Part shown: positions 1 to 64,000 of the stretch, one piece after another
Position numbering within the stretch: position 1 is the stretch's first letter
How the letters are laid out: every line of letters starts with the position of its first letter
Assembly: GCA_020348985.1 (NCBI GenBank)
Contig: CP070761.1
Coordinates: 2,563,445 to 2,627,444, forward strand
Length of the DNA stretch: 64,000 nt
Origin: Candidatus Thorarchaeota archaeon
GTDB lineage: Archaea; Asgardarchaeota; Thorarchaeia; Thorarchaeales; Thorarchaeaceae
Direction of reading: 5' to 3'
Program-made: the position numbers and the translations under genes
Notes under the pieces: model-generated
What the model was told of the DNA's origin: nothing
Databases searched by the model: none
Seen by the model: the letters and a program-made list of their open reading frames with translations, nothing else

Positions 1-567
1 GCGATAACAGAAGAGCTACTTGGTAGGGGAGCAGAGGTTACACTAGTAATCGGACCTACTGTGCAGGAGCTACCGGAGAGAGCAACAACAAAGTCTGTGG
101 AGACGGCCCAACAGATGCTAGAGGTGGTGATGGACTCCGTGACCAACGAATGTGACGCATTCATATCGTCCGCGGCAGTTCTGGACTACGTTCCGGCGAA
201 GAAAGAACCTGGCAAGATCAGCTCGGGAGACAAGAGTCTGACACTTGAGCTTGTGCCTACAAAGAAGATTATCGATGAAGTCAGGAAAGCCCACAACAAG
301 ATGTACATTGTCGGGTTCAAGGTAGAGTCCGGGGTCACAGATGATGAACTTGAATCTCGGGCAAGGACTAAGATAGATTCTGGTGTCTGTGATATTGTAA
401 TTGCCAATGATTCAGAGCGAGCGGGTGTCGCCTTTGCCGGAGAAACAAACGAAGTGCTGATAGTTGGGAAGACAGGCATCATCGATAGAGTTACTCTAAC
501 AACTAAGAGAGAAGTTGCACGTCGTATAGTAAATGTTCTAGCAAGCGAACTGCAGCAGCAGAAGTGA
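1..567 (+). CDS. coaBC: Bifunctional phosphopantothenoylcysteine decarboxylase/ligase, C-terminal part (5' truncated by window)
   Basis: SAAVLDY, KISSG, VGFKVE, DIVIAND, TNEV motifs of the CoaB domain; frame open back to the window edge. Confidence 0.9.
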   Translation, partial: AITEELLGRGAEVTLVIGPTVQELPERATTKSVETAQQMLEVVMDSVTNECDAFISSAAVLDYVPAKKEPGKISSGDKSLTLELVPTKKIIDEVRKAHNKMYIVGFKVESGVTDDELESRARTKIDSGVCDIVIANDSERAGVAFAGETNEVLIVGKTGIIDRVTLTTKREVARRIVNVLASELQQQK

Positions 568-585
568 TATCATATTCGTGAAGAT

Positions 586-948
586 TCAGAGTATCTCTAG
601 TAGGCTCTGCGCCATGCGCTTCATATCAACGAAGATTAGTCCAAGTTGAGCATCGGACTTTGCAAGAACAAGAAGAAGTGCATCATCACCAACTGATGTC
701 AAGAGAGTATAGCCTTTCTCGCCTTTGACGTAGATTTCCATGAGCGCTCCACGGTCAAGCTCACCGGTGGCCTTGTCTCCTAATGAAAGCATTGCGGCAC
801 TGATCGCTGCAATCCTCTCTTGTTCACTCTCGGGGAGTGCGGAGGATATCATCAAGCCATCTTGTGACACAAGTGCGGCGCCCTCAACGCCGGGCACTGT
901 TTCAAAGTCCCTGATCGTTTTGTTAATCCTATCCACTCGACTGGACAT
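586..948 (-). CDS. Roadblock/LC7 (MglB-like) protein
   Basis: GVEGAALVSQDGLMISS...IAAISAAMLSLG...ELDRG...LGLIF roadblock pattern; ATG at 948 chosen (ORF track starts at 960). Confidence 0.9.
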   Translation of the reverse strand: MSSRVDRINKTIRDFETVPGVEGAALVSQDGLMISSALPESEQERIAAISAAMLSLGDKATGELDRGALMEIYVKGEKGYTLLTSVGDDALLLVLAKSDAQLGLIFVDMKRMAQSLLEIL

Positions 949-1043
949 GACGTCGCTCACCCGAAATGCCTCTAGCTCAGTTTGCGCAGATTTAAAGCTT
1001 TGTCGTTGAGAGAGGTTTAGAGCTGTTGAAAAGGCGGTGTGAT

Positions 1044-4000
1044 CTATACGTCAAAGAACTCCTTGGCATCAAATCGCTCTTCTCGTTCTCGACGCCTCTT
1101 TTCAGCCTCTTTCTCTCGACGCCGCGCTTCTTTCTCCCGTTCTCGGTCCCTTTTACGGTTATCACGTGGTTTCTTACTTGATCTCTTGAGGAGAGGTTCT
1201 TGTCGCCTCCTTTTTAGAGCGGCCCAGCCAATCATGGCTGCGATGAAGACACCACCGAGAATCGCCACTGTCAAGATAGGAGAAGGACGAATGAACATGA
1301 AATCTGATATCTCAACCGTGAGCGAATCATATCCAGCCTTCATTGCCAGAATTGTGATGCTGAAGGGACCCGTCCTACCAGTTGTCCACTCTTCGGATAA
1401 TAGGATAGTGTAGGTGCCCTGTGTACCTTCTTGGACCCCCACCTCAGTTTGATTGATCAATGAGCTCACTAATGCGCCGGTTATGGGGTCACCTACCTGG
1501 TCGATCAGCGTGAAGTTTATCCTGACACGGTCCCCTTCCCAGATAACCGTCTGACTCAGGTCAATGTCCGACAGTATTATCGAGGGAGCTCGCCTCCAGG
1601 CCAACGCATTCTCTAGGGTTCTGTTCTTCTCCAGCCCTGATGGATTCGTTGTGGTAAGCCCTATTTTCCCTGTTCCGACTGTCGACGCGATTATCACTGG
1701 ATTTGTGCCATCTGTAGCCACTACGCTGAAGTTGACCCAATGTGAATCGAAATGCCCTTGGTAGTCGACAACTGGCCCCAGAGAGTTCGGCTCTGAGACC
1801 AGAGGGTGGCCATCGTCTACTACAGTAATTGTCGAACCCGTTTCTGAGCTTGCGTAGGACACCGGCCATGGTAGCCAATCTAGGTTCCCGGTTGCTCCAA
1901 GGACAATAATTGTACCGCCGTTGGTCACAAACTCGGCGATGTCCGAGGAGATTGTGTTCATTGAGTTCTCAAGTGAGTCCAGTGATGAAGGCTCCATGAT
2001 CACAATCTTGTGAAGCGAGATTAGGTTGGTGAAGTCACTGAAGTTAGTTGATTCATAGTAGTCAAAATCTGCATCGAGAGCAGCAAGTCCCGTGGGCAAG
2101 TAGTTAGAATAACCAAGCGCAGCCACTTCGTGTACACCCCTTCCAGGTATGTGACCGTCGAGAACCAATGCGAGAGGATCAACTGCGGCTATATGCGGTG
2201 TCGCGTCAGGGTTGAACAGGTATGTTTCGGGATCACCATAAAGGATCTGTTGATTGGCGTAGTCAGGGGGGTCAAGATCAATGATTGGGTCGGTATAGTC
2301 AACTGATGTTGCTGCTAGCGCTCGATTGAGAGACAAGCCAGTACTATTACCATCTACAATGTTCTCTGTGAAAATGACTGAAAGCAGTCCACCAGCACGG
2401 AAATACACTGTTCTTGGTGCTGCGATCACGCCAGCCGCGCCATGCTCCATGAGTACTCGAGGAAGTCTTGATCCTCCCAAGAGACATGCAGTCACATGTA
2501 CGATTGTCGAGCCAATGTTACCAACACTCTGTTGAAGGTCATCTGTTGTGAGAAGCACGTGTCTTGGGTTCTCCAAGGGCCAAACGTATGGATTAACGAG
2601 TCCATTGTCATCACCATCTTGTACGGTCAGAGATACCTCATACCCATAGTCTTCGTCTTCATCCCGAAGTGAGAATATACCCACACCATCGGGTCTCATC
2701 GGAGGGTCTGTTGGAAAGACAGTGAGTGTGCCGTGAGTGCTGAGAGACCAGAAACCCACTTGTGAGCGTAATGCCTCAAAGACTTCGTCAGAGCCGATGT
2801 GATATTCCACTGCAAAACCTGCAGATTCAAGCGAATCGGTGAGGTCATCCACCTGATAGATTGTGTGTAAGTTATCGTAGTTGTCCTGCTGTCTGCCTCC
2901 GTGCGTGTAAGCATAAAGCGAGAGAAGGGAGGTGTCGGCAGAGTCCGATGTTTCGAATAGGAAGCGGTGTAGGACACCTCTTGAAATCATGACAGAGGCC
3001 GTCTCCGCGGACAGGGCAGGAATCCTTCCTGGGGAGAAGTGGGTTTGAAGTGACCTGTCGAAGCTCGCTTTTAGAAGGTCAATGGGTGAGACTATGAGCA
3101 GTGTCTGAATTGAAGTTGAATTGTAGGCACCTCTGTCTGTTAGAAAGCTCTCAAACTCTTGTGCAGAGTTTCTCATTGAGTAGATGTTTGGAATGCGTTC
3201 ATCGTACCACCCATTCTCAGTACGTGTTGTATACTGATTCTGAACATAGACTTCAATCTCAGGGCCAATGAGATAAGGAGCCCACGTTTCCTCAGCACGT
3301 GTAGTTATGGTGTTGTCATCACCTGCTAGTGAGAAAACGGGCCCACCATGTGCGGCCCCGGCAAACGCAGAAGCGCTGAAGAATTCATTTCCAGTTCCTA
3401 GCGGAAGTGATACTATGACGTCCGATTGACCGGACAGTGATTGTATCATGTTGGATAGCATGGGGTAGTTAGCAATGTTGACAAACAGATACTCTGAACT
3501 CAATGAAGTCTCCAAAGAGCTGGAGTGAAAATCAAGAGGATCAACCAAAATGCAGCTAGAAACACCTAGTCGGTCGAGTGCCCATTGCGTGGCAGATGGA
3601 ATTTCCGTCGGAGTTACATAAAGCAAGGGAGAATTGAGTTGAGACGCCAGAACTGCTCCATTGGCAGCTGACTCCAAATAGGCTGTGAGATCCTGTGGAA
3701 TCTGAGAAATAGACCAAGAAAGATCTGCGTTATTCACTTCTTCTGTTGCATCCATCCAGCCGACGACTATGTTCCATTGCCCTGGCATTGGATATGAAAT
3801 CTGAATGTCCTCCCTTCCGGGTTTGGACAGTATACTGCCCACAGGCGCCCAAGCAACAAGTCTGCCACTTGGATCAACCATTGCCATGTTTAGGTCAGTT
3901 GCAGCATTGTCCCAATTGAGAGTCACGTTCAGCCAAGATGCATCTGAAGGAACATCTACAGTGTGAGTGAAACCTGGATGGTATTTGATTTCAGAATCGA

Positions 4001-4907
4001 AACTCACCGGGTCGGCGACGAAGGATTCGGGATCAATCTCCAAGGTCCACTCCCCACTCACTGTATTTGGTACCCAGAAGTAGAGCGGGACCGGGCTTGG
4101 AGCGTAATTGCGCTCTGCGAAAACCTGCCTGTACAAAGAGTAGTCCATGACAACACCATTAGGGTCCGTAAGTGTATGTACAAACAGATCGGATCCGGTC
4201 CAGTTGAACTTCCCTTCAATCCATCCCACATTGGGCGAAGAAGTGAAATCAAACGTTACGGGGTTGGGCGTCGTAGCAACTATACTGGGGGAGACAACTG
4301 AGACCTGTGCTCCCGAGAATGTATACTCATAGGAACCTTCAGTCACAGTGGGCTCTTGGAACTGATCCTGTGACAGGGCTAACACTGCCGTATCTGTGGA
4401 GGCCCATTCGGCCACAGCAAGCCTAGCTGCAATTTGACTGGAGGAGGCCCCCTTCAGCTGAGGGTATACTTGTGTTCCAATGATGCCCTGCATCTTCATG
4501 ATGTAGTTGTGACTGAAATCACCGATCCCAATCGCCTGCGTAGTGCCTCCATCTTCATCCAAGTACTCGACCCAATCCTGAATTAGCCAGCCTTCACTAT
4601 CAGATTCAGAAACATGAATGACGGGAGAGATATAGTGTGTGCCCCCATACCAGAAGGTTGCAGTTGGGACAGCGGCCATGTACGCAAAATCATCAATGTA
4701 GGAGAGGGGATCAGATTGGACTAGTGTAATTCGACGAAGTGGTACGGGGTCTGGACTATTCCGGTAGGCGGCATCAGTACGGATTGTGCCATAGCTGTAA
4801 GGCGCGGGATTTGAAGTAATATGCACAAACCCCAGAGGGAGGAATGGTGATACGAAGATAATCGCTGCAAAAAGAACCGAGATTGTAAGTCTGCCAGGAA
4901 AATTCAT
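1044..4907 (-). CDS. Large secreted, C-terminally membrane-anchored surface protein: CWB2-like segments, PPC-like domains, gingipain/C25 (clan CD)-like domain
   Basis: Hydrophobic N-terminal signal; AVLASQLNSPLLYV; TLNWDNAATDLNMAMVDPSG (PPC-like); STHG...VTACL...GAAGVIA...ILYGDP; C-terminal TM followed by an R/K/E-rich tail. Confidence 0.6.
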   Translation of the reverse strand: MNFPGRLTISVLFAAIIFVSPFLPLGFVHITSNPAPYSYGTIRTDAAYRNSPDPVPLRRITLVQSDPLSYIDDFAYMAAVPTATFWYGGTHYISPVIHVSESDSEGWLIQDWVEYLDEDGGTTQAIGIGDFSHNYIMKMQGIIGTQVYPQLKGASSSQIAARLAVAEWASTDTAVLALSQDQFQEPTVTEGSYEYTFSGAQVSVVSPSIVATTPNPVTFDFTSSPNVGWIEGKFNWTGSDLFVHTLTDPNGVVMDYSLYRQVFAERNYAPSPVPLYFWVPNTVSGEWTLEIDPESFVADPVSFDSEIKYHPGFTHTVDVPSDASWLNVTLNWDNAATDLNMAMVDPSGRLVAWAPVGSILSKPGREDIQISYPMPGQWNIVVGWMDATEEVNNADLSWSISQIPQDLTAYLESAANGAVLASQLNSPLLYVTPTEIPSATQWALDRLGVSSCILVDPLDFHSSSLETSLSSEYLFVNIANYPMLSNMIQSLSGQSDVIVSLPLGTGNEFFSASAFAGAAHGGPVFSLAGDDNTITTRAEETWAPYLIGPEIEVYVQNQYTTRTENGWYDERIPNIYSMRNSAQEFESFLTDRGAYNSTSIQTLLIVSPIDLLKASFDRSLQTHFSPGRIPALSAETASVMISRGVLHRFLFETSDSADTSLLSLYAYTHGGRQQDNYDNLHTIYQVDDLTDSLESAGFAVEYHIGSDEVFEALRSQVGFWSLSTHGTLTVFPTDPPMRPDGVGIFSLRDEDEDYGYEVSLTVQDGDDNGLVNPYVWPLENPRHVLLTTDDLQQSVGNIGSTIVHVTACLLGGSRLPRVLMEHGAAGVIAAPRTVYFRAGGLLSVIFTENIVDGNSTGLSLNRALAATSVDYTDPIIDLDPPDYANQQILYGDPETYLFNPDATPHIAAVDPLALVLDGHIPGRGVHEVAALGYSNYLPTGLAALDADFDYYESTNFSDFTNLISLHKIVIMEPSSLDSLENSMNTISSDIAEFVTNGGTIIVLGATGNLDWLPWPVSYASSETGSTITVVDDGHPLVSEPNSLGPVVDYQGHFDSHWVNFSVVATDGTNPVIIASTVGTGKIGLTTTNPSGLEKNRTLENALAWRRAPSIILSDIDLSQTVIWEGDRVRINFTLIDQVGDPITGALVSSLINQTEVGVQEGTQGTYTILLSEEWTTGRTGPFSITILAMKAGYDSLTVEISDFMFIRPSPILTVAILGGVFIAAMIGWAALKRRRQEPLLKRSSKKPRDNRKRDREREKEARRREKEAEKRRREREERFDAKEFFDV

Positions 4908-5014
4908 TCCAAAACACCCTGCGAGATTGTCAAAATATGCGAGCGATACAATTTGACTTTTCCCGCTTAAGGATTCACATTTGACGCTGTTAGTAGACTC
5001 GCCTATGTGGACAA

Positions 5015-5911
5015 CTATTCGACATCGTCGAGTTCTAGAAGATCTTCATCGAAGTCTTCGTCTTCCATTTCATCTTCCTCAGGAAGCGCATCACGAATAT
5101 CATCTATGGCAGGCCGGAGTCGTCTACGAGTACCCTTGGGGACATCCCACATCATTTGCTCAGCCCTGTCAATGACCTCTCTGGATATGTCAAGTATTTC
5201 AGCGTTTAGGTAGCATTGAGCCGCCTCTACAAAGCATTCAGCTGCTTTTCGAACATTCCCTTGGGTCTCTGCAATTTCCCCAAGCAGGGATAGAACATCT
5301 GCAATACCTGCGTTGTCGTCCAGATCCCTATAGATCTTCAACGCTTTCCTGAATGTCTTCTCAGCTTCCTCAGTGTTCTGCTGGTCCTGATATGCATTGC
5401 CTATGTCTACAAGTGTGACGGCTACACCTTGCTCATTTTCAACTGTCTTGTAGGCTCGTTGTGCCTTCTTGAAGAAGTCCATAGCTTTGTCAAAGTCACC
5501 TTGTCCTAGACTTGCCAACGCCACACCGTACATTGCATCAGCTGCGCCGTCCTTGTTTCCAAGCTTTTGGAACAAATCCATGGCTTTTTGGCAAGTTATG
5601 ACCGCTTCAGTCCATCTCTCTAGGTTGATCTGTGCGACACCAAGATTGTACGTTGTGTCACTGATTCCGGTCTCATCCTTCAACTTCTTGTAAAGGCTCA
5701 ATGATTTCTCGAAGCAATCAAGCGCCTCTTCAAACTCTGCGACGGACATGTATACATTTCCGGCTGCATTGTAAATCCTCGCTGCGACAGTCTCCTCTCC
5801 TGCTTCTTGAGCTGCAGCGGCTTCTTCGATGAGAAGTGCCGGGTCCAAATCGTCCATATCTTGTTCGTCGTCGCTCAAAGATTTCACCAAACCTTGTTCT
5901 CTCCGGTCCAA
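5015..5911 (-). CDS. Tetratricopeptide repeat protein with acidic termini
   Basis: Repeated ~40-aa units (YNAAGNVY..EEALDCFEKSL; YNLGVAQ..EAVITCQKAM; DIGNAY..EAEKTFRKAL). Confidence 0.85.
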   Translation of the reverse strand: MDRREQGLVKSLSDDEQDMDDLDPALLIEEAAAAQEAGEETVAARIYNAAGNVYMSVAEFEEALDCFEKSLSLYKKLKDETGISDTTYNLGVAQINLERWTEAVITCQKAMDLFQKLGNKDGAADAMYGVALASLGQGDFDKAMDFFKKAQRAYKTVENEQGVAVTLVDIGNAYQDQQNTEEAEKTFRKALKIYRDLDDNAGIADVLSLLGEIAETQGNVRKAAECFVEAAQCYLNAEILDISREVIDRAEQMMWDVPKGTRRRLRPAIDDIRDALPEEDEMEDEDFDEDLLELDDVE

Positions 5912-5943
5912 GACACCTCGCTTTTGATTCTTTCTAAGTGTGC

Positions 5944-6645
5944 TTAGCGTCGCATGATAAGGACAGGATTCTCTAGAAAGTGCTTCACAGGATCTCTCAC
6001 GACGAAGCGTTCATCTCCAACTTCAACTTCAAGGAGCTTTCTCAATTCGAATCTTCGGAGATAGCCAACCGCTTGCTCGCGTGGGAGATTCAAATCAGAC
6101 ATTAGATTCTTCAGTCCCTTCTTCTGACCACTGAATTCTGCAAGCTTGCTGAAGACCGAACTCCACTGCATCATCGTCAGATAGAGCAAAGTCCTCAACA
6201 TGCTATCAACATTCTTTCCGGTCTCCGCCGAAACCGGTATGACAGGAAGTCCAGCTAGGAATCTCATGCTCTTTCTTAGATGATCGACAGGACGGGCTGT
6301 GTCAAGGTCCTGCTTATTTGCCGCAACAACACATGGAACTCCGGGTAGGAAGAACGCAATCTCGCGGAAGAAGAGCTTGGCGCGTGCATCAGATTCAGGG
6401 TCTACCGAATCTACGACGAAAATGATCCCGTCAGCCCCCTCACTGAGAATCTTGCGCATAGTCCTGAACCTCAAGAGTCCTGGTGTGCCGAAAAGGAACA
6501 CACTGAGCCCGTCTATGTTTGCTAGGCCATGATCCATGGCGATTGTTGTCCCTCCGCGTTCAACATTGATACAGGATCCATCAGTAATATGATAAATCAT
6601 CTTGCTCTTTCCAGATTCGAAGGGACCGGTTACGACTAGTTTCAT
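5944..6645 (-). CDS. MglA/conservon-type small GTPase with C-terminal wHTH-like extension
   Basis: G1 GPFESGKS, TTIAMDHG, G3 FGTPGL, G4 NKQD, G5 SAETG; ATG at 6645. Confidence 0.85.
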   Translation of the reverse strand: MKLVVTGPFESGKSKMIYHITDGSCINVERGGTTIAMDHGLANIDGLSVFLFGTPGLLRFRTMRKILSEGADGIIFVVDSVDPESDARAKLFFREIAFFLPGVPCVVAANKQDLDTARPVDHLRKSMRFLAGLPVIPVSAETGKNVDSMLRTLLYLTMMQWSSVFSKLAEFSGQKKGLKNLMSDLNLPREQAVGYLRRFELRKLLEVEVGDERFVVRDPVKHFLENPVLIMRR

Positions 6646-6808
6646 ACTGCGACACCGTGCAATGCTCAAGCATGCGATAGAGTGCAAGTATCATCGCCGT
6701 TGTTAAATCCTTTTGCCGTGTTTCATTGACAGCGTTTCTGCGCAAAACATCATTGATATCGATACTGGGCTGAAAAGCTGGTGGAGAGACCGGCCGCTTG
6801 CGGCAGCA

Positions 6809-6856
6809 ATCCTCAGTCGTCATTCCGATTCATGGTTTAGAACGACTTCATAGGAA
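6809..6856 (-). promoter_or_regulatory. Eukaryote-type SECIS element overlapping the selD stop codon
   Basis: Minus strand UUCC-UAU-GA-AGUCGUUCU-AAA-CC-AUGAAUC-GG-AAU-GACGACU-GA-GGAU: kink-turn core (UCC/GGA stem, 3-nt bulge, tandem G.A), 7-bp helix AGUCGUU/GACGACU, AAA, apical mini-stem. Confidence 0.8.
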
Positions 6857-7882
6857 ATCGGTCTCAATGATCTGTACGTCATCAGCCAAACGGGCTTGAG
6901 GCGTAGGACTTGCTTTTGTAGTTACTCCCACGGACCAGCACTGTATGCCTTTCTTCTTCAGTAGATCAGAGAGGGTGCCGGCCCTTCCGGACTCGATGAA
7001 TATGAGCATCCCTCCGGCAGTCTCTGCACTCTGGCCTATTGCCAGCTTGTGTCCAAAGTATTCCGCCAGCTGAGAAGTTCCACGTATAATAGGAAGAGTG
7101 TCGATCACCACATCCACACCACTTAGGACGGCGACATTGTTTGCATGCCCAATTATCCCAAAACCCGTGATGTCCGTGGCAGCATTGACTCCTATCTCAA
7201 CCATGGCTGCTGCGACTTCGCGATTGCTTTGTGTCATCACATTAACCGCAGACTTCTCTATTCGTCGGAGTTCGGATTCATCAAACTGAGCAAGCAGGGT
7301 ATCGCGCTTCTCATCTCTCAGATCTCTGTAGGATCGCATTGCAGGTTGGATTCCTAATGGTTTTGTCAAGAGCACCGAGTCCCCTGCTTTGGCGCCAGAT
7401 GAGTAAATCACATCTTTGGGATGGGCAATCCCGAGACATATTCCACCAAATACGGGCTCGGGATTCGTTATTGTCTGTCCCCCAGTGACTTTGGAATCTA
7501 GCTTCTTCATGAAGTCAGTCATACCCTGAAGGACTCCTGCAGCTATGTCCCTTGGCAAGTGGCGAGGATACGCCATGAATGCCTGCATTGACAGAATCTT
7601 TGTCGCACCCATTGCAAAAACATCGTTAGTTGCATTGCAAGCGACGATTTCACCCTGCACACGAGGGTCATCGTGGATAGGCGTGAAGATATCGACGTTT
7701 TCTATGACTGCGACATCATCGTTAATGACTTGGACAACGGCATCCTCTCCATACTCTCTTGAACAGACAACATCGGTCGGAATCAGACCTGATGCCTGGA
7801 GGAGTAGCGTCAAATCATCCTGCTTCACCTTGCAGCTTCAGCCGTGGCTAGTGACCATTGCAGTTAGTCGCGTTTCACGCAC
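6848..7882 (-). CDS. selD: Selenophosphate synthetase, selenocysteine-containing (UGA at 7838-7840 = Sec15)
   Basis: ORFs 7838..8083 and 6848..7828 are in one frame separated by a single TGA: VRETRLTAMVTSHG-U-SCKVKQDDL, matching SelD RLT...(U/C)xCK; also EDAVV, DIFTP, NATNDVFAMG, GGQT, LTKPLG, TDITGFG, ETAGGML; GTG start at 7882 inferred. Confidence 0.92.
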
Positions 7883-8031
7883 CTGGTGTTCATACCTCCA
7901 TCCTTTTTGGACAATCACGTCCCTCAAGACAGGAGAAATGGCTGGTAATAAACTGTAATATGAGTCCGAGTTCACAAGCCTTATAGCAAGAGCTTCGAAT
8001 TCGGCACTGACTCGACTAGGTGAGATATTGA

Positions 8032-9477
8032 TTGAGGATAAGCAAGATTTCTGAAAATATTCACGAGATACCCATGGGAACACAGCAGTGTATGAGAGTC
8101 CCTGTCAAGGTGTTTGCCTCTGATGCTCTTGTGAGTAAGATGCGACAAGACGCAACATTCCAACAAGGTGCTAATGCTGCATGTCTTCCAGGAATCTACT
8201 CACATGGCATAATCCTGCCAGATGGCCATCAGGGCTACGGGTTTCCAATAGGCGGAGTTGCGGCAATCGACTACGAGAACGGAGTGATTTCGCCAGGAGG
8301 TGTCGGCTACGACATCAACTGTGGTGTCCGTGTTCTGCGGACTGATTTTGATGAGAAAGATGTTAGACCGCAGCTGAAGGAGCTTGTCAATCGTCTTTTC
8401 AACGACATCCCGACTGGAGTTGGAAGAGGCGGAAGAATCGATGTAAGAGGAAAAGGGGGAGTTGACGAAATCCTACTTAGAGGAGCTGAATGGGCTGTCG
8501 AAAACGGATTCGGGTGGAAGGAAGACCTTGAACATCAGGAAGCCGGAGGGCGAATAGAATATGCAGATCCCTCAAAGGTTTCATCTCACGCGAAGGAGAG
8601 GGGAATGCGGCAGGTGGGCACATTGGGCTCGGGAAATCACTTCCTTGAGATTCAGGTTGTCGACCAGATCTATAATGAAGAAGCGGCCTCAGCAATGGGA
8701 ATAACCCATACAGGTCAAGTGACTGTCATGATTCATAGTGGATCGCGAGGACTTGGTCATCAGGTATGCAGTGACTACATCAAAATCATGACGCAAGCAA
8801 TGCGTAAGTATAGCTTGGATCTTCCGGACAGGGAGCTCTGTAGTGCACCCACGACATCTGATGAAGGACAGGCATATCTAGGTGCGATGAGTGCCGCGGC
8901 GAATTATGCGTTTGCCAATAGACAATCGATGCTGCACTGGACTCGCGAGACGTTTTCCAGTATCTTTGGACAAGCACCAGAGGACATTGGGATGCGTCTA
9001 ATCTATGACGTCGCACACAACATGGGAAAGGTTGAGGAACACGAAATAGAAGGTAAGAGAAGAAAAGTCGTAGTCCATCGAAAAGGAGCAACGCGAGCTT
9101 TTCCGCCAGGCCATGAAGAGGTCCCGTCCAAGTACAAGAATATCGGGCAACCGGTCCTGATACCAGGAACAATGGGGACGGCATCGTATATCCTCATTGG
9201 GGACAAGCGCGGGATGGACCTGACATTTGGATCAACGGCACATGGTGCTGGCAGATTCATGAGCCGCAGTAGAGCCAAGAAGCAATTCTTTGGGAAAGAA
9301 GTGCAGAGCTCGTTAGCAGAAACCGGGATCATTGTCAAAGCAACAAAAGGCATAGTCATAGCCGAAGAAGCACCTGGTGCTTACAAGGACGTAGACGAAG
9401 TTGTAAGGGTTTCAGATGCAGTCGGAATAGCTACCAAGGCAGTAAGACTACGACCGATTGGTGTCATCAAGGGCTGA
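8032..9477 (+). CDS. rtcB: RNA-splicing ligase RtcB
   Basis: PDGHQGYGFPIGG, GYDINCG, GTLGSGNHF, HSGSRG, HRKGAT, PGTMG, HGAGR, EEAPGAYK. Confidence 0.97.
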   Translation: MRISKISENIHEIPMGTQQCMRVPVKVFASDALVSKMRQDATFQQGANAACLPGIYSHGIILPDGHQGYGFPIGGVAAIDYENGVISPGGVGYDINCGVRVLRTDFDEKDVRPQLKELVNRLFNDIPTGVGRGGRIDVRGKGGVDEILLRGAEWAVENGFGWKEDLEHQEAGGRIEYADPSKVSSHAKERGMRQVGTLGSGNHFLEIQVVDQIYNEEAASAMGITHTGQVTVMIHSGSRGLGHQVCSDYIKIMTQAMRKYSLDLPDRELCSAPTTSDEGQAYLGAMSAAANYAFANRQSMLHWTRETFSSIFGQAPEDIGMRLIYDVAHNMGKVEEHEIEGKRRKVVVHRKGATRAFPPGHEEVPSKYKNIGQPVLIPGTMGTASYILIGDKRGMDLTFGSTAHGAGRFMSRSRAKKQFFGKEVQSSLAETGIIVKATKGIVIAEEAPGAYKDVDEVVRVSDAVGIATKAVRLRPIGVIKG

Positions 9478-10422
9478 TTCTTCATCACGCTCAGTAAGGG
9501 CAATATCGGCCAAGACCAAACCCACGCCAAGAATAATCACTACAAATCCGAGCATCGTTAACGCCGTGGGAAACTCACCCAGAAACACCATTGCCAGTAG
9601 TGTCGCACCAATAGGTTCTCCTAGTACTGCGGAGGACACAACATACGCGGGAACTATAGTGAGTAAGTAGTTGTTCACCGAGTGACCAAGTGCTGTTGGG
9701 AAGACCGCCAGTGCCAAGAAGATCATTACCTCGTATGGCTCAAAAACGATGAAATCAGGGGCTGCAGGAATCCCTGGCACAAATGGAGCTAGAGTAGATG
9801 AAAAGAAGAACGTGAACACAGCCGCTACAAGATAGATTGAAGATGTATAGACTGTTATGGGAATCCCCTTGGCATAGCGCCGCCCCCCTATGAAGTACAT
9901 CGCGAGAAAGACAGCACCTAGGATGGCAAGGAAATCACCACTGAGTGCCCCAATCCCCTGGGACACCAAATCACTCCATGCAAGCATGAGAGCTCCTGTA
10001 ACTGCTCCTATTATACCAATCCATGATCTGCGTCTCAATGCTTCTCCAATCAGAACTGTGGACATTATAGCTGTGAAAATCGGAGACGTGTTTACTAGAA
10101 CTACGCTAGCCGCCACTGTTGTCAAGTCAAGGGAAATGAACCAAGTTGAGAAGTGGAGTGAGAGGACTATTCCAATCAGAACCAGCCACTTTCTGTTTGC
10201 GCGAAAAGTCTGACTTCTGAAGCCTCCAAGATCCCCGTTTGCTATACCAAGCAATGCCATTACTGCGGAACCATAAAGTGCCCGCCAGAATACTACAACA
10301 ATTGCCGGCGAGTTACTAAGTCGGATGAGGATGCTCCCACTTGAAATCATCGAGACTGATAGGAAGAGGAGCAGAATCACTCGAGTGCTGCCCGTGCTGC
10401 TTCCAAGATTCTTCTGTGTCAT
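9448..10422 (-). CDS. DMT/EamA family transporter
   Basis: ~10 TM helices, LVNTSPIF, GDFLA, LGEPIGA; 3' end overlaps rtcB by 30 nt. Confidence 0.88.
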   Translation of the reverse strand: MTQKNLGSSTGSTRVILLLFLSVSMISSGSILIRLSNSPAIVVVFWRALYGSAVMALLGIANGDLGGFRSQTFRANRKWLVLIGIVLSLHFSTWFISLDLTTVAASVVLVNTSPIFTAIMSTVLIGEALRRRSWIGIIGAVTGALMLAWSDLVSQGIGALSGDFLAILGAVFLAMYFIGGRRYAKGIPITVYTSSIYLVAAVFTFFFSSTLAPFVPGIPAAPDFIVFEPYEVMIFLALAVFPTALGHSVNNYLLTIVPAYVVSSAVLGEPIGATLLAMVFLGEFPTALTMLGFVVIILGVGLVLADIALTERDEESALDDTNRS

Positions 10423-10922
10423 CCTCGGGAAAGCTCCTCGCTTGTTTGTCCACACTTCACGCATTTCAGACGACTTTCCCGAACTTCAGCTACTCCTGAC
10501 AGACATTCATTGCAGTGTCCGACTCTTAAATTCGTAATGTTGATTCCACGGAGAATAGATTCTACCTCGTCCAAGTCGGTGTACTCAAACAGTGCCTTTC
10601 CTGGTGCACCCTTTGCCATGAAGGACAATGGCTTGGATTCCGTCTGCCAGAACATAAGAATCGGTTTGGACAGTTCAAAGGCAAGCATAATCTCCATCCC
10701 GACACCCAGGGAGGGATTAGAGACCTCTGTGATTAGAAGATCGCTCCTACGGACTTCCCTAACATCTCGTTGGAATACTTCGTCAGGTTCGGCTGCAGGG
10801 AGAAACTGCGGTGCAAAGACCTCGACCTCCATTGATCTCAGGATGTCAATGACTAGTTTGTAGAAGTTGTCTTTGCGAAGCTGGCTGTGAATGATAGGGC
10901 CTGATAGATAGGCGAGAACCAT
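10419..10922 (-). CDS. Nucleoside 2-deoxyribosyltransferase/DNPH1-like N-glycosidase with C-terminal Zn ribbon
   Basis: YLSGPI, FQRDV, EVSNPSLGVGMEI; C-terminal CNEC...CVKCG. Confidence 0.75.
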   Translation of the reverse strand: MVLAYLSGPIIHSQLRKDNFYKLVIDILRSMEVEVFAPQFLPAAEPDEVFQRDVREVRRSDLLITEVSNPSLGVGMEIMLAFELSKPILMFWQTESKPLSFMAKGAPGKALFEYTDLDEVESILRGINITNLRVGHCNECLSGVAEVRESRLKCVKCGQTSEELSRG

Positions 10923-10950
10923 GAGAACTAACACAGGTCAGAGTGGTACT

Positions 10951-11310
10951 TTAGTCTGATGCTCCCGATGAACCGTGCTGGAGACCTAATTCAGTCACAG
11001 GTGGTATCGACCCATCATCTGGAATTTCATCGTAATGTCCTGACCGTCCTAGCGAAAGCTGAACCTTTCCTTTCCATTCTTTCGCCCAGCCATCGACTAT
11101 CTTGATGACTTTTCCTGCTGAAAGAGCCGTCCCCTCACCAAATCCCCATAAGGAGAGGATCAGTGTTCCAGTTTCGTCCGCAACTAGGACTTCTCTGAGC
11201 TGAGTCATTCTGCCAGTCTTTGTTCGGATCATTCGAGGCGGTGCTACTTTCATCACTCTAACAACAACATCGGTTACTGGTTTCCCGCCCTGCACCTCGC
11301 TCAGCTTCAA
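10951..11310 (-). CDS. ssb: Single-OB-fold single-stranded DNA-binding protein
   Basis: VADETGTLILSLWG, GKVIKI, AKEWKGKVQLSLG. Confidence 0.8.
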   Translation of the reverse strand: MKLSEVQGGKPVTDVVVRVMKVAPPRMIRTKTGRMTQLREVLVADETGTLILSLWGFGEGTALSAGKVIKIVDGWAKEWKGKVQLSLGRSGHYDEIPDDGSIPPVTELGLQHGSSGASD

Positions 11311-11430
11311 CGTTAACGCCTACATTGAACTAACCTACTACATCCAAATGAAACTTGCGGGAAGAATTCACTGGGCCCCTGTAGGCACTATACTGTTTGT
11401 CCAAAAGGAAACACGAGTCAATACTAGCGG

Positions 11431-13248
11431 CTAGGATTCGTCGTTCTTGGAGCTCTGACTGTCAAGGCGATTGTTCTCTTCAGATACACCATCATCTGTA
11501 GGTACTGTGTCGAGAATTCCCAATGCCCTTTCGAGGTCTGTACGCATCTTATCATCAAGATCTTCCAATGGCTCTACCTCGCCGTCTAGAAGTACAACCT
11601 CCTCGCAAGAGAACGCTTCGAGGGCTGTTTCGAGTTCTTCTTTGGTTGCCTTTTCAATCTCTTCCGATACTAGATCGTCTGCATCAAGAGCCTCCGATAT
11701 CAGTGCGCGTGCCATCATCGATCCGTTTGATTCATCTGCGCTTGTCTCAATTTCGCTTTCTTCGATAAGAATAGGAACTGCCTCCTCAACTTCATCGTCA
11801 GATATAGTGACTACATCAAAGTCATCAGATGCTTCTACGGGGACCATCTCTGGTGCGATTCCTTCAACAACCACATCATCTTCAACAGCATCTTGGACTG
11901 GTATCTCGATTTCACGCTCCTCCAAATCGGCTGAAAGCGCAGCATCAACTTCAATGAAGAATTCCTCAATGGCATCCATTTCTGAGACATCCGAAACAAC
12001 AGGAGATTCTTCCGTCACAGCCGCCATGTGCTCTACAATCTCTTCTGTTACAAGATCCTCATCGAAGTGTTCAATCTCATCCTCAGCACCACCAACTTCA
12101 GGTACATCGGGGATAACAGAGGGTTCTTCAGCCACTACCTCGACAGGTTCCTCGAAAATTCCCTCGGCTTCTTCTGAGTCAGGCTCCACATCGACGTACT
12201 CAATAACTTCTTCAACGATTTCGTACTCATCTGCGTCCTCAATTATCCGACCATCTTCGTCAACGAGGATTTCTTCTACAATCTCAACTGTTTCGTATTC
12301 CTCTTCAACCTCTTCTTCTGAAACAGCAGAGGCTATTACCGCAGCTGCTTCGACAGCTTCTTCTGAGAACTTGAGCAGCTCAGAGGCTGGAAGATCAGGC
12401 AACGCCACTCCGACATACTGCGCAGCAGCTGTCATTAAGATGCGAAGCATCTCATCTCGACGGCCCTTGTCAATTGCAACCATTGGATAGGTCGGAATTC
12501 CTAATATCTTCTGAACCACCTCAGGTTTCATAGCATTTGGTTTGTCTTGCTTGTTAGCTATTGCGAAGACAGGAACCTTGGGTGCATCTCGCTTTATCAG
12601 TTTGAGAATGTCTTTGCTGATTATCACATTCCTTAGGGTTGAATCGCACACGAGAATGATAACATCAGCACCGTGGAAATAAAACCGCCAGAGTGTTCGG
12701 AATCTCTCTTGGCCTGCGAAATCCCACAGAACGAGTGAGTAGTTGCCGAAACGGATGTTCTCGACAGTCTCAAGGTTGAGTGCGATTGTAGGAACGTATT
12801 GAAGGGGAGGTGTGTCACCCAGGAGGAGATGAAGAGTAGTTGTCTTCCCTGTACCGCCCTCGCCAACCAGCGCTATCTTCAGCCTAGTAACCACCGAAGG
12901 CTCGATTATCTCCTCGAATCTCTCAAGCACGCTATTTAGATCGGCTCTTTCAATCTCAATAGTAAGATCGTGGGCTGCTTTCTTGACACGGTCTTGAGTG
13001 CTGAGCTCATCTTCACCCTTGTCTGTGACAAACACAAGAATTGAATCATCATTAACTTCGCTGCCCATGAACTTGTTCTGATCGATCACCAGAGGAATAT
13101 CCTCTAGTGCGTCATGGTTTTCCGCTAGCTCCTCTCTTGTTGAAATGTATTCTTCAATCTCGCTGGCCCCCACCTCAACTGGCCAGTACTGAACAGATGA
13201 GAGAATCTCATTGTCGTCCAGTCGGATAAGGAAGGCATTATGAATCAT
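11431..13248 (-). CDS. Arf-like small GTPase with N-terminal longin-like domain and ~300-aa acidic tail
   Basis: GEGGTGKTT, YVPTI, WDFAGQERFRTLWRFYF, NKQD; E/D/V-rich C-terminal half. Confidence 0.85.
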   Translation of the reverse strand: MIHNAFLIRLDDNEILSSVQYWPVEVGASEIEEYISTREELAENHDALEDIPLVIDQNKFMGSEVNDDSILVFVTDKGEDELSTQDRVKKAAHDLTIEIERADLNSVLERFEEIIEPSVVTRLKIALVGEGGTGKTTTLHLLLGDTPPLQYVPTIALNLETVENIRFGNYSLVLWDFAGQERFRTLWRFYFHGADVIILVCDSTLRNVIISKDILKLIKRDAPKVPVFAIANKQDKPNAMKPEVVQKILGIPTYPMVAIDKGRRDEMLRILMTAAAQYVGVALPDLPASELLKFSEEAVEAAAVIASAVSEEEVEEEYETVEIVEEILVDEDGRIIEDADEYEIVEEVIEYVDVEPDSEEAEGIFEEPVEVVAEEPSVIPDVPEVGGAEDEIEHFDEDLVTEEIVEHMAAVTEESPVVSDVSEMDAIEEFFIEVDAALSADLEEREIEIPVQDAVEDDVVVEGIAPEMVPVEASDDFDVVTISDDEVEEAVPILIEESEIETSADESNGSMMARALISEALDADDLVSEEIEKATKEELETALEAFSCEEVVLLDGEVEPLEDLDDKMRTDLERALGILDTVPTDDGVSEENNRLDSQSSKNDES

Positions 13249-13374
13249 CCTTCAAGGTCACCAGCCAGATTTCACAAGTCAATTGCGAATCAGCAATCCA
13301 TCTGTGTTGAGATATGGATAAATCGATTGACATGTATCTAATAGTTTGTGGTGTATATGTCCTATTGAGCGTCT

Positions 13375-13634
13375 GTTAGACTAGCTCAAATTCGTAAGTA
13401 GGAGCGGGGCTCGCCCAGCCGAAGCTGATAGTGGCGAACCGTATCCGCATCCGTGACACGCTTTCATCGGAGCATGCGAAAGAACTCAGTTCTTTATGCG
13501 CAAGTATTGGAGTGGCAATCTCGGGGAAGATGCCACAGGGGACCAATGCTTGGAAACTCGCTAGGGGGACCGTGCATTGCAGTGCGAGTTTCCATGACGG
13601 GGGGAAATCGCACATCCCGATAAGAGCAGTCAAC
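13375..13634 (-). ncRNA. Candidate structured non-coding RNA (~260 nt), unassigned family
   Basis: 5' GUUGACUGCUC pairs with 3' GAGCUAGUCUAAC; five internal helices; cUUCGg tetraloop on the minus strand; BRE/TATA-like AAGGTTATTAG 27-30 nt upstream; overlapping ORFs look spurious. Confidence 0.6.
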
Positions 13635-13653
13635 ATGAAGAGAGGCATACTGG

Positions 13654-13667
13654 CCTAATAACCTTAC
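13654..13667 (-). promoter_or_regulatory. Putative BRE-TATA promoter for the candidate ncRNA
   Basis: GTAAGGTTATTAGG, similar to other upstream motifs in the window (e.g. AAGGGGTTATAT at ~21181, AAAGGTTTAG at ~22785). Confidence 0.5.
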
Positions 13668-13712
13668 TCCCCTTCACCTAGTGGAACCGCTTGAACACTA
13701 GCCAGGGCAGTT

Positions 13713-14873
13713 TTACCGCGGGAAGTTGTCCCTCAGTAGTCTCAGATGATGGTGGACAAGCTCCATCTGCTTTGCGTCGTCAGGAGTCTTTTCAAGCTCC
13801 ACGATTAAAGTCTGAAGGAAGTATTCGGGGAAGAATAATCGCACACGAATATCGTTAAGCAAGAAGAGCCATTTATCGTACTCGCCAGATGGTCCCTTTC
13901 TTCTCTTTTCGGAGACTACTCTGAATTTCTTTAGCGTCTGAACGGCTGTTTTGAGCTCCTTCGGAGGAATGCCCAGGGTAGCTTCTAGTTCGGATATATT
14001 CACTGGCCTACGTCGGAGGACTACTAGCGTGTCGTAGGCATCGGGATCAGCCAAGATTGAAGCAACTGATACAGTATCCTCAGGTGTCTTTTTCCATTCT
14101 GTGAGGAATTCGAGTACCTCTCGTTTGTACTCAGCGGCGAGTTCCGGATCCAGAACCTGATTTGCAGCCTCCATCGCCATCAGCGGAGGAGCACGGAAGA
14201 CTTCTAGGTCCTTTATCATGAACACACAGGTCCGGCCAATTTCGTCGACCCATTCACTCTTGACAAGTCCGAGTTCCTCAAAGGGTGAGAGGATCGAATC
14301 GACACTGACGCTTGGAAGACCAGTTACCATCTTCAACCATTCTTCTAGCTCTTCTTTGGATATGCCACCCTTCCAGAGCTTCGGAAACACGGCCCTAGAG
14401 ACTTCCTCTGAAAAGAGACGAGCTAAGCGGCTCTCATCAGCCATTCCCGCGAGCCGGATGATCCTCCTGTAGGTGTTATCAAGCTCGCCCTGCAGCTCTG
14501 CATCAGTCATAGAAATTACTGCATTAGTTATGGGTGAGACGACCGATGTTATGGCCGCCTCAAACATCTTGGGGTCTTCGCCTGTTGTAAGAAGCAGTGA
14601 GATGCAATACTGCTCCTCTTCACGAACAATACCAGTATAATATGATGCAACTTGGTATTCCTCTCCCCCAATCCTGACGCTCAGTGATGCAAAACCTGCA
14701 GTGGCGTCTCCCATGGCGTGAGATGTGAAGATCCTCATAATCTCTGTGTTCAAGTCCTCTCGGTATCCATCCGCAAAATTCGCGGGCACCTTAGTCTTGA
14801 GGACTGCTCCGATTTTGCTATCCCAATCTATCAACAAGAGGGCTACGGGCAAGTACAGTATCTCCTTGTCCAT
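13713..14873 (-). CDS. uDENN/longin-like domain protein with winged-helix domains
   Basis: N-terminal LLLIDWDSKIGAVL...YQVASYY...YCISLLL (uDENN/longin-like); wHTH-like PVNISELEATLGIPPKELKTAVQTL. Confidence 0.6.
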   Translation of the reverse strand: MDKEILYLPVALLLIDWDSKIGAVLKTKVPANFADGYREDLNTEIMRIFTSHAMGDATAGFASLSVRIGGEEYQVASYYTGIVREEEQYCISLLLTTGEDPKMFEAAITSVVSPITNAVISMTDAELQGELDNTYRRIIRLAGMADESRLARLFSEEVSRAVFPKLWKGGISKEELEEWLKMVTGLPSVSVDSILSPFEELGLVKSEWVDEIGRTCVFMIKDLEVFRAPPLMAMEAANQVLDPELAAEYKREVLEFLTEWKKTPEDTVSVASILADPDAYDTLVVLRRRPVNISELEATLGIPPKELKTAVQTLKKFRVVSEKRRKGPSGEYDKWLFLLNDIRVRLFFPEYFLQTLIVELEKTPDDAKQMELVHHHLRLLRDNFPR

Positions 14874-14995
14874 CCGCGGCTGAATTGCGCAACTTATCAG
14901 GAAGACACATAATCGAGCATAAAAGGATTGTCACATATCATTCCGCAAAATGAGAATTCTGCCCCTTTTTTCGACCGAAGTGTCAAGATTCCAAA

Positions 14996-15631
14996 TCATT
15001 CGATGACTTGCTTAATTGCTGAGAAAACCTCAAGAACGACAGTTTCCAGCGATTGAGTTGCATCTACGACTATGTATGTGCCATGATCTTGTTTGGACAT
15101 CTCTAAATATGCCAGACGAACACTGATTAGGCGCTCAATCTGCTCGAACTGCTCATTTCTATCGCCTTCGCGACCAAGTGCCCTCTCCAAGCCCACTTCT
15201 GCCGGCAAATCCAGGATGAATATTATGTCGGGCTCGGGAGCGCCGATTTCCTCTCGATTTCGCTCTAGTATCTCCTGCCAAGGAAGTCCTGTGCTTACTG
15301 TCTGGTATGCCCCGGTTGCAAAGAAGTATCGGTCCATCAGTACAACTTTGCCAGCCGCGAGAGCGGGCAGGATTCTATTAGCAACATTCCACTCGCGATC
15401 TCGGATGAACAGCTCCAGTTCTTCAGAAGGCGTTAGCTCGCCCTTAGGCGAACGGGCACGGATTTCTTTCCCCCACTTGCTCTCGTCTGTTGGTTCCCGG
15501 ATTCTGGTCACTTGATGACCATCTTGTGTGAGCATTTCTACTACTCGATTACAGACTGCTGTCTTGCCAGCACCATCCACTCCCTCTAGGACAAACAACC
15601 ATCCGTTGCGTTCAGCGCTCTCATGACTCAT
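14996..15631 (-). CDS. tmk: Thymidylate kinase
   Basis: EGVDGAGKT, REPT, MDRY, PDIIFILD. Confidence 0.93.
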   Translation of the reverse strand: MSHESAERNGWLFVLEGVDGAGKTAVCNRVVEMLTQDGHQVTRIREPTDESKWGKEIRARSPKGELTPSEELELFIRDREWNVANRILPALAAGKVVLMDRYFFATGAYQTVSTGLPWQEILERNREEIGAPEPDIIFILDLPAEVGLERALGREGDRNEQFEQIERLISVRLAYLEMSKQDHGTYIVVDATQSLETVVLEVFSAIKQVIE

Positions 15632-15774
15632 AGAGTGTAATCGCCTGTGTCCTCGACGCGGCGTATTTGTTTTAGATGCTTTGGTCACATTTTCCGAGCA
15701 ACGCGTGCAAAGAGAACGTTTAAAGGGAGCTGTAGGTCAACATATCCTACAATAGGACAACCTATCCTACGAGG

Positions 15775-16311
15775 GTGGCCGAAATGAAGAGGAGATCTTT
15801 GTCCATCTTGCCAATTCTGATTGGTATCTGCCTAACTCTTCCGGCCCCAGGTACGGCTGTGCTAGAGGGGACAAATCATCTTTCTGCAGATGGAATCTCT
15901 TTGACAATCGATTTCGGCAACGAAACATCGATGTCTTTCCTTGATCTAAATGCAACCGACGTCCTAGAATTGATTCAATCTGTGACTGCAGTTGATGTCC
16001 TGTGGTATGGAGATCTGGCGTATGTCACAGGAATAGAAGGGATCTCCAACAGCGCATCTGAAGGCAAATGGTGGCAATACTGGGTGAACGACGAGCTTGC
16101 ATCAGTAGCCGCCAATAAATTCCTGTTGCAAGATGGAGACTCAGTGCTGTGGAGTCGTCAAGACTCGGCCGTGGGTGGGAATGCATCTCCGGATGTAACG
16201 ATGCAAACCGATACGAGCTTGGTTGCTGGAAGCGCCATTGTCGCAGTCGTAGGATTGTTGTTTCTTGGTATTCTATATGTCAAAGGATCTAGGAGTGTAA
16301 TGGCCAATTGA
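15775..16311 (+). CDS. DUF4430 (transcobalamin C-terminal-like) membrane-anchored protein
   Basis: Signal peptide, YVTGIEGI...WWQYWVND...AANKFLLQDGDSVLW, C-terminal TM. Confidence 0.8.
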   Translation: MAEMKRRSLSILPILIGICLTLPAPGTAVLEGTNHLSADGISLTIDFGNETSMSFLDLNATDVLELIQSVTAVDVLWYGDLAYVTGIEGISNSASEGKWWQYWVNDELASVAANKFLLQDGDSVLWSRQDSAVGGNASPDVTMQTDTSLVAGSAIVAVVGLLFLGILYVKGSRSVMAN

Positions 16312-17057
16312 AGGGAAGACTTCTACTGGCAGTGTTGATCTGTCTAGGACTAGTGTGTTCTAATGCATCTGCGGCAATTGATGACTATAGTCCGCTGCTC
16401 ACATCCCCAAATGAGAATGTAATCCTGACGTGGAATGTGATAGAAACCCCGGACGTTCCGTTTTCGCTGTTTTGGGCAGGACAAGGCTTCTGGTTAGCTG
16501 AGGCCGGCAGCGAGATGAGCTTCGAGTTGCTGGAACTGCTTGATGATGATGTCGAAGGTATCCTAACAGTAGGCAACTTGACTGTGACAGCCAATAACTC
16601 GGAGATTGCACAAGACTTTGCGTTGGGGGTATGGGGTCTGACACAGTGGATGCCTGGATTGGTCGTCAAGGTTGGGGATGATAACCGAAACAATCTCAAT
16701 GCTACGGCGTACGCTGCAGCGGCCAGGTTGAGTGGCAACTATCTAAATGGTACAATGAATTCCCGCTATGAGGTTCTCACAGTTGGCGATTCAGCGTACG
16801 ATTGCATAGTCTTTGACTATGTGCAAGATCCACCGCTGTTCGGAGAGGCCCAGCAGACTCATCTTGCCTACGAAATAGAAACAGGAGTCCTTGTCCTCTG
16901 CAACACAAGCTATTCGTTCGGTACACCATACTCGCTTGTACTAGAGGTGTCTTCTCTTCCGAGTGCATCTCCCGATTTGTTGCTTCTTCTTCAGATTGCT
17001 ATCTCAGTCACTGGTGTTGTTATTGTTGTGACAATAATCGTCCTGAGAAGACGGTAA
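16308..17057 (+). CDS. Secreted protein with C-terminal membrane anchor, function unknown
   Basis: Signal peptide; C-terminal TM + RRR; 4-nt overlap with upstream gene. Confidence 0.7.
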   Translation: MKGRLLLAVLICLGLVCSNASAAIDDYSPLLTSPNENVILTWNVIETPDVPFSLFWAGQGFWLAEAGSEMSFELLELLDDDVEGILTVGNLTVTANNSEIAQDFALGVWGLTQWMPGLVVKVGDDNRNNLNATAYAAAARLSGNYLNGTMNSRYEVLTVGDSAYDCIVFDYVQDPPLFGEAQQTHLAYEIETGVLVLCNTSYSFGTPYSLVLEVSSLPSASPDLLLLLQIAISVTGVVIVVTIIVLRRR

Positions 17058-17077
17058 TTGGAGTCGAGGAGATTCTG

Positions 17078-17677
17078 ATGAATCACGAGCGCCGGAGATC
17101 TGCAACTTACGGTGCAAGATGGGTGGCGATTGCATCAATAATGAGTGCGCTGGCCCTTGTAGGCAACTACTCGCTTGTGGCGGTACCCAATGTCGAGTTG
17201 GGGACAACTGTGCTCTTCATCACATCAACGAGCTTTGGACTTCCCATGGGTATTTGGTGCACACTCATTATGTCTGTAATCTTTGGAACTATCAATCCTT
17301 GGGGACCATTTGTGCCGCAGATTTGGATTACGCAGGTGATAGGTTGGGCATATGTGGCGGTAGCTGGCGGGCTTGTACGACGGATAGATAGGCCTGCTGG
17401 AACGACATACAGAGCTTCCCGCGACTTGTTCATCGTTGGGCTATTCGTGACCGCGATGTTTGATTCAATCTCGAACATTGGCTATTCACTGGCATTCTCT
17501 GTACCTTACTCTATCGCAATGATCGCGGGCTTGCCTTTCATGGCTGCACATGTGCTTTCAAACGGTGTGCTCTTTTCACTCGTCATTCCGAGAGTTGAGA
17601 GCATAATAGGAAAGGAGTTTGGACCGGCATTATGGAGTGGTACAGTAGAGAGACTTGAGGTGCTTGGCGAAGAGTAA
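17078..17677 (+). CDS. ECF transporter S component (CbrT-like, probably cobalamin)
   Basis: ~6 TM, PNVELGT, AGLPFMAAHVLSN; adjacent to the DUF4430 gene. Confidence 0.7.
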   Translation: MNHERRRSATYGARWVAIASIMSALALVGNYSLVAVPNVELGTTVLFITSTSFGLPMGIWCTLIMSVIFGTINPWGPFVPQIWITQVIGWAYVAVAGGLVRRIDRPAGTTYRASRDLFIVGLFVTAMFDSISNIGYSLAFSVPYSIAMIAGLPFMAAHVLSNGVLFSLVIPRVESIIGKEFGPALWSGTVERLEVLGEE

Positions 17678-17716
17678 AAAGTGGAACGAAGAAAGAGAAG
17701 ACGGAGTTCGAAGTAG

Positions 17717-18358
17717 TTGGCACCTTGGAGAGATGAATTCATCAAACTAGTGGAGGCAGCGGATGGACGTGTATCCCCCTCCTTTAAACCCCATCATGCT
17801 GCTGTTGCTCTTCTAATGATCGGCCGACAGCAACCCATAGGCAGGTATGAGCTCTGCGAAAACCTATCAATCGGTGAAGGAAGCGCCAGGACTCTTCTCA
17901 AACGCCTCACTGAATCGCAGTATGTTACTGCAGACGGTAAGCAGGGACAACGCCTGACTGAGAAGGGCAGTCGTCTCTTCTTAAGCGTCTCTGAAGACAT
18001 ACCATTGGGTATGTCTTTGAACTTGAGGAGCCTTGTTGTCTACGAGCATGCATATGGAAACAGAGTCGTAGGCCGTGCTGACAAAGTAGCTGATGGGGTA
18101 AGGCAGAGAGATGAGGCAATAATCCAAGGCGGATATGGTGCAGCAGGAGCAACGACGCTTGTGCACAAGGACGGTGTGCTCGTCATTCCACCGGATGACT
18201 TCGAAGCACATCTTGCGAGTATGCGTGAGGCTACTCTGATTCTCGAGAGTCTAAGACCCGAAGACGATGATGTCATCGTGATTGGATCGGCCAATGATGG
18301 GAACCTAGCTAGAGAAGTCTCTATGGCAGCGGTGATGACCCTCTTCGAAGAGGATTGA
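17717..18358 (+). CDS. Archaeal winged-helix protein (DUF4443-like)
   Basis: PIGRYELCENLSIGEGSARTLLKRL; QRDEAI..GAAGATT. Confidence 0.7.
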   Translation: MAPWRDEFIKLVEAADGRVSPSFKPHHAAVALLMIGRQQPIGRYELCENLSIGEGSARTLLKRLTESQYVTADGKQGQRLTEKGSRLFLSVSEDIPLGMSLNLRSLVVYEHAYGNRVVGRADKVADGVRQRDEAIIQGGYGAAGATTLVHKDGVLVIPPDDFEAHLASMREATLILESLRPEDDDVIVIGSANDGNLAREVSMAAVMTLFEED

Positions 18359-19188
18359 ATATGCAGATGGATTTGCTTGGCAACGTGCCTCAGATTGTGG
18401 TGGACATTCATGAGACCACGGGAAAACGAATGAATGCTTGCAAGCATTTGATGTCAATGCTAGAAAAAGAGGGCATCTCATACACGGTTGAAAAAATACC
18501 CATTGGAGACATTCTCGGACTTGATGGAGTCGCGATAGAGAGGAAGACTGTCAGTGATCTTGTGAATACGCTCAAAGGGAGCAGTGCAGGGGTTCCCAGA
18601 CTGACCAAGCAATTGCAAGCGCTTCTCCAATATGAAAAGCCGTACGTGCTAATCGAAGACATCCTGGCAATTAGACGGGATCCAATGAATAAGTGTGTGT
18701 ACATTCCGTTTTCATCTAAAAGAACAAAAGGAAAGCCCTACTTTGTTACCATGGAGAGGGCTAGCTACATTCATCCAAGTTCACTTGATGCCCTCGTAGA
18801 AAGCGTAGCCGAAATGGGTATCGAAGTCATCAAGGGCTTTAACGCGCTTCATTCCGCAGGGCTACTCTTCGGAATCTTGGTGGACAGGTCAGAGGCCGAC
18901 AAGAAGAAGGGCCAGAGGCTGCCTGTAATAAGGACACGCAAAGGTCTCGAGAGCCTTAACGATGAGCAGGAGTTCCTCATTGCGGGATTCCCAGGCATCA
19001 ATGTAGTAAGAGCGAAAGCACTTCTCGAAGAATTCGGTTCACCGTTCGAGGCAATAACAAGAGTTGATGAATGGACCAAAGTTCCCGGAATAGGACCCAA
19101 GACTGTGTCATCTGCAAAAAAGATGCTCTATGCTGGCTATGAGTCATCTGATTCAAAAGAGATAGATGATGAAATGAATGAGCAATAG
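18355..19188 (+). CDS. xpf: Short XPF/ERCC4 structure-specific endonuclease with tandem HhH
   Basis: VDIHE, GD..., IERKTVSDL nuclease motif; FPGINVVRAKALL and VPGIGPKT HhH; no helicase domain. Confidence 0.82.
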   Translation: MNMQMDLLGNVPQIVVDIHETTGKRMNACKHLMSMLEKEGISYTVEKIPIGDILGLDGVAIERKTVSDLVNTLKGSSAGVPRLTKQLQALLQYEKPYVLIEDILAIRRDPMNKCVYIPFSSKRTKGKPYFVTMERASYIHPSSLDALVESVAEMGIEVIKGFNALHSAGLLFGILVDRSEADKKKGQRLPVIRTRKGLESLNDEQEFLIAGFPGINVVRAKALLEEFGSPFEAITRVDEWTKVPGIGPKTVSSAKKMLYAGYESSDSKEIDDEMNEQ

Positions 19189-19283
19189 GACCCTTTTCTA
19201 TTAGATAGATATTAGATATATTTATGCTCATAGAATAGTATATATGGAATCCTGCTTGGACAGATTTCGTTGATGGTGATAAC

Positions 19284-20369
19284 ATGGGCGAAGTTCGTAT
19301 AGCAGTTGCAGGACTTGGCAATTGTGCTTCAGCACTAGTGCAGGGAGTACACTACTATCGCAATGCAAAGGCTGACGAAGAAATCCCTGGTCTAATGCAC
19401 GTCGATTTTGGGGGCTACTTCCCGAGAGACCTGAAGTTCGTCGCTGCTTTTGAGGCAAACAGGAAGAAGGTCGGACTTGATATTGCTGATGCGATCTGGA
19501 TAGAGCCCAATTGCTGCCTTAGATTTGCACCTGATGTGCCGAAAATCGGTGTGAAGGTAGTTGCAGGACCCATCTCTGACGGTGTGGCCCCACACATGAA
19601 AGAGTCCTTCTTTGCTCATAACGAGGACGTAGACCTATCCTTCGTGACGGAGGAATTGAAGAAGAGCAAGGCTGACGTGTTGGTGAACTACTTGCCAGTG
19701 GGTAGTGCTGATGGCTCCAGAATGTACGCTCAGGCAGCATTAGAAGCCGGTGTTGCATTTGTCAATGCTATACCTGAATTCATAGTGTCAGATCCAGATA
19801 GCCCAATAGGTAAAGAGTTCGAGAAGCAAGGAATTCCTATGGCCGGGGATGACATCAAGAGTCAGCTCGGTGCAACTATTCTGCACAGAGTCTTGGCCCA
19901 GCTTTTCGACAAGCGAGGTCTGATTCTTCAGAACACATATCAGCTTAACATCGGTGGAAACACCGATTTCGAGAATATGCAGGTGGAGAACCGCCTTTCA
20001 TCGAAGAGAATAAGCAAGACTGAAGCAGTCACAAGCTGTGTTGACTACGAGCTTCCTACCAAGATAGGGCCAAGCGATTATGTGCCATTTCTAGAAGACA
20101 ACAAGATCTGCTACATCAGCATGAGATCCAGAGCGTTTGGCGACCTTCCTTTGAACTTGGACCTCAAGCTGTCAGTCCAAGATTCGCCAAACAGTGCAGG
20201 GGTCATCATAGATGTCGTTAGAGCTGTGAAGATAGCACTCGATCGAGGAGTAGGTGGAGAGCTCTCCAGTATTAGCTCCTACAGCTTCAAACATCCAAGG
20301 TATCAGATTGACGACTTCGAGGCAAGAAAACACGTAGACGAGTTCATCGAAGGTAGGCGAGAACGCTAG
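19284..20369 (+). CDS. ino1: myo-Inositol-1-phosphate synthase
   Basis: GLGNCASALVQG, NYLPVGS, GDDIKSQLGAT, YQLNIGGNTDF, DSPNSAG. Confidence 0.95.
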   Translation: MGEVRIAVAGLGNCASALVQGVHYYRNAKADEEIPGLMHVDFGGYFPRDLKFVAAFEANRKKVGLDIADAIWIEPNCCLRFAPDVPKIGVKVVAGPISDGVAPHMKESFFAHNEDVDLSFVTEELKKSKADVLVNYLPVGSADGSRMYAQAALEAGVAFVNAIPEFIVSDPDSPIGKEFEKQGIPMAGDDIKSQLGATILHRVLAQLFDKRGLILQNTYQLNIGGNTDFENMQVENRLSSKRISKTEAVTSCVDYELPTKIGPSDYVPFLEDNKICYISMRSRAFGDLPLNLDLKLSVQDSPNSAGVIIDVVRAVKIALDRGVGGELSSISSYSFKHPRYQIDDFEARKHVDEFIEGRRER

Positions 20370-20431
20370 TCTTGTGTGCTCCAAGTCGGGGTTCAGTGCT
20401 AGTTTGATTCCATTTGCAGATTCAAGCGCAA

Positions 20432-21001
20432 CTAAATCGTGGTCTTAGCAAGCTCTTGGAATGCCTCTTCTACGTTCTGACCGGTCAGAGCACTTGTCTC
20501 CAGATAGCCGTTGAGACCATTCTCTTCGACAAACTGCTTGCCCTCCTCCGTCGAAATGACTCGTTCACCCTCGAGATCCACTTTGTTTGCCAAGAGTATA
20601 ATGGGAATCCGTTCGTTCAGCGCATCTTCAGTTTCGGTGATCCACTTCGGCAATTCGATGAATGTGCTCTTCCGAGTGGTATCAAACACAAGCAGGGCAC
20701 CCTTGGATCCACGGTAGTACGCGGCTCTGATGAAGTCGAATCGTTCTTGTCCAGCAAGATCCCAGACGAGAAGCTTGACAACAACATCTTTACCGTTGTT
20801 CTTCTCTACTAAAACGGTCTTGACGGCGAACTGTGATCCAATCGTGACTATGTATTGCTCTGAGAACTTGTTCGTCAGGAACCGATTGACGATGGCAGTC
20901 TTTCCGCTTCCACCGGCGCCTATCATTACCACTTTGCGCATGAAATCGAATTCCGACACGTTCTCCCAAACCTCAATCATTGATTCAAATACTTGCAGCA
21001 T
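20432..21001 (-). CDS. Rab-like small GTPase
   Basis: GAGGSGKT, TIG, WDLAGQERF, YYRG, NKVD, ETSAL; no C-terminal Cys prenylation motif; true start may be downstream. Confidence 0.9.
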   Translation of the reverse strand: MLQVFESMIEVWENVSEFDFMRKVVMIGAGGSGKTAIVNRFLTNKFSEQYIVTIGSQFAVKTVLVEKNNGKDVVVKLLVWDLAGQERFDFIRAAYYRGSKGALLVFDTTRKSTFIELPKWITETEDALNERIPIILLANKVDLEGERVISTEEGKQFVEENGLNGYLETSALTGQNVEEAFQELAKTTI

Positions 21002-21233
21002 ACAAGCTTTGGCTGGCCTTGTTGAAGGAGCTTGCTCTCGCTGAGTTGGCCGTGATGCTATTTAGTCTTTATTGGATTGCCCTTCTGGTTGTTGTCGGCC
21101 CTAGAGACTAGAAGCGCGACCAATAATGAGAAAACTTTCGTTGGAAGGCGCGGTATCGAGAGTATAATCCATTCATCTCGAAGGGGTTATATCAATCACA
21201 GAGAGCTGACAACTGCCGGGAGAACGTGCTGAC

Positions 21234-21413
21234 ATGCGACTGATTACTGTTAAGATGAGCGACATCTATGTGAATGGTCTTGACAAGCTAGTTGAGAGTG
21301 GCATGTACCCCTCGAGATCCGAAGCCATCAGGGTTGCGATTCGAGACCTTCTTCGAAGAGAGCTTTGGATTGATGGAGTACCAGTAATCGAAGAGTCCAA
21401 TCCAAATAGGTAG
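21234..21413 (+). CDS. Ribbon-helix-helix (CopG/Arc/MetJ; CdrS-like) regulator, 59 aa, absent from ORF track
   Basis: Manual translation MRLITVKMSDIYVNGLDKLVESGMYPSRSEAIRVAIRDLLRRELWIDGVPVIEESNPNR; promoter-like AAGGGGTTATAT upstream. Confidence 0.88.
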   Translation: MRLITVKMSDIYVNGLDKLVESGMYPSRSEAIRVAIRDLLRRELWIDGVPVIEESNPNR

Positions 21414-21523
21414 AATTCATGAGTCCAATCATCATCGGAATTGACCCAACTCGTACCAACAACATCTTTAGGGAATGTTCAATCAGGGGATGTCATCACG
21501 CCTAGTGCTAAGAGGTTCCAGAC

Positions 21524-22054
21524 ATGAATTGGAGGATTCTTTTCAAAAGCATCAAGTTCGCATTTCGCGCCAGGAAACGAGTCATAGTGTTCATAGTGAT
21601 CTATTCGATACTTCTTCTTGTTGTTGGGCGGGGCTTGACTAACGCCGCTGCCAGCCCGGGAGCTGAAGTACCCTGGCTATTGATGGCGTTCGTTGTTTCG
21701 ACGCTTTATGCAGTTCTGATAAGTCAGTTTAGAAGAACGGACATAGCCATCCTCAAATGCGTGTCTTGGGGAAACTCAGAGATACTTTTACTCTTGATTG
21801 GTGAGGTCGTGTTAGTTTCACTTTCTGCTTTCCTGGTGGTGTTTCAGATTAGTGTTGAAATACTTGGTTTCGCAACCTATTTCGCGATTCAGGATGCTGC
21901 GTTCATAACTGGACTGCAAGAACTGATTGCATTGCCCGCAGGACCCCTGTTCACTAGCATGTTCTACATCGTGATTCTGCAGCTTCCTGGTCTGGCATTA
22001 GCTCAGTTCAGAGCTATGAAGATACCACCAATGAGAGCACTACGGGAGGAGTAA
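21524..22054 (+). CDS. Minimal FtsX/MacB-like ABC permease
   Basis: 4 TM; RRTDIAILKCVSW; RAMKIPPMRALREE. Confidence 0.75.
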   Translation: MNWRILFKSIKFAFRARKRVIVFIVIYSILLLVVGRGLTNAAASPGAEVPWLLMAFVVSTLYAVLISQFRRTDIAILKCVSWGNSEILLLLIGEVVLVSLSAFLVVFQISVEILGFATYFAIQDAAFITGLQELIALPAGPLFTSMFYIVILQLPGLALAQFRAMKIPPMRALREE

Positions 22055-22057
22055 AGC

Positions 22058-22747
22058 ATGCCTAATCCGATAATCCAAGTTCAGGAAGTCAACAAAGAGT
22101 ATGGTAGAGGCAAGAACACTGTTGCCGCTCTTAAAGACATAAACATCGAGATTCAGCCAGGCGATTTTGTCGCGGTGTTGGGTCCGTCAGGATGTGGGAA
22201 GAGCACTCTGCTACACGTGATGGCCGGACTCGAACAACCAACAACGGGAAGAATTCTCCTTGACGGAGTTGATGTGACGCTCATCACAGAGAGAGACCTT
22301 CCGAAAGTTAGGGCGCAGAAGATTGGTTTTGTGTTTCAGGCCTTTCTCCTCATAGAGGACTTGACTGCTTTCGAAAACGTTGAATCTGTATTGTGGCCCA
22401 GTGAAGAGCTTACCAAGCAAAAACAGGAAGAGATGGCTCTCGAGGTTCTAAGAGAAGTAGATATGCTCGAGAGACGGGATCACTTTCCACGACAGATGAG
22501 CGGTGGAGAGCAACAGAGAGTAGCGATTGCGAGAGCCTTGGTCAACAGCCCACCGATTCTGTTCTGTGACGAGCCAACAGGGAATCTAGATTCCAAGTCT
22601 GGAGAAGGCGTAATGAAGATAATCGCGAAACTAAACAAGGAACGAAAGATGACTGTCGTACTAGTCACACATAACGAAGAGCTCAGTCGCTATGCGCGTC
22701 GCACTCTCCGAATGCACGATGGTGATATAAAATCCGATAGGTCATGA
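22058..22747 (+). CDS. ABC ATPase, LolD/MacB/FtsE type
   Basis: [34 protein letters not shown]. Confidence 0.93.
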   Translation: MPNPIIQVQEVNKEYGRGKNTVAALKDINIEIQPGDFVAVLGPSGCGKSTLLHVMAGLEQPTTGRILLDGVDVTLITERDLPKVRAQKIGFVFQAFLLIEDLTAFENVESVLWPSEELTKQKQEEMALEVLREVDMLERRDHFPRQMSGGEQQRVAIARALVNSPPILFCDEPTGNLDSKSGEGVMKIIAKLNKERKMTVVLVTHNEELSRYARRTLRMHDGDIKSDRS

Positions 22748-22842
22748 CTCTCCCGAGTAAGCTCGCCCAATGTACTTTTGTTCCAAAGGTTTAGAAGTGC
22801 CTAGAGCCTGACCTATGCATCCTTCATGGATGGCGCGTACAT

Positions 22843-23673
22843 ATGAGATTCTCGGACTGCCAAAAAGCGGAGAAGCTGGCGGAAGAGAGGGCTAAAGAGG
22901 GACGCAACACAGATGCGACGAATCTATTCAGCAGAGCAGGTGATTGCTGGAAGAGATGGGAATCATTCGCCAAGGCGGCGAGAAGCTATGAGCGCGCCTA
23001 TGAACACGCAATGTTATGTCAGGAGTACACTAGAGCCGCAGAATTGGTCATGGAAGCAGGCGAGACTTGGATTAAGCAGGGAGAATTTGAGAAGTTTGAA
23101 ATTGACTGCCAGATCGCTTCTGAGGCATATGTTCTTGCAACCGAAGCAGAGCGTGACCCTGCTTTGTTCGTTGAGGGTGCCTTCTGTGCCATTCAGGGCG
23201 GAGATCTCGAGATGGCCAAACAGCTGATTCATGCGGCATCAGAAACAACACGTGGACAGCAAATGGAACGCATCAACCTGGCTTTGATGTTGAGTGAGTA
23301 CGACTTTGGTGATGCGGATCGGTATATCGATGGCGCCGTCGTGAGGGTCCTGGACAGAGACGGAATACGAAGGACTCGAAGAGCATTCTCTCTTGTCTTT
23401 GCAGGCTTTGTTCGCACCTCTCTTGAATCAGAAGCCGCGGTTACTCTGGCGAGTTTGGCAGAGAGCACAGGGCTTGACACACACAAACTGAAAGAACTCG
23501 TTGAAAGAGGGATTGAGGAAGGGATTATTCCTGCGTTTCTCGATCCGGAAACGCAAGAACTTGTAGTTGATGCGGATCGCTTTGATGTGTCTAGCCTAGC
23601 GCGTCGCAAAGGACCAATAATGAGCAGAGACCTGGAAGACCCTGGTGCGTGGGACGTCGACCTTGAAGACTGA
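22843..23673 (+). CDS. Helical-repeat (TPR/SNAP-like) protein with C-terminal PCI domain
   Basis: N-terminal helical repeats; VTLASLAESTGLDTHKLKELVERGIEEGIIPAFLDPETQELVV fits the PCI winged helix. Confidence 0.7.
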   Translation: MRFSDCQKAEKLAEERAKEGRNTDATNLFSRAGDCWKRWESFAKAARSYERAYEHAMLCQEYTRAAELVMEAGETWIKQGEFEKFEIDCQIASEAYVLATEAERDPALFVEGAFCAIQGGDLEMAKQLIHAASETTRGQQMERINLALMLSEYDFGDADRYIDGAVVRVLDRDGIRRTRRAFSLVFAGFVRTSLESEAAVTLASLAESTGLDTHKLKELVERGIEEGIIPAFLDPETQELVVDADRFDVSSLARRKGPIMSRDLEDPGAWDVDLED

Positions 23674-23807
23674 CCAGTGCCACAACGGTTGATTTGGCGT
23701 CAAAGCGCCTCGATTCAATCTCAGCTGGAAGCCATCTGACAAGGAAATCTTTTTAGTACGATTGACTTGTTCTCGATTGACTACGCCACTCTATGCAGGT
23801 GTTGTTG

Positions 23808-24020
23808 ATGGCTGAAGGGCTGAAATGGCTACAATGTCCCGTCTGCAAGGATTCGTTCAATTGGAAAGTCCCTGCGGATGCCCTGAAGGACGTCAAGAGA
23901 TACCCGGTTGCAGTGGTTATCAAGCACAAGGATCACTATCTCGTTTGTTATCTTGACAGTCATCAACAGCTTGCAGACACTGAGGTTGCGGCTGCGCTAA
24001 TTGAGGCGGAAGAGCAGTAG
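23808..24020 (+). CDS. Small putative Zn-binding protein
   Basis: CPVC...HKDH...YLDSH. Confidence 0.65.
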   Translation: MAEGLKWLQCPVCKDSFNWKVPADALKDVKRYPVAVVIKHKDHYLVCYLDSHQQLADTEVAAALIEAEEQ

Positions 24021-24059
24021 TCGGAATCGTACTCGCTCTTAGCTTTGTCTTTACGTATC

Positions 24060-24647
24060 CTATTCGACACCCATGCCCTCTAGGTCATTATCCAAAGCCC
24101 ATTCCAGAACACGGGCAGCCTGTGCACTGGCCATTCCCCAAGTCTTCAAGTTTGAAACCAAGTCGCGAATGCCGCGGACCCAGTCAACGAGAAGGGTTCT
24201 AATCCGGGCCTTGATGTTCTCATCTTCAACTTCTCGCATGAAGGGCAGGAGCTTATCGACCAAACTTTGAGAAAGGACCAGAACGGTCTCAAGCCTCGCA
24301 ATCCACTCCTCTCTGGGCAGGCCCGTCAGCGTTTGGGCGACAGACAGATGGTAGTCGTACTGCGTATCGTAGTAGCGTAGACGCCAGCTCAGTGCTTCCA
24401 CTAGTAGAGCTCTGTGCGCCGTGCTCGGAGATGTCTTAATCAAAACCGTGAGAAAGCGCTCTGTCATCTCATCCGCCGTTTGACTTGCATCGAAAAACAG
24501 AGCCATGGCTTGTTGGTACTCTTCATTTGATAGATGCTGACATGCCTCATCATGAGATGCCTTGAACCTCTCAACGAGATCGCGTGTAGAGCCAACTAAT
24601 GCGGGATCCAACAAGTTCTCGTCGATTTTCGTCATTCCCTGTATCAC
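24060..24647 (-). CDS. Hypothetical all-helical protein
   Basis: 195-aa ORF abutting the upstream gene. Confidence 0.65.
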   Translation of the reverse strand: MIQGMTKIDENLLDPALVGSTRDLVERFKASHDEACQHLSNEEYQQAMALFFDASQTADEMTERFLTVLIKTSPSTAHRALLVEALSWRLRYYDTQYDYHLSVAQTLTGLPREEWIARLETVLVLSQSLVDKLLPFMREVEDENIKARIRTLLVDWVRGIRDLVSNLKTWGMASAQAARVLEWALDNDLEGMGVE

Positions 24648-25064
24648 CTATCGTCCCTGAAGATGTGTGACTTCAACACTCAGCATTGAGTCTAAGCTCT
24701 CAAGCCACTTGGAGAACTCCTCAATCTCATTCCTCTGTGTGGATAGGAAGTATCCCTCATAGACACATTCTTCGGATATCGGGCAGAATCCAGTCGAGTG
24801 AACCAGTTCAAGTTTCCTCTTCTTCATCTCCTCAAAAACATATCTGCCAATCTCTGGAAAGCCATTGAGGGCCATCCGCATTCGGACAATCGAGATCTCC
24901 GGAGTGGAAACTGGAATGACTCTGAGAAATCCACTTTTGGTGCTGACAACCAGAACTTTGGAGCCTTCTTCAAGGCCTACGTAAGAGGCTACTCCAGAAA
25001 TGTCAACTGTGCCGTCAATCACTTCAGTTACAGAACCTTCGGTCAGATACTTCAGATATTCCAC
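24648..25064 (-). CDS. Hypothetical protein (possible AbrB-like + ACT-like)
   Basis: GTVDISGVASYVGLEEGSKV; LELVHSTGFC...VEVTHL. Confidence 0.5.
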   Translation of the reverse strand: MEYLKYLTEGSVTEVIDGTVDISGVASYVGLEEGSKVLVVSTKSGFLRVIPVSTPEISIVRMRMALNGFPEIGRYVFEEMKKRKLELVHSTGFCPISEECVYEGYFLSTQRNEIEEFSKWLESLDSMLSVEVTHLQGR

Positions 25065-25327
25065 CCCAGAGCTATTTCGAGATACTTCTCACCCGCGGGA
25101 GTTATCTCGTAGCCGTCGTCATCATCTCTAACAAGGTCAAGTTCTCTCAAGACAGTTATCCTCACATCAAGACATTCCTGCGTGATAGAACCAAATCGGG
25201 TTAGTTCGTCATCCAATCGACATCCTTGGTAAATCAAGCGGAGTACGAGCTCTCCCATTTCACCAAGGAGATTCCTGGTTGAATCTATTTCTTTGCTGAT
25301 GTTAGATGCTGTCTCGTCCAATCCCAT
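25052..25327 (-). CDS. Small winged-helix-like hypothetical protein
   Basis: LRELDLV...YEITPAGEKYL wing motif. Confidence 0.55.
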   Translation of the reverse strand: MGLDETASNISKEIDSTRNLLGEMGELVLRLIYQGCRLDDELTRFGSITQECLDVRITVLRELDLVRDDDDGYEITPAGEKYLEIALGWNI

Positions 25328-25398
25328 CTTGGCTTTTACGTCTCCACAAATGCCCTAAAAGTAACCTATGATGTCCTCTCTTCCCTCAGGTGCCGAAG

Positions 25399-26376
25399 TT
25401 AGTCCAATGGAGGTTTGTGCTTCATCTTATATTCGTCAGTAGCTTGTGTCCAATCAACAAACTCCACTGTTGGTGGACTTGAGGCGTATAGATCTGCCCT
25501 CTGTGACTCCAATGGACGGGGTAGCATCCCTGCCATTTCAGCCATGCACATGAGCTCATTCCCATGTTCTTGTGCAAGGGATTCTATCGGGCTTAGCCAC
25601 TCTCTCCAATTTGGTGATCGAAGAAGATGATGGTCCACAATTAGTCGAGGGACTCTCTCTCCCAGCTTTCGAAGTGCCGAGATTGCAGTGTGAGCATGTT
25701 CACTGCTGAACGAGGCCAAGTAGATCGGAGGTCCACCGATAATCGTCAAATCCGAATTGCTAGAAAGGATGTATCGAAGAGTCTCGTCCACTACTGGCCC
25801 TTGGACATCCGGAGCAAAAAGGACCCGGTTGTCGGCGTGTTGTATTGTGCAACCAATAATAAACCCAAGTGGCGTGTCAGCTGGACCGTGAGGGAGCACA
25901 GAAGAAAATGTGATTCTCGTATCACCAAATTCAAACGTGGAACCATCAGCCCAATGCAACTCATTGACAATCTTGCGGACATCACGCTCGAAGTAATATC
26001 CGCGTCTTCTTTGGGATGGATTGATGTTGTCTCTATTGTCCTTGGCCAGCACAGTCTTATTCTCGAATAGCTCCTGGAACTCTTCCTTCGAACTGAAGTT
26101 GTACCTGTAGTTGGTGAATCCCGGTCTGACGTGGTCAAAGTGGTAATGACTAACAGTGACTATGTCTGCTCGATTTGCAGCATCATGAATCCGCTTCAAA
26201 GATGATTGGAGGGCGCTGTACTCTTCTGGATGAGGCTCCTTGCCTTGCCTAAAGGCAAGAGCAGCAGATGGGTCAAGCAGAATGCTCACACTAGGCGTCT
26301 GAATCATTGTGCACATGGAACGAACACCCATGCTTTCTCCAGCAATGGGGATTATCTCAATTTCATCAATGTTCAA
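25399..26376 (-). CDS. MBL-fold metallohydrolase (UPF0282-like)
   Basis: ESMGVRSM, SHYHFDH, PHG, DVQGP, DHHLLR. Confidence 0.88.
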   Translation of the reverse strand: MNIDEIEIIPIAGESMGVRSMCTMIQTPSVSILLDPSAALAFRQGKEPHPEEYSALQSSLKRIHDAANRADIVTVSHYHFDHVRPGFTNYRYNFSSKEEFQELFENKTVLAKDNRDNINPSQRRRGYYFERDVRKIVNELHWADGSTFEFGDTRITFSSVLPHGPADTPLGFIIGCTIQHADNRVLFAPDVQGPVVDETLRYILSSNSDLTIIGGPPIYLASFSSEHAHTAISALRKLGERVPRLIVDHHLLRSPNWREWLSPIESLAQEHGNELMCMAEMAGMLPRPLESQRADLYASSPPTVEFVDWTQATDEYKMKHKPPLD

Positions 26377-26867
26377 GGCTTTGCCTCTCGATAGTATACT
26401 AGATGATAACCAGTTGATGTCCGTAGGAGTTCAGCTTCAAACATTGCAAAGTCGTCATCCATCTGTAGACAGGAATTGAACATGTACCAATCTGATGGTA
26501 GGAAAGACTCCTGCTTCTTGTGAACTTCTTGTGCTTTAAAGAGAGCCAATTCTCCCTCCCGATGGTTCTTGGAAAATGCCCCTATTTCGGCCATGCCTAG
26601 ATGAATCAGGAAATGAGCCAGAAGAGAGCCATTTTCGTCTACGAGACGTTCAGACACGAGTCCTTTGAAAGCATAATTCTCCACAGACGACGTAGAGGTC
26701 TCTTCAATGATTTCTCTCCTAGCGGCCTCAAGAATGTGCTCTCCAGGTTCCAACTTACCACCCACCATGCTCCAAAGATTCTCGTAAGGAGGTCGATTTC
26801 GCTTCAGGAAGAGAAAACGCCCTTTGTACCTCAAAACACTGATCGCAATGGGGACTATCTTGGTCAC
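26373..26867 (-). CDS. NUDIX hydrolase
   Basis: GGKLEPGEHILEAARREIIEET Nudix box. Confidence 0.9.
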   Translation of the reverse strand: MTKIVPIAISVLRYKGRFLFLKRNRPPYENLWSMVGGKLEPGEHILEAARREIIEETSTSSVENYAFKGLVSERLVDENGSLLAHFLIHLGMAEIGAFSKNHREGELALFKAQEVHKKQESFLPSDWYMFNSCLQMDDDFAMFEAELLRTSTGYHLVYYREAKP

Positions 26868-26992
26868 TTATCAGACCTCCAAGAACGTTGCATTATCATC
26901 CCAGATGTCCATTAGCCACTCATGCTTTAAACATAGAGTAAGCGAGCGAAGATTCAAAGCCTGGCCGACATTGAGATGATGTGTGATTCGGG

Positions 26993-28441
26993 TTGGGTAG
27001 TCTTCCTGGAAAACTTCGGAGTAGAGTACTTTCTGTCATATGCCCTACACCAGAGGAGATTAGAGACCAGCGAGCCGCGATTGATACATTGAGGCAAGCA
27101 CTTGAGCTGAGGGCAGACAATATTGGCCAGTCATACTCATTCATCGAAGCCCAAGGTTCCACGGGGAAGAAACAGACGCAATTGGCGGGTATATCAGATA
27201 TCGATCTCTTTGTTGGACTTCGCGTGCAGGACTTTCAAGACATATTCATGAAAGACCCTAAGGAGAGACACAAACATGTAGGAAAGGTCCTCGATAGCCT
27301 GGTGGATGATTGGTTTATTCCGGCCGTACAGACATTGGAGGCCACGAATGTGCAGAAGACCTACTCACAGCATCCATACTTGTCTCTCACTCTAATGGGT
27401 CTTGACGTGGACATACTCTCTTGTTTTGATATTTCTGCAGAAGCTATCGCTAATGACGGCCCGATCACTGCTGTTGATAGGACTGTTCATCACTCCAATT
27501 TCGTTGCAGAGAATCTCACGCCTGAGAAGAGGGAAGATGTGAGGCTCCTCAAATCATTCGTTCGTGCTTGTCACGCCTATGGCGACGATTGCGCAATCGG
27601 GAGGATGGGTTTCACGGGTTATTCACTTGAGCTGCTAGTCCTAGACTCTGATAGCTTCGCGGACGCGATACGAAGGATTGCACGGCTTAGAGTTGAACCT
27701 TTGGATCCAAAAGGTCGAAGCGTCGAGAAGCTTCGTAGTATTCCCTCCTTCCGTGATGACTACATACTGATAATTGATCCAACAGATCACGGAAGAAACG
27801 TAGCGTCAAGTTTCGATGAGCGAGCGGTACGATGGGTTCAACACAAGGCGAGACAGGTTGAGGAGTACTTAGAGAGAGGAATCCTAGAAGAGAATGCTGA
27901 GATTCTTATTGAAGAGGCGATATCTGAAGAGCCCCTCCCAGAGTCAGTCCGGAATCATGCTCTCTCGTTCGAGTTCCTGTCCGACGCGACAGTCCATTAT
28001 ACAGTCCAAAGGGACAAGCTTTACCGTCTGGCCAGGCGCATCTCTTCGCAACTGGAGCGGGAAGAAACTGGCGAAGTTAGATTCGGCAGGTCACTTGCGG
28101 AGGTCTACTTCGAAGGTACAAGATTTGCTTTAGGGATATTTGTTCAGAGGGCGTCAGTCTCAGAAGACTACGTCCGGCAGGGACCCCCGGTCGAGATGAA
28201 AGACGCTGCTGAGAGATTCATTCAAACGCATCCTGGGGCGTTTGAGGATGCAGGGCGATTGTGGGCTGAAGTGACCAGGAAGTGGACTGATGCGGGAATG
28301 CTGGCTAAGTACATAATCAGACATCATTCAATCAAGGGATTGACTCTAGTTTCAGAGAAAACAGCAGTATCAAGAAAAGCACTGAGAGCACTCTATGAGT
28401 ATGTCTTGCACGTAGAGAAGGACTTTACCACAGAAGAATGA
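26993..28441 (+). CDS. cca: CCA-adding enzyme (class I, archaeal)
   Basis: GSTGK..SDIDLFV, HPYL, TAVDRT, GFTGYSLELL, IDPTDHGRNVAS. Confidence 0.9.
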   Translation: MGSLPGKLRSRVLSVICPTPEEIRDQRAAIDTLRQALELRADNIGQSYSFIEAQGSTGKKQTQLAGISDIDLFVGLRVQDFQDIFMKDPKERHKHVGKVLDSLVDDWFIPAVQTLEATNVQKTYSQHPYLSLTLMGLDVDILSCFDISAEAIANDGPITAVDRTVHHSNFVAENLTPEKREDVRLLKSFVRACHAYGDDCAIGRMGFTGYSLELLVLDSDSFADAIRRIARLRVEPLDPKGRSVEKLRSIPSFRDDYILIIDPTDHGRNVASSFDERAVRWVQHKARQVEEYLERGILEENAEILIEEAISEEPLPESVRNHALSFEFLSDATVHYTVQRDKLYRLARRISSQLEREETGEVRFGRSLAEVYFEGTRFALGIFVQRASVSEDYVRQGPPVEMKDAAERFIQTHPGAFEDAGRLWAEVTRKWTDAGMLAKYIIRHHSIKGLTLVSEKTAVSRKALRALYEYVLHVEKDFTTEE

Positions 28442-28485
28442 AAGAGTTTAAGGAACTAAGAAACAGTCTCGAAAGGGGAGGAAGC

Positions 28486-29559
28486 ATGCCAAGTCGCTCG
28501 ATTGCATTCATTTCTCATCCAGAGCCCGGCCAGCATATTCAGCCATTTCCTAGACCACATCTTGAGTCATTTGAGAATCCCCTGAGAGCTCAAATGGCTG
28601 AGTTACATCTCAGGAACAGAGGGCTACTAGATGAGATGTCCGTCTTTGAGGCGGTAGAGGCGGACTCCAGTGATGTTCTCAGTGTGCATTCCGAGTATGT
28701 TCTGGACACAGCCATGCTTATGACAGATTTGGGATCCGGACAGCTGGGAGAAGCGGCCTATGCCAGCCCGGAACTATTGCGATCAGCTCTTCTTTCTACC
28801 GGAGGTGCAAAGCTGGCTGCAAATCTGGTCACTGAACCAGACTACATTCACTCGTTTTCTCTCATGAGACCTCCAGGTCATCATGCAACCTCATCAGCGT
28901 CTATGGGCCTCTGCTACTTCAACAACATCGCCATCGCAGCGAGAAGTATTCAAACAGAGGTAGGCATAAAGCGAATCTCGATAGTCGACATCGATGATCA
29001 TTTTGGCAACGGGACCGCAGAAATCTTCTATTCAGACCCTAGTGTTCAGTACATAAGCATACACGAGTATGACTATGAGAGTCTGGGTCTTGGACATTAC
29101 TATGAAGTTGGACAGGGGAAGGCTAAGGGTACAAACATCAACATCCCACTTGTTGAAATGAGTCAAGACGAGTCGTATAACTCAGCATTTGAGAGAGTAG
29201 TTCTCCCTGCCATCAAGAGTTTCAAACCGGAAGTGATTGGTGTGTCTGCTGGATTTGACGCACACTATTCGGATCCAGTGGGAAACATGAACATAGACTC
29301 AAAGACGTTTTGGTGGATTGGCCGAGAAGTGAATAGTCTTGTTCAGGACTTGAAGCTGCAGGGTTCTTTCTGGGTACTCGAGGGAGGTTACAATCCGTTT
29401 TCACTAGGACCCTGTATAGAGGCAAGTCTACGGGGCTTGGCGGGAGAGGAGACGCCTGAACTTGAAGATCAGTGCGAGAGAGTCATAAATCAAGAGTTGA
29501 TAGACGCAAACAACGAGATAATTGATGCAGTTCTTGAGACTGTCGAAGTGTACTGGTAG
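28486..29559 (+). CDS. Histone deacetylase family protein
   Basis: RPPGHHA, CYFNN, DIDDHFGNGT, SAGFDAH, LEGGY. Confidence 0.92.
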   Translation: MPSRSIAFISHPEPGQHIQPFPRPHLESFENPLRAQMAELHLRNRGLLDEMSVFEAVEADSSDVLSVHSEYVLDTAMLMTDLGSGQLGEAAYASPELLRSALLSTGGAKLAANLVTEPDYIHSFSLMRPPGHHATSSASMGLCYFNNIAIAARSIQTEVGIKRISIVDIDDHFGNGTAEIFYSDPSVQYISIHEYDYESLGLGHYYEVGQGKAKGTNINIPLVEMSQDESYNSAFERVVLPAIKSFKPEVIGVSAGFDAHYSDPVGNMNIDSKTFWWIGREVNSLVQDLKLQGSFWVLEGGYNPFSLGPCIEASLRGLAGEETPELEDQCERVINQELIDANNEIIDAVLETVEVYW

Positions 29560-29662
29560 TCGATTAGTGGTGAGAAGAAGATTTGCATCTTTGGGTGCCA
29601 AGGCTAAGATTTTAAGCGGAGCATCCTAGGCGCGCAAGAGCAGCATAATAGGTGAGAATCCA

Positions 29663-29947
29663 ATGGCCAAGAAACGAAAGTCCGGAGGGCGCGCAAAAGG
29701 CAGCTCCGGAAAGAGCGGCGCGGTCCAATGCTCAAAATGTGGACGTGTCGTTCCTGCAGACAAGGCGAAGAAATACACAAAGAGAGTCTCATCGGTCGAT
29801 CCGCAACTAGCAAGAGAACTAAGGAAGCAAGGTAGCTTCATTCCAGCGCGTCGAGTAACAGAGTACTACTGCGTTAGCTGCGCAGTTCACTCTGGCAGAG
29901 TCCAGATAAGACAGGCCAGCGAGAGAAGAACGAGAGGCAGACGTTAG
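29663..29947 (+). CDS. rps26e: 30S ribosomal protein S26e
   Basis: KKRKSGGR, VQCSKCGRVVPADKA, YCVSCAVH. Confidence 0.95.
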   Translation: MAKKRKSGGRAKGSSGKSGAVQCSKCGRVVPADKAKKYTKRVSSVDPQLARELRKQGSFIPARRVTEYYCVSCAVHSGRVQIRQASERRTRGRR

Positions 29948-30021
29948 AACTCAAACTCACGATGTCCGACCTGCTGAATACCAACCTAATGCGGAAGACA
30001 CTTGCTTAGCTGGTAGGCCAA

Positions 30022-30615
30022 ATGCCAACTTCGATAGGCCTTATTCGCTTCATCCAACTACTTCCTTCTGTGCCTGTGAGCAGTGATTTCACCCTGAGAG
30101 ACCTCCCAGGTTCTGGAAAGAGAATAGACATCCTATGTCGAGATTTGGCGGCATGCTTCGATTGGGGACCAACGACTTGGCCAAAAGAGAATCTTGAATT
30201 TGTCGCGCTATTTGAAGACAAGCTAGCAATCACCATCCGATTCCCCTCAGAGAAGACTCCGTCCGGGGAAGTAGAATGGGCCACCGTAATAGCCGATGCA
30301 CTAAGAGGGGTGGAATATGATTTTGTGTCGGTTGAACCGACAAACCTCTTGAACGTCATTCTGAAGCTAAAGAACGAACCGCAAGGCAACCTGTGGATCC
30401 TAGATGAGTCTGGGAATCCACTAGATGATGTTCTTGGCCCTATTCTATCGTCGCAGAACAGTTTTATGCTGGGAGACCATCAGGGCTTTGATTCTCGGGA
30501 CCTTGAGACCTTCGAGAATCAGGAGATTGTTAGCGTCTCTTTGGGAGATCTGAGCTATCTGAGTAGCCACTGTGTGGCTGCAATAATCTCCAAGATGGAA
30601 AGGAGGGTTGCCTGA
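30022..30615 (+). CDS. trmY: tRNA (pseudouridine-54-N1) methyltransferase
   Basis: LRDLPGSGKRIDILCR, FMLGDHQG, VSLGDLSYLSSHC SPOUT motifs. Confidence 0.82.
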   Translation: MPTSIGLIRFIQLLPSVPVSSDFTLRDLPGSGKRIDILCRDLAACFDWGPTTWPKENLEFVALFEDKLAITIRFPSEKTPSGEVEWATVIADALRGVEYDFVSVEPTNLLNVILKLKNEPQGNLWILDESGNPLDDVLGPILSSQNSFMLGDHQGFDSRDLETFENQEIVSVSLGDLSYLSSHCVAAIISKMERRVA

Positions 30616-30963
30616 GTGCCTGAAGACAAGGAAATTGAAATCTCCAAAGCCATGACAAGATTGGTCAAGAAACTGACCAAGGAGATGCTTTGGATCTACA
30701 TTCTACGATTGCTTCAAGAGAGACCTCACTATGGCTACGAGATAAAGGAGCTTGTCACAAAGAGGTTCAGTTTCTCTCCGGCAACTGTTAGTGGCTATGC
30801 CATTATTTATCGACTAACGAAGGATGGATTGATTGAAGAGCAAAGAACTGGCGACTCTCCGAGAAAGTACTATGGCATCACAGAGAAGGGACTTTGTGCA
30901 ATGAGAGAAGCAAAGGATTTCCTAGGACGCACGTTGGAAACTGTTTTTGATATTACTGAGTAG
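30616..30963 (+). CDS. PadR family transcriptional regulator
   Basis: ILRLLQERPHYGYEI...RKYYGITEKG. Confidence 0.9.
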   Translation: MPEDKEIEISKAMTRLVKKLTKEMLWIYILRLLQERPHYGYEIKELVTKRFSFSPATVSGYAIIYRLTKDGLIEEQRTGDSPRKYYGITEKGLCAMREAKDFLGRTLETVFDITE

Positions 30964-30975
30964 GTCCCAACTGCT

Positions 30976-31908
30976 TCAGCGAAATTCCACCTTTTCTAAG
31001 AGGTACTCACTTCTTCGCGCGACCTCTTCAAGATCAACGCTAATCTTGTGGCTTTCTCTCTCAATCAGTATACTCGCAGTACATGTCGCAAAGATTCCGC
31101 TGTCCAAATGGTTGTAACCATTCAGCATCTGAGAAGCAAAAGCTGCGAGGAACGCATCACCTGCTATGGTGCAGTCCCGCGCAACTGATTCGAAACTGGG
31201 AAAGATGACAAAATCAGATCCATCGAATAGAATGCTCCCCTTTTCCCCCATCGTCACTACAGCAGTATCGCAGCCATTCTCTACAAGCATCTCAACGGCC
31301 ACGAATAGGTCGCTCTGGCCGGTTAGAGCTTCTGCTTCCTTCTCATTTACTTGGATCTGATGGACCAAACCCACAATCTCTTCCAACAGGTCATTGCCAC
31401 CAACAAGCTCAATCTTACCACCATTGGTCGTTTTCTGGAGCAGCCCTCGCGGATCAAGAATTATCCTAGCATTAGTAGCTCCTGACAACCAGTCGATGAA
31501 TTCAACATCAATCTCCCTGTGACTTGGAGTCATAAGGACTATTCTGGATTTGAGAAGCTCGGCAGGAAAGTCCGAAATCCGAATTCGATTGGCGAGCCCA
31601 ATGACCTGTAATGATTCAGAATCACCATCACTGTAATCTACTTCAAATCCGCCGGTTGCCTTTGAAGGTAAAAGCACTGATTCTGCAAATGGGTAGTCAC
31701 TGAGATCCTGCAAGAACTCTGCGCGAAAGTCATCGCCAAGGCATCCTACAATAGCGGCTTGCTCAACTCCAAGATGAGCAGCGACTCTAAACACATTGGC
31801 TGCCGATCCAGAGAGGACTCTGTCTTTCGTATCAAGCAACGGTGACACGAATCTGTTATAATGAGGGTTGCCTACGACAACCAAGTCATACGTTATCGAC
31901 GCTGTCAC
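30976..31908 (-). CDS. PfkB family carbohydrate kinase
   Basis: NEKEA, VTMGEKGS, DCTIAGDAF. Confidence 0.85.
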   Translation of the reverse strand: MTASITYDLVVVGNPHYNRFVSPLLDTKDRVLSGSAANVFRVAAHLGVEQAAIVGCLGDDFRAEFLQDLSDYPFAESVLLPSKATGGFEVDYSDGDSESLQVIGLANRIRISDFPAELLKSRIVLMTPSHREIDVEFIDWLSGATNARIILDPRGLLQKTTNGGKIELVGGNDLLEEIVGLVHQIQVNEKEAEALTGQSDLFVAVEMLVENGCDTAVVTMGEKGSILFDGSDFVIFPSFESVARDCTIAGDAFLAAFASQMLNGYNHLDSGIFATCTASILIERESHKISVDLEEVARRSEYLLEKVEFR

Positions 31909-32587
31909 TCCTTGGCTCCCCTATGACCTTTCTGGCGTATAGCAAACGTTGGATGACCGTGATGTGTGATAGAAGCCCGACTATCACCACGCATAGCGTG
32001 AGTATGTTGGTTATCGACAATACATCAATCATGAAGACCGGGACTGAGGCGGAGTATCCCATCCATCCATCAACGGGATCCACCATAAGCAGAAGAATGC
32101 CGACGAATGTCAGGATGAGCTTCTCTTGCCGCTCGGCAATTCCCACCGAACAGTCGTCCATTCCGCCAACAGATTCTGCTTTGGCTCTTGTGAAGCTGGC
32201 CATGACCATACCAAAAAGAGCAAAGTAGCCCCAGACCCAATGCAGGAACTTCTGGAGAGAGGCAGCGGGCCCCAACATAAGTCCAAAGAGAAAAAGGAAC
32301 TCAGCATATCTGTCAAGAGTGTGGTCTAGAGTGGCACCAAAAGGTGAGCTCATGTTGTTCGCCCTTGCAACGGCACCGTCAAACATGTCCAGAATGACTG
32401 TGAATACCATCGTTAGTAGGCCAAGTAGTAGATCTCCGAAATAGAAGAACCAGGCCGTGAGGATTGCTATAGCAAGAGTGAGCACGCTAATGGCATTGGG
32501 AGTTATCCCAGTTTTGGCGATTACTCTTCCAATCGGCATCATCATTGCCTGATAGCGTTCTCGTAGACGACCCAACATCGAGTTCAC
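31886..32587 (-). CDS. CDP-alcohol phosphatidyltransferase (archaetidylinositol-phosphate synthase-like)
   Basis: TPNAIS, DMFDGAVARA..S.FGATLDHTLDR, SFTRAKAE, GIAER. Confidence 0.85.
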   Translation of the reverse strand: MNSMLGRLRERYQAMMMPIGRVIAKTGITPNAISVLTLAIAILTAWFFYFGDLLLGLLTMVFTVILDMFDGAVARANNMSSPFGATLDHTLDRYAEFLFLFGLMLGPAASLQKFLHWVWGYFALFGMVMASFTRAKAESVGGMDDCSVGIAERQEKLILTFVGILLLMVDPVDGWMGYSASVPVFMIDVLSITNILTLCVVIVGLLSHITVIQRLLYARKVIGEPRSDSVDNV

Positions 32588-32655
32588 ATTTCCGGCCCAT
32601 TGGCTGGGGTCGGCAACTTCGTTTCGTTAATAAACGTGTTGAGAAGGGCTTTCGT

Positions 32656-34335
32656 TTACCCTACCAATTCCAGCGCGTCTGTTATTCTACGAATAACCCA
32701 ATCTCTTCCGAGCATGTTGATGAAAGGTGCAAGACGTGGACCAGACTTTCTGGATATAAGAATTCGGTAGAGCACAACGAATGCACGTTTCTCTTTTAGT
32801 CCCAATTCTCTTGCAATACCGAATACTGCTGATTGCAGGGTTTCATCGTCCATCTCTTCTGCTCGAAGCTTCTCGAGAAAGCCTTGGAGAAACCTAATGT
32901 CAAGCTCAGTCAGCGTTTCTATGATGCTGCTAGGAACCAAGTCAGGGACATCAACACGGTCCCGATTAGAACCAAACTCTTGTACCCACTTCAGAGCTCT
33001 ATCAAGCCTTCTTCGGATATTGCGACGAGACTCTGCCGAGACGGACTCAAGGCTGTACTGTCTCTGGATAGCATATTCGCTTCGACTCATCACCATGTCT
33101 GAACCAATCACACTTTCAAGCTGGGACATCACAATTGCGAATTTGAACGGGATATTGGGAGTGAACTCCTCTGGCACTGCACCAGACAGACATAGTGGAT
33201 ACAGCAACCTAGCCAGCTCATCATCGATGGCGCTTTCAGCGTCTATGCCATAATATGTCCGTTCAAGTCTCTCAAATTCGTCAGTCATGTCCGGAACTTT
33301 CTCAGGCATAATGTTGATCGCTCTGTTGAGATCTGTCTTCAGCATGATGAACCTGTAAAGCTCAGGTGGTGCAATTGCGGACCATCGCTTCGGGATGAAC
33401 ACAATACCCTCCGACGAACTCATGTCCCGCCCCCCAATCCGAACCCACTCAAATGGCACCTTCACAGGGCCCTCCCATCCAAACACTCTTCGAGATATCT
33501 CTAGACCAGAGTCATAAGATCCTCCTTTGACAGCATGGTCTTTCCCCGCAGGTTCACATGTCACATCCAGCACATGCCATTTGGCCGGCCAGTCTACTCT
33601 CCATGAAAGTTTGACGCGAATGGAATCTAGAGGGAGAGTGTTGGCATGACCACAAGCCGGACAGTTAAAGGAGACCATATCCTTCTCTGCGTCGTAATTC
33701 GTTACTCTGTTTGGGACGATCTCCCCTTTTGCACCAGACTGCAGTCGACCGCAGTCCGGACAAACAACTGTTGCGGGATACCAGCTTCTAATCGATTCAA
33801 TGTATTCCTTTTGCTGTTCATCGTTGAAATCTCGTGCCACGTATTCAATTAGTATCTCCCGGATGGTATCTGTATTGAGAAGACAAGTACGTACCGCTTG
33901 CTTCATTTCGGGGGTTTCGTAGAGCTTGTGATGCCAAATGACCTCAGGATCGACTCCAAACTCCGGAAATGTTTCAATTAGTTCGTTGGCGTGGTGCTCG
34001 CCGTAACTCTGACAACAACCAAACTCATCTGGAACATCAGAGTAGGGAATTCCAGCCCACTCATCCAGGGAAAGCGAACTCGACCCAGGGAGCGAGCGCA
34101 ACGGATCGAAGTCATCTACGATGAACAGCGTACAAGACTTCAGACCCCTTTCGCGAAGCTCACGCATTATAACATCGCAGATTACGAGCTCGCGCATGAA
34201 GCCTAAGTGAATCGAGCCGCTTACGCTTTTTCCAGAACTGATTCGATACTCCTCTACGTTGCGCTCGGCAACCTTGTCGACTACGTCACGTATCCAGTGA
34301 ATTGAGTACTCATCGTCTGGGGGTTCGTGTGTCAT
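32656..34335 (-). CDS. lysS: Lysyl-tRNA synthetase, class I
   Basis: HW, SGSIHLG, WRVDWPAKW, EPAGKDH, MSSS, GPRL. Confidence 0.95.
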   Translation of the reverse strand: MTHEPPDDEYSIHWIRDVVDKVAERNVEEYRISSGKSVSGSIHLGFMRELVICDVIMRELRERGLKSCTLFIVDDFDPLRSLPGSSSLSLDEWAGIPYSDVPDEFGCCQSYGEHHANELIETFPEFGVDPEVIWHHKLYETPEMKQAVRTCLLNTDTIREILIEYVARDFNDEQQKEYIESIRSWYPATVVCPDCGRLQSGAKGEIVPNRVTNYDAEKDMVSFNCPACGHANTLPLDSIRVKLSWRVDWPAKWHVLDVTCEPAGKDHAVKGGSYDSGLEISRRVFGWEGPVKVPFEWVRIGGRDMSSSEGIVFIPKRWSAIAPPELYRFIMLKTDLNRAINIMPEKVPDMTDEFERLERTYYGIDAESAIDDELARLLYPLCLSGAVPEEFTPNIPFKFAIVMSQLESVIGSDMVMSRSEYAIQRQYSLESVSAESRRNIRRRLDRALKWVQEFGSNRDRVDVPDLVPSSIIETLTELDIRFLQGFLEKLRAEEMDDETLQSAVFGIARELGLKEKRAFVVLYRILISRKSGPRLAPFINMLGRDWVIRRITDALELVG

Positions 34336-34383
34336 TGGTCATCCAAACGGGACTTCCCCTGTCGGTGCTAAAGAAACTTGTCC

Positions 34384-36234
34384 TCAAACAGAGAACTCAG
34401 AGACACGCAAGTCAGTTCCACTATTGAAGATGAGATACACCGGGACAGCTGCAATAATCACTACTAACACCAAGGAGAGAAGCATTGTCACTATAGCTAA
34501 TGGAAGGTAGAGAACAGACGGAACCGCAGCTTCAGGAACGAGGAGGTACACACTGAAGATTGTGGCAAACGCTATTGAAGGAATACCTGAGCCGAACCCA
34601 ATGGCAACTCCTTCAGCAATCATTGTTTTAGCTACAAACGAGGGCGCTGCACCAATTGACCTCATAATCACATAGTCCCTGAATCTTCCAAAGACTGAAA
34701 CTAACAAGTAATTCATGAGACTGAGAAAAGCGCTGATGATTGCCATAATCGGTAGCGGCTGCAATAGAAACCAGAAGGCTGACACAGTTGCCAAGTTGCC
34801 TTGCAGAACATCTTCTTGAAGGTATATACCTAGGCCCCGGGTTGATGCCATTCCACTGATTTGCGAAATCAGCGTCTCAGAGTACTCATCAAGCTGAACG
34901 AGGACCAGATTGACTCCATCGATGCCCCAGGCAGACTGCATCTCGGCCAGACTCATGAAGGCGGTCTTGCCTCCATTGAGAATCTCGAATGCTATGGCTC
35001 TGACTGCCAGTGAGCTTCCTCCGACATCGATACTCTGGATGAGCGGGTCTACAAACATGCCAGTTGCCAGCTCCCCACCTATCCAAGCTTGCTGCGAACC
35101 GTTGACTTGAGATCCCTCAAAGTACCAGTCAGATATCGTGCTTCCCCACTCGAGCCCTACAATCAGTGCAGAATCTGTTCTGTCCTCTCCAATCCGTTCA
35201 TACATCTCTGTTGTTGGATTCCAGACAATCGCCGGATTCTCTATTACAGGTGCAAAATCGACCAGCCTTTGTTCAACTCTGACGACTCCCGGCATCTCTA
35301 GAAACTCCTCGACAAGATCTGACGGCACTAGATCTGAAGAATTCAGATAGCTGAAGCTTTCGTCAAGCAGTGTGCCACTCAGAGAATATGCCGAATAGTA
35401 TTCATTCAGCAATGTCGGATTTCCGATGGCCACAACATTCTGACCCATTGACCGGACAATGTAGGCGTCGGTTGTAGTTTCAATGATGCCCCCACCAATC
35501 CATAGCATTGCCGCAAGTGAAATGCTCAGGAATAGAGAGACCATCGTCCGCCGAGACCCACTTATTCTTCGGCCCGTAGCTTTAGTAGCTACCTTGAAAG
35601 GCAGTCCAAAGCTGTCCAAAAACCCGGACTTCCGTACTCTGGAGCCAAGTTCTGGATTCATTGTTGTGATTGGTGATTCGTGAACTGCATCGTAGATAGG
35701 CTTCTGCGCAGCCAAATAACCAGCAAAGAGATAGATGATGACCACCAATCCAAGCTGAAGCCAGGGAAATTCGAAGGTCAGCCTGACTGCAGGCAAGACT
35801 GATGACAGCCACAGAAGTCCACCCAGATAAAGAGCCAGTCCAAAAACCACACCGAGGACTGTTCCTCCTACTAGCAATATCAATGCCTGGGCCATGAAAT
35901 GGTCAAAGATTGTGTCCATGAGCGTTCCGATTGATTTCATCAAACCAATGTCCTTTCGACGGCTCACCATCTCCAATGAAATAGTACTAGAAACGACTAC
36001 ACCACCAAGTAGCAGAACCAATATCAGAGTGGCCCAGATGAAGGACTGGAAGAAGACACCAAGAGCTGAACTGAGCCCGCCGGAGGTCAGAACCGATGTT
36101 ACATCCAGGAGAATATTCCCGAAGAGGAACAGAAACGTGGTTGTAGCTACAACACAAGTGAGAGTTATCATCATCAGTGTTGAGCGAAACGGACGTCTCT
36201 TCAGGTCTGTAGATGCATAGTCCTGCTGGGACAT
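34384..36234 (-). CDS. FtsX-like ABC permease (two FtsX domains)
   Basis: RRKDIGLMKSIG and RFRDYVIMRSIGA; large extracytoplasmic loop. Confidence 0.85.
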   Translation of the reverse strand: MSQQDYASTDLKRRPFRSTLMMITLTCVVATTTFLFLFGNILLDVTSVLTSGGLSSALGVFFQSFIWATLILVLLLGGVVVSSTISLEMVSRRKDIGLMKSIGTLMDTIFDHFMAQALILLVGGTVLGVVFGLALYLGGLLWLSSVLPAVRLTFEFPWLQLGLVVIIYLFAGYLAAQKPIYDAVHESPITTMNPELGSRVRKSGFLDSFGLPFKVATKATGRRISGSRRTMVSLFLSISLAAMLWIGGGIIETTTDAYIVRSMGQNVVAIGNPTLLNEYYSAYSLSGTLLDESFSYLNSSDLVPSDLVEEFLEMPGVVRVEQRLVDFAPVIENPAIVWNPTTEMYERIGEDRTDSALIVGLEWGSTISDWYFEGSQVNGSQQAWIGGELATGMFVDPLIQSIDVGGSSLAVRAIAFEILNGGKTAFMSLAEMQSAWGIDGVNLVLVQLDEYSETLISQISGMASTRGLGIYLQEDVLQGNLATVSAFWFLLQPLPIMAIISAFLSLMNYLLVSVFGRFRDYVIMRSIGAAPSFVAKTMIAEGVAIGFGSGIPSIAFATIFSVYLLVPEAAVPSVLYLPLAIVTMLLSLVLVVIIAAVPVYLIFNSGTDLRVSEFSV

Positions 36235-36984
36235 TCAGATCAATTCTCCGTTGGACATCTTCAAATGACGCGCACTCTCGGTATGGATTATGTCCAAATC
36301 ATGAGTCATCACAATGACGGCCTTCCCTTTGGCGTTCAGTTGTCTGAGGAGCGACCTCACCATCTCTGCACTATCCTCGTCCAAGTTAGCCGTAGGCTCA
36401 TCAGCAAGAATTATCGGAGGGTCGTTTGCCATCGCTCTAGCAATTGCGACTCTTTGCTGCTCGCCAGAACTGAGCTGCCAAGGCAAGTGATCAAATCGTT
36501 CCTCAAGGCCAACTGTGGTGAGTAATACTTGAGCGTCGTGTGTTAGTTCACCTATCGGCTTGGTCGAAAGCTGCATGGGAAACATGACATTCTCCAAGGC
36601 TGTCAGAGTGGAGATCAGATTATAACTCTGGAAGATGAACCCTGTATTCTGAAGTCTGAAATTCGAACGGAAAGTCTCGTCATAGTCTCCTATGGGAACA
36701 TCCATGACGATAACTCTACCTTCGGATGCCACGTCGATTGCCCCAATGATATTCAGAAGCGTGGTCTTTCCCGATCCAGAGTGGCCAGAGATTACAACAA
36801 ACTCTCCTGGCTTCACATCCAGGGTGACCTGTCTCAGCGCTTCAATGCGCCTCTTACCCAGTTTGAAGGTTCTTGAGACTCCCTCTAGTCGCACTGCACT
36901 CCTGACTATATCGAGTCCATCAAGCTCATCAATGTCAATCTCTTCATCTTCGATGTGACTTCCTAGTACTGTGTCTTCATCCAT
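36235..36984 (-). CDS. ABC ATPase, LolD/MacB type
   Basis: [24 protein letters not shown]; ATG at 36984. Confidence 0.92.
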
Positions 36985-37075
36985 TGTTCTTGACCCTCTA
37001 TGGAGATGCCTGCAAGTGGTCGTAATTGCGAATTCAGAGCCAATCCTCTTGAAGATAAGGATAGGGGTTGTTGAG

Positions 37076-37831
37076 CTAATGCACCAGTAGATCATGGTTT
37101 ATTAGTGCGTCCCGGGCCCAATCCGATAGTATAAGTGGGCGCTCTCTTCCGAAGACCTTGATTGTACTCAGTATGTCCATTTGCACGAGCTGACTGGTGT
37201 AATAGCTAATCAGACTTTTGTCAACTGCTAAGGTTCTGCTTAGCTCGGCTTGTGTCATTCTTCCGTTTGCGAGCCCTTCAACAAGAATCGACCTTATCGT
37301 GGGATTTCTGGCGGAAGCAGCTAGTCTCAGAACAGAATCCTCAATTGAGAAGCTGCTCGGGAAGAAATGCCTAGTGTTCCCTTGCCTAATACTAATTACC
37401 TCGGCCTCCCGTTCCAAGCTGATTAGGTGGTATTGAAGTGCACCCATGGCGCATCCTAATGCTCTATGAAGCTCTCTTAGATGAATACCCGGACTGGCTG
37501 CTATTTCGTCCGCCACCCGGTCTCTAAGCTTCTTGTTTCGGACCTCCTCCCGCCGTTCAGTCGCGACAGTGCCAACGATCAGGAATAGGGCATATGTGGT
37601 GAGACTGTTCACCATCGTATCTGGAAAGAGAGCAAGAGTACCGCCACTTACAGTTGCTGTGACCATGTCAATCCGCATCTTGGATGTGGCCGACATTACG
37701 GGTTCAGAGGCCTCAGCCACCGCAAGCGTTCCGTTTCCCGGCCCTGCGCTAGACATCAGTATGGAAAGAAGACTGGTCATAACTAGGGCAGCTGCAATTG
37801 CAACAGCTATTCTACGGCCTATCCGTCCCAT
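37076..37831 (-). CDS. Membrane-anchored tandem winged-helix transcriptional regulator
   Basis: Two N-terminal hydrophobic segments; PGIHLRELHRALG..GALQYHL; MTQAELSRTL..SLISYY. Confidence 0.78.
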   Translation of the reverse strand: MGRIGRRIAVAIAAALVMTSLLSILMSSAGPGNGTLAVAEASEPVMSATSKMRIDMVTATVSGGTLALFPDTMVNSLTTYALFLIVGTVATERREEVRNKKLRDRVADEIAASPGIHLRELHRALGCAMGALQYHLISLEREAEVISIRQGNTRHFFPSSFSIEDSVLRLAASARNPTIRSILVEGLANGRMTQAELSRTLAVDKSLISYYTSQLVQMDILSTIKVFGRERPLILSDWARDALINHDLLVH

Positions 37832-37897
37832 AGTACTGACCGTACAGGCATTCGGACTTTTGCACTTAAGTGCAGTCGTTGGAGTAAGAATGTACTA

Positions 37898-38446
37898 CTA
37901 TCCTCTTTGGGGGTAGCTGAGAGTTATCTTGAAGGAGCAATGCGGCCCGCCCACTGACATGCAGGACTCTTCCTCCACAATAAGCTTCTCATACTCGATT
38001 CGATTGAAGTCCGTTAGGTATTCGAGAACGGCCTCAACAAATCCGCGAAGGAAATAGCAACTTGGCTCTTGGCTTTCTAGACCTGAAGCGTAAGGATTCT
38101 CTCCAATCTCAATGATTGCCTCTTCATCTAGCCAGAGTTTGTATAGCTTGGAAATCCTGACATCACCAAATGGAACTATGAGATTCTCAAGTGCCATCTT
38201 GATGAACTCTACGATGCCCTTGAAGTCGCCAGGGGGTTTCTGTTTCCCTACTTTGAAGTACTCACGCTGTGCTTCAAGTCCAGCCAGGCGTCCTGCACTA
38301 TAATACAAATCACGAATACGATCAGGAAACATGACGGCAATCCTATTGCCAAGCATTGTCCACGTCTTCGAGAAGAAAGCACGCATTGTCTGACGCTGCT
38401 TCAGCTTGCCAGTCCACCATGGCGGAATATCCTTTGTGTTCGACAT
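37898..38446 (-). CDS. V4R domain protein
   Basis: PSCYFLRGF...EEESCMSVGGPHCSF. Confidence 0.82.
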   Translation of the reverse strand: MSNTKDIPPWWTGKLKQRQTMRAFFSKTWTMLGNRIAVMFPDRIRDLYYSAGRLAGLEAQREYFKVGKQKPPGDFKGIVEFIKMALENLIVPFGDVRISKLYKLWLDEEAIIEIGENPYASGLESQEPSCYFLRGFVEAVLEYLTDFNRIEYEKLIVEEESCMSVGGPHCSFKITLSYPQRG

Positions 38447-38522
38447 CTGGCGGCCTCTTTAATGACAGAGACTGAGCAGCACGTGTTAAGTGCTTTACTG
38501 GGATTGACCTGCAAAACGTGGC

Positions 38523-38996
38523 TCAGTTTAGTCTAATATTCCAAACGCAGTTATCCGCACCAGTTGCTCGACTTGCTTCTTGGAATACTTTCGCTTGTAC
38601 GTCCTTGAACTCTAGGATAGCTTCGATCATTCCGCTAAAGACCTCACAATATCCAAAGCCCCTCATGCCTTCGAGATTGACGTCCTGACACCATATGCAA
38701 TCCTTGTCAGCAATTCGAACTGAACCCCTTGCAGTATCCATATCGACGTCTGTTGGCCTTTTGTTGTAAAGCGTTCTGAAGACCACATCGATTAGTTTCG
38801 CAACGTCCTCACGTGTCGTGACAGTCTCTTTGGTCTTCTCCACGATTTCAGAGTTAAGATAGACCTGGGACCCTAGCTCCTTTCCGATCTCCCGGAGTCT
38901 TTGATTCGCCTCATCGATACTAGAAGTTGAAGACAGCACTTGGTCAACAGTCTGTGCATACAAACCTAGCAGTAACGGATTCTCAATCTTGACCAT
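38523..38996 (-). CDS. V4R/TRAPP Bet3-like protein
   Basis: NQRLREIGKELG; DCIWC; YCEVFSGMIEAIL; GADNCVW. Confidence 0.75.
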   Translation of the reverse strand: MVKIENPLLLGLYAQTVDQVLSSTSSIDEANQRLREIGKELGSQVYLNSEIVEKTKETVTTREDVAKLIDVVFRTLYNKRPTDVDMDTARGSVRIADKDCIWCQDVNLEGMRGFGYCEVFSGMIEAILEFKDVQAKVFQEASRATGADNCVWNIRLN

Positions 38997-39018
38997 TGAA
39001 TGTAAGCCTCCTAGCTGT

Positions 39019-40011
39019 CTATCTTGTTTTACCAATCATTCGCATGCCGTACTTTCTGTATTTGGCAAGAATCTGAATCACTTTTGGATGTGCCACGCCA
39101 GTCTTCTCAGCGATTTGCTCAGGTGTTAGAGAACCATTGCATAGCTTGACAATCTCTATGTCAGGGCCTTGGATTTTGGAGAGGTCGCCCTCAAACTTAG
39201 GACATTTCACAAATCGGCCCATAGCTGCTTCTTCTGCGGCTACAGCCTCCTCTCCACCTTCTGGCACAGTCACAATCTTCCGCGACGCCGCCCATTTCAG
39301 AAGGTCGGAGACTCGCTCTGTGGACTGAAACATTGTGTCGGCTATCTCTTCTACGTTCTTGCTTCCATCGACAAGCATCAGAACGTCGAACCCGAAGTTC
39401 CTGTAGGCGGACTTCATCTCGCTGTATAGATCCGACTCAAGTGAAAGCGCTGACGCATACGCTTCGCCCCTCTCAGGAACAGTGGTCGTCGTCACTGAGA
39501 ATGATTCTGGACTTGTCACTTCCGTTTCAGCAGGGGCATCAGCTGTTGCCGATGGTTCGGAAAGTGCTTCTGCTGGCGCGGGTTCAGGTTCAGGAGGTGG
39601 TGCCTCAGTTGCTGCTGCCTTCATAGCGATGCTTTCGAGAACCTGAAGATTGTCTTCAGCTGCATCTTCGAACTCTTCTGGAGGTGGTGGGAGCTCAACT
39701 CCTTCTAGAAGTCGTAGGACGTTTTTCGTCTTCGCGATTGCAAGACCCAGCTGCAATTCCGGAACGTATAGAACGGTCAGAATCCAATTTTCATCTACTG
39801 GAGACAGGACAACAAGACCTCGGTCCGTATCAATAGTCATGAGGCGCAGGTCGGACTTGTACAGATTGATGCTGTCCTTGACACGAGGAAATAGCTCATC
39901 AGGGAAAGCGAAGCTCACAAACGGCCGTCCAGCCTTGGTCATCAGTGAGTATCCTATCACTTGATCATCGAAACGAAGTTTCGAAAGTGCACGTTCCAAG
40001 TCCATGGACAT
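39019..40011 (-). CDS. Roadblock/longin-like N-domain + Pro/Ala/Glu linker + two wHTH-like domains
   Basis: VIGYSLMTKAG...LGLAI; LVDGSKNVEEIA; LCNGSLTPEQIA; paralogue of 41929..42861. Confidence 0.65.
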   Translation of the reverse strand: MSMDLERALSKLRFDDQVIGYSLMTKAGRPFVSFAFPDELFPRVKDSINLYKSDLRLMTIDTDRGLVVLSPVDENWILTVLYVPELQLGLAIAKTKNVLRLLEGVELPPPPEEFEDAAEDNLQVLESIAMKAAATEAPPPEPEPAPAEALSEPSATADAPAETEVTSPESFSVTTTTVPERGEAYASALSLESDLYSEMKSAYRNFGFDVLMLVDGSKNVEEIADTMFQSTERVSDLLKWAASRKIVTVPEGGEEAVAAEEAAMGRFVKCPKFEGDLSKIQGPDIEIVKLCNGSLTPEQIAEKTGVAHPKVIQILAKYRKYGMRMIGKTR

Positions 40012-40203
40012 TTCCTAACACCCTGCGCAATATGGAATAGGCCCGACCCCGGCCATTCACAGCTCTTCCTCAGATGGTGGTCTATAAAGGATTGTGGTGC
40101 TGTACTCTTCCGCGACGACTCTTTTTCGATTCTCCGAGAGTCAAAAACGATTAAGAAGAGCTGTATCACCCAACAAAGTGCAAGAGCGAGAGGATATTGG
40201 AAG

Positions 40204-40779
40204 ATGAGAAACTTTCTGGGCGCACTAGTTGGCGCTCTAATGGGTACGTCACTAATTGTGGCCATTACAGGGCTCGCCCCACCCTCATATCCTGCGCCCC
40301 TCGACCTTGTATGGTTCGTACTAGCTGGAAGCGAATCACTGCTGCTATCAGTTCTAGATGCCGTTGATCCAACAAGCATGCTTGTGGGAACTATGGTCTG
40401 GATTGCTATGGGGGTAATCGCAGGGCTAGTCGCAACTTCTCGTTGGAATGTTCTAAGATCAGTCCTGTGGATGGGCGTCCTGGTGGCAGTTCTTGGACTT
40501 GTGTCCCTCTTCGCAATATCTCCAGACTTATGGTTTCAGGACCAAGCAGTAAGAAACACAGTGATTCTGTATCGCTTTGTGACAACATTGCTACTGTCAT
40601 TGGTGTCTGTGCTAGGCGCATTGCCAGTAGCTATGGCGATTATTACAATCAGAAAGAAGTCACTAGCCCTCCCTCCAGGTAAAATCGAGACAATATGTGA
40701 ATGCGGTGCGATCTTCAAGTCAAAGCCATTGATGTGTTCTGAATGTGGAAGGTTTTTGAGTGACAACCAGTCCAAATAG
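40204..40779 (+). CDS. Membrane protein with C-terminal Zn ribbon
   Basis: Several TM segments; CECG...CSECG; ATG at 40204. Confidence 0.7.
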   Translation: MRNFLGALVGALMGTSLIVAITGLAPPSYPAPLDLVWFVLAGSESLLLSVLDAVDPTSMLVGTMVWIAMGVIAGLVATSRWNVLRSVLWMGVLVAVLGLVSLFAISPDLWFQDQAVRNTVILYRFVTTLLLSLVSVLGALPVAMAIITIRKKSLALPPGKIETICECGAIFKSKPLMCSECGRFLSDNQSK

Positions 40780-40797
40780 ACCGAACACCGAGAGGCA

Positions 40798-41346
40798 TCA
40801 GCGATCCCGGCTTATTCCTCCTCCCAATAGGCCACCAACAATGGATGCAACGCCAGGCCAGATGCTTCCTTGAAGTGCAAGTTGCATGATAATCATGGAC
40901 TCGGTGCCGAATAGTGCGAAGAGGTCGGCATAGGGCTGAATTAGAAAAATCAGGAGCCAAGTCAGGAATGCACCGATGATAACGGCAAACAAGGATGCGA
41001 AGAGGCCTTCGAGGAAGCCCCTAGCTAGAAGCCCAGCGACAAGACCTGCTGTGCCCCATGTGACAAATGTGAGAACAGTTGTCTGGGTTGCGCCAAAGCT
41101 CAGGTGGCTTCCAAGATAATACGGATAAAGCACAGTCCCAACAATAGCCACCCGCAATTCTAAGTCGTTCACAGACAAAAACTCGGACACGAGTGCAGGT
41201 GGAATTACCTGTGAAGGTATGAACAGGCCGAATGTCAAGACTAGGAAAGCCATTACATATGCTACGACAAGTCCTACAATCATTCCAAGTCCTTGACCCA
41301 ATGCATATCCTCCAGTGGTTCTTCTAGCTCTCAAGTCCTCTCTCAA
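40798..41346 (-). CDS. Hypothetical multi-pass membrane protein
   Basis: ~4 Gly-rich TM segments. Confidence 0.7.
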   Translation of the reverse strand: MREDLRARRTTGGYALGQGLGMIVGLVVAYVMAFLVLTFGLFIPSQVIPPALVSEFLSVNDLELRVAIVGTVLYPYYLGSHLSFGATQTTVLTFVTWGTAGLVAGLLARGFLEGLFASLFAVIIGAFLTWLLIFLIQPYADLFALFGTESMIIMQLALQGSIWPGVASIVGGLLGGGISRDR

Positions 41347-41400
41347 GTGTTCACTTTTATGCCTATTCCATGGGAACTAAGCCTAGAACACACTGGAGGT

Positions 41401-41907
41401 CTAGTCTCTGAGTCGAATGGTCCAGGTGCATGTTCCGTCTCCTACAGCTTTGCACGACTCTTGATAGGCTTCTCCGTTGAATCCTCGCAGATCGAGAACA
41501 GCCTGAAACACTCCGCTTACAAGATTGCAATACTGGAGACCTGGCATGTCGGTGATATGGACACCTTCACATAGCGGACACTCTTCATCGCTAAACTTCA
41601 CAGCTCGCTTGTCATCACTCAGCCAGATGTTTGTGAATTCTTGACCCGAGTTGACCTTGTAGGCGAGATGGAGGGTCGACGAGAATTCGTGAAATGCCTT
41701 TGCGTGCGCTCGGATCCTCTCCGCATAATCCATGAGCAGGTGCTCGCCTACCTTGTACCCCATGTCCAACAGCTTCTCATTAATGGCATCGACACTTTCG
41801 CTGCTCGATATCAACAAGTTGAGGAGCTCCCGATACATGCTCTGAAACAGGGGCTTAGCGACCTTCGGTGTCATGAATCTCCAGGCTACCTTTCCTCTGA
41901 AGCCCAT
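41401..41907 (-). CDS. V4R/TRAPP Bet3-like protein
   Basis: NEKLLDMGYKVGEHL (Bet3-like); ECPLC; YCNLVSGVF; QESCKAVGDGTCTW. Confidence 0.78.
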   Translation of the reverse strand: MGFRGKVAWRFMTPKVAKPLFQSMYRELLNLLISSSESVDAINEKLLDMGYKVGEHLLMDYAERIRAHAKAFHEFSSTLHLAYKVNSGQEFTNIWLSDDKRAVKFSDEECPLCEGVHITDMPGLQYCNLVSGVFQAVLDLRGFNGEAYQESCKAVGDGTCTWTIRLRD

Positions 41908-41928
41908 TCCTTTGTTCCTCCATGATAT

Positions 41929-42861
41929 CTAGTTGATTTCTATGATCTTTCGGATAAACCGTACGGTCTTGCCACGATAGGGTACGATTGACTGTAGTGC
42001 TTGGAAGTATGGAATGTCCAACTCGCCAGCTATATCATGAATTGTGCGGTTGCCATCACAAAGAGCAAGCACTTCACGGTGCTGTTTCTTTGCCTTGCTT
42101 AGTTTCCCCTCAAATAGAGGAACCTCAACGACCTCCTTCTGACTAGTCTCTTGTACTTCGGGACATTCTAGCGTGACAACATGTCTTGAAGTGCACCATT
42201 TGACAACCTCAAGGACTCGTTCCACTCGTCGGGCCAGAGATTCAGCGATCCCGAATACAGTCCGCTGTTCATCCACCATCAGAAGTACATCGACTCCCAT
42301 GTTGGAAAAACCGCCAACCAGAAGTCTGTTGAGTTCACTATCAATGCTTGTTGCTTCTTGGTACAAATCACCCCGAAGGACCACACAACCATGGGAAATG
42401 GAAATCTCATCGAGTGGTATGTCTTCCTTCTCTTCGACGACAACAACCTCAGGCAGAGCTTCTTGAACAACTGATGCAGAGGCTTGGACTGCTGTTGCAA
42501 CCTCTGTCATGGCGGGAATTATGCGGCTTGGTGGTGGAGGAAGATCCACACCCTCAAGTAGAGTGACCACGTCTTGCGTTCTCTGAAGCGCCAGACCAAG
42601 AGGAGAATCGGGGGAGAAGACCACTGCAAGAACCCAATTGACATCCACTCTTGCAAGGATTACGGTCCCCTCACTGGACATGACATTCATCAGTTTCAAT
42701 GAGGAGGAATAGATTTCCATGGTTCCTTTGATTATCGGCACAGTCTCGTCAGGAAGTGAGAAAGTCAGGAAAGGCATGCCATCGTTGGTAATAAGAGCGT
42801 ATCCATTAACTGATTCATCGTATCTTAGTTTAGTCAGTACACGCTCTAGTGCCAATCCCAA
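41929..42861 (-). CDS. Roadblock/longin-like N-domain + two wHTH-like domains (paralogue of 39019..40011)
   Basis: LERVLTKLRYDESVNGYALITNDG; LLEGVDLPPPP; DVLLMVD; LCDGNRTIHDIA. Confidence 0.65.
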   Translation of the reverse strand: MGLALERVLTKLRYDESVNGYALITNDGMPFLTFSLPDETVPIIKGTMEIYSSSLKLMNVMSSEGTVILARVDVNWVLAVVFSPDSPLGLALQRTQDVVTLLEGVDLPPPPSRIIPAMTEVATAVQASASVVQEALPEVVVVEEKEDIPLDEISISHGCVVLRGDLYQEATSIDSELNRLLVGGFSNMGVDVLLMVDEQRTVFGIAESLARRVERVLEVVKWCTSRHVVTLECPEVQETSQKEVVEVPLFEGKLSKAKKQHREVLALCDGNRTIHDIAGELDIPYFQALQSIVPYRGKTVRFIRKIIEIN

Positions 42862-42938
42862 GACACCCTTCCGTTTTGACCGGCAGATTACCCGCCTAGC
42901 ACTTGCCTTCGACGCTTAAGTAGATTATTCCGAGTAGT

Positions 42939-44042
42939 CTAGCGGACAGACTGACTACATATGAATGAAATGACATCTTGTGGGGTTGGATGGTCGCCCT
43001 CGGATGATGAAATGTATAGAGCAGCGACTGCATTGGCTAGAACTAGACGATCGCTCGGCATCAGATTCAGCAATGTTCCATAGATTGTCCCTGCATTCCA
43101 AGCATCACCGGCTCCGCAGACGATATTGGCATCCACACTAAACGCGGGAATCTTGGTGCACTCTCCATCCTCGATTGTTGCGGCGTAGCTTGGAGTGTGG
43201 AGATCCACGCGGACGCCGGTCTCCATGGAAATCAACTCTGCTGCAGGAAGCCAAAGACCGGACTCTTTGAATGTCTGCTTCCACCTGTCGTTTCTGTCGG
43301 ATAGGGCTTGGGCAAACCATCCAACTTCATTCTCATTCACTCCAAGAATGTCTACCAGACCTTCGCACAGAACCTTTCTAGTAAGAGGTTCTATGATGTC
43401 AGGATTCCCAGAGGGATCTCCAATGTCCATGAAAGTCAGACTCTTTGCTGAATCACGAGCAAAGCCGAAGAGATTCTCAGCAAGAGCAACGGCATTCCTG
43501 TTGTGGTTAAGACATAACAACGCAACAAGTCCACAGTCACGGATTGCGCTTAGGTCGTTCTCGGAAAGGTCCTCAAACGAGAATTCTGCGGCAGATCCAC
43601 TGTCGCTTACCATCAGATTCACTCTTCGTCCTTCATATTCAGTCTCAATTGAGACTGTGGAAGAGAGGGCCCCGTTGTCCTTTACAAGACCGAGATCCAA
43701 TTCAGGGCTGACCAATACTTCAAGAATGGACGCACCCTTTTTGTCTGTCTTGACAATCAGTTTTGGGTTCGCGCCGAGGGCTTGCAGAGCTGACGCAGTG
43801 TTAACCGAGTTCCCCCCGCGAGAGATGATTTGAGACGTGCCGATTAGATTGCCGCCACCTTGTTCAGCAAGTTTCCTCAGGTCCGCCATGAAGTCCTCGA
43901 AAGAGCCAGTAATGACAAAATGATCTAGGAAGAAGTCAGGAAGAATGACGGGATATGGCACTGGTGGTGGGTCACGAAGAATCTTGACGAGCCGGTCGAA
44001 ATCCAGCTCCATCCTCTCCGTATTATATTGCCCTTTCCGCAC
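42939..44042 (-). CDS. PfkB family carbohydrate kinase
   Basis: GGNSVNTA, NENE, CGAGDAW. Confidence 0.85.
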   Translation of the reverse strand: MRKGQYNTERMELDFDRLVKILRDPPPVPYPVILPDFFLDHFVITGSFEDFMADLRKLAEQGGGNLIGTSQIISRGGNSVNTASALQALGANPKLIVKTDKKGASILEVLVSPELDLGLVKDNGALSSTVSIETEYEGRRVNLMVSDSGSAAEFSFEDLSENDLSAIRDCGLVALLCLNHNRNAVALAENLFGFARDSAKSLTFMDIGDPSGNPDIIEPLTRKVLCEGLVDILGVNENEVGWFAQALSDRNDRWKQTFKESGLWLPAAELISMETGVRVDLHTPSYAATIEDGECTKIPAFSVDANIVCGAGDAWNAGTIYGTLLNLMPSDRLVLANAVAALYISSSEGDHPTPQDVISFICSQSVR

Positions 44043-44485
44043 TAGACTTTTTTGAGCGCGGCCTTGACCATTTCGGTCAAACGATCTTCATCTATTCCAG
44101 ACTTTTTGGCGACCTTGGAGATCTCCATGTAGGCCAAATCCTCGAGAGTTTTTATTCCGGCATCGACAAGCAATTGCGCCTCAGCCTTATTCACTGCGCG
44201 CAGAGACGATAGTTCAGCCACCGCATCCTCAATAGCCTTGAAAGGAACTTCCACGGACACACTTGCTGCAACTTCCTGGATGGTCTTGCTGAATTCTGTG
44301 AGGGCTTCGGCATTTTCAGGATGACTAGTCTTCCGACGAAGATCTACGATAACACCCATTCTTCTTGCCTCCTTCACCGTCAAGCCAGCCGCTTGAATCT
44401 CCGCCCTGCTAAAGCCGCGTCCAATCCTAGGTTGGCCGTCTCTAGGAGACTTCACGGATGGATCCGAAAACGAATCGTAGCTCAT
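44042..44485 (-). CDS. rpl13e: 50S ribosomal protein L13e fused to a C-terminal helix-hairpin-helix domain
   Basis: RIGRGFSRAEIQAAGL...VDLRRKTSHPEN; LSSLRAVNKAEAQLLVDAGIKTLEDLA...SGI. Confidence 0.85.
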   Translation of the reverse strand: MSYDSFSDPSVKSPRDGQPRIGRGFSRAEIQAAGLTVKEARRMGVIVDLRRKTSHPENAEALTEFSKTIQEVAASVSVEVPFKAIEDAVAELSSLRAVNKAEAQLLVDAGIKTLEDLAYMEISKVAKKSGIDEDRLTEMVKAALKKV

Positions 44486-44579
44486 GTGCTAGTCACCTGA
44501 CTTTGCAGCCGAGCCGGTGGTGCGCTTATTAGGCTTTCGAGATAGGAGCTGTTTCAGGGCTTCCGGTGGATTCGTCAAA

Positions 44580-45395
44580 TCAGAAGTCCTCCAAGGAAGA
44601 TTGGGACACAGACATGTAAGAGAGCATACGGTCGAGTTTGTTATCTTGTCTTTGAGAAACAAGACCCATCATCTTTATCATTTGTAGTGCATTCAGAGGC
44701 GCGTTTCCATGGAAGTGGTTGTTGAAGTATCCAAGAACTGGGTCTGCCTGCTTCATCACCTCTTCGACCCTAGGCACCCATTCCTCAAGCTCCTCCACGG
44801 AATATCGGTAGTTGTACCATGGCCTCTTCCCATGACCATGCCACCGGATGTATGTGAAGTCTGCTGTTATTCTAAGGTCGATTGGTAATTTCGGTTCGTC
44901 AACTATGACATTCGCGATTCCGTAATCTTCCAAGAGACCCCAGACTTTTTTATTGAGCCAGCTTTCATGTCTGAATTCGATTGCATAGCGAAAAGCCGGA
45001 TCAAGTTTGGAGAAGAATGTCTCAAGACTGGCCATGTTCGAGATATCCCAGGGGGGAAGCTGAATGAGTAATGCTTCTATGCGGTCTCTAGCAGGATGCA
45101 TAAGGGAGAAGAACTCGGTCAGAACGTCTCCTCCTTCGCCACGGAGATCCAGCTTATGGTTGTGTGTGACTTTCTTCGGAATCTTTGCTGTGAAGAATTT
45201 CCCCTCTTCTACTCTTTCTGTCAAGTGTTGAATGAATCTGGGAGTTGGCTGCGCATAGAAGGTTGAGTTAATCTCTGCAGTTTCGAATATCTGCATGTAT
45301 TGTTTTAGAAGCGCTCCTGATCTCGAATAGAATGACCCTTTCCAATCATCCGGATAGGACCAGCCACTGCAGCCCAAATGGAGCCCCTTTCTCAT
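44580..45395 (-). CDS. DUF72 (YecE-like) protein
   Basis: GCSGWSY, EINSTFY, QLPP, EFRHESW, YIRWHG, YFNNH. Confidence 0.92.
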   Translation of the reverse strand: MRKGLHLGCSGWSYPDDWKGSFYSRSGALLKQYMQIFETAEINSTFYAQPTPRFIQHLTERVEEGKFFTAKIPKKVTHNHKLDLRGEGGDVLTEFFSLMHPARDRIEALLIQLPPWDISNMASLETFFSKLDPAFRYAIEFRHESWLNKKVWGLLEDYGIANVIVDEPKLPIDLRITADFTYIRWHGHGKRPWYNYRYSVEELEEWVPRVEEVMKQADPVLGYFNNHFHGNAPLNALQMIKMMGLVSQRQDNKLDRMLSYMSVSQSSLEDF

Positions 45396-45490
45396 CCCAA
45401 GTCAGGTTTGCTTAGAACACGTATCGGTTTGTATGTTACGATATGATGAATGAAGCCATGACATGAACACAGAAGTTGATAAGCAGGTGT

Positions 45491-45826
45491 GTGGCCTCGA
45501 AACTCGTGGTCGACGTGATCGCAGAAGATGTGAAGGCAGAGTTCAGCAATCTTGAGATTCACATGGGCCAATTCAGAGAGACGAAGTTCAAGATGAAATG
45601 TAATGTAACCTATGAAGACCAGCTTCTTGTTATGGATGGTGGAAAAAGGGTGGCAAGACTGCACGCCCGCAACATAGGCAATGTCCATCTTGAAAAGAAA
45701 GCCCTTCGAATCTCTGCCCTCAACTTCGAGATTGTCGAGGGAGAAAATGTAAGCGTTGTGACCGGATCTATTCAGGTGGAGTTTGGAATAGACACCGATG
45801 CTTGGTATCAAGAGCTCTGGGGATAA
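45491..45826 (+). CDS. Hypothetical protein (possible PH-like beta fold)
   Basis: Beta-rich pattern ending in helix DAWYQELW; GTG start after AGGTG. Confidence 0.55.
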   Translation: MASKLVVDVIAEDVKAEFSNLEIHMGQFRETKFKMKCNVTYEDQLLVMDGGKRVARLHARNIGNVHLEKKALRISALNFEIVEGENVSVVTGSIQVEFGIDTDAWYQELWG

Positions 45827-45888
45827 AGGCAGGGTTCATATACACCATAGGTTGCAGACGAGCCCCCGCCCTGTGGAGGTTCAGAGGA

Positions 45889-47190
45889 ATGGCGGAGAGT
45901 TTCAGGTACATAGAGCTTCAACTTGTCGATATTCTTGGGAGAGTCAAAGCCATGACAATCCCGAGTTCACCACTCAATTCTTTGGAGGAACTCGGGACTG
46001 ACACCAGTTTCTTGAACGGCACAAGCATTGATGGTAGCTCAATACTAGGCTTGGCTTCCGTCGAAGCGTCAGACTTGAGATTGGTCCCCGATCCTGAATC
46101 TCTCGTTGATCTTCCCTATACAAAACAACGAACGGCCGCCGCGCTTTGCTTCGTACGGGACAAGATTGAGAGCGAAGGGCAGCACTATCCAAAGGACTGC
46201 AGAGGTGCCTTGCACAGGGTTTGCGAGGAGCACCTCCCCGGAAGTCTCAGTCTCAAGGTTAAGGTTGAACCCGAATTCAGCTTCATAACCTTTGAAGGAG
46301 AGCCCTACGATGATGGAGGGTATGCAGATGTATATCCAGCAGTCCCAAGCTCAGACATCTTGATGGAGATTGCGGATGCAATCCAGAGAATGGGCATGCA
46401 GCCAAGAGTCATTCATCATGAGGTAGGCGAAGCCCAACAAGAGATAGAGCTTGATTTTGAAGACGTAACAGTAATGGCTGACAACATCATTCGCTTCAAG
46501 GCTCTGGCGAGAGCAATAGCACTTGCACATGGCATTGACGTCTCATTCCTGCCAAAACCGTTTGCTGGTTCTGCCGGGAATGGGTTACACTGCCACCTTC
46601 AGCTATGGGATGGGAAGAAGAATCTTTTTGGTAGCGAAGGCACCAGTAACCTGTCAGAGAAAGGGGAATGGTTTGTTGCAGGACTCCTAGCGCATTCATC
46701 GGCACTGACTGCAATCGCCAATCCAAGCATCAATTCATTCAAGCGCCTGGTACCGCATCATGAAGCACCCGTATACAAATGCTGGGGACCCATGAACCGA
46801 ACAGCTTTGATCAGAGAGCCGTTATTTAGCCAGCCGGAGAAGGCGGCTATTGAGTTTAGATCTCCAGACCCGCTTGCCAATCCGTATCTTCTATTCTCAG
46901 CTATAATAGCTAGCGGGATGGATGGAATCAATCGCCAGCTTTCACCTCCAAGCCCCATAAGCAGAGATGTCTTCCAGCTCAGCGAAGAGAAACTACGCAA
47001 ACTCCGTGTTGAGATGTTACCATCCTCATTAGATGAGGCAATTGATTACCTAGAGAACGACAAAGTCATCAGGGACGCCCTTGGCGACCACATCTTCGAG
47101 ACATACGTCAAGATCAAACGAAAAGAATCTGAAGATTACATGAGAGGGAGCGTCACAGACTGGGAGTGGCGTCGATACCAAGACATCTAA
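45889..47190 (+). CDS. glnA: Glutamine synthetase family protein (type I)
   Basis: DGSSI, EPEF, HHEV, KPFAGSAGNGLH, NSFKRL, NRTALIR, IEFRSPD. Confidence 0.85.
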   Translation: MAESFRYIELQLVDILGRVKAMTIPSSPLNSLEELGTDTSFLNGTSIDGSSILGLASVEASDLRLVPDPESLVDLPYTKQRTAAALCFVRDKIESEGQHYPKDCRGALHRVCEEHLPGSLSLKVKVEPEFSFITFEGEPYDDGGYADVYPAVPSSDILMEIADAIQRMGMQPRVIHHEVGEAQQEIELDFEDVTVMADNIIRFKALARAIALAHGIDVSFLPKPFAGSAGNGLHCHLQLWDGKKNLFGSEGTSNLSEKGEWFVAGLLAHSSALTAIANPSINSFKRLVPHHEAPVYKCWGPMNRTALIREPLFSQPEKAAIEFRSPDPLANPYLLFSAIIASGMDGINRQLSPPSPISRDVFQLSEEKLRKLRVEMLPSSLDEAIDYLENDKVIRDALGDHIFETYVKIKRKESEDYMRGSVTDWEWRRYQDI

Positions 47191-48341
47191 CCTTCGAAGT
47201 ATGCCTTCAACCTGTCAAATGCCTCGTCGACTGCCTCCGGTGTCAGAGGTCCGATAGAGAGTCTGATGAATCCCTCACCTGACGTGCCAAACACACTTCC
47301 AGGCAAAACAAGAACCTCAGCGGTCTGCAGAATATCCAATACTAGTGATCTCGAATCTGTACATCCTTTCACCCTTGGAAACATATAGAATGTTCCTGCA
47401 GTCCGCACCGTCTCTAACGCCTCAATTTCGCTGATTCTAAGGTATGCCAAGTCTCTAAGGAGCTTCAGCTTCTGAATTTCCTCATCTATCTTCAGAAGTC
47501 CACTTTTTAGAACCTCAAGAGCAAGCATCTGACCAGCTGTTGGAGCACAAATTGTAATTGTATCCTGAACCTTGAGGAACTCCTTAGTGAAGTCCGGAGG
47601 TCCGACAACATATCCAACTCTCCACCCACTCATGCCGAAATCCTTTGAGAAGCTACCAAGTGTAATAACATGTTTGCCAGCATCTCTTCGAGATCGAGGA
47701 CTATAATGAATAGAATCATCGAAAGCCATTCGCGCGTAGGTTTCGTCGGTAATAAGCCAGAGATTCCGGTCAATACAGATGTCTGTGACTGCATCGATGG
47801 TCTCTCTGTCGTACACGGCTCCAGTGGGGTTGTTGGGAGTGATCAGAAGCACTGCACACGTTCTGTCATCTATGGCAGCTTCGATATTCTCTACTTCTGG
47901 CTTGAAGCTACCGTTTACAGGGACCTCCTTGACATGACCGCCAAAAAGATTGACGGCCATTAGCGAATTGAAATAATGTGGGCTTGGGATTACGATATTC
48001 TGACCAGTCAGCATTATTGTTAGAATAGTCCCAGCGAAGGCCGAGTTTGCTCCCGTCGTTACAACGAGCTCAGTTGAGGGGTCCACTTGAAGGCCCGAAT
48101 TCTGTCGGAGGTAGATGGCAAGTTCCTCTCTCAGTTCTACCAATCCTGGATCAGGAGTGTATCTATGTGCAGAGGGATGCATTATCCGTTCTGTCAATAT
48201 GTCGAGACAAGGCCTAGGGGGTATGTGTCCAGGAAGACCTTGGCCGAGATTGAGGAAGCTAGATGCACCAATGTGTTTCTTGGCTGCCTCCTGTAGCTCT
48301 GCAATTGGTGGGGGCATTATGTCGCTCGTTCGAAATCTCAT
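47187..48341 (-). CDS. PLP-dependent aminotransferase class I/II
   Basis: PNNPTG, DETY, SFSKDFGMSGWRVG. Confidence 0.92.
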   Translation of the reverse strand: MRFRTSDIMPPPIAELQEAAKKHIGASSFLNLGQGLPGHIPPRPCLDILTERIMHPSAHRYTPDPGLVELREELAIYLRQNSGLQVDPSTELVVTTGANSAFAGTILTIMLTGQNIVIPSPHYFNSLMAVNLFGGHVKEVPVNGSFKPEVENIEAAIDDRTCAVLLITPNNPTGAVYDRETIDAVTDICIDRNLWLITDETYARMAFDDSIHYSPRSRRDAGKHVITLGSFSKDFGMSGWRVGYVVGPPDFTKEFLKVQDTITICAPTAGQMLALEVLKSGLLKIDEEIQKLKLLRDLAYLRISEIEALETVRTAGTFYMFPRVKGCTDSRSLVLDILQTAEVLVLPGSVFGTSGEGFIRLSIGPLTPEAVDEAFDRLKAYFEG

Positions 48342-48481
48342 GCTTTAGATTCTCCAGTCGTTCAACTTCTAGAGACTAGGTGTCCCTCAAACTGATAGAA
48401 TTGGAGGTAGGCTGCATTACTGATAATGACTTCGATAGAAAGCGTTAAGAGCTCCTCGTTTTGGTGCGACTTTGTGATATA

Positions 48482-49873
48482 ATGAGTCCGCATCAGAAAG
48501 GCAGAGAAAAAGTAGCCCGAGCAGCAGCCCTATCGGTAGGTGCAGCCACACTCTTGACCATTCTGAAGTTAATTGCGGGCATAATAACTGGTTCCCTGGG
48601 CGTACTTTCAGAAGCACTTCACAGCGGCCTGGATTTGATTGCTGCAGGCATTACATTTCTTGCTGTGCGTAAGGCATCCGCTCTGCCTGATTACGATCAC
48701 CAGTACGGACACGGCAAGATTGAGAATTTCGCTGCGCTTGCTGAAACAATCATCCTTTGGCTAACATCCGCGTGGATTGTTCTTGAGGCAGTTAGAAGAA
48801 TTCAGTATCAGGAATGGGTGGAAGGCAGTGTCATCGGAATTAGTGTTATGGTAGTGAGTATCATAGTAACAAGATGGCAAAGCAGTATGCTAAACCGAAC
48901 TGCATCGGAGCACGGCAGCCAAGCACTTGAAGCTGATGCCCTCCATTTTGGTGCTGATATGATTAGCTCCATGGTCGTTCTAGCTGGGCTTGGGTTTGTG
49001 TATCTAGGCATTCCGATTGCTGACCCCATTGCGGCCATTGGAGTTGCTATTGTCATAGTTGTTGTATCGTTTCAATTGGGGAGACGTGCGTTCGATATTC
49101 TCGTTGACAGCGCGCCACAGGGACTTAGGGAAAGGATAGAGGAGAAGGCATTGGCAGTTGATGGTGTTCATCACTGCAAACGTGTAAGAGCGAGGATGTC
49201 GGGCCCAGAGCTCTTCATAGACGTTGTGCTTGCAGTAGATGAGGGACATTCAGTGAGTGAAGCTAAGACAATTGGCGAACTGGTGGAGAGGACTCTCGAA
49301 GATCTAGCGCCGAAAGTGGACGTGGTAGTTCAGCTTGAACCAATAGACTTGCCGAATGCGATTCTCGAAGACAACGTGTATTCAACCCTTCAGCAGTTGG
49401 CTAGAATGCGGTCAGACATCAAGAGCATTCACAATGTTAGTGTTCTTGTTATGATTGAGGGAACGCACATAATTGCCGATTTGGAGATGGATGCGACTCT
49501 CACCCTAAACGAGGCTCATCAAACCTCAGAAGAGCTTGAGCATTCTATCAAGTCAAGTATACAGTCAATCTCTCAAGTCACTTTTCACTTGGAGTCTGCC
49601 GGAAACGAAACTCCTGCACATGATATTACTGCGATAAGCGATGAGATGGTCCAGCAAATCGAAAGAATCGTTGAATTGGAGACTCCAGCAGAAGAATGTC
49701 ATGAAGTTAGAATCAGTGAAGACAAGCATGGATTAGTGGTGTCACTCGAGTGCGAATTGGATGGAACGGCGACTCTTCAATTCAGCCATGAGGTTGCCGA
49801 TCGTATAGAGCTTCTGGTCAAGAGGGCCTTTTCAAGGGTGAATGAAGTTATAGTCCATGTAGAGCCTCGTTGA
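48482..49873 (+). CDS. Cation diffusion facilitator with three C-terminal dimerisation domains
   Basis: SEALHSGLD, YGHGKIE, ADALHFGAD; three repeats ending VQLEP / FHLES / VHVEP. Confidence 0.9.
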   Translation: MSPHQKGREKVARAAALSVGAATLLTILKLIAGIITGSLGVLSEALHSGLDLIAAGITFLAVRKASALPDYDHQYGHGKIENFAALAETIILWLTSAWIVLEAVRRIQYQEWVEGSVIGISVMVVSIIVTRWQSSMLNRTASEHGSQALEADALHFGADMISSMVVLAGLGFVYLGIPIADPIAAIGVAIVIVVVSFQLGRRAFDILVDSAPQGLRERIEEKALAVDGVHHCKRVRARMSGPELFIDVVLAVDEGHSVSEAKTIGELVERTLEDLAPKVDVVVQLEPIDLPNAILEDNVYSTLQQLARMRSDIKSIHNVSVLVMIEGTHIIADLEMDATLTLNEAHQTSEELEHSIKSSIQSISQVTFHLESAGNETPAHDITAISDEMVQQIERIVELETPAEECHEVRISEDKHGLVVSLECELDGTATLQFSHEVADRIELLVKRAFSRVNEVIVHVEPR

Positions 49874-49923
49874 CTCAAAGTTAATAATCGACCCAACCCT
49901 TCATGAAATGGGGTTCTAGTGTA

Positions 49924-50709
49924 ATGGATGAGGAATGTGAAGCGAAAATCCTGGGTTCTCCAGAGGCGAAAGTCGTACAAACCAAGGAGGTAGACGTAGA
50001 GCAGCCCTTGCTAGTGTGCTGTTTCCCTTCAGCGGGAGTTGTGGGAACAATCGCGGCCAACACAATCATCGAGCAATTCGATATGGAGGAGATTGCTCAT
50101 GTCAGATCCAGGTACATGCCTTCAGCAGCAGTCTTCATGGACGGCAGACTGCGTCATCCTTTCAGAATCTACGGAAAGCCTGAGAGGAATCTTCTCGTAG
50201 TGACTGCAGAGCTTCCTATTGCTGAAGATGGACTCTACTACGTAAGCTCGGCACTTCTTGACTGGGCAGCGAGCATAGGTGTCAAAGAGACAGTGATTCT
50301 TGATGGAATCCCCGTGCAGGGGATTCCTCTGGAGCGCAAAGTCTTGTATGCCGCTGAAGAGGAGAAGCTTGCGGATCTGGAAGGCGACGAGCATTTGGAG
50401 ATTCTGCAGAAGGGGGTCATTTCGGGAATCGCAGGTTCCATCTTGACAGAGACACTCTGCAGAGCCATGATAGGATTTGCTTTGTTGACTCCCGCAATCG
50501 CTGTTGTTCCCGATCCAGAAGGAGCCATATTGCTGCTTCAGGCACTAAACAGACTATATGACTTTGGTGTGGAAGTTAGCGAATTGCAGGAGAGTGCCGA
50601 CAACATCAGGAAAAAGATGGAAGAAATGGCACAGCAAGTTGATGGAATACGCAGAAGCCAGACAGGGGCTAGCCGGCACTCCGACGCTTATGAGAGAATG
50701 TTCGCTTGA
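49924..50709 (+). CDS. PAC2 family proteasome assembly chaperone
   Basis: FPSAGVVGTIAA, PFRIY, GIAGSIL, PDPEGA. Confidence 0.88.
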   Translation: MDEECEAKILGSPEAKVVQTKEVDVEQPLLVCCFPSAGVVGTIAANTIIEQFDMEEIAHVRSRYMPSAAVFMDGRLRHPFRIYGKPERNLLVVTAELPIAEDGLYYVSSALLDWAASIGVKETVILDGIPVQGIPLERKVLYAAEEEKLADLEGDEHLEILQKGVISGIAGSILTETLCRAMIGFALLTPAIAVVPDPEGAILLLQALNRLYDFGVEVSELQESADNIRKKMEEMAQQVDGIRRSQTGASRHSDAYERMFA

Positions 50710-50715
50710 GGAGAC

Positions 50716-51273
50716 CTAATCAGAACAGGTATCATAGGCTTCCTTAGCGCCCTCTGCATTCTTTTCGCCCACTTTGCCGGACCACTTCTCAGTTATCACT
50801 TTCTGAATGGTCTCCAACTTCACTAGACCTGTAGCCTTCGCAAATGCACCCAGCATTGTGGTGTTTACAACAGGCAAGCCCGCAACTAGAAGCCCATGTT
50901 TCAGTGCGATTCCAGTGCCATCGTAGGTGTAGACATGCCCCTTCGGAAGATCGATTTCGCTTGCACTCTTCGGGGAATTGATGACTATCTTCCCACCTTC
51001 TTTCAGTCCTTCCGCGACATCGATTACATCAATTATCGATTCGTCAAGCACCGTAACGATATCTGGGGTGTACACCTGGCTTCGGACGTTGACCTCTTCA
51101 TCAGAGATTCGAGTGAAAGCTCTCACAGGTGCCCCTCTTCTCTCGGCCCCAAAATAGGGGAATGCTTGCACCCCCTTGTAACCATCGTAGTAGGCAGCTT
51201 TCGCAAGTAGTTCGGCGGACGTTACGCCACCTTGCCCGCCGCGCCCGTGCCATCTAATCTCAATCATCGGCAT
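50716..51273 (-). CDS. porG: Pyruvate/2-oxoacid:ferredoxin oxidoreductase gamma subunit
   Basis: EIRWHGRGGQG, FGAERRGAPV, NTTMLGA. Confidence 0.9.
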   Translation of the reverse strand: MPMIEIRWHGRGGQGGVTSAELLAKAAYYDGYKGVQAFPYFGAERRGAPVRAFTRISDEEVNVRSQVYTPDIVTVLDESIIDVIDVAEGLKEGGKIVINSPKSASEIDLPKGHVYTYDGTGIALKHGLLVAGLPVVNTTMLGAFAKATGLVKLETIQKVITEKWSGKVGEKNAEGAKEAYDTCSD

Positions 51274-51376
51274 TGGGATAGCTCCTTGTGATCTCCCTCA
51301 GTCAACCTGACGCCGACATCGGCAAGACAAAACCTTTTCGCTGTACGTTTGCTAGACCACATGAAGAGGCTGAGGA

Positions 51377-51859
51377 ATGAACATTCTGTTTGTGTGTACA
51401 GGGAACACAGGTCGTAGCGTCATGAGTGAGGCAATCTTCAATTCGCTGGCAATCGAGAATGAAGACATGCACGTAGGACGAGTTCACGCGCAATCGGCCG
51501 GTGTGAATGCTAGCATGGGAAAAGAACCAGAGAACCTTGCTGTGGAAATAATGGCCGAACACGGTATCGATATCAGACAGCACACCTCAAGACCAGTTAC
51601 CCTCGAGCTTATACAAGATTCAGATTTGGTTTTGACACTCGAACAAAGACACAAGGACATCATTCTGGAAATGCTCAAAGACGAGAATCAGGACATGCGT
51701 GACAAGGTATGCACATTGACAGGCTATGTAGGGGAGTCAGGAGATGTTGAGGACTGCTATGGTAAGGAGTTTCAAGCTTACAAACAATGTGCGGACAGAC
51801 TCACTCATCTCATCACCAACCTGATCAGGAAGCTCAGCCAGGAATCCTCGTGTACCTGA
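51377..51859 (+). CDS. Low-molecular-weight protein phosphatase family protein
   Basis: FVCTGNTGRS P-loop, SAG, DVEDCYG. Confidence 0.88.
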   Translation: MNILFVCTGNTGRSVMSEAIFNSLAIENEDMHVGRVHAQSAGVNASMGKEPENLAVEIMAEHGIDIRQHTSRPVTLELIQDSDLVLTLEQRHKDIILEMLKDENQDMRDKVCTLTGYVGESGDVEDCYGKEFQAYKQCADRLTHLITNLIRKLSQESSCT

Positions 51860-51870
51860 GAAGGCTGGCT

Positions 51871-53244
51871 CTAATCGCCAATTCGTTTAAAGAGAGTTTT
51901 CGCAACTCCTTCTGCCGAGTTGGCTGCCTGTTGGAGGCCAACTCCCTCCCCTGCAGTATCCGTCCCCACGATGTAGAGACCTTCTATTGGGGTCTCAGGA
52001 CCAGGTCTATCTAAAGCAGTCTGGCCTGGAATCAGTGCAGCCCTTGTGGCGTATGACACTTGAACGTGTTGCATCTCAATGTGGTCAAGTATCTCGGGAT
52101 GGACAATGCGAAGAACCTTTTCTCTAACTTCCTCAACTTTGGCCTCTCTTGTTTCATCTTCCCGAATGACTGTAGCTACTCCAACAAGCTCCTTGCCTTT
52201 GGGAGCGCAGGAGGGATCAAAGCTCGACAGAGAGATGATCCATGTATTTGGGTTGGGGTGAACGATAACTCTTGACTTGCGGTCACCAATCACGACTTCA
52301 CTCAGACCAAGCCATATCGTCAGGCCTTTGGTGTATTTCATGTTGGACCACTTCTTGAAGAACTCTTGGTCCTCGGTACGGTCTGAGTCTACAATTCCTG
52401 GCATGAACCATAACGGAATGTTGCTAACAATGAAGGGGTGTTGAAACTCACGACCGCCTGCAACGAAATGACTAACCTTCCCATCCCGAGCAACGATTCT
52501 CTCCACTGGGACATTTAGGACATAGTCACCACTGATGGCATCTACAACACGTTCGACTAGATTCTGCATTCCCCCGATGACATATCCTTCATCATATTCA
52601 CTAGAACCAAAAATCAATCTCTTTGCAGAGCCAAGTTTGGATGATTCTTTATCGGTATCCTTCAGCGTGCGCAAGGCTTCGTATGCGGAAGCTTCGTCTA
52701 TTGGCACACCAGCAGCCATGAAGATTGCACTCTGCATCACATCAAGTATAACCTGGTTATCGGCGCCCCGTGACATCATGAATTCGAGAAAAGTGATGTC
52801 CTTGTACTTGCGCATTTCTTCCAATTTCATAGTCTTGATTCTAGCACCAATTCTTGCAAGCCCAAGTCGACCTCGAAGATCGGTGAGTGGCCATCTCAGG
52901 GTTTCGCCTATGGTTGATGGAATTGTCCCCACCTTATCGTGGACTCTGAAAAACCATCCTTCATGTAACACAAACTCGGGAGGAGGATCCAAGTAGGTAC
53001 GCAGAAACCTAGTAAAAGCTCCGTGTTTCACTCTGGTAATGACATGCAGGCCTTGATCTACACGAAAATCGCCCACGCGATAGCCGTGCCAAACTCCACC
53101 CAGGCGGCTCTCTTTCTCAAGAATCAGTATTCTCTTCCCGTTGGCCGAAAGAGCAAGGGAAGTGAGCAGACCTCCTGCGCCAGCACCAAGAACAACTGCG
53201 TCGTATTTGCTGACATCAATTTCGTCAATGGAGGTTTGTTGCAT
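51871..53244 (-). CDS. FAD-dependent oxidoreductase (phytoene dehydrogenase-like)
   Basis: GAGAGG, EK...GG, GGMQ, PIEGLYIVG. Confidence 0.82.
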   Translation of the reverse strand: MQQTSIDEIDVSKYDAVVLGAGAGGLLTSLALSANGKRILILEKESRLGGVWHGYRVGDFRVDQGLHVITRVKHGAFTRFLRTYLDPPPEFVLHEGWFFRVHDKVGTIPSTIGETLRWPLTDLRGRLGLARIGARIKTMKLEEMRKYKDITFLEFMMSRGADNQVILDVMQSAIFMAAGVPIDEASAYEALRTLKDTDKESSKLGSAKRLIFGSSEYDEGYVIGGMQNLVERVVDAISGDYVLNVPVERIVARDGKVSHFVAGGREFQHPFIVSNIPLWFMPGIVDSDRTEDQEFFKKWSNMKYTKGLTIWLGLSEVVIGDRKSRVIVHPNPNTWIISLSSFDPSCAPKGKELVGVATVIREDETREAKVEEVREKVLRIVHPEILDHIEMQHVQVSYATRAALIPGQTALDRPGPETPIEGLYIVGTDTAGEGVGLQQAANSAEGVAKTLFKRIGD

Positions 53245-53318
53245 GGCCTACTCAGCTCAATGGGACTGAGTTTCCTACTTAAGGATGACTCAATATTTCT
53301 GGATGTCTACTGGCTTTG

Positions 53319-54422
53319 CTATAGCTGTTCAACACAGCGGGATTCACTTGACGATCGATAGGCGGCATCCACAACTTTGTGTGCGGCGATAGCATCCATG
53401 AAGTCAGGACTTGGTGCGTTGCCCGATAGGATTGCCTTCAGAAACGAGTATGATAGAGCCGCATATCTCTCGCTGCCGACCTCAGTCAATACCTCAACAA
53501 CGTCTGGCGATAGCTTCTTCTCAACAAGACCAAGATGATTCAGAAGTGTTGATCTCGTTTCGATCTCGGAAACACGTACAGGACTCTGTCCCTGAAGCTG
53601 ATAGTCAAGGAATCGTTTCTCGGACTCCAGGGCTATTCCCATGTACCCCTTTTCGAAGAAGAACTCGATTCTTCTTTCATTTGGTCGTTCGACCCAGTGC
53701 CAGATAGAGTCCAGAGTGCTGACGGCTCCATCTTTATGAGTCATGATGAGTGAAGCTTGGTCTTCCACTTCTCTCCCAGCAAAGAAACCAATCTTGGCAT
53801 AAACACTCTCAACATCACCCAGAAACCATTGAAGAATATCTATGTCGTGAATACTGTGTTCAATCAAGGTTCCTCCGCCCGCGATCGATCGGTCGCCTCG
53901 CCATTTGGAGTAGTAGATATAGTCGACCGGAAAGCGCTGATCATCACGAATATGCGCCAATATGGGTTTGCCAAAGTCATGCTTGGCCAAGAGATTCTTC
54001 GCGTAGAGCAGAAGCTGGTCCAAGCGTAGTACCAACCCGACGCCAGCCATGACGCCAGCATCCTTTGTTACCATAAGAAGCTCTCTAGCTTGTGGAGTGC
54101 TATGAGCAAGGGGTTTCTCGCAAAAGACATGCTTGCCAGCCTTCGCAGTCGCTTTTACCATATCGCCGTGTTTGCTAGTGGGGGTGCACACGTATACAAT
54201 GTTAACCCCCTCATCATTGATTAGACCCTCATAGTCCTCATAGACGGTCTCAACTCCGAAGAGTTCAGCTGCTTCTTTGAGAGACTTTGGGTCGCTGTCA
54301 CAGAGCGCAGAGATTTGAACATTGACCAGCCCAGCCTCAATCAGAGAAGAAATACCAGTAAGATGGATCCTGCCTACGTTCCCAGTTCCTATAAGCCCAA
54401 GCCCAATTCGTTCCTTGGTCAC
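53319..54422 (-). CDS. Gfo/Idh/MocA oxidoreductase
   Basis: GTGNVG, CEKP, GGGTLIEHSIHDID. Confidence 0.9.
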   Translation of the reverse strand: MTKERIGLGLIGTGNVGRIHLTGISSLIEAGLVNVQISALCDSDPKSLKEAAELFGVETVYEDYEGLINDEGVNIVYVCTPTSKHGDMVKATAKAGKHVFCEKPLAHSTPQARELLMVTKDAGVMAGVGLVLRLDQLLLYAKNLLAKHDFGKPILAHIRDDQRFPVDYIYYSKWRGDRSIAGGGTLIEHSIHDIDILQWFLGDVESVYAKIGFFAGREVEDQASLIMTHKDGAVSTLDSIWHWVERPNERRIEFFFEKGYMGIALESEKRFLDYQLQGQSPVRVSEIETRSTLLNHLGLVEKKLSPDVVEVLTEVGSERYAALSYSFLKAILSGNAPSPDFMDAIAAHKVVDAAYRSSSESRCVEQL

Positions 54423-54574
54423 CGGCTCTCCACTACCGGAAGTGACTTTGGTTTTGTTCTATTTGAGTCTTCTCTGAGATGCATCAAGAACAGAACCCGG
54501 GCAATACAATGGAATTAATATACAGTCTCACTTGATTCGAACAAGCGCAGAATAACAGGCCAGGTGGTTCACGG

Positions 54575-56413
54575 GTGGCTTCTGAACAAGAACGGCTCAA
54601 ACAGGCAAGAGAAGAGCTAGGCAAAGGAAACAGAGAAGCCGCCGCCAAGATTCTGATCGAGGTTGCTGACAAGCTGTCTGGTCAGGGAGACTACAAGGGA
54701 GCAGCTGGAATCTATGAGGAGGCAGCCCAAATCTATCGTGAGAACTACATGGCCGACGAGTGTTTTCAGAGCTTTGACAATGCAATACTCATGTATGTGA
54801 GACAGGGATCCGAGCCTGAGACCCTAAAGGAGATTGTCAGAGTAGCCAAAATGGCTGCCAACATTGCCGAAGAGGCAGAAGAGTTCAAGAGAGCAGCAGA
54901 CTATTACTTCCGTGGAACAGACTTTGCTACTGATGAAGAGAAGGAACCTCTTCTCATTGGTGCAGCTGATGCCTTGGAGAATCTTGCTGACGTCCGGGAG
55001 GAGGAGGGTAGATTCGAAGATGCAGTCTCTCTACTCAAAAAGGTAGGGAGGTTGTTCTTTTCAGTTCAAGATGAGGAGCTCGGAGAGAGGATTTACGAGC
55101 GAGCAATCAAATTGGCACATCAATGGGCTGATACCGCAAAGGGAGACAAGGATTACGTATCTGCTGGGAACGCACTAGCAGAAGCTGCACAAATCATGCA
55201 GTCGAGGGGCGAGTCGCCCGAATCTCCTCGGCTTCTTATGGCCGCTGGGGGGCTATACGAGCAGGCAGGGCTTCTGGAGAAGGCAGGAAACATCTATGAT
55301 GCTGCCCGAGAGGCCTATGTAGCTTTGAGAAATACCTCAGCCAGAAAGATGGCCATGACTAAAGCTGCAGAAGCATATCTGAAAATGGAGGGCAGACAGG
55401 AGATTGTAGCTCCTCTACTAATGAAAGCAGGTGCACTGTTCAAGGAGTTGGGGAGTGTCAAGGCCAAATGGGCGTACAAACGGGCGAATGAAATCTTCCA
55501 AGAGCTTGCTTCGAAGGCTGCCAAAGATGGTGAAACAGAATCTGAGAAGACGTATCTCAGATACAGGGCAATGTGCCTTAGGGAGTGGGGAAGCCTCGAT
55601 GAGGCTGAAGCAGTCTACAGAACCGTTATTGACTACTTCCTAACCCAGGCAAAGAACGAGGCAGAGCAAGGAAACAAGGAGAATCAGGCAGTTTCCTTGG
55701 AAGAGGCCGCGAAGGTCTTGCTTGAATCGGGTCAGGAGGGTGAAGCTAGAACACGTCTCGAAGAGGCTCTTGGCATATACGTTGATCTGGCAGAAGAGGC
55801 TGCAGAAGGAGAACAGCCTGACGAAGCCTCAAAACACTATAGCAAGGCTGCAACATGTGCCATGAATCTTGGCAACAATGAAAGAGCTGCCGAATTACAC
55901 GAAGTAGCAAGTGAGAAAGCTCTGAGGGCAGCCAAACTCTACGAAGAACTTGATGTCGGCGAGTTGGCTGTCATCTGGATAAGGACAGCTGGCATGGAAG
56001 CACTGAAGACTAACAATCCGGAGTTCGTTGACAAAGCTATTGGCCTATTTCGTCAATCATCTGCCGGCTTCGAGAAGATAAAGGAACCACGAGAGGCCTT
56101 TGAAGATATCTTCACGATTTTCGAGACTTTGTTCCTTCATAGACCTGATGCACGTTCTGAAATATCGGCAGTTCTTCTGGACGCAGAACAAATCTCACGA
56201 CACACGCGTGATGACCGCCTAATGGTCTTGAGTGCGATTCTCATTGCATTAGACAGTGGAAGTCACGTGGCTGCGCTTCTTGCACTGCAGGAGAGAGAGG
56301 AAGAACTAGCAGACAAACGAGATAGGATAGTCAAACTGATAGAACAGTCGAAGTTGGTCAGAAAGACCGAGACTGAAAAGGCCAAAGGCCGCACACACTG
56401 GCTTTACAAGTGA
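54575..56413 (+). CDS. Long alpha-SNAP/TPR-like helical solenoid
   Basis: Recurring AAxxYxxAA helices (GAAGIYEEAAQIY, RAADYY, SAGNALAEAA, EASKHYSKAA) across 612 aa. Confidence 0.7.
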   Translation: MASEQERLKQAREELGKGNREAAAKILIEVADKLSGQGDYKGAAGIYEEAAQIYRENYMADECFQSFDNAILMYVRQGSEPETLKEIVRVAKMAANIAEEAEEFKRAADYYFRGTDFATDEEKEPLLIGAADALENLADVREEEGRFEDAVSLLKKVGRLFFSVQDEELGERIYERAIKLAHQWADTAKGDKDYVSAGNALAEAAQIMQSRGESPESPRLLMAAGGLYEQAGLLEKAGNIYDAAREAYVALRNTSARKMAMTKAAEAYLKMEGRQEIVAPLLMKAGALFKELGSVKAKWAYKRANEIFQELASKAAKDGETESEKTYLRYRAMCLREWGSLDEAEAVYRTVIDYFLTQAKNEAEQGNKENQAVSLEEAAKVLLESGQEGEARTRLEEALGIYVDLAEEAAEGEQPDEASKHYSKAATCAMNLGNNERAAELHEVASEKALRAAKLYEELDVGELAVIWIRTAGMEALKTNNPEFVDKAIGLFRQSSAGFEKIKEPREAFEDIFTIFETLFLHRPDARSEISAVLLDAEQISRHTRDDRLMVLSAILIALDSGSHVAALLALQEREEELADKRDRIVKLIEQSKLVRKTETEKAKGRTHWLYK

Positions 56414-56501
56414 AGGTATCATCCGAATCCGACCCGAAGTACCAGAGATCAAGCAGAAGCGTTATCACAACCAAGTATCAACGCATTAGGTGTGGAACGC
56501 A

Positions 56502-56921
56502 ATGAGTGTATACCAAGACAGGATTAGTCTTCAGACTAAAGGCAATAGCCACATGTTAGACATAACAAATCAGACGGAACGAATTGTGAGTGAAAGTGGT
56601 TTGCGGTCGGGAATCTGTACAGTATTCTGTGTTGGTTCGACAGGATCCATCATCACAATCGAGTTCGAAGGTGGGCTGATAAAGGACTTTCCAGAAGCCA
56701 TGGAGAGAATTGCTCCAGAAGGCGCATCGTACGAGCACGAATTGCGATGGCATGATGGAAACGGGCACTCTCACGTAAAAGCCTCGATAATCGGACCGAG
56801 TCTTACCGTTCCGTTTACAGATGGCAAGCTTACTTTGGGTACATGGCAGCAAATCGCGTTTGTAGATTTTGATAGCAAACCAAGAAGTAGAAATCTTGAG
56901 GTCACTGTTCTGGGAGAGTAG
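56502..56921 (+). CDS. yjbQ: YjbQ/UPF0047 family protein
   Basis: GNGHSHVKAS, LGTWQQI, DFD. Confidence 0.9.
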   Translation: MSVYQDRISLQTKGNSHMLDITNQTERIVSESGLRSGICTVFCVGSTGSIITIEFEGGLIKDFPEAMERIAPEGASYEHELRWHDGNGHSHVKASIIGPSLTVPFTDGKLTLGTWQQIAFVDFDSKPRSRNLEVTVLGE

Positions 56922-57191
56922 CTAGAATAGTTCTGGTTCTCTGTCTAGGTCCCATGAAAGTTCTCTTGTGCTTGAAGTGGGCGTTGATTCACGTATCTTC
57001 AGCGCCAGATAATGAATCCGAAGAGCCCGTCGAAGTCTATGCAGGTGGTATGGGGCGTTCCATCCAGGAGGACCCGTTTTGTAACTTATCGAATCGCAAA
57101 AATCTCGAATCGTGTCCAGCTCTTTTTTTACGTGAGCCTTGATGTCCTCGAGGTCGCGATCGATTGTTAATGCAGAATAATCATCTGACAT
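56922..57191 (-). CDS. Hypothetical protein
   Basis: 89-aa ORF from ATG 57191; no recognised motif. Confidence 0.5.
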   Translation of the reverse strand: MSDDYSALTIDRDLEDIKAHVKKELDTIRDFCDSISYKTGPPGWNAPYHLHRLRRALRIHYLALKIRESTPTSSTRELSWDLDREPELF

Positions 57192-57266
57192 CGTGGATTC
57201 CTCTATCAGAGGAACGGTGAAAGATGAGCAGATAACTAGGAGTATCACATGGGTATTACTACAATC

Positions 57267-57791
57267 TCATCGCAAATTGCGCTTATGCTTAACACGTCTC
57301 TTCATTTCCGTGCCACAAATTGGACAGTCCATTTGACGAGTCTCTTTCTCTTCAACTTGATTACAGGCAGGGCATTGAAGAAACCATTGACGTCCCTCTT
57401 TCATCTGACCCTTGGGGTCAAGAACTTCAAGACCGAGGTAGATCGCTGTGTTCAGGAGTGCCAGATCGGAAGACACGACAACTATCCCCCCTTCGAGTCT
57501 CTCAATCTCAAGAGCATAGGCAATCAGCTCAATGTCTGCATGAGACAGGACAGGAATGTCCCCGGATTCTTCTGCGGCATCTTCAACCTGCTTGAGTGAC
57601 TCTCTTCCTGGCGAACCAATTCGAAGTCGTCCTAGACCAATCAGGGTCTCAGTCCTCTGGCGAGTCGGCCGATTTCGAATCTCGTCGAGGATTCTGTCGG
57701 TTGTGGCAAACATAGCTTCAGGTTGTTGCTGCGTCCACATAGAGAACAGAGTGCCTGCATCAACAATATAGAGTGGCGCCATGAAATGCAC
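57267..57791 (-). CDS. nob1: Nob1-like PIN endoribonuclease with Zn ribbon
   Basis: IVDAG, DEI, LSHADIELIA, SSD acidic residues; CPAC...CPICG. Confidence 0.82.
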   Translation of the reverse strand: MHFMAPLYIVDAGTLFSMWTQQQPEAMFATTDRILDEIRNRPTRQRTETLIGLGRLRIGSPGRESLKQVEDAAEESGDIPVLSHADIELIAYALEIERLEGGIVVVSSDLALLNTAIYLGLEVLDPKGQMKEGRQWFLQCPACNQVEEKETRQMDCPICGTEMKRRVKHKRNLR

Positions 57792-58673
57792 CTATAGAGT
57801 CCTTGGGACGAGCCTTGTGTTGATTCGATCCCAGTAGTTGTCGTACAGCCTAATAAAACGGCTTACGCTATCTGACTTCTTTATCCAAACAGTTTCACTG
57901 GGTTCTATGATATACTGAACCTGCCCATCGACTACTGCGAGACCCGGAGCGTCGGGCTTGTCCAATTCTAGTTCAACAACACACCAATCGGGTATCACGA
58001 GAGACTTGAGTTCAAAACGCGGAGGGCACACTGGAACGAATATGAGTCCATTGACATCTCTAGCAAGGATAGACCCCCCTGCGGCGAGGGCATATGCTGA
58101 AGATCCTGTGGGTGTTGCAACCATAGCTCCATCAGCACGTCCATAGTCAACTAGGACACCATCAATACGAACTTTGAAAGTGAGTAGACGGCCAGGGGTA
58201 CGAGAGACTACATAGACCTCGTTGAGGGCATTCTCGAAGACGCGGTCTCCGACACCGGAAGATAGGTTGGAATTCTGAATCACAATGCACTCACCTGAGA
58301 GAACCTTCTTCAAATCGTCAACAGCGTTCTCAGTGCTACTTTCTGTCAGGAAACCGACCTTTCCGCGATTGACGCAGAAGAGAGGTTTCTGCCGATCACT
58401 TAGCCTGGAAAGAGTATACAGGATGGTTCCGTCACCGCCAACTGTGATGACAAAATCTACATCGAATTCCTCAATTTCTCGGGTCTCCGCTTTGCCGTGG
58501 GCCATCTTGCAGGACCTGCTGTCAACTTGAACTTCGATGTCCTGTGACTGAATAAACTCGACAAGGTTGGTTGCAGTCTTTTCAATCTCAGGCCTTCCAG
58601 GACGACAAACGAGACCCACTGCTCTTTTATCAGACAGTATCGAAGGATTGTCCTCTATCAAGAGATGGCACAT
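57792..58673 (-). CDS. nadK: NAD kinase
   Basis: GGDGT, GFL, LNE, ATPTGSSAYALAAGG, DGQ. Confidence 0.93.
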   Translation of the reverse strand: MCHLLIEDNPSILSDKRAVGLVCRPGRPEIEKTATNLVEFIQSQDIEVQVDSRSCKMAHGKAETREIEEFDVDFVITVGGDGTILYTLSRLSDRQKPLFCVNRGKVGFLTESSTENAVDDLKKVLSGECIVIQNSNLSSGVGDRVFENALNEVYVVSRTPGRLLTFKVRIDGVLVDYGRADGAMVATPTGSSAYALAAGGSILARDVNGLIFVPVCPPRFELKSLVIPDWCVVELELDKPDAPGLAVVDGQVQYIIEPSETVWIKKSDSVSRFIRLYDNYWDRINTRLVPRTL

Positions 58674-58832
58674 CCAGCCACACCCTCCTTGCAGTTCCCT
58701 TTTACTCTTGTTGTTTCATTGTGTCACAAACGATGATGCTTCTGAGTCCAAGTGAGACGGTAAAGTATATCTTTGAGTCAGAGTGTAGTCGCACGGCGTC
58801 GTCTGACGAACAGAGGAGCACTGGTGGTTTGT

Positions 58833-59234
58833 TTGAGCATCAAGAAGACGGTCGTGAAGAGCCTGAAGCCCGGTTCTTACTTTCTTATTGAGGAAGAACC
58901 TTGTGTAGTTGTAAGCATTGAGAAGTCAAAGCCAGGAAAGCACGGATCAGCAAAGGCCAACATCACCGCAAGAGGTCTATTCGATAATCGAAAACGGAAT
59001 GTCATAATGCCAGCCGATAGAATGGTAGATGTTCCGGTCATCGACAAGAGGACTGCCACGATTATTGCGGATATGGGTGAGTCACTCAGTCTGATGGACT
59101 CAGAAACCTATGCCACTTATGACATACCAAGACCAACTGATGAGGACATTGCAACCAAGATTGAACTTAATGCCGTTGTTGAGGTTTGGGATGTGATGGG
59201 TCGGATGAAGGTTGTGCGAGTCAAGAAGGATTAG
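58833..59234 (+). CDS. eif5a: Translation factor aIF5A
   Basis: KPGKHGSAK hypusine motif; TTG start at 58833. Confidence 0.95.
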   Translation: MSIKKTVVKSLKPGSYFLIEEEPCVVVSIEKSKPGKHGSAKANITARGLFDNRKRNVIMPADRMVDVPVIDKRTATIIADMGESLSLMDSETYATYDIPRPTDEDIATKIELNAVVEVWDVMGRMKVVRVKKD

Positions 59235-59321
59235 AGCTGAAGTTTCTTCGAGCGCCAGCGTCTGAGTGAATCCAAACCATTTATCACCTACATCCACAGG
59301 ACCGGTTTCAATTGCGAAGGG

Positions 59322-59768
59322 ATGGTTCTGATGGGTTCGATGGAGAAAATCGATAGCAGGGATCGTAAGATACTGTCCATTCTCACTGAGGATGCAAGGA
59401 GTTCCCTGAGGAATATCTCAGCTCAAGTCAAACTAAGTCCAAGTTCTGTGAGGAACAGAATCAAGAGATTGGAAGATATCGGCGTCATAGAACGGTTCAC
59501 GATTGATGTGGATCACCGACTGCTTGGTCTTGAAATTCAAGTCGTAGTCCTGGTGACCTGCAAACCTGGCTCATCCGAAGAACTTTACGACCTTCTAAGT
59601 GGGTATCAACAAGTCACACAAATCTACTGGACAGCAGGCCCCGCCAACTTCATCCTAATCGTTAGGGTCAAGGACATGATTGAACTCTCAAAATTGTTGA
59701 CCGGTGAGATAGAGAAGCTGCCCGGAATCGAGAGGATAGAGACTCATTTTCTTATGCCCCGGTCATAA
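59322..59768 (+). CDS. Lrp/AsnC family regulator
   Basis: DRKILSILTEDAR...SVRNRIKRLEDIGVI. Confidence 0.92.
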   Translation: MVLMGSMEKIDSRDRKILSILTEDARSSLRNISAQVKLSPSSVRNRIKRLEDIGVIERFTIDVDHRLLGLEIQVVVLVTCKPGSSEELYDLLSGYQQVTQIYWTAGPANFILIVRVKDMIELSKLLTGEIEKLPGIERIETHFLMPRS

Positions 59769-59791
59769 TACTGACTGGACATGATTCACAG

Positions 59792-59944
59792 GTGTGCGAA
59801 AGCACTCTTTCAATATGGATCAATTACACAACAATCCCAAGAGAGCAGCAAATGATGATTGATGAATTCGGTGTAGAGTATTTGGAATACACTGCAAGGA
59901 CTGGAAGTCTATTGCCACGCTTTCGTCGGAGCAGAGAGGCATGA
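59792..59944 (+). pseudogene. 3' remnant of an ICMT/PEMT-type membrane methyltransferase gene
   Basis: Manual translation ...YTTIPREQQMMIDEFGVEYLEYTARTGSLLPRF.. matches the family C-terminal EE....FG..Y..Y....LP pattern; no room for the TM core upstream. Confidence 0.55.
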
Positions 59945-60005
59945 CAATCAGGTAGACGCCCAAGATTAGAAAACCTTCAAAGCATTCCCAACTAGACGCT
60001 TCGTT

Positions 60006-61022
60006 GTGCGGATATTGCTATCTGAGATACTCTTGGCTATCGGAGTCTTCTTTGTAGGTCTTCTAGTGTGGGCGGCCGTCGCTTTCAAGGGATGGAAGAA
60101 GAATCTCCTGACTGAATTGAAGCAACACAGCCTCGTGCAGTCCACAGCACTGGGACTAATGGAATACGCACTAGTGGGAGATGGCCCTGTACTGCTCGTT
60201 ATTCACGGTGCTCCCGGAGGTTATGATCAAGGTCTTCTCGCGATGAATAAGTGGACTGATGAAGGCTTTTCAGTACTCTCCATCTCAAGACCAGGTTACT
60301 TGCAGACCCCCATCGAAACGGGACCAACATTGGAGGAGCAGGCAGATGCTGTTGCGGCATTGTTGGATTCTCTGAACATCACAAAGGTAGCAGTCCTTGG
60401 CGCTTCAACAGGCGGGGCCGTTGCACTTCACTTTGCCTTACGTCATTCAGACAGACTCTGGGCGCAGGTAGTAGTCGCAGGAGTAAGTCAGCCTTACACC
60501 ATGAAGACGAGTCAAAAGAGGTCTTTTCTCAGACGCGTGATCTTCTCGAATCTGCTCATGGACATTGGAGTCTGGCTGTTTGATGTTGCTACACGATACC
60601 GTCCAGTATTCTCATTAAATGAGATGTTCAAGGTGAATGTTGCCTTGGAATCGAGGGAGAGGAAGAGATACGTAGCGTGTGTCATGAATAGACCAGGGCA
60701 AGTGGAATGGTACAAGAGATTCATCAAAACAACGTGCCCGCTCAGTTCCCGCAACCCCGGTCTGGCGAACGATGTAGAACAGCTGGCAAATCTTTCCCTT
60801 AAGCAAGTCGAGAGAATACGTTGTCCGACGATGATCATACATGGAACAGCTGATGGTGAAGTGCCTTTCTCACACGCGGAGTACACGTCCTCCTCAATTT
60901 CAAACTCAATCCTCTACGGACTCAAGGGCATAGGTCATATTGTATGGCTAGGAGACCACGTTGATCAAATGGAATCGGACATGTTTGAATTCCTCAAGGA
61001 GCATGAGCCATCGACGTTTTGA
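60006..61022 (+). CDS. Membrane-anchored alpha/beta hydrolase
   Basis: N-terminal TM, HGAPGG, GASTGG, HGTADGEV, GH. Confidence 0.9.
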   Translation: MRILLSEILLAIGVFFVGLLVWAAVAFKGWKKNLLTELKQHSLVQSTALGLMEYALVGDGPVLLVIHGAPGGYDQGLLAMNKWTDEGFSVLSISRPGYLQTPIETGPTLEEQADAVAALLDSLNITKVAVLGASTGGAVALHFALRHSDRLWAQVVVAGVSQPYTMKTSQKRSFLRRVIFSNLLMDIGVWLFDVATRYRPVFSLNEMFKVNVALESRERKRYVACVMNRPGQVEWYKRFIKTTCPLSSRNPGLANDVEQLANLSLKQVERIRCPTMIIHGTADGEVPFSHAEYTSSSISNSILYGLKGIGHIVWLGDHVDQMESDMFEFLKEHEPSTF

Positions 61023-61053
61023 TTTCGATGAGCTGTCAAAAGCAAGACTATGA

Positions 61054-61141
61054 TGGTGCGGAGGGCGAGATTCGAACTCGCGAACACCTACGTGATAGGG
61101 ATCTGAACCCTACGCCTTTGACCTGGCTTGGCAACCTCCGC
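61054..61141 (-). tRNA. tRNA-Leu(CAG), CCA encoded, no intron
   Basis: GCGGAGGTTGCCAAGCCAGGTCAAAGGCGTAGGG-TTCAGAT-CCCTATCACGTAGGTGTTCGCGAGTTCGAATCTCGCCCTCCGCACCA; long variable arm, discriminator A. Confidence 0.95.
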
Positions 61142-61196
61142 AAGTACTCGGAAGCGGGTTCACTTGACAGAGCCTTTTAACAATATCGTACTTGGC

Positions 61197-61952
61197 TCAA
61201 TGTTGAGCTGTTCGAGACGCTCTAATCCGCCTCCTGAGTTGCTCCCAATTCCCAATCTTATCAACAAGGTCGGGAGACGAAAGCGCTTCCTGTGGGGAAC
61301 CGTCAAAGATAATGCGTCCCTTGTCTAGTACAGCCATAGAATCGGTCCAGTTCTCAATGAAGAAACGATTGTGTGTCGTAAAGAGAATGCTCAGCCCCTC
61401 TTCGCGTAGATCTTGGACGATCTCAGCCATATTCGTGACCATTTCGAAATCAAGTCCTGTGAAGGGTTCATCAAGTATTAGGATGCTGGGTCGCATCGCA
61501 ATGATACCTGCCAGAGCCACTCGTTTTGCTTGTCCATGACTCATCTGGTTTACTGGCCTATTGATGAAATCGCACATGCCAACAGTATCGAGAGCCCAGT
61601 CAACTCTCCTAGCGACCTCGTCTTCAGACAGTCCCAGGTTGCGAGGACCAAACGCCACATCTTCCCAAACGGTCGGCGCGAAGAGCTGGTCATCGGGGTT
61701 CTGAAACAGAAACCCTACTTCCTGTCTCATTTCCCAGAGGTTTTCCGGATTCACCATGCGATCATAGACGAAGACTTCTCCCTCTTTGGGCTCTAAGAGT
61801 CCCATTATGATCTTGAAGAGAGTAGTCTTCCCAGAACCATTAGGCCCCACAATGGCTTTCTGCTCGCCCACATGAAGCTCCATGTAGATGTTCTGGAGTG
61901 AGAAATTCTCGTATTCGAAACTGACACCGTTTACATCTATTGCACAAGTCAT
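61197..61952 (-). CDS. cbiO: ECF-type Ni/Co transporter ATPase (CbiO/NikO)
   Basis: GPNGSGKT, FQNPDDQLF, DVAFGP, MSHGQ, DEP. Confidence 0.88.
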   Translation of the reverse strand: MTCAIDVNGVSFEYENFSLQNIYMELHVGEQKAIVGPNGSGKTTLFKIIMGLLEPKEGEVFVYDRMVNPENLWEMRQEVGFLFQNPDDQLFAPTVWEDVAFGPRNLGLSEDEVARRVDWALDTVGMCDFINRPVNQMSHGQAKRVALAGIIAMRPSILILDEPFTGLDFEMVTNMAEIVQDLREEGLSILFTTHNRFFIENWTDSMAVLDKGRIIFDGSPQEALSSPDLVDKIGNWEQLRRRIRASRTAQH

Positions 61953-63739
61953 ACGAATATCGCTCCTATTATGTTTGGAATCAAGATGGCATACGCGACA
62001 ACCAGAAGCAAAATCATGACAGGCAGAAGGACATCAACTCGTCTAAAGCCGGAGATTCTGAGCGTTGCTCCTTTGCCAAAACCTCGTAGTGACATCGAAT
62101 CGTATACACGAGCACTCCGGTCGAAAGCTCTGTCGATCGTCGTCCCTACTAAGAATCCTATCGCCTTGAGTTTACCTAAACCGCTTCCCTTCTCATATCC
62201 ACGGAGGATTTGAGCATCTTGCATTCGTGATCTCTCTTCCATGAAGAGCGGAACGTAACGTAGCATGATTAGCACAGATCCAAGAATGGCTTGTGGGACT
62301 CTAAATGTCCTCAGGGCGCCTATGAAATCCGTCAATGTCATGTGAGACAATGCGGCAAGGAATACAAGCAAGATAGTCAACATTCTGAGACCCAAGAGTA
62401 GACCCAGTAATACGCCTTCAGAGTAGGCATTTATTGGACCCAACGGGGTCATCAGGGAGAATGCAAGAGAGCTGCCATAGAGGAATGGCATTAGGAGTAC
62501 CCAGAACAGAATGATGATCTCGAACTTGGTCGCTATTGAGATCACCCGCCGCCAAGCAGTCCCAGCAATCACGCCTCCAGACAGGACGAGAATCAGAATG
62601 ACGCCCACAACTGAAATGCTGTATTGCAGTGCGACCAGAACTGAAACGGCAATGGCTGCCAGGAGCATCCCTGGAGGAGAGAACGGAGTCGGTGAACGTC
62701 TTCCTTCTCCGAAAGGAAGCAGGAACTTGCCAGTATTTGGATTTGTGTCGTGATGATGTGACGCCCTTCTAAAAACAATAGCTGCAAATCCAAGCAGAAG
62801 CAAGATGCCGATTGAGCCTGTGAATACGTCAGCAATGGAACTTTCCGCGAGAAAGGACCACAAACCAGCATACCCGACTTCAGGCTCAGGGACTCCGGCA
62901 AACTCGAACAATGCCCATTCAAAACCATCCGGATTGACGGAAGCAAGACCCGTCATTATTGCAAAGACAACAAGAATGATGGAGGCTGCCACTGGTACCA
63001 TTATCTCTTTCGGCCTCCACACTGGAATCTCGTCAGCAATGGATTCGCCGCCGTCTGCCTTATCGTCCGGTGATAAATCACCAGAATCGATTGTCTTCCG
63101 TTCTGACATCAGTAGTATCATACCCGGATTCGCTTTCACAAAGTAAAGCAAGATGATGGATGTGAGAACTGCTTCCCCAATGCCGATGAAGAAATGGATT
63201 GCCGTGATTGCGATAAGCGCCTCTGTTCCAAATCCATCGACTGTGAGAAGTTGGAGACCCAACGTAAATGCAGCTGATACTGTTACAATGAAGGAAGTGA
63301 TTGATGCTGCTACAACAACGGCTCGCTCTTTCCTAACGGTCTTGATTGAAGCCCTGTAGAAAAGGACTGCAAGACCATAGCCTAGAAGAGGTGAGAAAAC
63401 CCCCATATTGAAGAAGTTGAGGCCCCAGGTCAGTATACCTCCGTCGCCGTAGAGTGCCTGAACGAATGTTACGAGGGCCATAATCAGCATGGCCACCCAA
63501 GGGCCTGTCATGACAGCTAGCAAAGTAGATCCTACTAGATGACCACTAGAAAAGGGGGGAACCGGGAAATTCACGAGTTGGGCCGCGAAGATGACTGCAG
63601 CAAGCACACCCATGTAGGGGACGAGCTTCTCATTGAAACGCTTGCTGACAACCTTGAAGGAGACATAGAGCATGGCACCGCTAACAACTAGAAGAACGAT
63701 TTGAAGCCACAGCGGCACGATTCCGTCAGGCACATGCAA
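61949..63739 (-). CDS. Fused ECF Ni/Co transporter M-N-Q (NikMNQ-like)
   Basis: N-terminal MHVPDG, SSGHLVG, QALYGDGG (M); ASVNPDGFE (N); LRYVPL, QILRG, MSLRGF (Q/EcfT). Confidence 0.85.
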   Translation of the reverse strand: MHVPDGIVPLWLQIVLLVVSGAMLYVSFKVVSKRFNEKLVPYMGVLAAVIFAAQLVNFPVPPFSSGHLVGSTLLAVMTGPWVAMLIMALVTFVQALYGDGGILTWGLNFFNMGVFSPLLGYGLAVLFYRASIKTVRKERAVVVAASITSFIVTVSAAFTLGLQLLTVDGFGTEALIAITAIHFFIGIGEAVLTSIILLYFVKANPGMILLMSERKTIDSGDLSPDDKADGGESIADEIPVWRPKEIMVPVAASIILVVFAIMTGLASVNPDGFEWALFEFAGVPEPEVGYAGLWSFLAESSIADVFTGSIGILLLLGFAAIVFRRASHHHDTNPNTGKFLLPFGEGRRSPTPFSPPGMLLAAIAVSVLVALQYSISVVGVILILVLSGGVIAGTAWRRVISIATKFEIIILFWVLLMPFLYGSSLAFSLMTPLGPINAYSEGVLLGLLLGLRMLTILLVFLAALSHMTLTDFIGALRTFRVPQAILGSVLIMLRYVPLFMEERSRMQDAQILRGYEKGSGLGKLKAIGFLVGTTIDRAFDRSARVYDSMSLRGFGKGATLRISGFRRVDVLLPVMILLLVVAYAILIPNIIGAIFV

Positions 63740-63784
63740 TCAGACGTCACCTTCCCCAACTATTATCAGGATGTTTGCTTTATA

Positions 63785-63834
63785 CGTGTTACTTCTTGGC
63801 AATTCGTGTTACTATGTTGCCAGAATGTGTCACA
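63785..63834. promoter_or_regulatory. Candidate NikR operator
   Basis: CGTGTTACT (63785), CGTGTTACT (63805), TGTGTCACA (63826) at 20-21-bp spacing between the divergent transporter and nikR. Confidence 0.5.
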
Positions 63835-63858
63835 ATCTTGAGGGAGAGGCCAAGTGGG

Positions 63859-64000
63859 ATGAAACTCAAGCGATTTGGCGTGTCTGTTCCAGAAGACTTG
63901 TTGGAAAGATTCGACGTTCTTGTTGCGAAGAAAGAATACGTAGGCAGATCAGAAGCGATACGCGACGCAATGAGGCTGTTAATTTCTCAGGATGAATGGG
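63859..64000 (+). CDS. nikR: Nickel-responsive regulator NikR, N-terminal RHH (3' truncated; absent from ORF track)
   Basis: Manual translation MKLKRFGVSVPEDLLERFDVLVAKKEYVGRSEAIRDAMRLLISQDEW; divergent from the Ni ECF transporter. Confidence 0.82.
   Translation, partial: MKLKRFGVSVPEDLLERFDVLVAKKEYVGRSEAIRDAMRLLISQDEW

Follow-up and report, generated by a model that had tools for sequence, protein, structure and literature searches.

The selD mRNA of this Candidatus Thorarchaeota archaeon ends in a conserved three-way RNA junction that is very probably its SECIS. The element belongs to a published class, the Asgard type II SECIS. Through it the UGA at codon 15 would be recoded as Sec, and the UGA that forms part of its core would be read as the stop codon. 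The evidence comes from comparison of selD 3′ ends within the Thorarchaeota and across other Asgard archaea. Coordinates given below are those of the window, the whole stretch of DNA that was analyzed (64,000 nucleotides of contig CP070761.1, assembly GCA_020348985.1), unless they are marked as genome or locus positions. The selD gene and its RNA element are on the minus strand, (-).

The selD gene and its Sec codon

The coding sequence of selD (selenide, water dikinase) spans 6848-7882 (-), as assigned from the sequence and its translation, NCBIfam and the orthologue alignment. It starts with GTG at 7882-7880 and stops with UGA at 6850-6848, and the frame is open when TGA is read as Sec. The Sec UGA is codon 15 (7840-7838), in the context HG-U-SCK. 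The predicted protein begins M-RETRLTAMVTSHG-U-SCK and ends ...IETDFL. It matches NCBIfam NF010705 at 307 bits, above the cut-off of 291, and its U/C column is invariant in the orthologue alignment. The proposal of the initial annotation that UGA is used as Sec at codon 15 of this same mRNA is thus borne out by the reading frame, the identity of the protein and the alignment. The orthologue comparison gave no conserved structure directly 3′ of the Sec codon, and for that reason a bacterial-type SECIS at this position was dropped.

The genome contains a SepSecS gene. A tRNA-Sec gene was not found in the assembly with RF01852, ARAGORN or BLAST using the genes of congeners. Such a gene is present in 11 of the 15 family genomes sampled, both congeners included, and its absence here is probably a gap in an assembly that is 86% complete. 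Matches to FlpD and to the NiFe large subunit, from a hydrogenase/Hdr cluster just outside the window, have no in-frame TGA.

The surroundings of selD were identified from translation only. Just downstream lies a small Ras/Arf-like GTPase (5944-6654, (-)), and on the same strand are a TPR-repeat protein (5015-5911, (-)) and a protein of 1287 aa that has a membrane anchor at its C-terminus and a tail rich in lysine and arginine (1044-4907, (-)). An RtcB-type RNA ligase is encoded at 8032-9477 (+). The sole RNA gene that Rfam and ARAGORN report in the window is a tRNA-Leu (CAG) at 61054-61141 (-).

A SECIS-like hairpin at the stop codon

Read on the minus strand, positions 6856 to 6809 are UUC CUA UGA AGUCGUU CUAAACCAUGAAUCGGAAU GACGACU GA GGA U. 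The motif letters, and the k-turn and SECIS parts originally described for 6809-6856, were all confirmed on this strand. The codons for Phe-Leu supply UCC (6853-6855), the 5′ strand of the C-stem of a predicted k-turn, which pairs with GGA at 6810-6812 (98% paired). The adjoining UAUGA (6848-6852) comprises the bulge UAU (6852-6850) and the GA (6849-6848) that would form the G.A and A.G pairs; it contains the stop codon, UGA 6850-6848. Helix II has 7 bp, one of them a U.G pair. Its 5′ arm AGUCGUU (6841-6847) pairs with the 3′ arm GACGACU (6815-6821), which was assigned with RNAalifold and pair counts, and 7/7 pairs show compensatory change. The apical part, CUAAACCAUGAAUCGGAAU (6822-6840), is made up of an unpaired AAA (6838-6836), a ministem of CC (6835-6834) with GG (6826-6825) and a loop of 7 nt, and AAAC(C)...GG is seen in nearly all Thorarchaeota orthologues. 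The 3′ core GA (6814-6813) and the 3′ strand of the C-stem, GGA (6812-6810), complete the hairpin at 6810-6814 and were assigned from the orthologue comparison.

A single-sequence fold of 66 nt gave z = -1.14, which is without significance, and the MFE fold picks a different helix register, GUCGUUCU/GGAAUGAC. When the genome was scanned for a strict k-turn/AAR motif, its two strands together held 8 sites; a single strand of a simulated genome held 6, so that the count is at chance level. Only the selD site is convincing among those 8, and the motif alone cannot find a SECIS here. The covariance-model check suggested at the outset came back empty: Rfam SECIS_1 (RF00031) had no match at E ≤ 10 in the region or in the whole genome, and no Rfam SECIS family matched anywhere in the window. 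Because the single-sequence fold and the motif count are at chance level, the case rests on comparison.

An 80-aa ORF at 6581-6823 (-) begins with an ATG that lies in the SECIS 3′ arm (AAUGACGACU) and overlaps both the junction and the start of the next gene. It is probably not a gene.

Conservation and covariation among Thorarchaeota

Among 40 relatives searched with the protein, 17 genomes, all from the same family, have a selD that contains an in-frame TGA (59-67% amino acid identity). Eight loci from Candidatus Thorarchaeota MAGs, or grouping with them, were added; with one duplicate removed, the sample held 24 distinct Thorarchaeota sequences. The stop codon is UGA at the core position in 24/24 of their selD 3′ ends; the core UGA of the SECIS is the stop codon of selD. 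All 17 family genomes have a selD that ends ...E-T-x-F-(P/L/R)-UGA, and there the stop is followed by a helix whose arms change together, AAAC(C), a CC/GG stem, the return arm and GA-GGA, in that order. The eight MAG loci have this arrangement too. The core reads AUGA in 14 of the 24 distinct sequences, GUGA in 9 and CUGA in 1 (genome G009, locus L010). An AA in place of the 3′ core GA, giving AUGA_AA with an A.A pair replacing A.G, occurs in G012 (L011) and in two non-Thorarchaeota Asgard selD genes (L074, L080). The bulge of the k-turn is 3 nt long in every orthologue. Genome G010 carries a double change in the C-stem, UUC/GAA, and its last codons are altered too.

When run on the 17 orthologues, RNAalifold returned the pairing of the initial annotation and not the MFE register, and it added two helices. 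Over the resulting junction structure, 93.6% of cells are paired and 15/22 pairs show a compensatory change. None of 500 shuffles reached any of five measures, and slid controls were 31-46% paired; because the orthologues are mutually related, the shuffle counts cannot be read as probabilities, and the controls with slid partners offer a fairer test. The MFE register has 63.5% of cells paired, which was equalled by 134 of 500 shuffles. Lack of conservation or covariation of the stem had been named in advance as what would speak against the element, and both are clearly present: the stop is UGA throughout and the stem covaries. To judge from these alignments, the hairpin is a real conserved element.

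A second in-frame UGA had also been pointed out inside the apical loop. It is there, at 6832-6830 after five sense codons, and it is confined to this genome; in the orthologues the next in-frame stop after the selD UGA is 0 to 76 codons away. Read-through to ...ETDFL-U-SRSKP was dropped, as the downstream frame is not conserved.

A larger three-way junction

The initial annotation had one arm right with 6809-6856, and missed a closing helix (P1) that begins in the coding sequence as well as a second hairpin. The conserved unit extends from 6865 to 6786. RNAalifold, pair counts and a covariance model (R1) delimit this three-way junction, the SECIS in the wide sense, as 80 nt at 6786-6865 (-). 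The 5′ strand of P1 is GAGACCG (6859-6865), which encodes Glu-Thr and the first base of Asp, and it pairs with CGGUCUC (6786-6792), identified by RNAalifold and pair counts. All 7 pairs of P1 are 100% paired and 3 are compensatory (G-C to A-U, A-U to G-C and C-G to U-A). Variants include GAA/UUC in place of GAG/CUC, and GCC/GGC or ACU/AGU in place of ACC/GGU. Hairpin 2 adjoins P1 and consists of GCUGC, the loop CGCAA and GCGGC (6793-6807 (-); 96% paired, with compensatory change in 4/5 pairs). It was found in 24/24 distinct Thorarchaeota sequences, and its loop or tip has GCAA or GCGA in all of them. The 5′ strand of P1, the C-stem and the k-turn all fall within the last 18 nt of the selD coding sequence. 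Sequence conservation ends directly after P1, with no further conserved structure beyond the junction.

The model R1 was built from 17 family sequences. On this genome it had a single match, at selD, with 88 bits. It scored 80-96 bits on 8 Thorarchaeota MAG loci on which it had not been trained and 21-33 bits on some non-Thorarchaeota Asgard selD ends. There was no match at ten Cys-type Bathyarchaeia selD loci (HGCSCK, stop TAA or TAG).

We infer a role for hairpin 2 from its conservation only. Two possible likenesses were considered and rejected. Hairpin 2 as a mimic of the variable arm of tRNA-Sec (AUCGY-GCAA-GCGAU) was dropped because the two loops show no joint variation from genome to genome: in G010 the arm has UCAC and hairpin 2 has CGCAA, and in G003 they have GAAA and AGCAA, respectively. 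The likeness between the arm (L048, L051, L046, L158-L162) and 6793-6807 is generic and comes down to a GC stem with a GNRA-type loop. P1 with hairpin 2 was also dropped as a homologue of the euryarchaeal SECIS, since there is no GAA_A at the junction and the published mapping onto helix II, AAA and ministem fits better. The text of the literature consulted, figures and SECIS tables aside, does not mention a further hairpin, a junction or a loop of the GNRA type for a SECIS. The larger junction may be a new detail; it may equally be a modest refinement, or may be drawn already.

The junction in other Asgard archaea

Non-Thorarchaeota selD genes were examined in MAGs labelled Promethearchaeota, Hermod-, Hod- and Odinarchaeota. 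The stop codon of these genes is mostly UAA, and the junction begins 1-2 nt later, wholly in the 3′UTR. P1 is GAUG/CAUC, and AUGA comes ~10 nt after the stop, followed by helix II, AAAC and the ministem. Hairpin 2 takes the form CCAC(N)-loop-(N)GUGG, with a loop of 5-7 nt that is mostly of the UGCRA type. RNAalifold gives this junction independently. The junction accompanies Sec-type selD in the 24 distinct Thorarchaeota sequences and at about 19 other Asgard loci, and it is linked exclusively with Sec-type genes. By this comparison, the junction is an old feature of the Asgard selD SECIS into which the Thorarchaeota reading frame runs, with the core UGA as its stop.

R1 also matches upstream of selD in two non-Thorarchaeota loci (L073:117-204, L078:264-351), and G032 has two adjacent selD copies (L021, C5:26601-27614). 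This suggests that some Asgard lineages carry selD in tandem and that every copy has a SECIS. Five genomes (G008, G010, G013, G014, G023) encode a SelD-like domain (36-39% identity) in frames of 750-780 aa without an in-frame stop (L023-L025), apparently a fusion protein. In G008 and G013 tRNA-Sec is present, yet a Thorarchaeota-type selD was not found with this query.

A second selenoprotein gene with the same layout

Another selenoprotein gene lies ~228 kb before the window (genome 2334996-2335754, (-); L132:300-1055). Its product has a CxxU motif near the N-terminus and no NCBIfam match. The gene ends ...KKLR-UGA, and this stop UGA is part of an AUGA core. RNAfold predicted three elements: a long closing helix formed with coding sequence, a SECIS hairpin and another, small hairpin. 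Of the 40 family genomes sampled, 31 have a homologue with a single in-frame TGA. All of the orthologue 3′ ends that were extracted (25/25) stop at R-UGA, and beyond it lie a helix with covariation, the sequence GUAAAGC and another hairpin. In most of these ends AAGAAG, which encodes Lys-Lys, is opposite a downstream CUUCUU, and CGGAAC/GUUCUG occurs as a double-changed variant; these pairings were read by eye. These 3′ ends indicate that the stop-in-core layout is not specific to selD.

Proposed mechanism and alternative explanations

In the mechanism that we propose, the folded junction would recruit the archaeal Sec elongation factor, either directly or via a k-turn-binding protein, and the recruited factor, acting over about 1 kb, would recode the upstream UGA at codon 15. 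A ribosome that arrives at the terminal UGA would already have melted the closing helix and the k-turn. The terminal UGA would be read as stop because the SECIS has by then been unfolded in cis, following the minimal-distance rule proposed for Loki and eukaryotic SECIS. A UAA or UAG stop would break the first G.A pair. The identity of the stop and the RNA core thus constrain each other, which would explain why UGA and the C-terminus ...E-T-x-F-P are constant across the family.

The same geometry led the initial annotation to suggest a feedback device, in which terminating ribosomes unfold the SECIS and thereby limit or autoregulate Sec insertion into SelD specifically. With the 5′ strand of P1, the C-stem and the k-turn in the end of the coding sequence, finishing ribosomes must melt the element, and the arrangement is strictly conserved. 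However, the design is not confined to selD, for in this genome and family a selenoprotein unrelated to SelD has it in 25/25 orthologues. The other Asgard junctions, starting 1-2 nt past the stop, are within the footprint of a terminating ribosome and should melt likewise, and the conservation already follows from the mutual constraint of stop codon and k-turn, with no need for regulation. We therefore consider feedback of this kind improbable. It is very unlikely that the junction is not the SECIS but a structure that serves the 3′ end, stability or termination, or a translational regulator that binds L7Ae, with recoding driven from elsewhere. Such roles would suit its place where the transcript region ends, ahead of U-rich sequence, and k-turns bind L7Ae in many archaeal RNAs; hairpin 2, moreover, is absent from the published SECIS models as described in their text. 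Against this, the junction carries the SECIS hallmarks R-UGA, GA, AAA and ministem and is the sole conserved structure found. It occurs with Sec-type selD (24 Thorarchaeota, about 19 other Asgard) and is absent at Cys-type selD, and a similar element ends the second selenoprotein gene. A chance hairpin beside a UGA stop would agree with the z of -1.14 and with a motif count at the random level, but covariation and conservation over 24 distinct sequences and several Asgard classes refute it, and we give it almost no credence.

Given that the junction is taken as the SECIS, a more far-reaching version is possible, and we put it forward only tentatively. The working SECIS of Thorarchaeota and Asgard selD may be the composite junction as a whole, where published models have a single k-turn hairpin, and the GC-rich hairpin 2 with its conserved GC-containing loop may be an additional determinant of recognition or folding. 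With its closing helix in the last codons, the junction might then always couple termination to SECIS folding in Thorarchaeota selenoprotein mRNAs.

Asgard SECIS elements are a proposed link from archaeal to eukaryotic Sec decoding, and it has been suggested that selD carried this transition. The locus offers no new principle, given the earlier publication of a stop codon within a SECIS core. What the comparison adds is that Thorarchaeota have the overlap as a constant feature across genera and in two unrelated selenoprotein families, that the RNA structure locks the stop codon together with the C-terminal residues, and that the conserved unit exceeds the published hairpin in size. If function depends on hairpin 2 and the closing helix, search models limited to the hairpin mis-define these elements, and binding studies of an SBP2 substitute should take the whole junction. 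Should the composite SECIS be true, the modelling of Asgard SECIS and the search for them would change, and the junction would provide a concrete RNA bait for the SECIS-binding factor.

Comparison with known SECIS elements

The selD element is a predicted Asgard eukaryote-like compact type II (AUGA_AAA_GA) SECIS. This class assignment was made in the initial annotation and holds up, since the core, helix, AAA and ministem are seen and the element is conserved and covarying. Both the stop-in-core layout and the minimal-distance argument are already published (PMC4989117, PMC11227280). The text on Loki VhuU.1 describes an AUGA that also works as the stop codon and a UGA so near the SECIS as not recodable (PMC4989117). 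For Thorarchaeia selD, the text of PMC11227280 describes a type II SECIS with an AUGA/GUGA_GA core, unpaired [U/A][A/G]AA and the lower stem G[A/U]G_C[U/A]C. The SECIS search reported there began 30 nt upstream of the stop because of stop overlaps, and SECISearch3 returned nothing. In that text the stop-codon overlap is stated for Lokiarchaeia and not for Thorarchaeota selD, the region between lower stem and core is treated as an internal loop, and a second hairpin or junction is not mentioned (PMC11227280). In Thorarchaeota selD, GUGA arises only from CCG-UGA, so that the GUGA_GA data given in the text implicitly contain the overlap (PMC11227280). SBP2 is reported as undetected in Asgard archaea in the texts consulted, including that of PMC4989117.

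Under the type II rules of Huang, the core (5′-GA...[G/A]A-3′, usually after AU or GU) corresponds to UAUGA at 6852-6848 with GA at 6814-6813. The upper stem, for which 7-15 bp with at most 2 mismatches are specified, is the 7-bp AGUCGUU/GACGACU, and the rules place the element at, or just downstream of, the 3′ end of a gene that has a Sec UGA in frame, which is where it lies in selD. The CC/GG ministem and the bulge of CUAAA and AAU fit the ranges of 2-8 bp and 4-12 nt. The apical loop is 7 nt here versus a limit of 2-6 nt, and 3-6 nt in the orthologues. The published type II search pattern, as its text describes it, tolerates one mismatch or indel (PMC11227280).

The Thorarchaeia type II eSECIS of Huang 2024 shares gene, clade and class with our element, and its GAG/CUC is here a part of P1. 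The lokiSECIS of Loki VhuU.1 is likewise an Asgard element with an AUGA...GA k-turn core, overlap with the coding sequence and AUGA as the stop. It differs in being of type I and in belonging to a hydrogenase subunit, as a single reported gene, whereas the present element is of type II and on selD, its overlap is fixed in every Thorarchaeota orthologue examined, and its closing helix extends 15 nt into the coding sequence. The Loki-like SPS (selD) SECIS and those of other non-Thorarchaeota Asgard have a homologous junction, but all of it lies in the 3′UTR.

Eukaryotic type II SECIS (RF00031, e.g., SEPHS2) resemble the selD element in the AUGA_GA quartet, the unpaired A's (AAR motif), the ministem and a distant upstream UGA. 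Their helix II is about 12-15 bp long versus 7 bp here, they are bound by SBP2, and they lie entirely in the 3′UTR, whereas the selD element shares 18 nt with the end of the coding sequence. The selD element further differs in its predicted classical k-turn with a 3-nt bulge and a covarying 3-bp C-stem (UCC-UAU-GA...GA-GGA) and in its three-way junction. The euryarchaeal SECIS of Methanococcus and Methanopyrus is alike in its position near the stop, and its stem, unpaired A's and GC ministem resemble helix II, AAA and CC-GG; the text of PMC11227280 maps it onto these parts of the Asgard element as a proposed relationship. What defines that SECIS is an internal loop, GAA_A, immediately below an upper stem with 3-6 S-S pairs in succession, whereas in selD CUAAA precedes two C-G pairs, with no strict GAA_A, and a k-turn and hairpin 2 are present.

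Follow-up and report, generated by a model that had tools for sequence, protein, structure and literature searches.

The window, a 64,000-nucleotide stretch of a Thorarchaeota genome, carries a gene for a structured RNA of approximately 247 nt (13388..13634, minus strand) that matches no described family, is confined to one Asgard class, the Thorarchaeota, and is independent of the genes that lie beside it. The gene is probably a free-standing one whose product, a stable structured RNA found only in the Thorarchaeota, acts in trans and would bind a partner through its C-rich junction strands. Few large structured archaeal non-coding RNAs are known to us beyond rRNA, tRNA, RNase P RNA, SRP RNA and the guide RNAs, and we know of none that any Asgard lineage has to itself. 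Such a molecule, kept across a whole class with compensatory changes in nearly all of its helices and invariant letters in its junctions, almost certainly carries out a specific and important cellular task. In current annotations of Thorarchaeota the locus is left empty or a spurious 90-codon open reading frame is called; the RNA is a concrete and well-delimited target and the covariance model is ready for use in annotating Thorarchaeota genomes.

The RNA lies in a gap without genes (13249-13712) that has minus-strand genes on both sides. A preliminary description of this DNA had picked out the gap as gene-free and filled with helices, and both points hold. The minus strand of 13375-13634 folds with an energy of -94.5 kcal/mol, compared with -73.1 +/- 4.2 kcal/mol for 200 dinucleotide shuffles (z -5.1), none of which folds as well, and the plus strand of the same segment has a z of -2.45. 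Among the paired cells of the homologues there are 213 G.U or U.G combinations against 67 A.C or C.A, which identifies the minus strand as the RNA strand. A covariance model, R1, was derived from a five-sequence seed through an RNAalifold consensus of 51 pairs; it matches 13391-13638 with a score of 244 bits. All features of the RNA described below are on the minus strand, and an RNA position is given by 13635 minus the window coordinate.

Upstream of the RNA a BRE/TATA promoter, GTAAGGTTATTAGG, is positioned at 13654..13667 on the minus strand. The box AAGGTTATTA (13656-13665), which had been noticed before, is real and is the local form of a motif, cTAGrAAGsTTCwTATGt, that is conserved in approximately 40 of the 47 homologous loci, where it is found 10-50 nt ahead of the model start. 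The centre of the TATA element is ~25 nt upstream of the predicted RNA start near 13634. A similar promoter box, GAGAAGTTCTTAATG, belongs to the RNase P RNA gene of the same genome. At the other end of the gene a short U run (UUU, 13388..13390, RNA positions 245-247), 11 nt past the 3′ stem-loop P7, is the likely end of the transcript. Relatives have a U3-U5 run after P7 in the same place, the run in the window copy being only 3 long. The exact ends of the transcript given here are to be read as predicted ones, and across genera the RNA is 190-290 nt long. With the promoter, the 3′ hairpin and the U run all conserved, and with the excess of G.U pairs, the earlier proposal of a discrete, multi-branched non-coding RNA on the minus strand is well supported. 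In one marine-sediment metatranscriptome library a 158-nt contig was found to consist of adapter remnants and a 142-nt insert from within the RNA, corresponding to 13479-13620 with one mismatch, which hints weakly at expression since DNA can occur in such libraries. Library X20 gave no contig over the flanking genes, and the uncovered part was not counted as evidence. The mismatch is G>A at window position 13574, which makes it C>U at RNA position 61, within the variable portion of the P3 loop; it probably reflects a difference between strains.

The RNA is closed by a long-range helix in two parts, P1 and P2, which shows the strongest covariation in the whole molecule. The 5′ strand occupies 13608..13632 (P1 13626-13632, P2 13608-13621) and the 3′ strand 13454..13479 (P2 13466-13479, P1 13454-13459), so that in RNA numbering P1 pairs 3-9 with 176-181 and P2 pairs 14-27 with 156-169. 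Both strands emerge from the RNAalifold consensus, the covariation and the mutual information, with double-sided changes in 14 of 14 pairs of P2 and in all 6 pairs of P1. The segment 13450-13471, previously read as a local hairpin, is instead the 3′ strand of this helix (13608-13632 with 13454-13479). A pairing of the two ends, GUUGACUGCUC with GAGCUAGUCUAAC, had also been proposed; it is there in the window sequence and in its MFE fold, but it is specific to the window's genome. It was left out of the conserved structure because its 3′ arm lies past the U run and because relatives pair the 5′ end with the internal P1 strand.

Within the closing helix, junction strand J2/3 (UUUCCCCCCGUCAU, 13594..13607) contains an invariant CCCGU and a nearly invariant CCCCGUCA in the alignments. 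It leads to the P3 hairpin (13551..13594, RNA 41-50 with 75-84), where the sequence of the stem, GGAACUCG/CGAGUUC, is conserved, 93.7% of cells are paired and double changes are seen in 8 of 10 pairs; the loop varies between 15 and 50 nt and ends in an invariant ACGGUCCC. The P4 arm (13500..13549, RNA 86-135) is made up of AGCAUUGGUCCCC, a variable hairpin and then CCAAUACUUGC (AAUACUUGC). Its distal hairpin differs in both length and sequence between genera, and the arm contains an extra covarying pair (columns 160/174) that is 97% paired. A nearly invariant strand, CUUGCGCAUA (13495..13504), takes in part of the 3′ base of P4 and of J4/2, and in most homologues a U-rich tract comes next. The 3′ terminal stem-loop, P7 (13401..13452, RNA 183-234), has a bulged U and a UUCG loop and is built from GGA(U)GCGG/CCGCUCC, GGUUCGCC/GGCGAGCC and CAGC-UUCG-GCUG. 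Approximately 96% of its cells are paired with double changes in 15 of 15 pairs, and in two genera there is a simpler hairpin with GGAUGCG pairing with CGCAUCC. Three of the stems listed in the preliminary description correspond to these helices, 13551-61/13584-94 to P3, 13501-10/13543-52 with its inner hairpin to P4, and 13404-13448 with the UUCG loop to P7, and all three covary in relatives. A fourth, 13479-85/13489-95, corresponds to P5, a small optional hairpin (AGAACUGAGUUCU, 13481..13493, RNA 142-154); this exists in the window and its genus but is missing in many other genera. Overall, the helices drift in sequence and length with their pairing kept, whereas junctions and loops hardly vary, the nearly invariant letters being CCCCGUCA, ACGGUCCC, RGUCCC(C), CUUGCGCAUA and CACGGAUG.

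In the 47 homologues double-sided, compensatory changes are found in 47 of the 51 base pairs. The proportion of paired cells is 88.4%, against 72.4% in shuffles, a percentage that is inflated by fitting the alignment used for counting to the model, which the slid controls and the mutual information mitigate. The covariation score is 0.432; none of 500 shuffles scores as high (0.177 shuffled), and when the pairing partners are slid by 1-3 columns the score falls to 0.06-0.09. APC-corrected mutual information, which ignores the model, places pairs of P2 and P7 at the top with those of P2 the best. The same mutual information gives no tertiary or pseudoknot covariation, the conserved strands being without variation. 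The pseudoknot candidates CGCAA/UUGCG, CCGU/ACGG and CGUC/GAUG were rejected, as they show either uncompensated variation on one side or no variation on either.

BLAST detected the RNA in 12 of the 36 genomes of the family that it covered, the matches differing by indels of one base. With model R1 it is found, mostly once per genome, in 75 of 86 genomes of the family and 76 of 87 of the class. A shorter core covariance model, R2, finds it in 22 of 26 family genomes, whereas 124 genomes representing 26 further Asgard families gave no match. A MITE or other dispersed repeat was rejected, there being one copy in the window's genome and one in most relatives. The suggestion that this might be an undescribed Asgard family agrees with what was found: Rfam searches of both strands returned no known family, the covariation is strong, dispersed copies are absent and the RNA occurs in one class only. 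Scanning a broad collection of contigs with a pattern gave, among the at least 120 matches listed, two that were true by nhmmer, both archaeal and labelled Thorarchaeota and "uncultured archaeon", the pattern being too loose to be informative on other phyla. In viral contigs none of the 67 pattern matches was real.

Extra partial copies of the RNA are found only in G002 and in genus g7. In G002 there are two mini-paralogues of ~125 nt (L017:1455-1600 on contig C304 and L015 on contig C112), which are 86% alike and have their own TATA box. These are closed by a stem, GGGCGUGG/CCACGCCC, and contain CACGGUCCCCC, AUUGGUCCCC-hairpin-AAUACUUGCRCAU and UUCCCCGUCA as modules; they fold with a z of -3.7 and were not found in 84 other family genomes. 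In g7 a 424-nt intergenic element (L305:2558-2981 in G008; also L309 and L310) is located ~2.5 kb upstream of the RNA. It holds UGCAAGGGGACCAA, which is an exact 14-nt complement of UUGGUCCCCUUGCA of the RNA or else the same module on the opposite strand. The element is conserved in three g7 genomes only and, being limited to one genus, does not explain the RNA family as a whole. Separately, G077 has two full-length copies (C103:178-382 and C21:38491-38713); this MAG has ~7% contamination, and the gene may be truly duplicated there or two strains may have been binned together.

The single copies, the 1-nt indels, the covariation, the promoter and the placement of a GNAT gene described below all count in favour of a free-standing structured RNA gene. 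As for what the RNA does, it has the generic features of a stable RNA that acts in trans within a ribonucleoprotein, namely its own promoter and terminator, a conserved structure and independence from its neighbours. We would envisage a transcript that is driven by a strong BRE/TATA promoter of its own and terminates past the 3′ stem-loop at the short U run. The long helix P1/P2 would then close a multi-helix junction bearing P3, P4 and sometimes P5. The helices are likely to be architectural, given that their sequences drift and their pairing is kept, and the C-rich strands may form a tertiary core or a docking surface for a partner that would most likely be a protein. The molecule would thus be the RNA part of a putative ribonucleoprotein, both the action in trans and the binding of a partner being inferred. 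Similar properties are those of OLE, raiA, ROOL and GOLLD, large orphan RNAs of bacteria and phages, which are also free-standing RNAs of at least 200 nt with many covarying helices and invariant junction and loop letters, are each restricted to one lineage and were likewise found by comparative genomics before a function was assigned. The Thorarchaeota RNA differs from them in having no match in Rfam 15 and in being archaeal, single-copy and without phage association, and it is smaller than GOLLD or ROOL.

The C-rich motifs could instead point to a regulatory RNA, in which UCCC and GUCCC would act by base pairing, in the manner of RsaE/RoxS or sRNA41 on G-rich ribosome-binding sites, or as a protein sponge of the CsrB type. 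We regard this as unlikely. GUCCC does average 2.28 occurrences per RNA, compared with 0.35 in shuffles, for UCCC the corresponding figures are 3.5 and 1.6, and several lineage-specific inserted hairpins bring in further copies of GUCCC. However, some of these further copies are paired rather than exposed and the enrichment comes mostly from the two conserved sites. Positions -20..-3 of 2487 long ORFs are dominated by the usual GGAGGTGA and show no enrichment of the complements GGGAC, GGGGA and UGGGA, and a genome-wide search for complementary or paralogous sites gave nothing beyond chance in the window's genome. Complementarity to 16S and 23S rRNA reached 9-10 nt for the longest perfect match, with shuffled queries reaching 9-13 nt. 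Like RsaE/RoxS of Firmicutes and sRNA41 of Methanosarcina mazei, the RNA repeatedly exposes C-runs (UCCC/CCCC) in its loops and junctions, but it is two to three times larger, its multi-helix junction is closed, many letters besides the C-runs are invariant, and start sites show no excess of sequences complementary to the C-runs.

A catalytic RNA, with the junction strands as an active site that processes the RNA itself or another RNA, is a slim possibility. Ribozymes and RNase P-like RNAs typically show invariant junction and loop letters within covarying helices, and the size and complexity are above those of ordinary base-pairing small RNAs, but the binding of a protein would fit the same pattern of conservation equally well. 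No ribozyme of Rfam 15 matches even at E<=10, and neither a cleavage-site signature nor an associated substrate was found. In its multi-helix form and its conserved single-stranded junction letters the RNA resembles archaeal RNase P RNA, with which it also shares a similar type of promoter in the window's genome, but it has no likeness to CR-I to CR-V and gets no score from the Rfam model. We think it similarly doubtful that the RNA is a subunit of a new ribonucleoprotein machine found only in Thorarchaeota, either catalytic or a particle of the Sm/Lsm type. The latter idea comes from a conserved single-stranded tract, GA(A)UUUU(C), between the P4/P5 arms and the closing helix in most homologues, taken together with the 3′ hairpin and the U tail. 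If true, this would be a new class of ribonucleoprotein in the archaeal lineage closest to eukaryotes.

The usual gene order is the gene for a 386-aa protein, the RNA and then a gene for a longin-Arf GTPase. The flanking genes had been named as DENN-like and GTPase, which was roughly right: the downstream product has an Arf-type G domain, but the upstream 386-aa protein (13713-14873, minus strand) has no Pfam match. In most genomes the RNA is co-oriented with the GTPase gene and 90-265 nt upstream of it, and the hairpin followed by Us resembles an expression platform. This might suggest a cis-acting leader, a riboswitch or attenuator of the GTPase gene with P7 and the U run as a conditional terminator, for which CGCAU in J4/2 pairing with AUGCG of P7 could provide an alternative structure. 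That pairing involves invariant letters only, however, and so has no support from covariation. In g5, g7, g12 and part of g11 a convergent gene for a GNAT acetyltransferase is situated between the RNA and the GTPase gene with the RNA unchanged. As the GNAT gene directly follows the RNA in g5, g7 and g12, the RNA there cannot lead into the GTPase gene and is not always in the 5′ leader of the gene that it would control. In g10 the GTPase gene is absent within 1.5 kb of the RNA, and in the window the gene has a candidate TATA-like box of its own (ACTATTAGATACATGT, 13330..13345, minus strand), with similar boxes in relatives. A leader is therefore very unlikely. The intervening GNAT protein has two domains and 304-368 aa (L033:1826-2932, L063:1727-2641 and L040:1703-2683, from genera g5, g7 and g12).

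The RNA is also, at most loci, 50-270 nt downstream of the 386-aa gene on the same strand, as would be expected for a structured 3′ UTR or a processed 3′ fragment of that mRNA. This origin seems highly improbable. The conserved BRE/TATA box separates the RNA from the stop codon, several genomes have 0.6-1.25 kb, once a whole gene, inserted between the 386-aa gene and the RNA, and the homologue of the 386-aa protein outside the Thorarchaeota has no such element, there being no RNA gap or element after the gene of the Njordarchaeota type. Taken together, the GNAT insertion and the upstream inserts show that the RNA is neither a leader nor a 3′ UTR. In six genera synteny extends over approximately 20 kb of the neighbourhood, and because of this synteny across the class the neighbouring genes are uninformative on the function of the RNA. 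The 386-aa protein is the best-conserved protein of the neighbourhood, with 80-96% identity across Thorarchaeota genera; it is annotated by JGI as an ArsR-family regulator, and its homologues in Njordarchaeota have 362 aa with ~30% identity.

That the locus encodes a known kind of RNA in highly diverged form (SRP RNA, RNase P/MRP RNA or an snRNA-like RNA) or a small protein is barely tenable, despite a size like that of SRP and RNase P RNAs, the lack of an SRP RNA match in the assembly and a 90-codon open frame (13376..13648, minus strand) that overlaps the RNA. The frame is judged spurious as no reading frame is kept: in 39 homologues the spacings between invariant anchors are uniform modulo 3 (14/13/12, 13/17/9 and 13/13/13), as are the lengths of the homologues (about 16/16/15). 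Rfam 15 contains 4227 models, including riboswitches, ribozymes, snRNAs, 6S, OLE, raiA, ROOL, GOLLD and HEARO. At the gathering score it finds only a tRNA in the whole window; there is no match at E<=10 on either strand of 13200-13760, and none at E<=5 for 16 diverse homologous loci. We found no description of the RNA in the literature.

Individual families were also considered. The RNA gets no score as SRP RNA (RF01857), and 57 of 61 relatives have an Archaea_SRP match besides it, those listed being on other contigs; in G001, for instance, the SRP RNA is at C36:3366-3678 and the structured RNA at C81:28649-28889. Archaeal SRP (7S) RNA is similar in size, in being a stable RNA gene with a strong promoter and in pairing its 5′ end with a distant 3′ segment, but the Thorarchaeota RNA lacks the Alu-domain and helix 8 motifs and in relatives coexists with canonical SRP RNA. 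The window's genome has its true RNase P RNA gene (RF00373) elsewhere, at C1:992421-992761 with 160 bits, and the RNA itself has no score with that model. No likeness beyond chance was seen to this RNase P RNA or to the SRP RNAs of relatives. A short motif, AGCA..GGUCCCC..UGCGCAUAA..GGAUG, resembles the internal stem-loop region of U6 snRNA, but an ACAGAGA box is lacking, genus g6 does not conserve the AGC, RF00026 gives no score and GGAUG pairs with CCGCUCC in P7, with covariation. An H/ACA guide was rejected because the triplet after P7 varies (UAC, GAU, UAA, CAC) and the internal loop of P7 is one-sided, and a C/D guide because inspection of the P1/P2 internal loop showed no GA/GA K-turn; neither has an Rfam match.

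Whether SRP and RNase P RNAs exist elsewhere in the genome had been raised at the outset, and the RNase P RNA does; the SRP RNA is present in relatives but the window's assembly gives no match to RF01857 or RF00017. This is an assembly gap, since the nominal single contig of 3.157 Mb consists of 132 pieces joined by 100-N spacers and the 16S and 23S rRNA genes are absent from it as well. Absences in this genome should for that reason not be read as biology. In a relative, G011, the 16S rRNA match (L110, C2:589938-592348) spans 2411 nt for a model of 1478 positions, so that this Thorarchaeota 16S gene appears to hold an insertion of roughly 900 nt, which may be an intron or an expansion.
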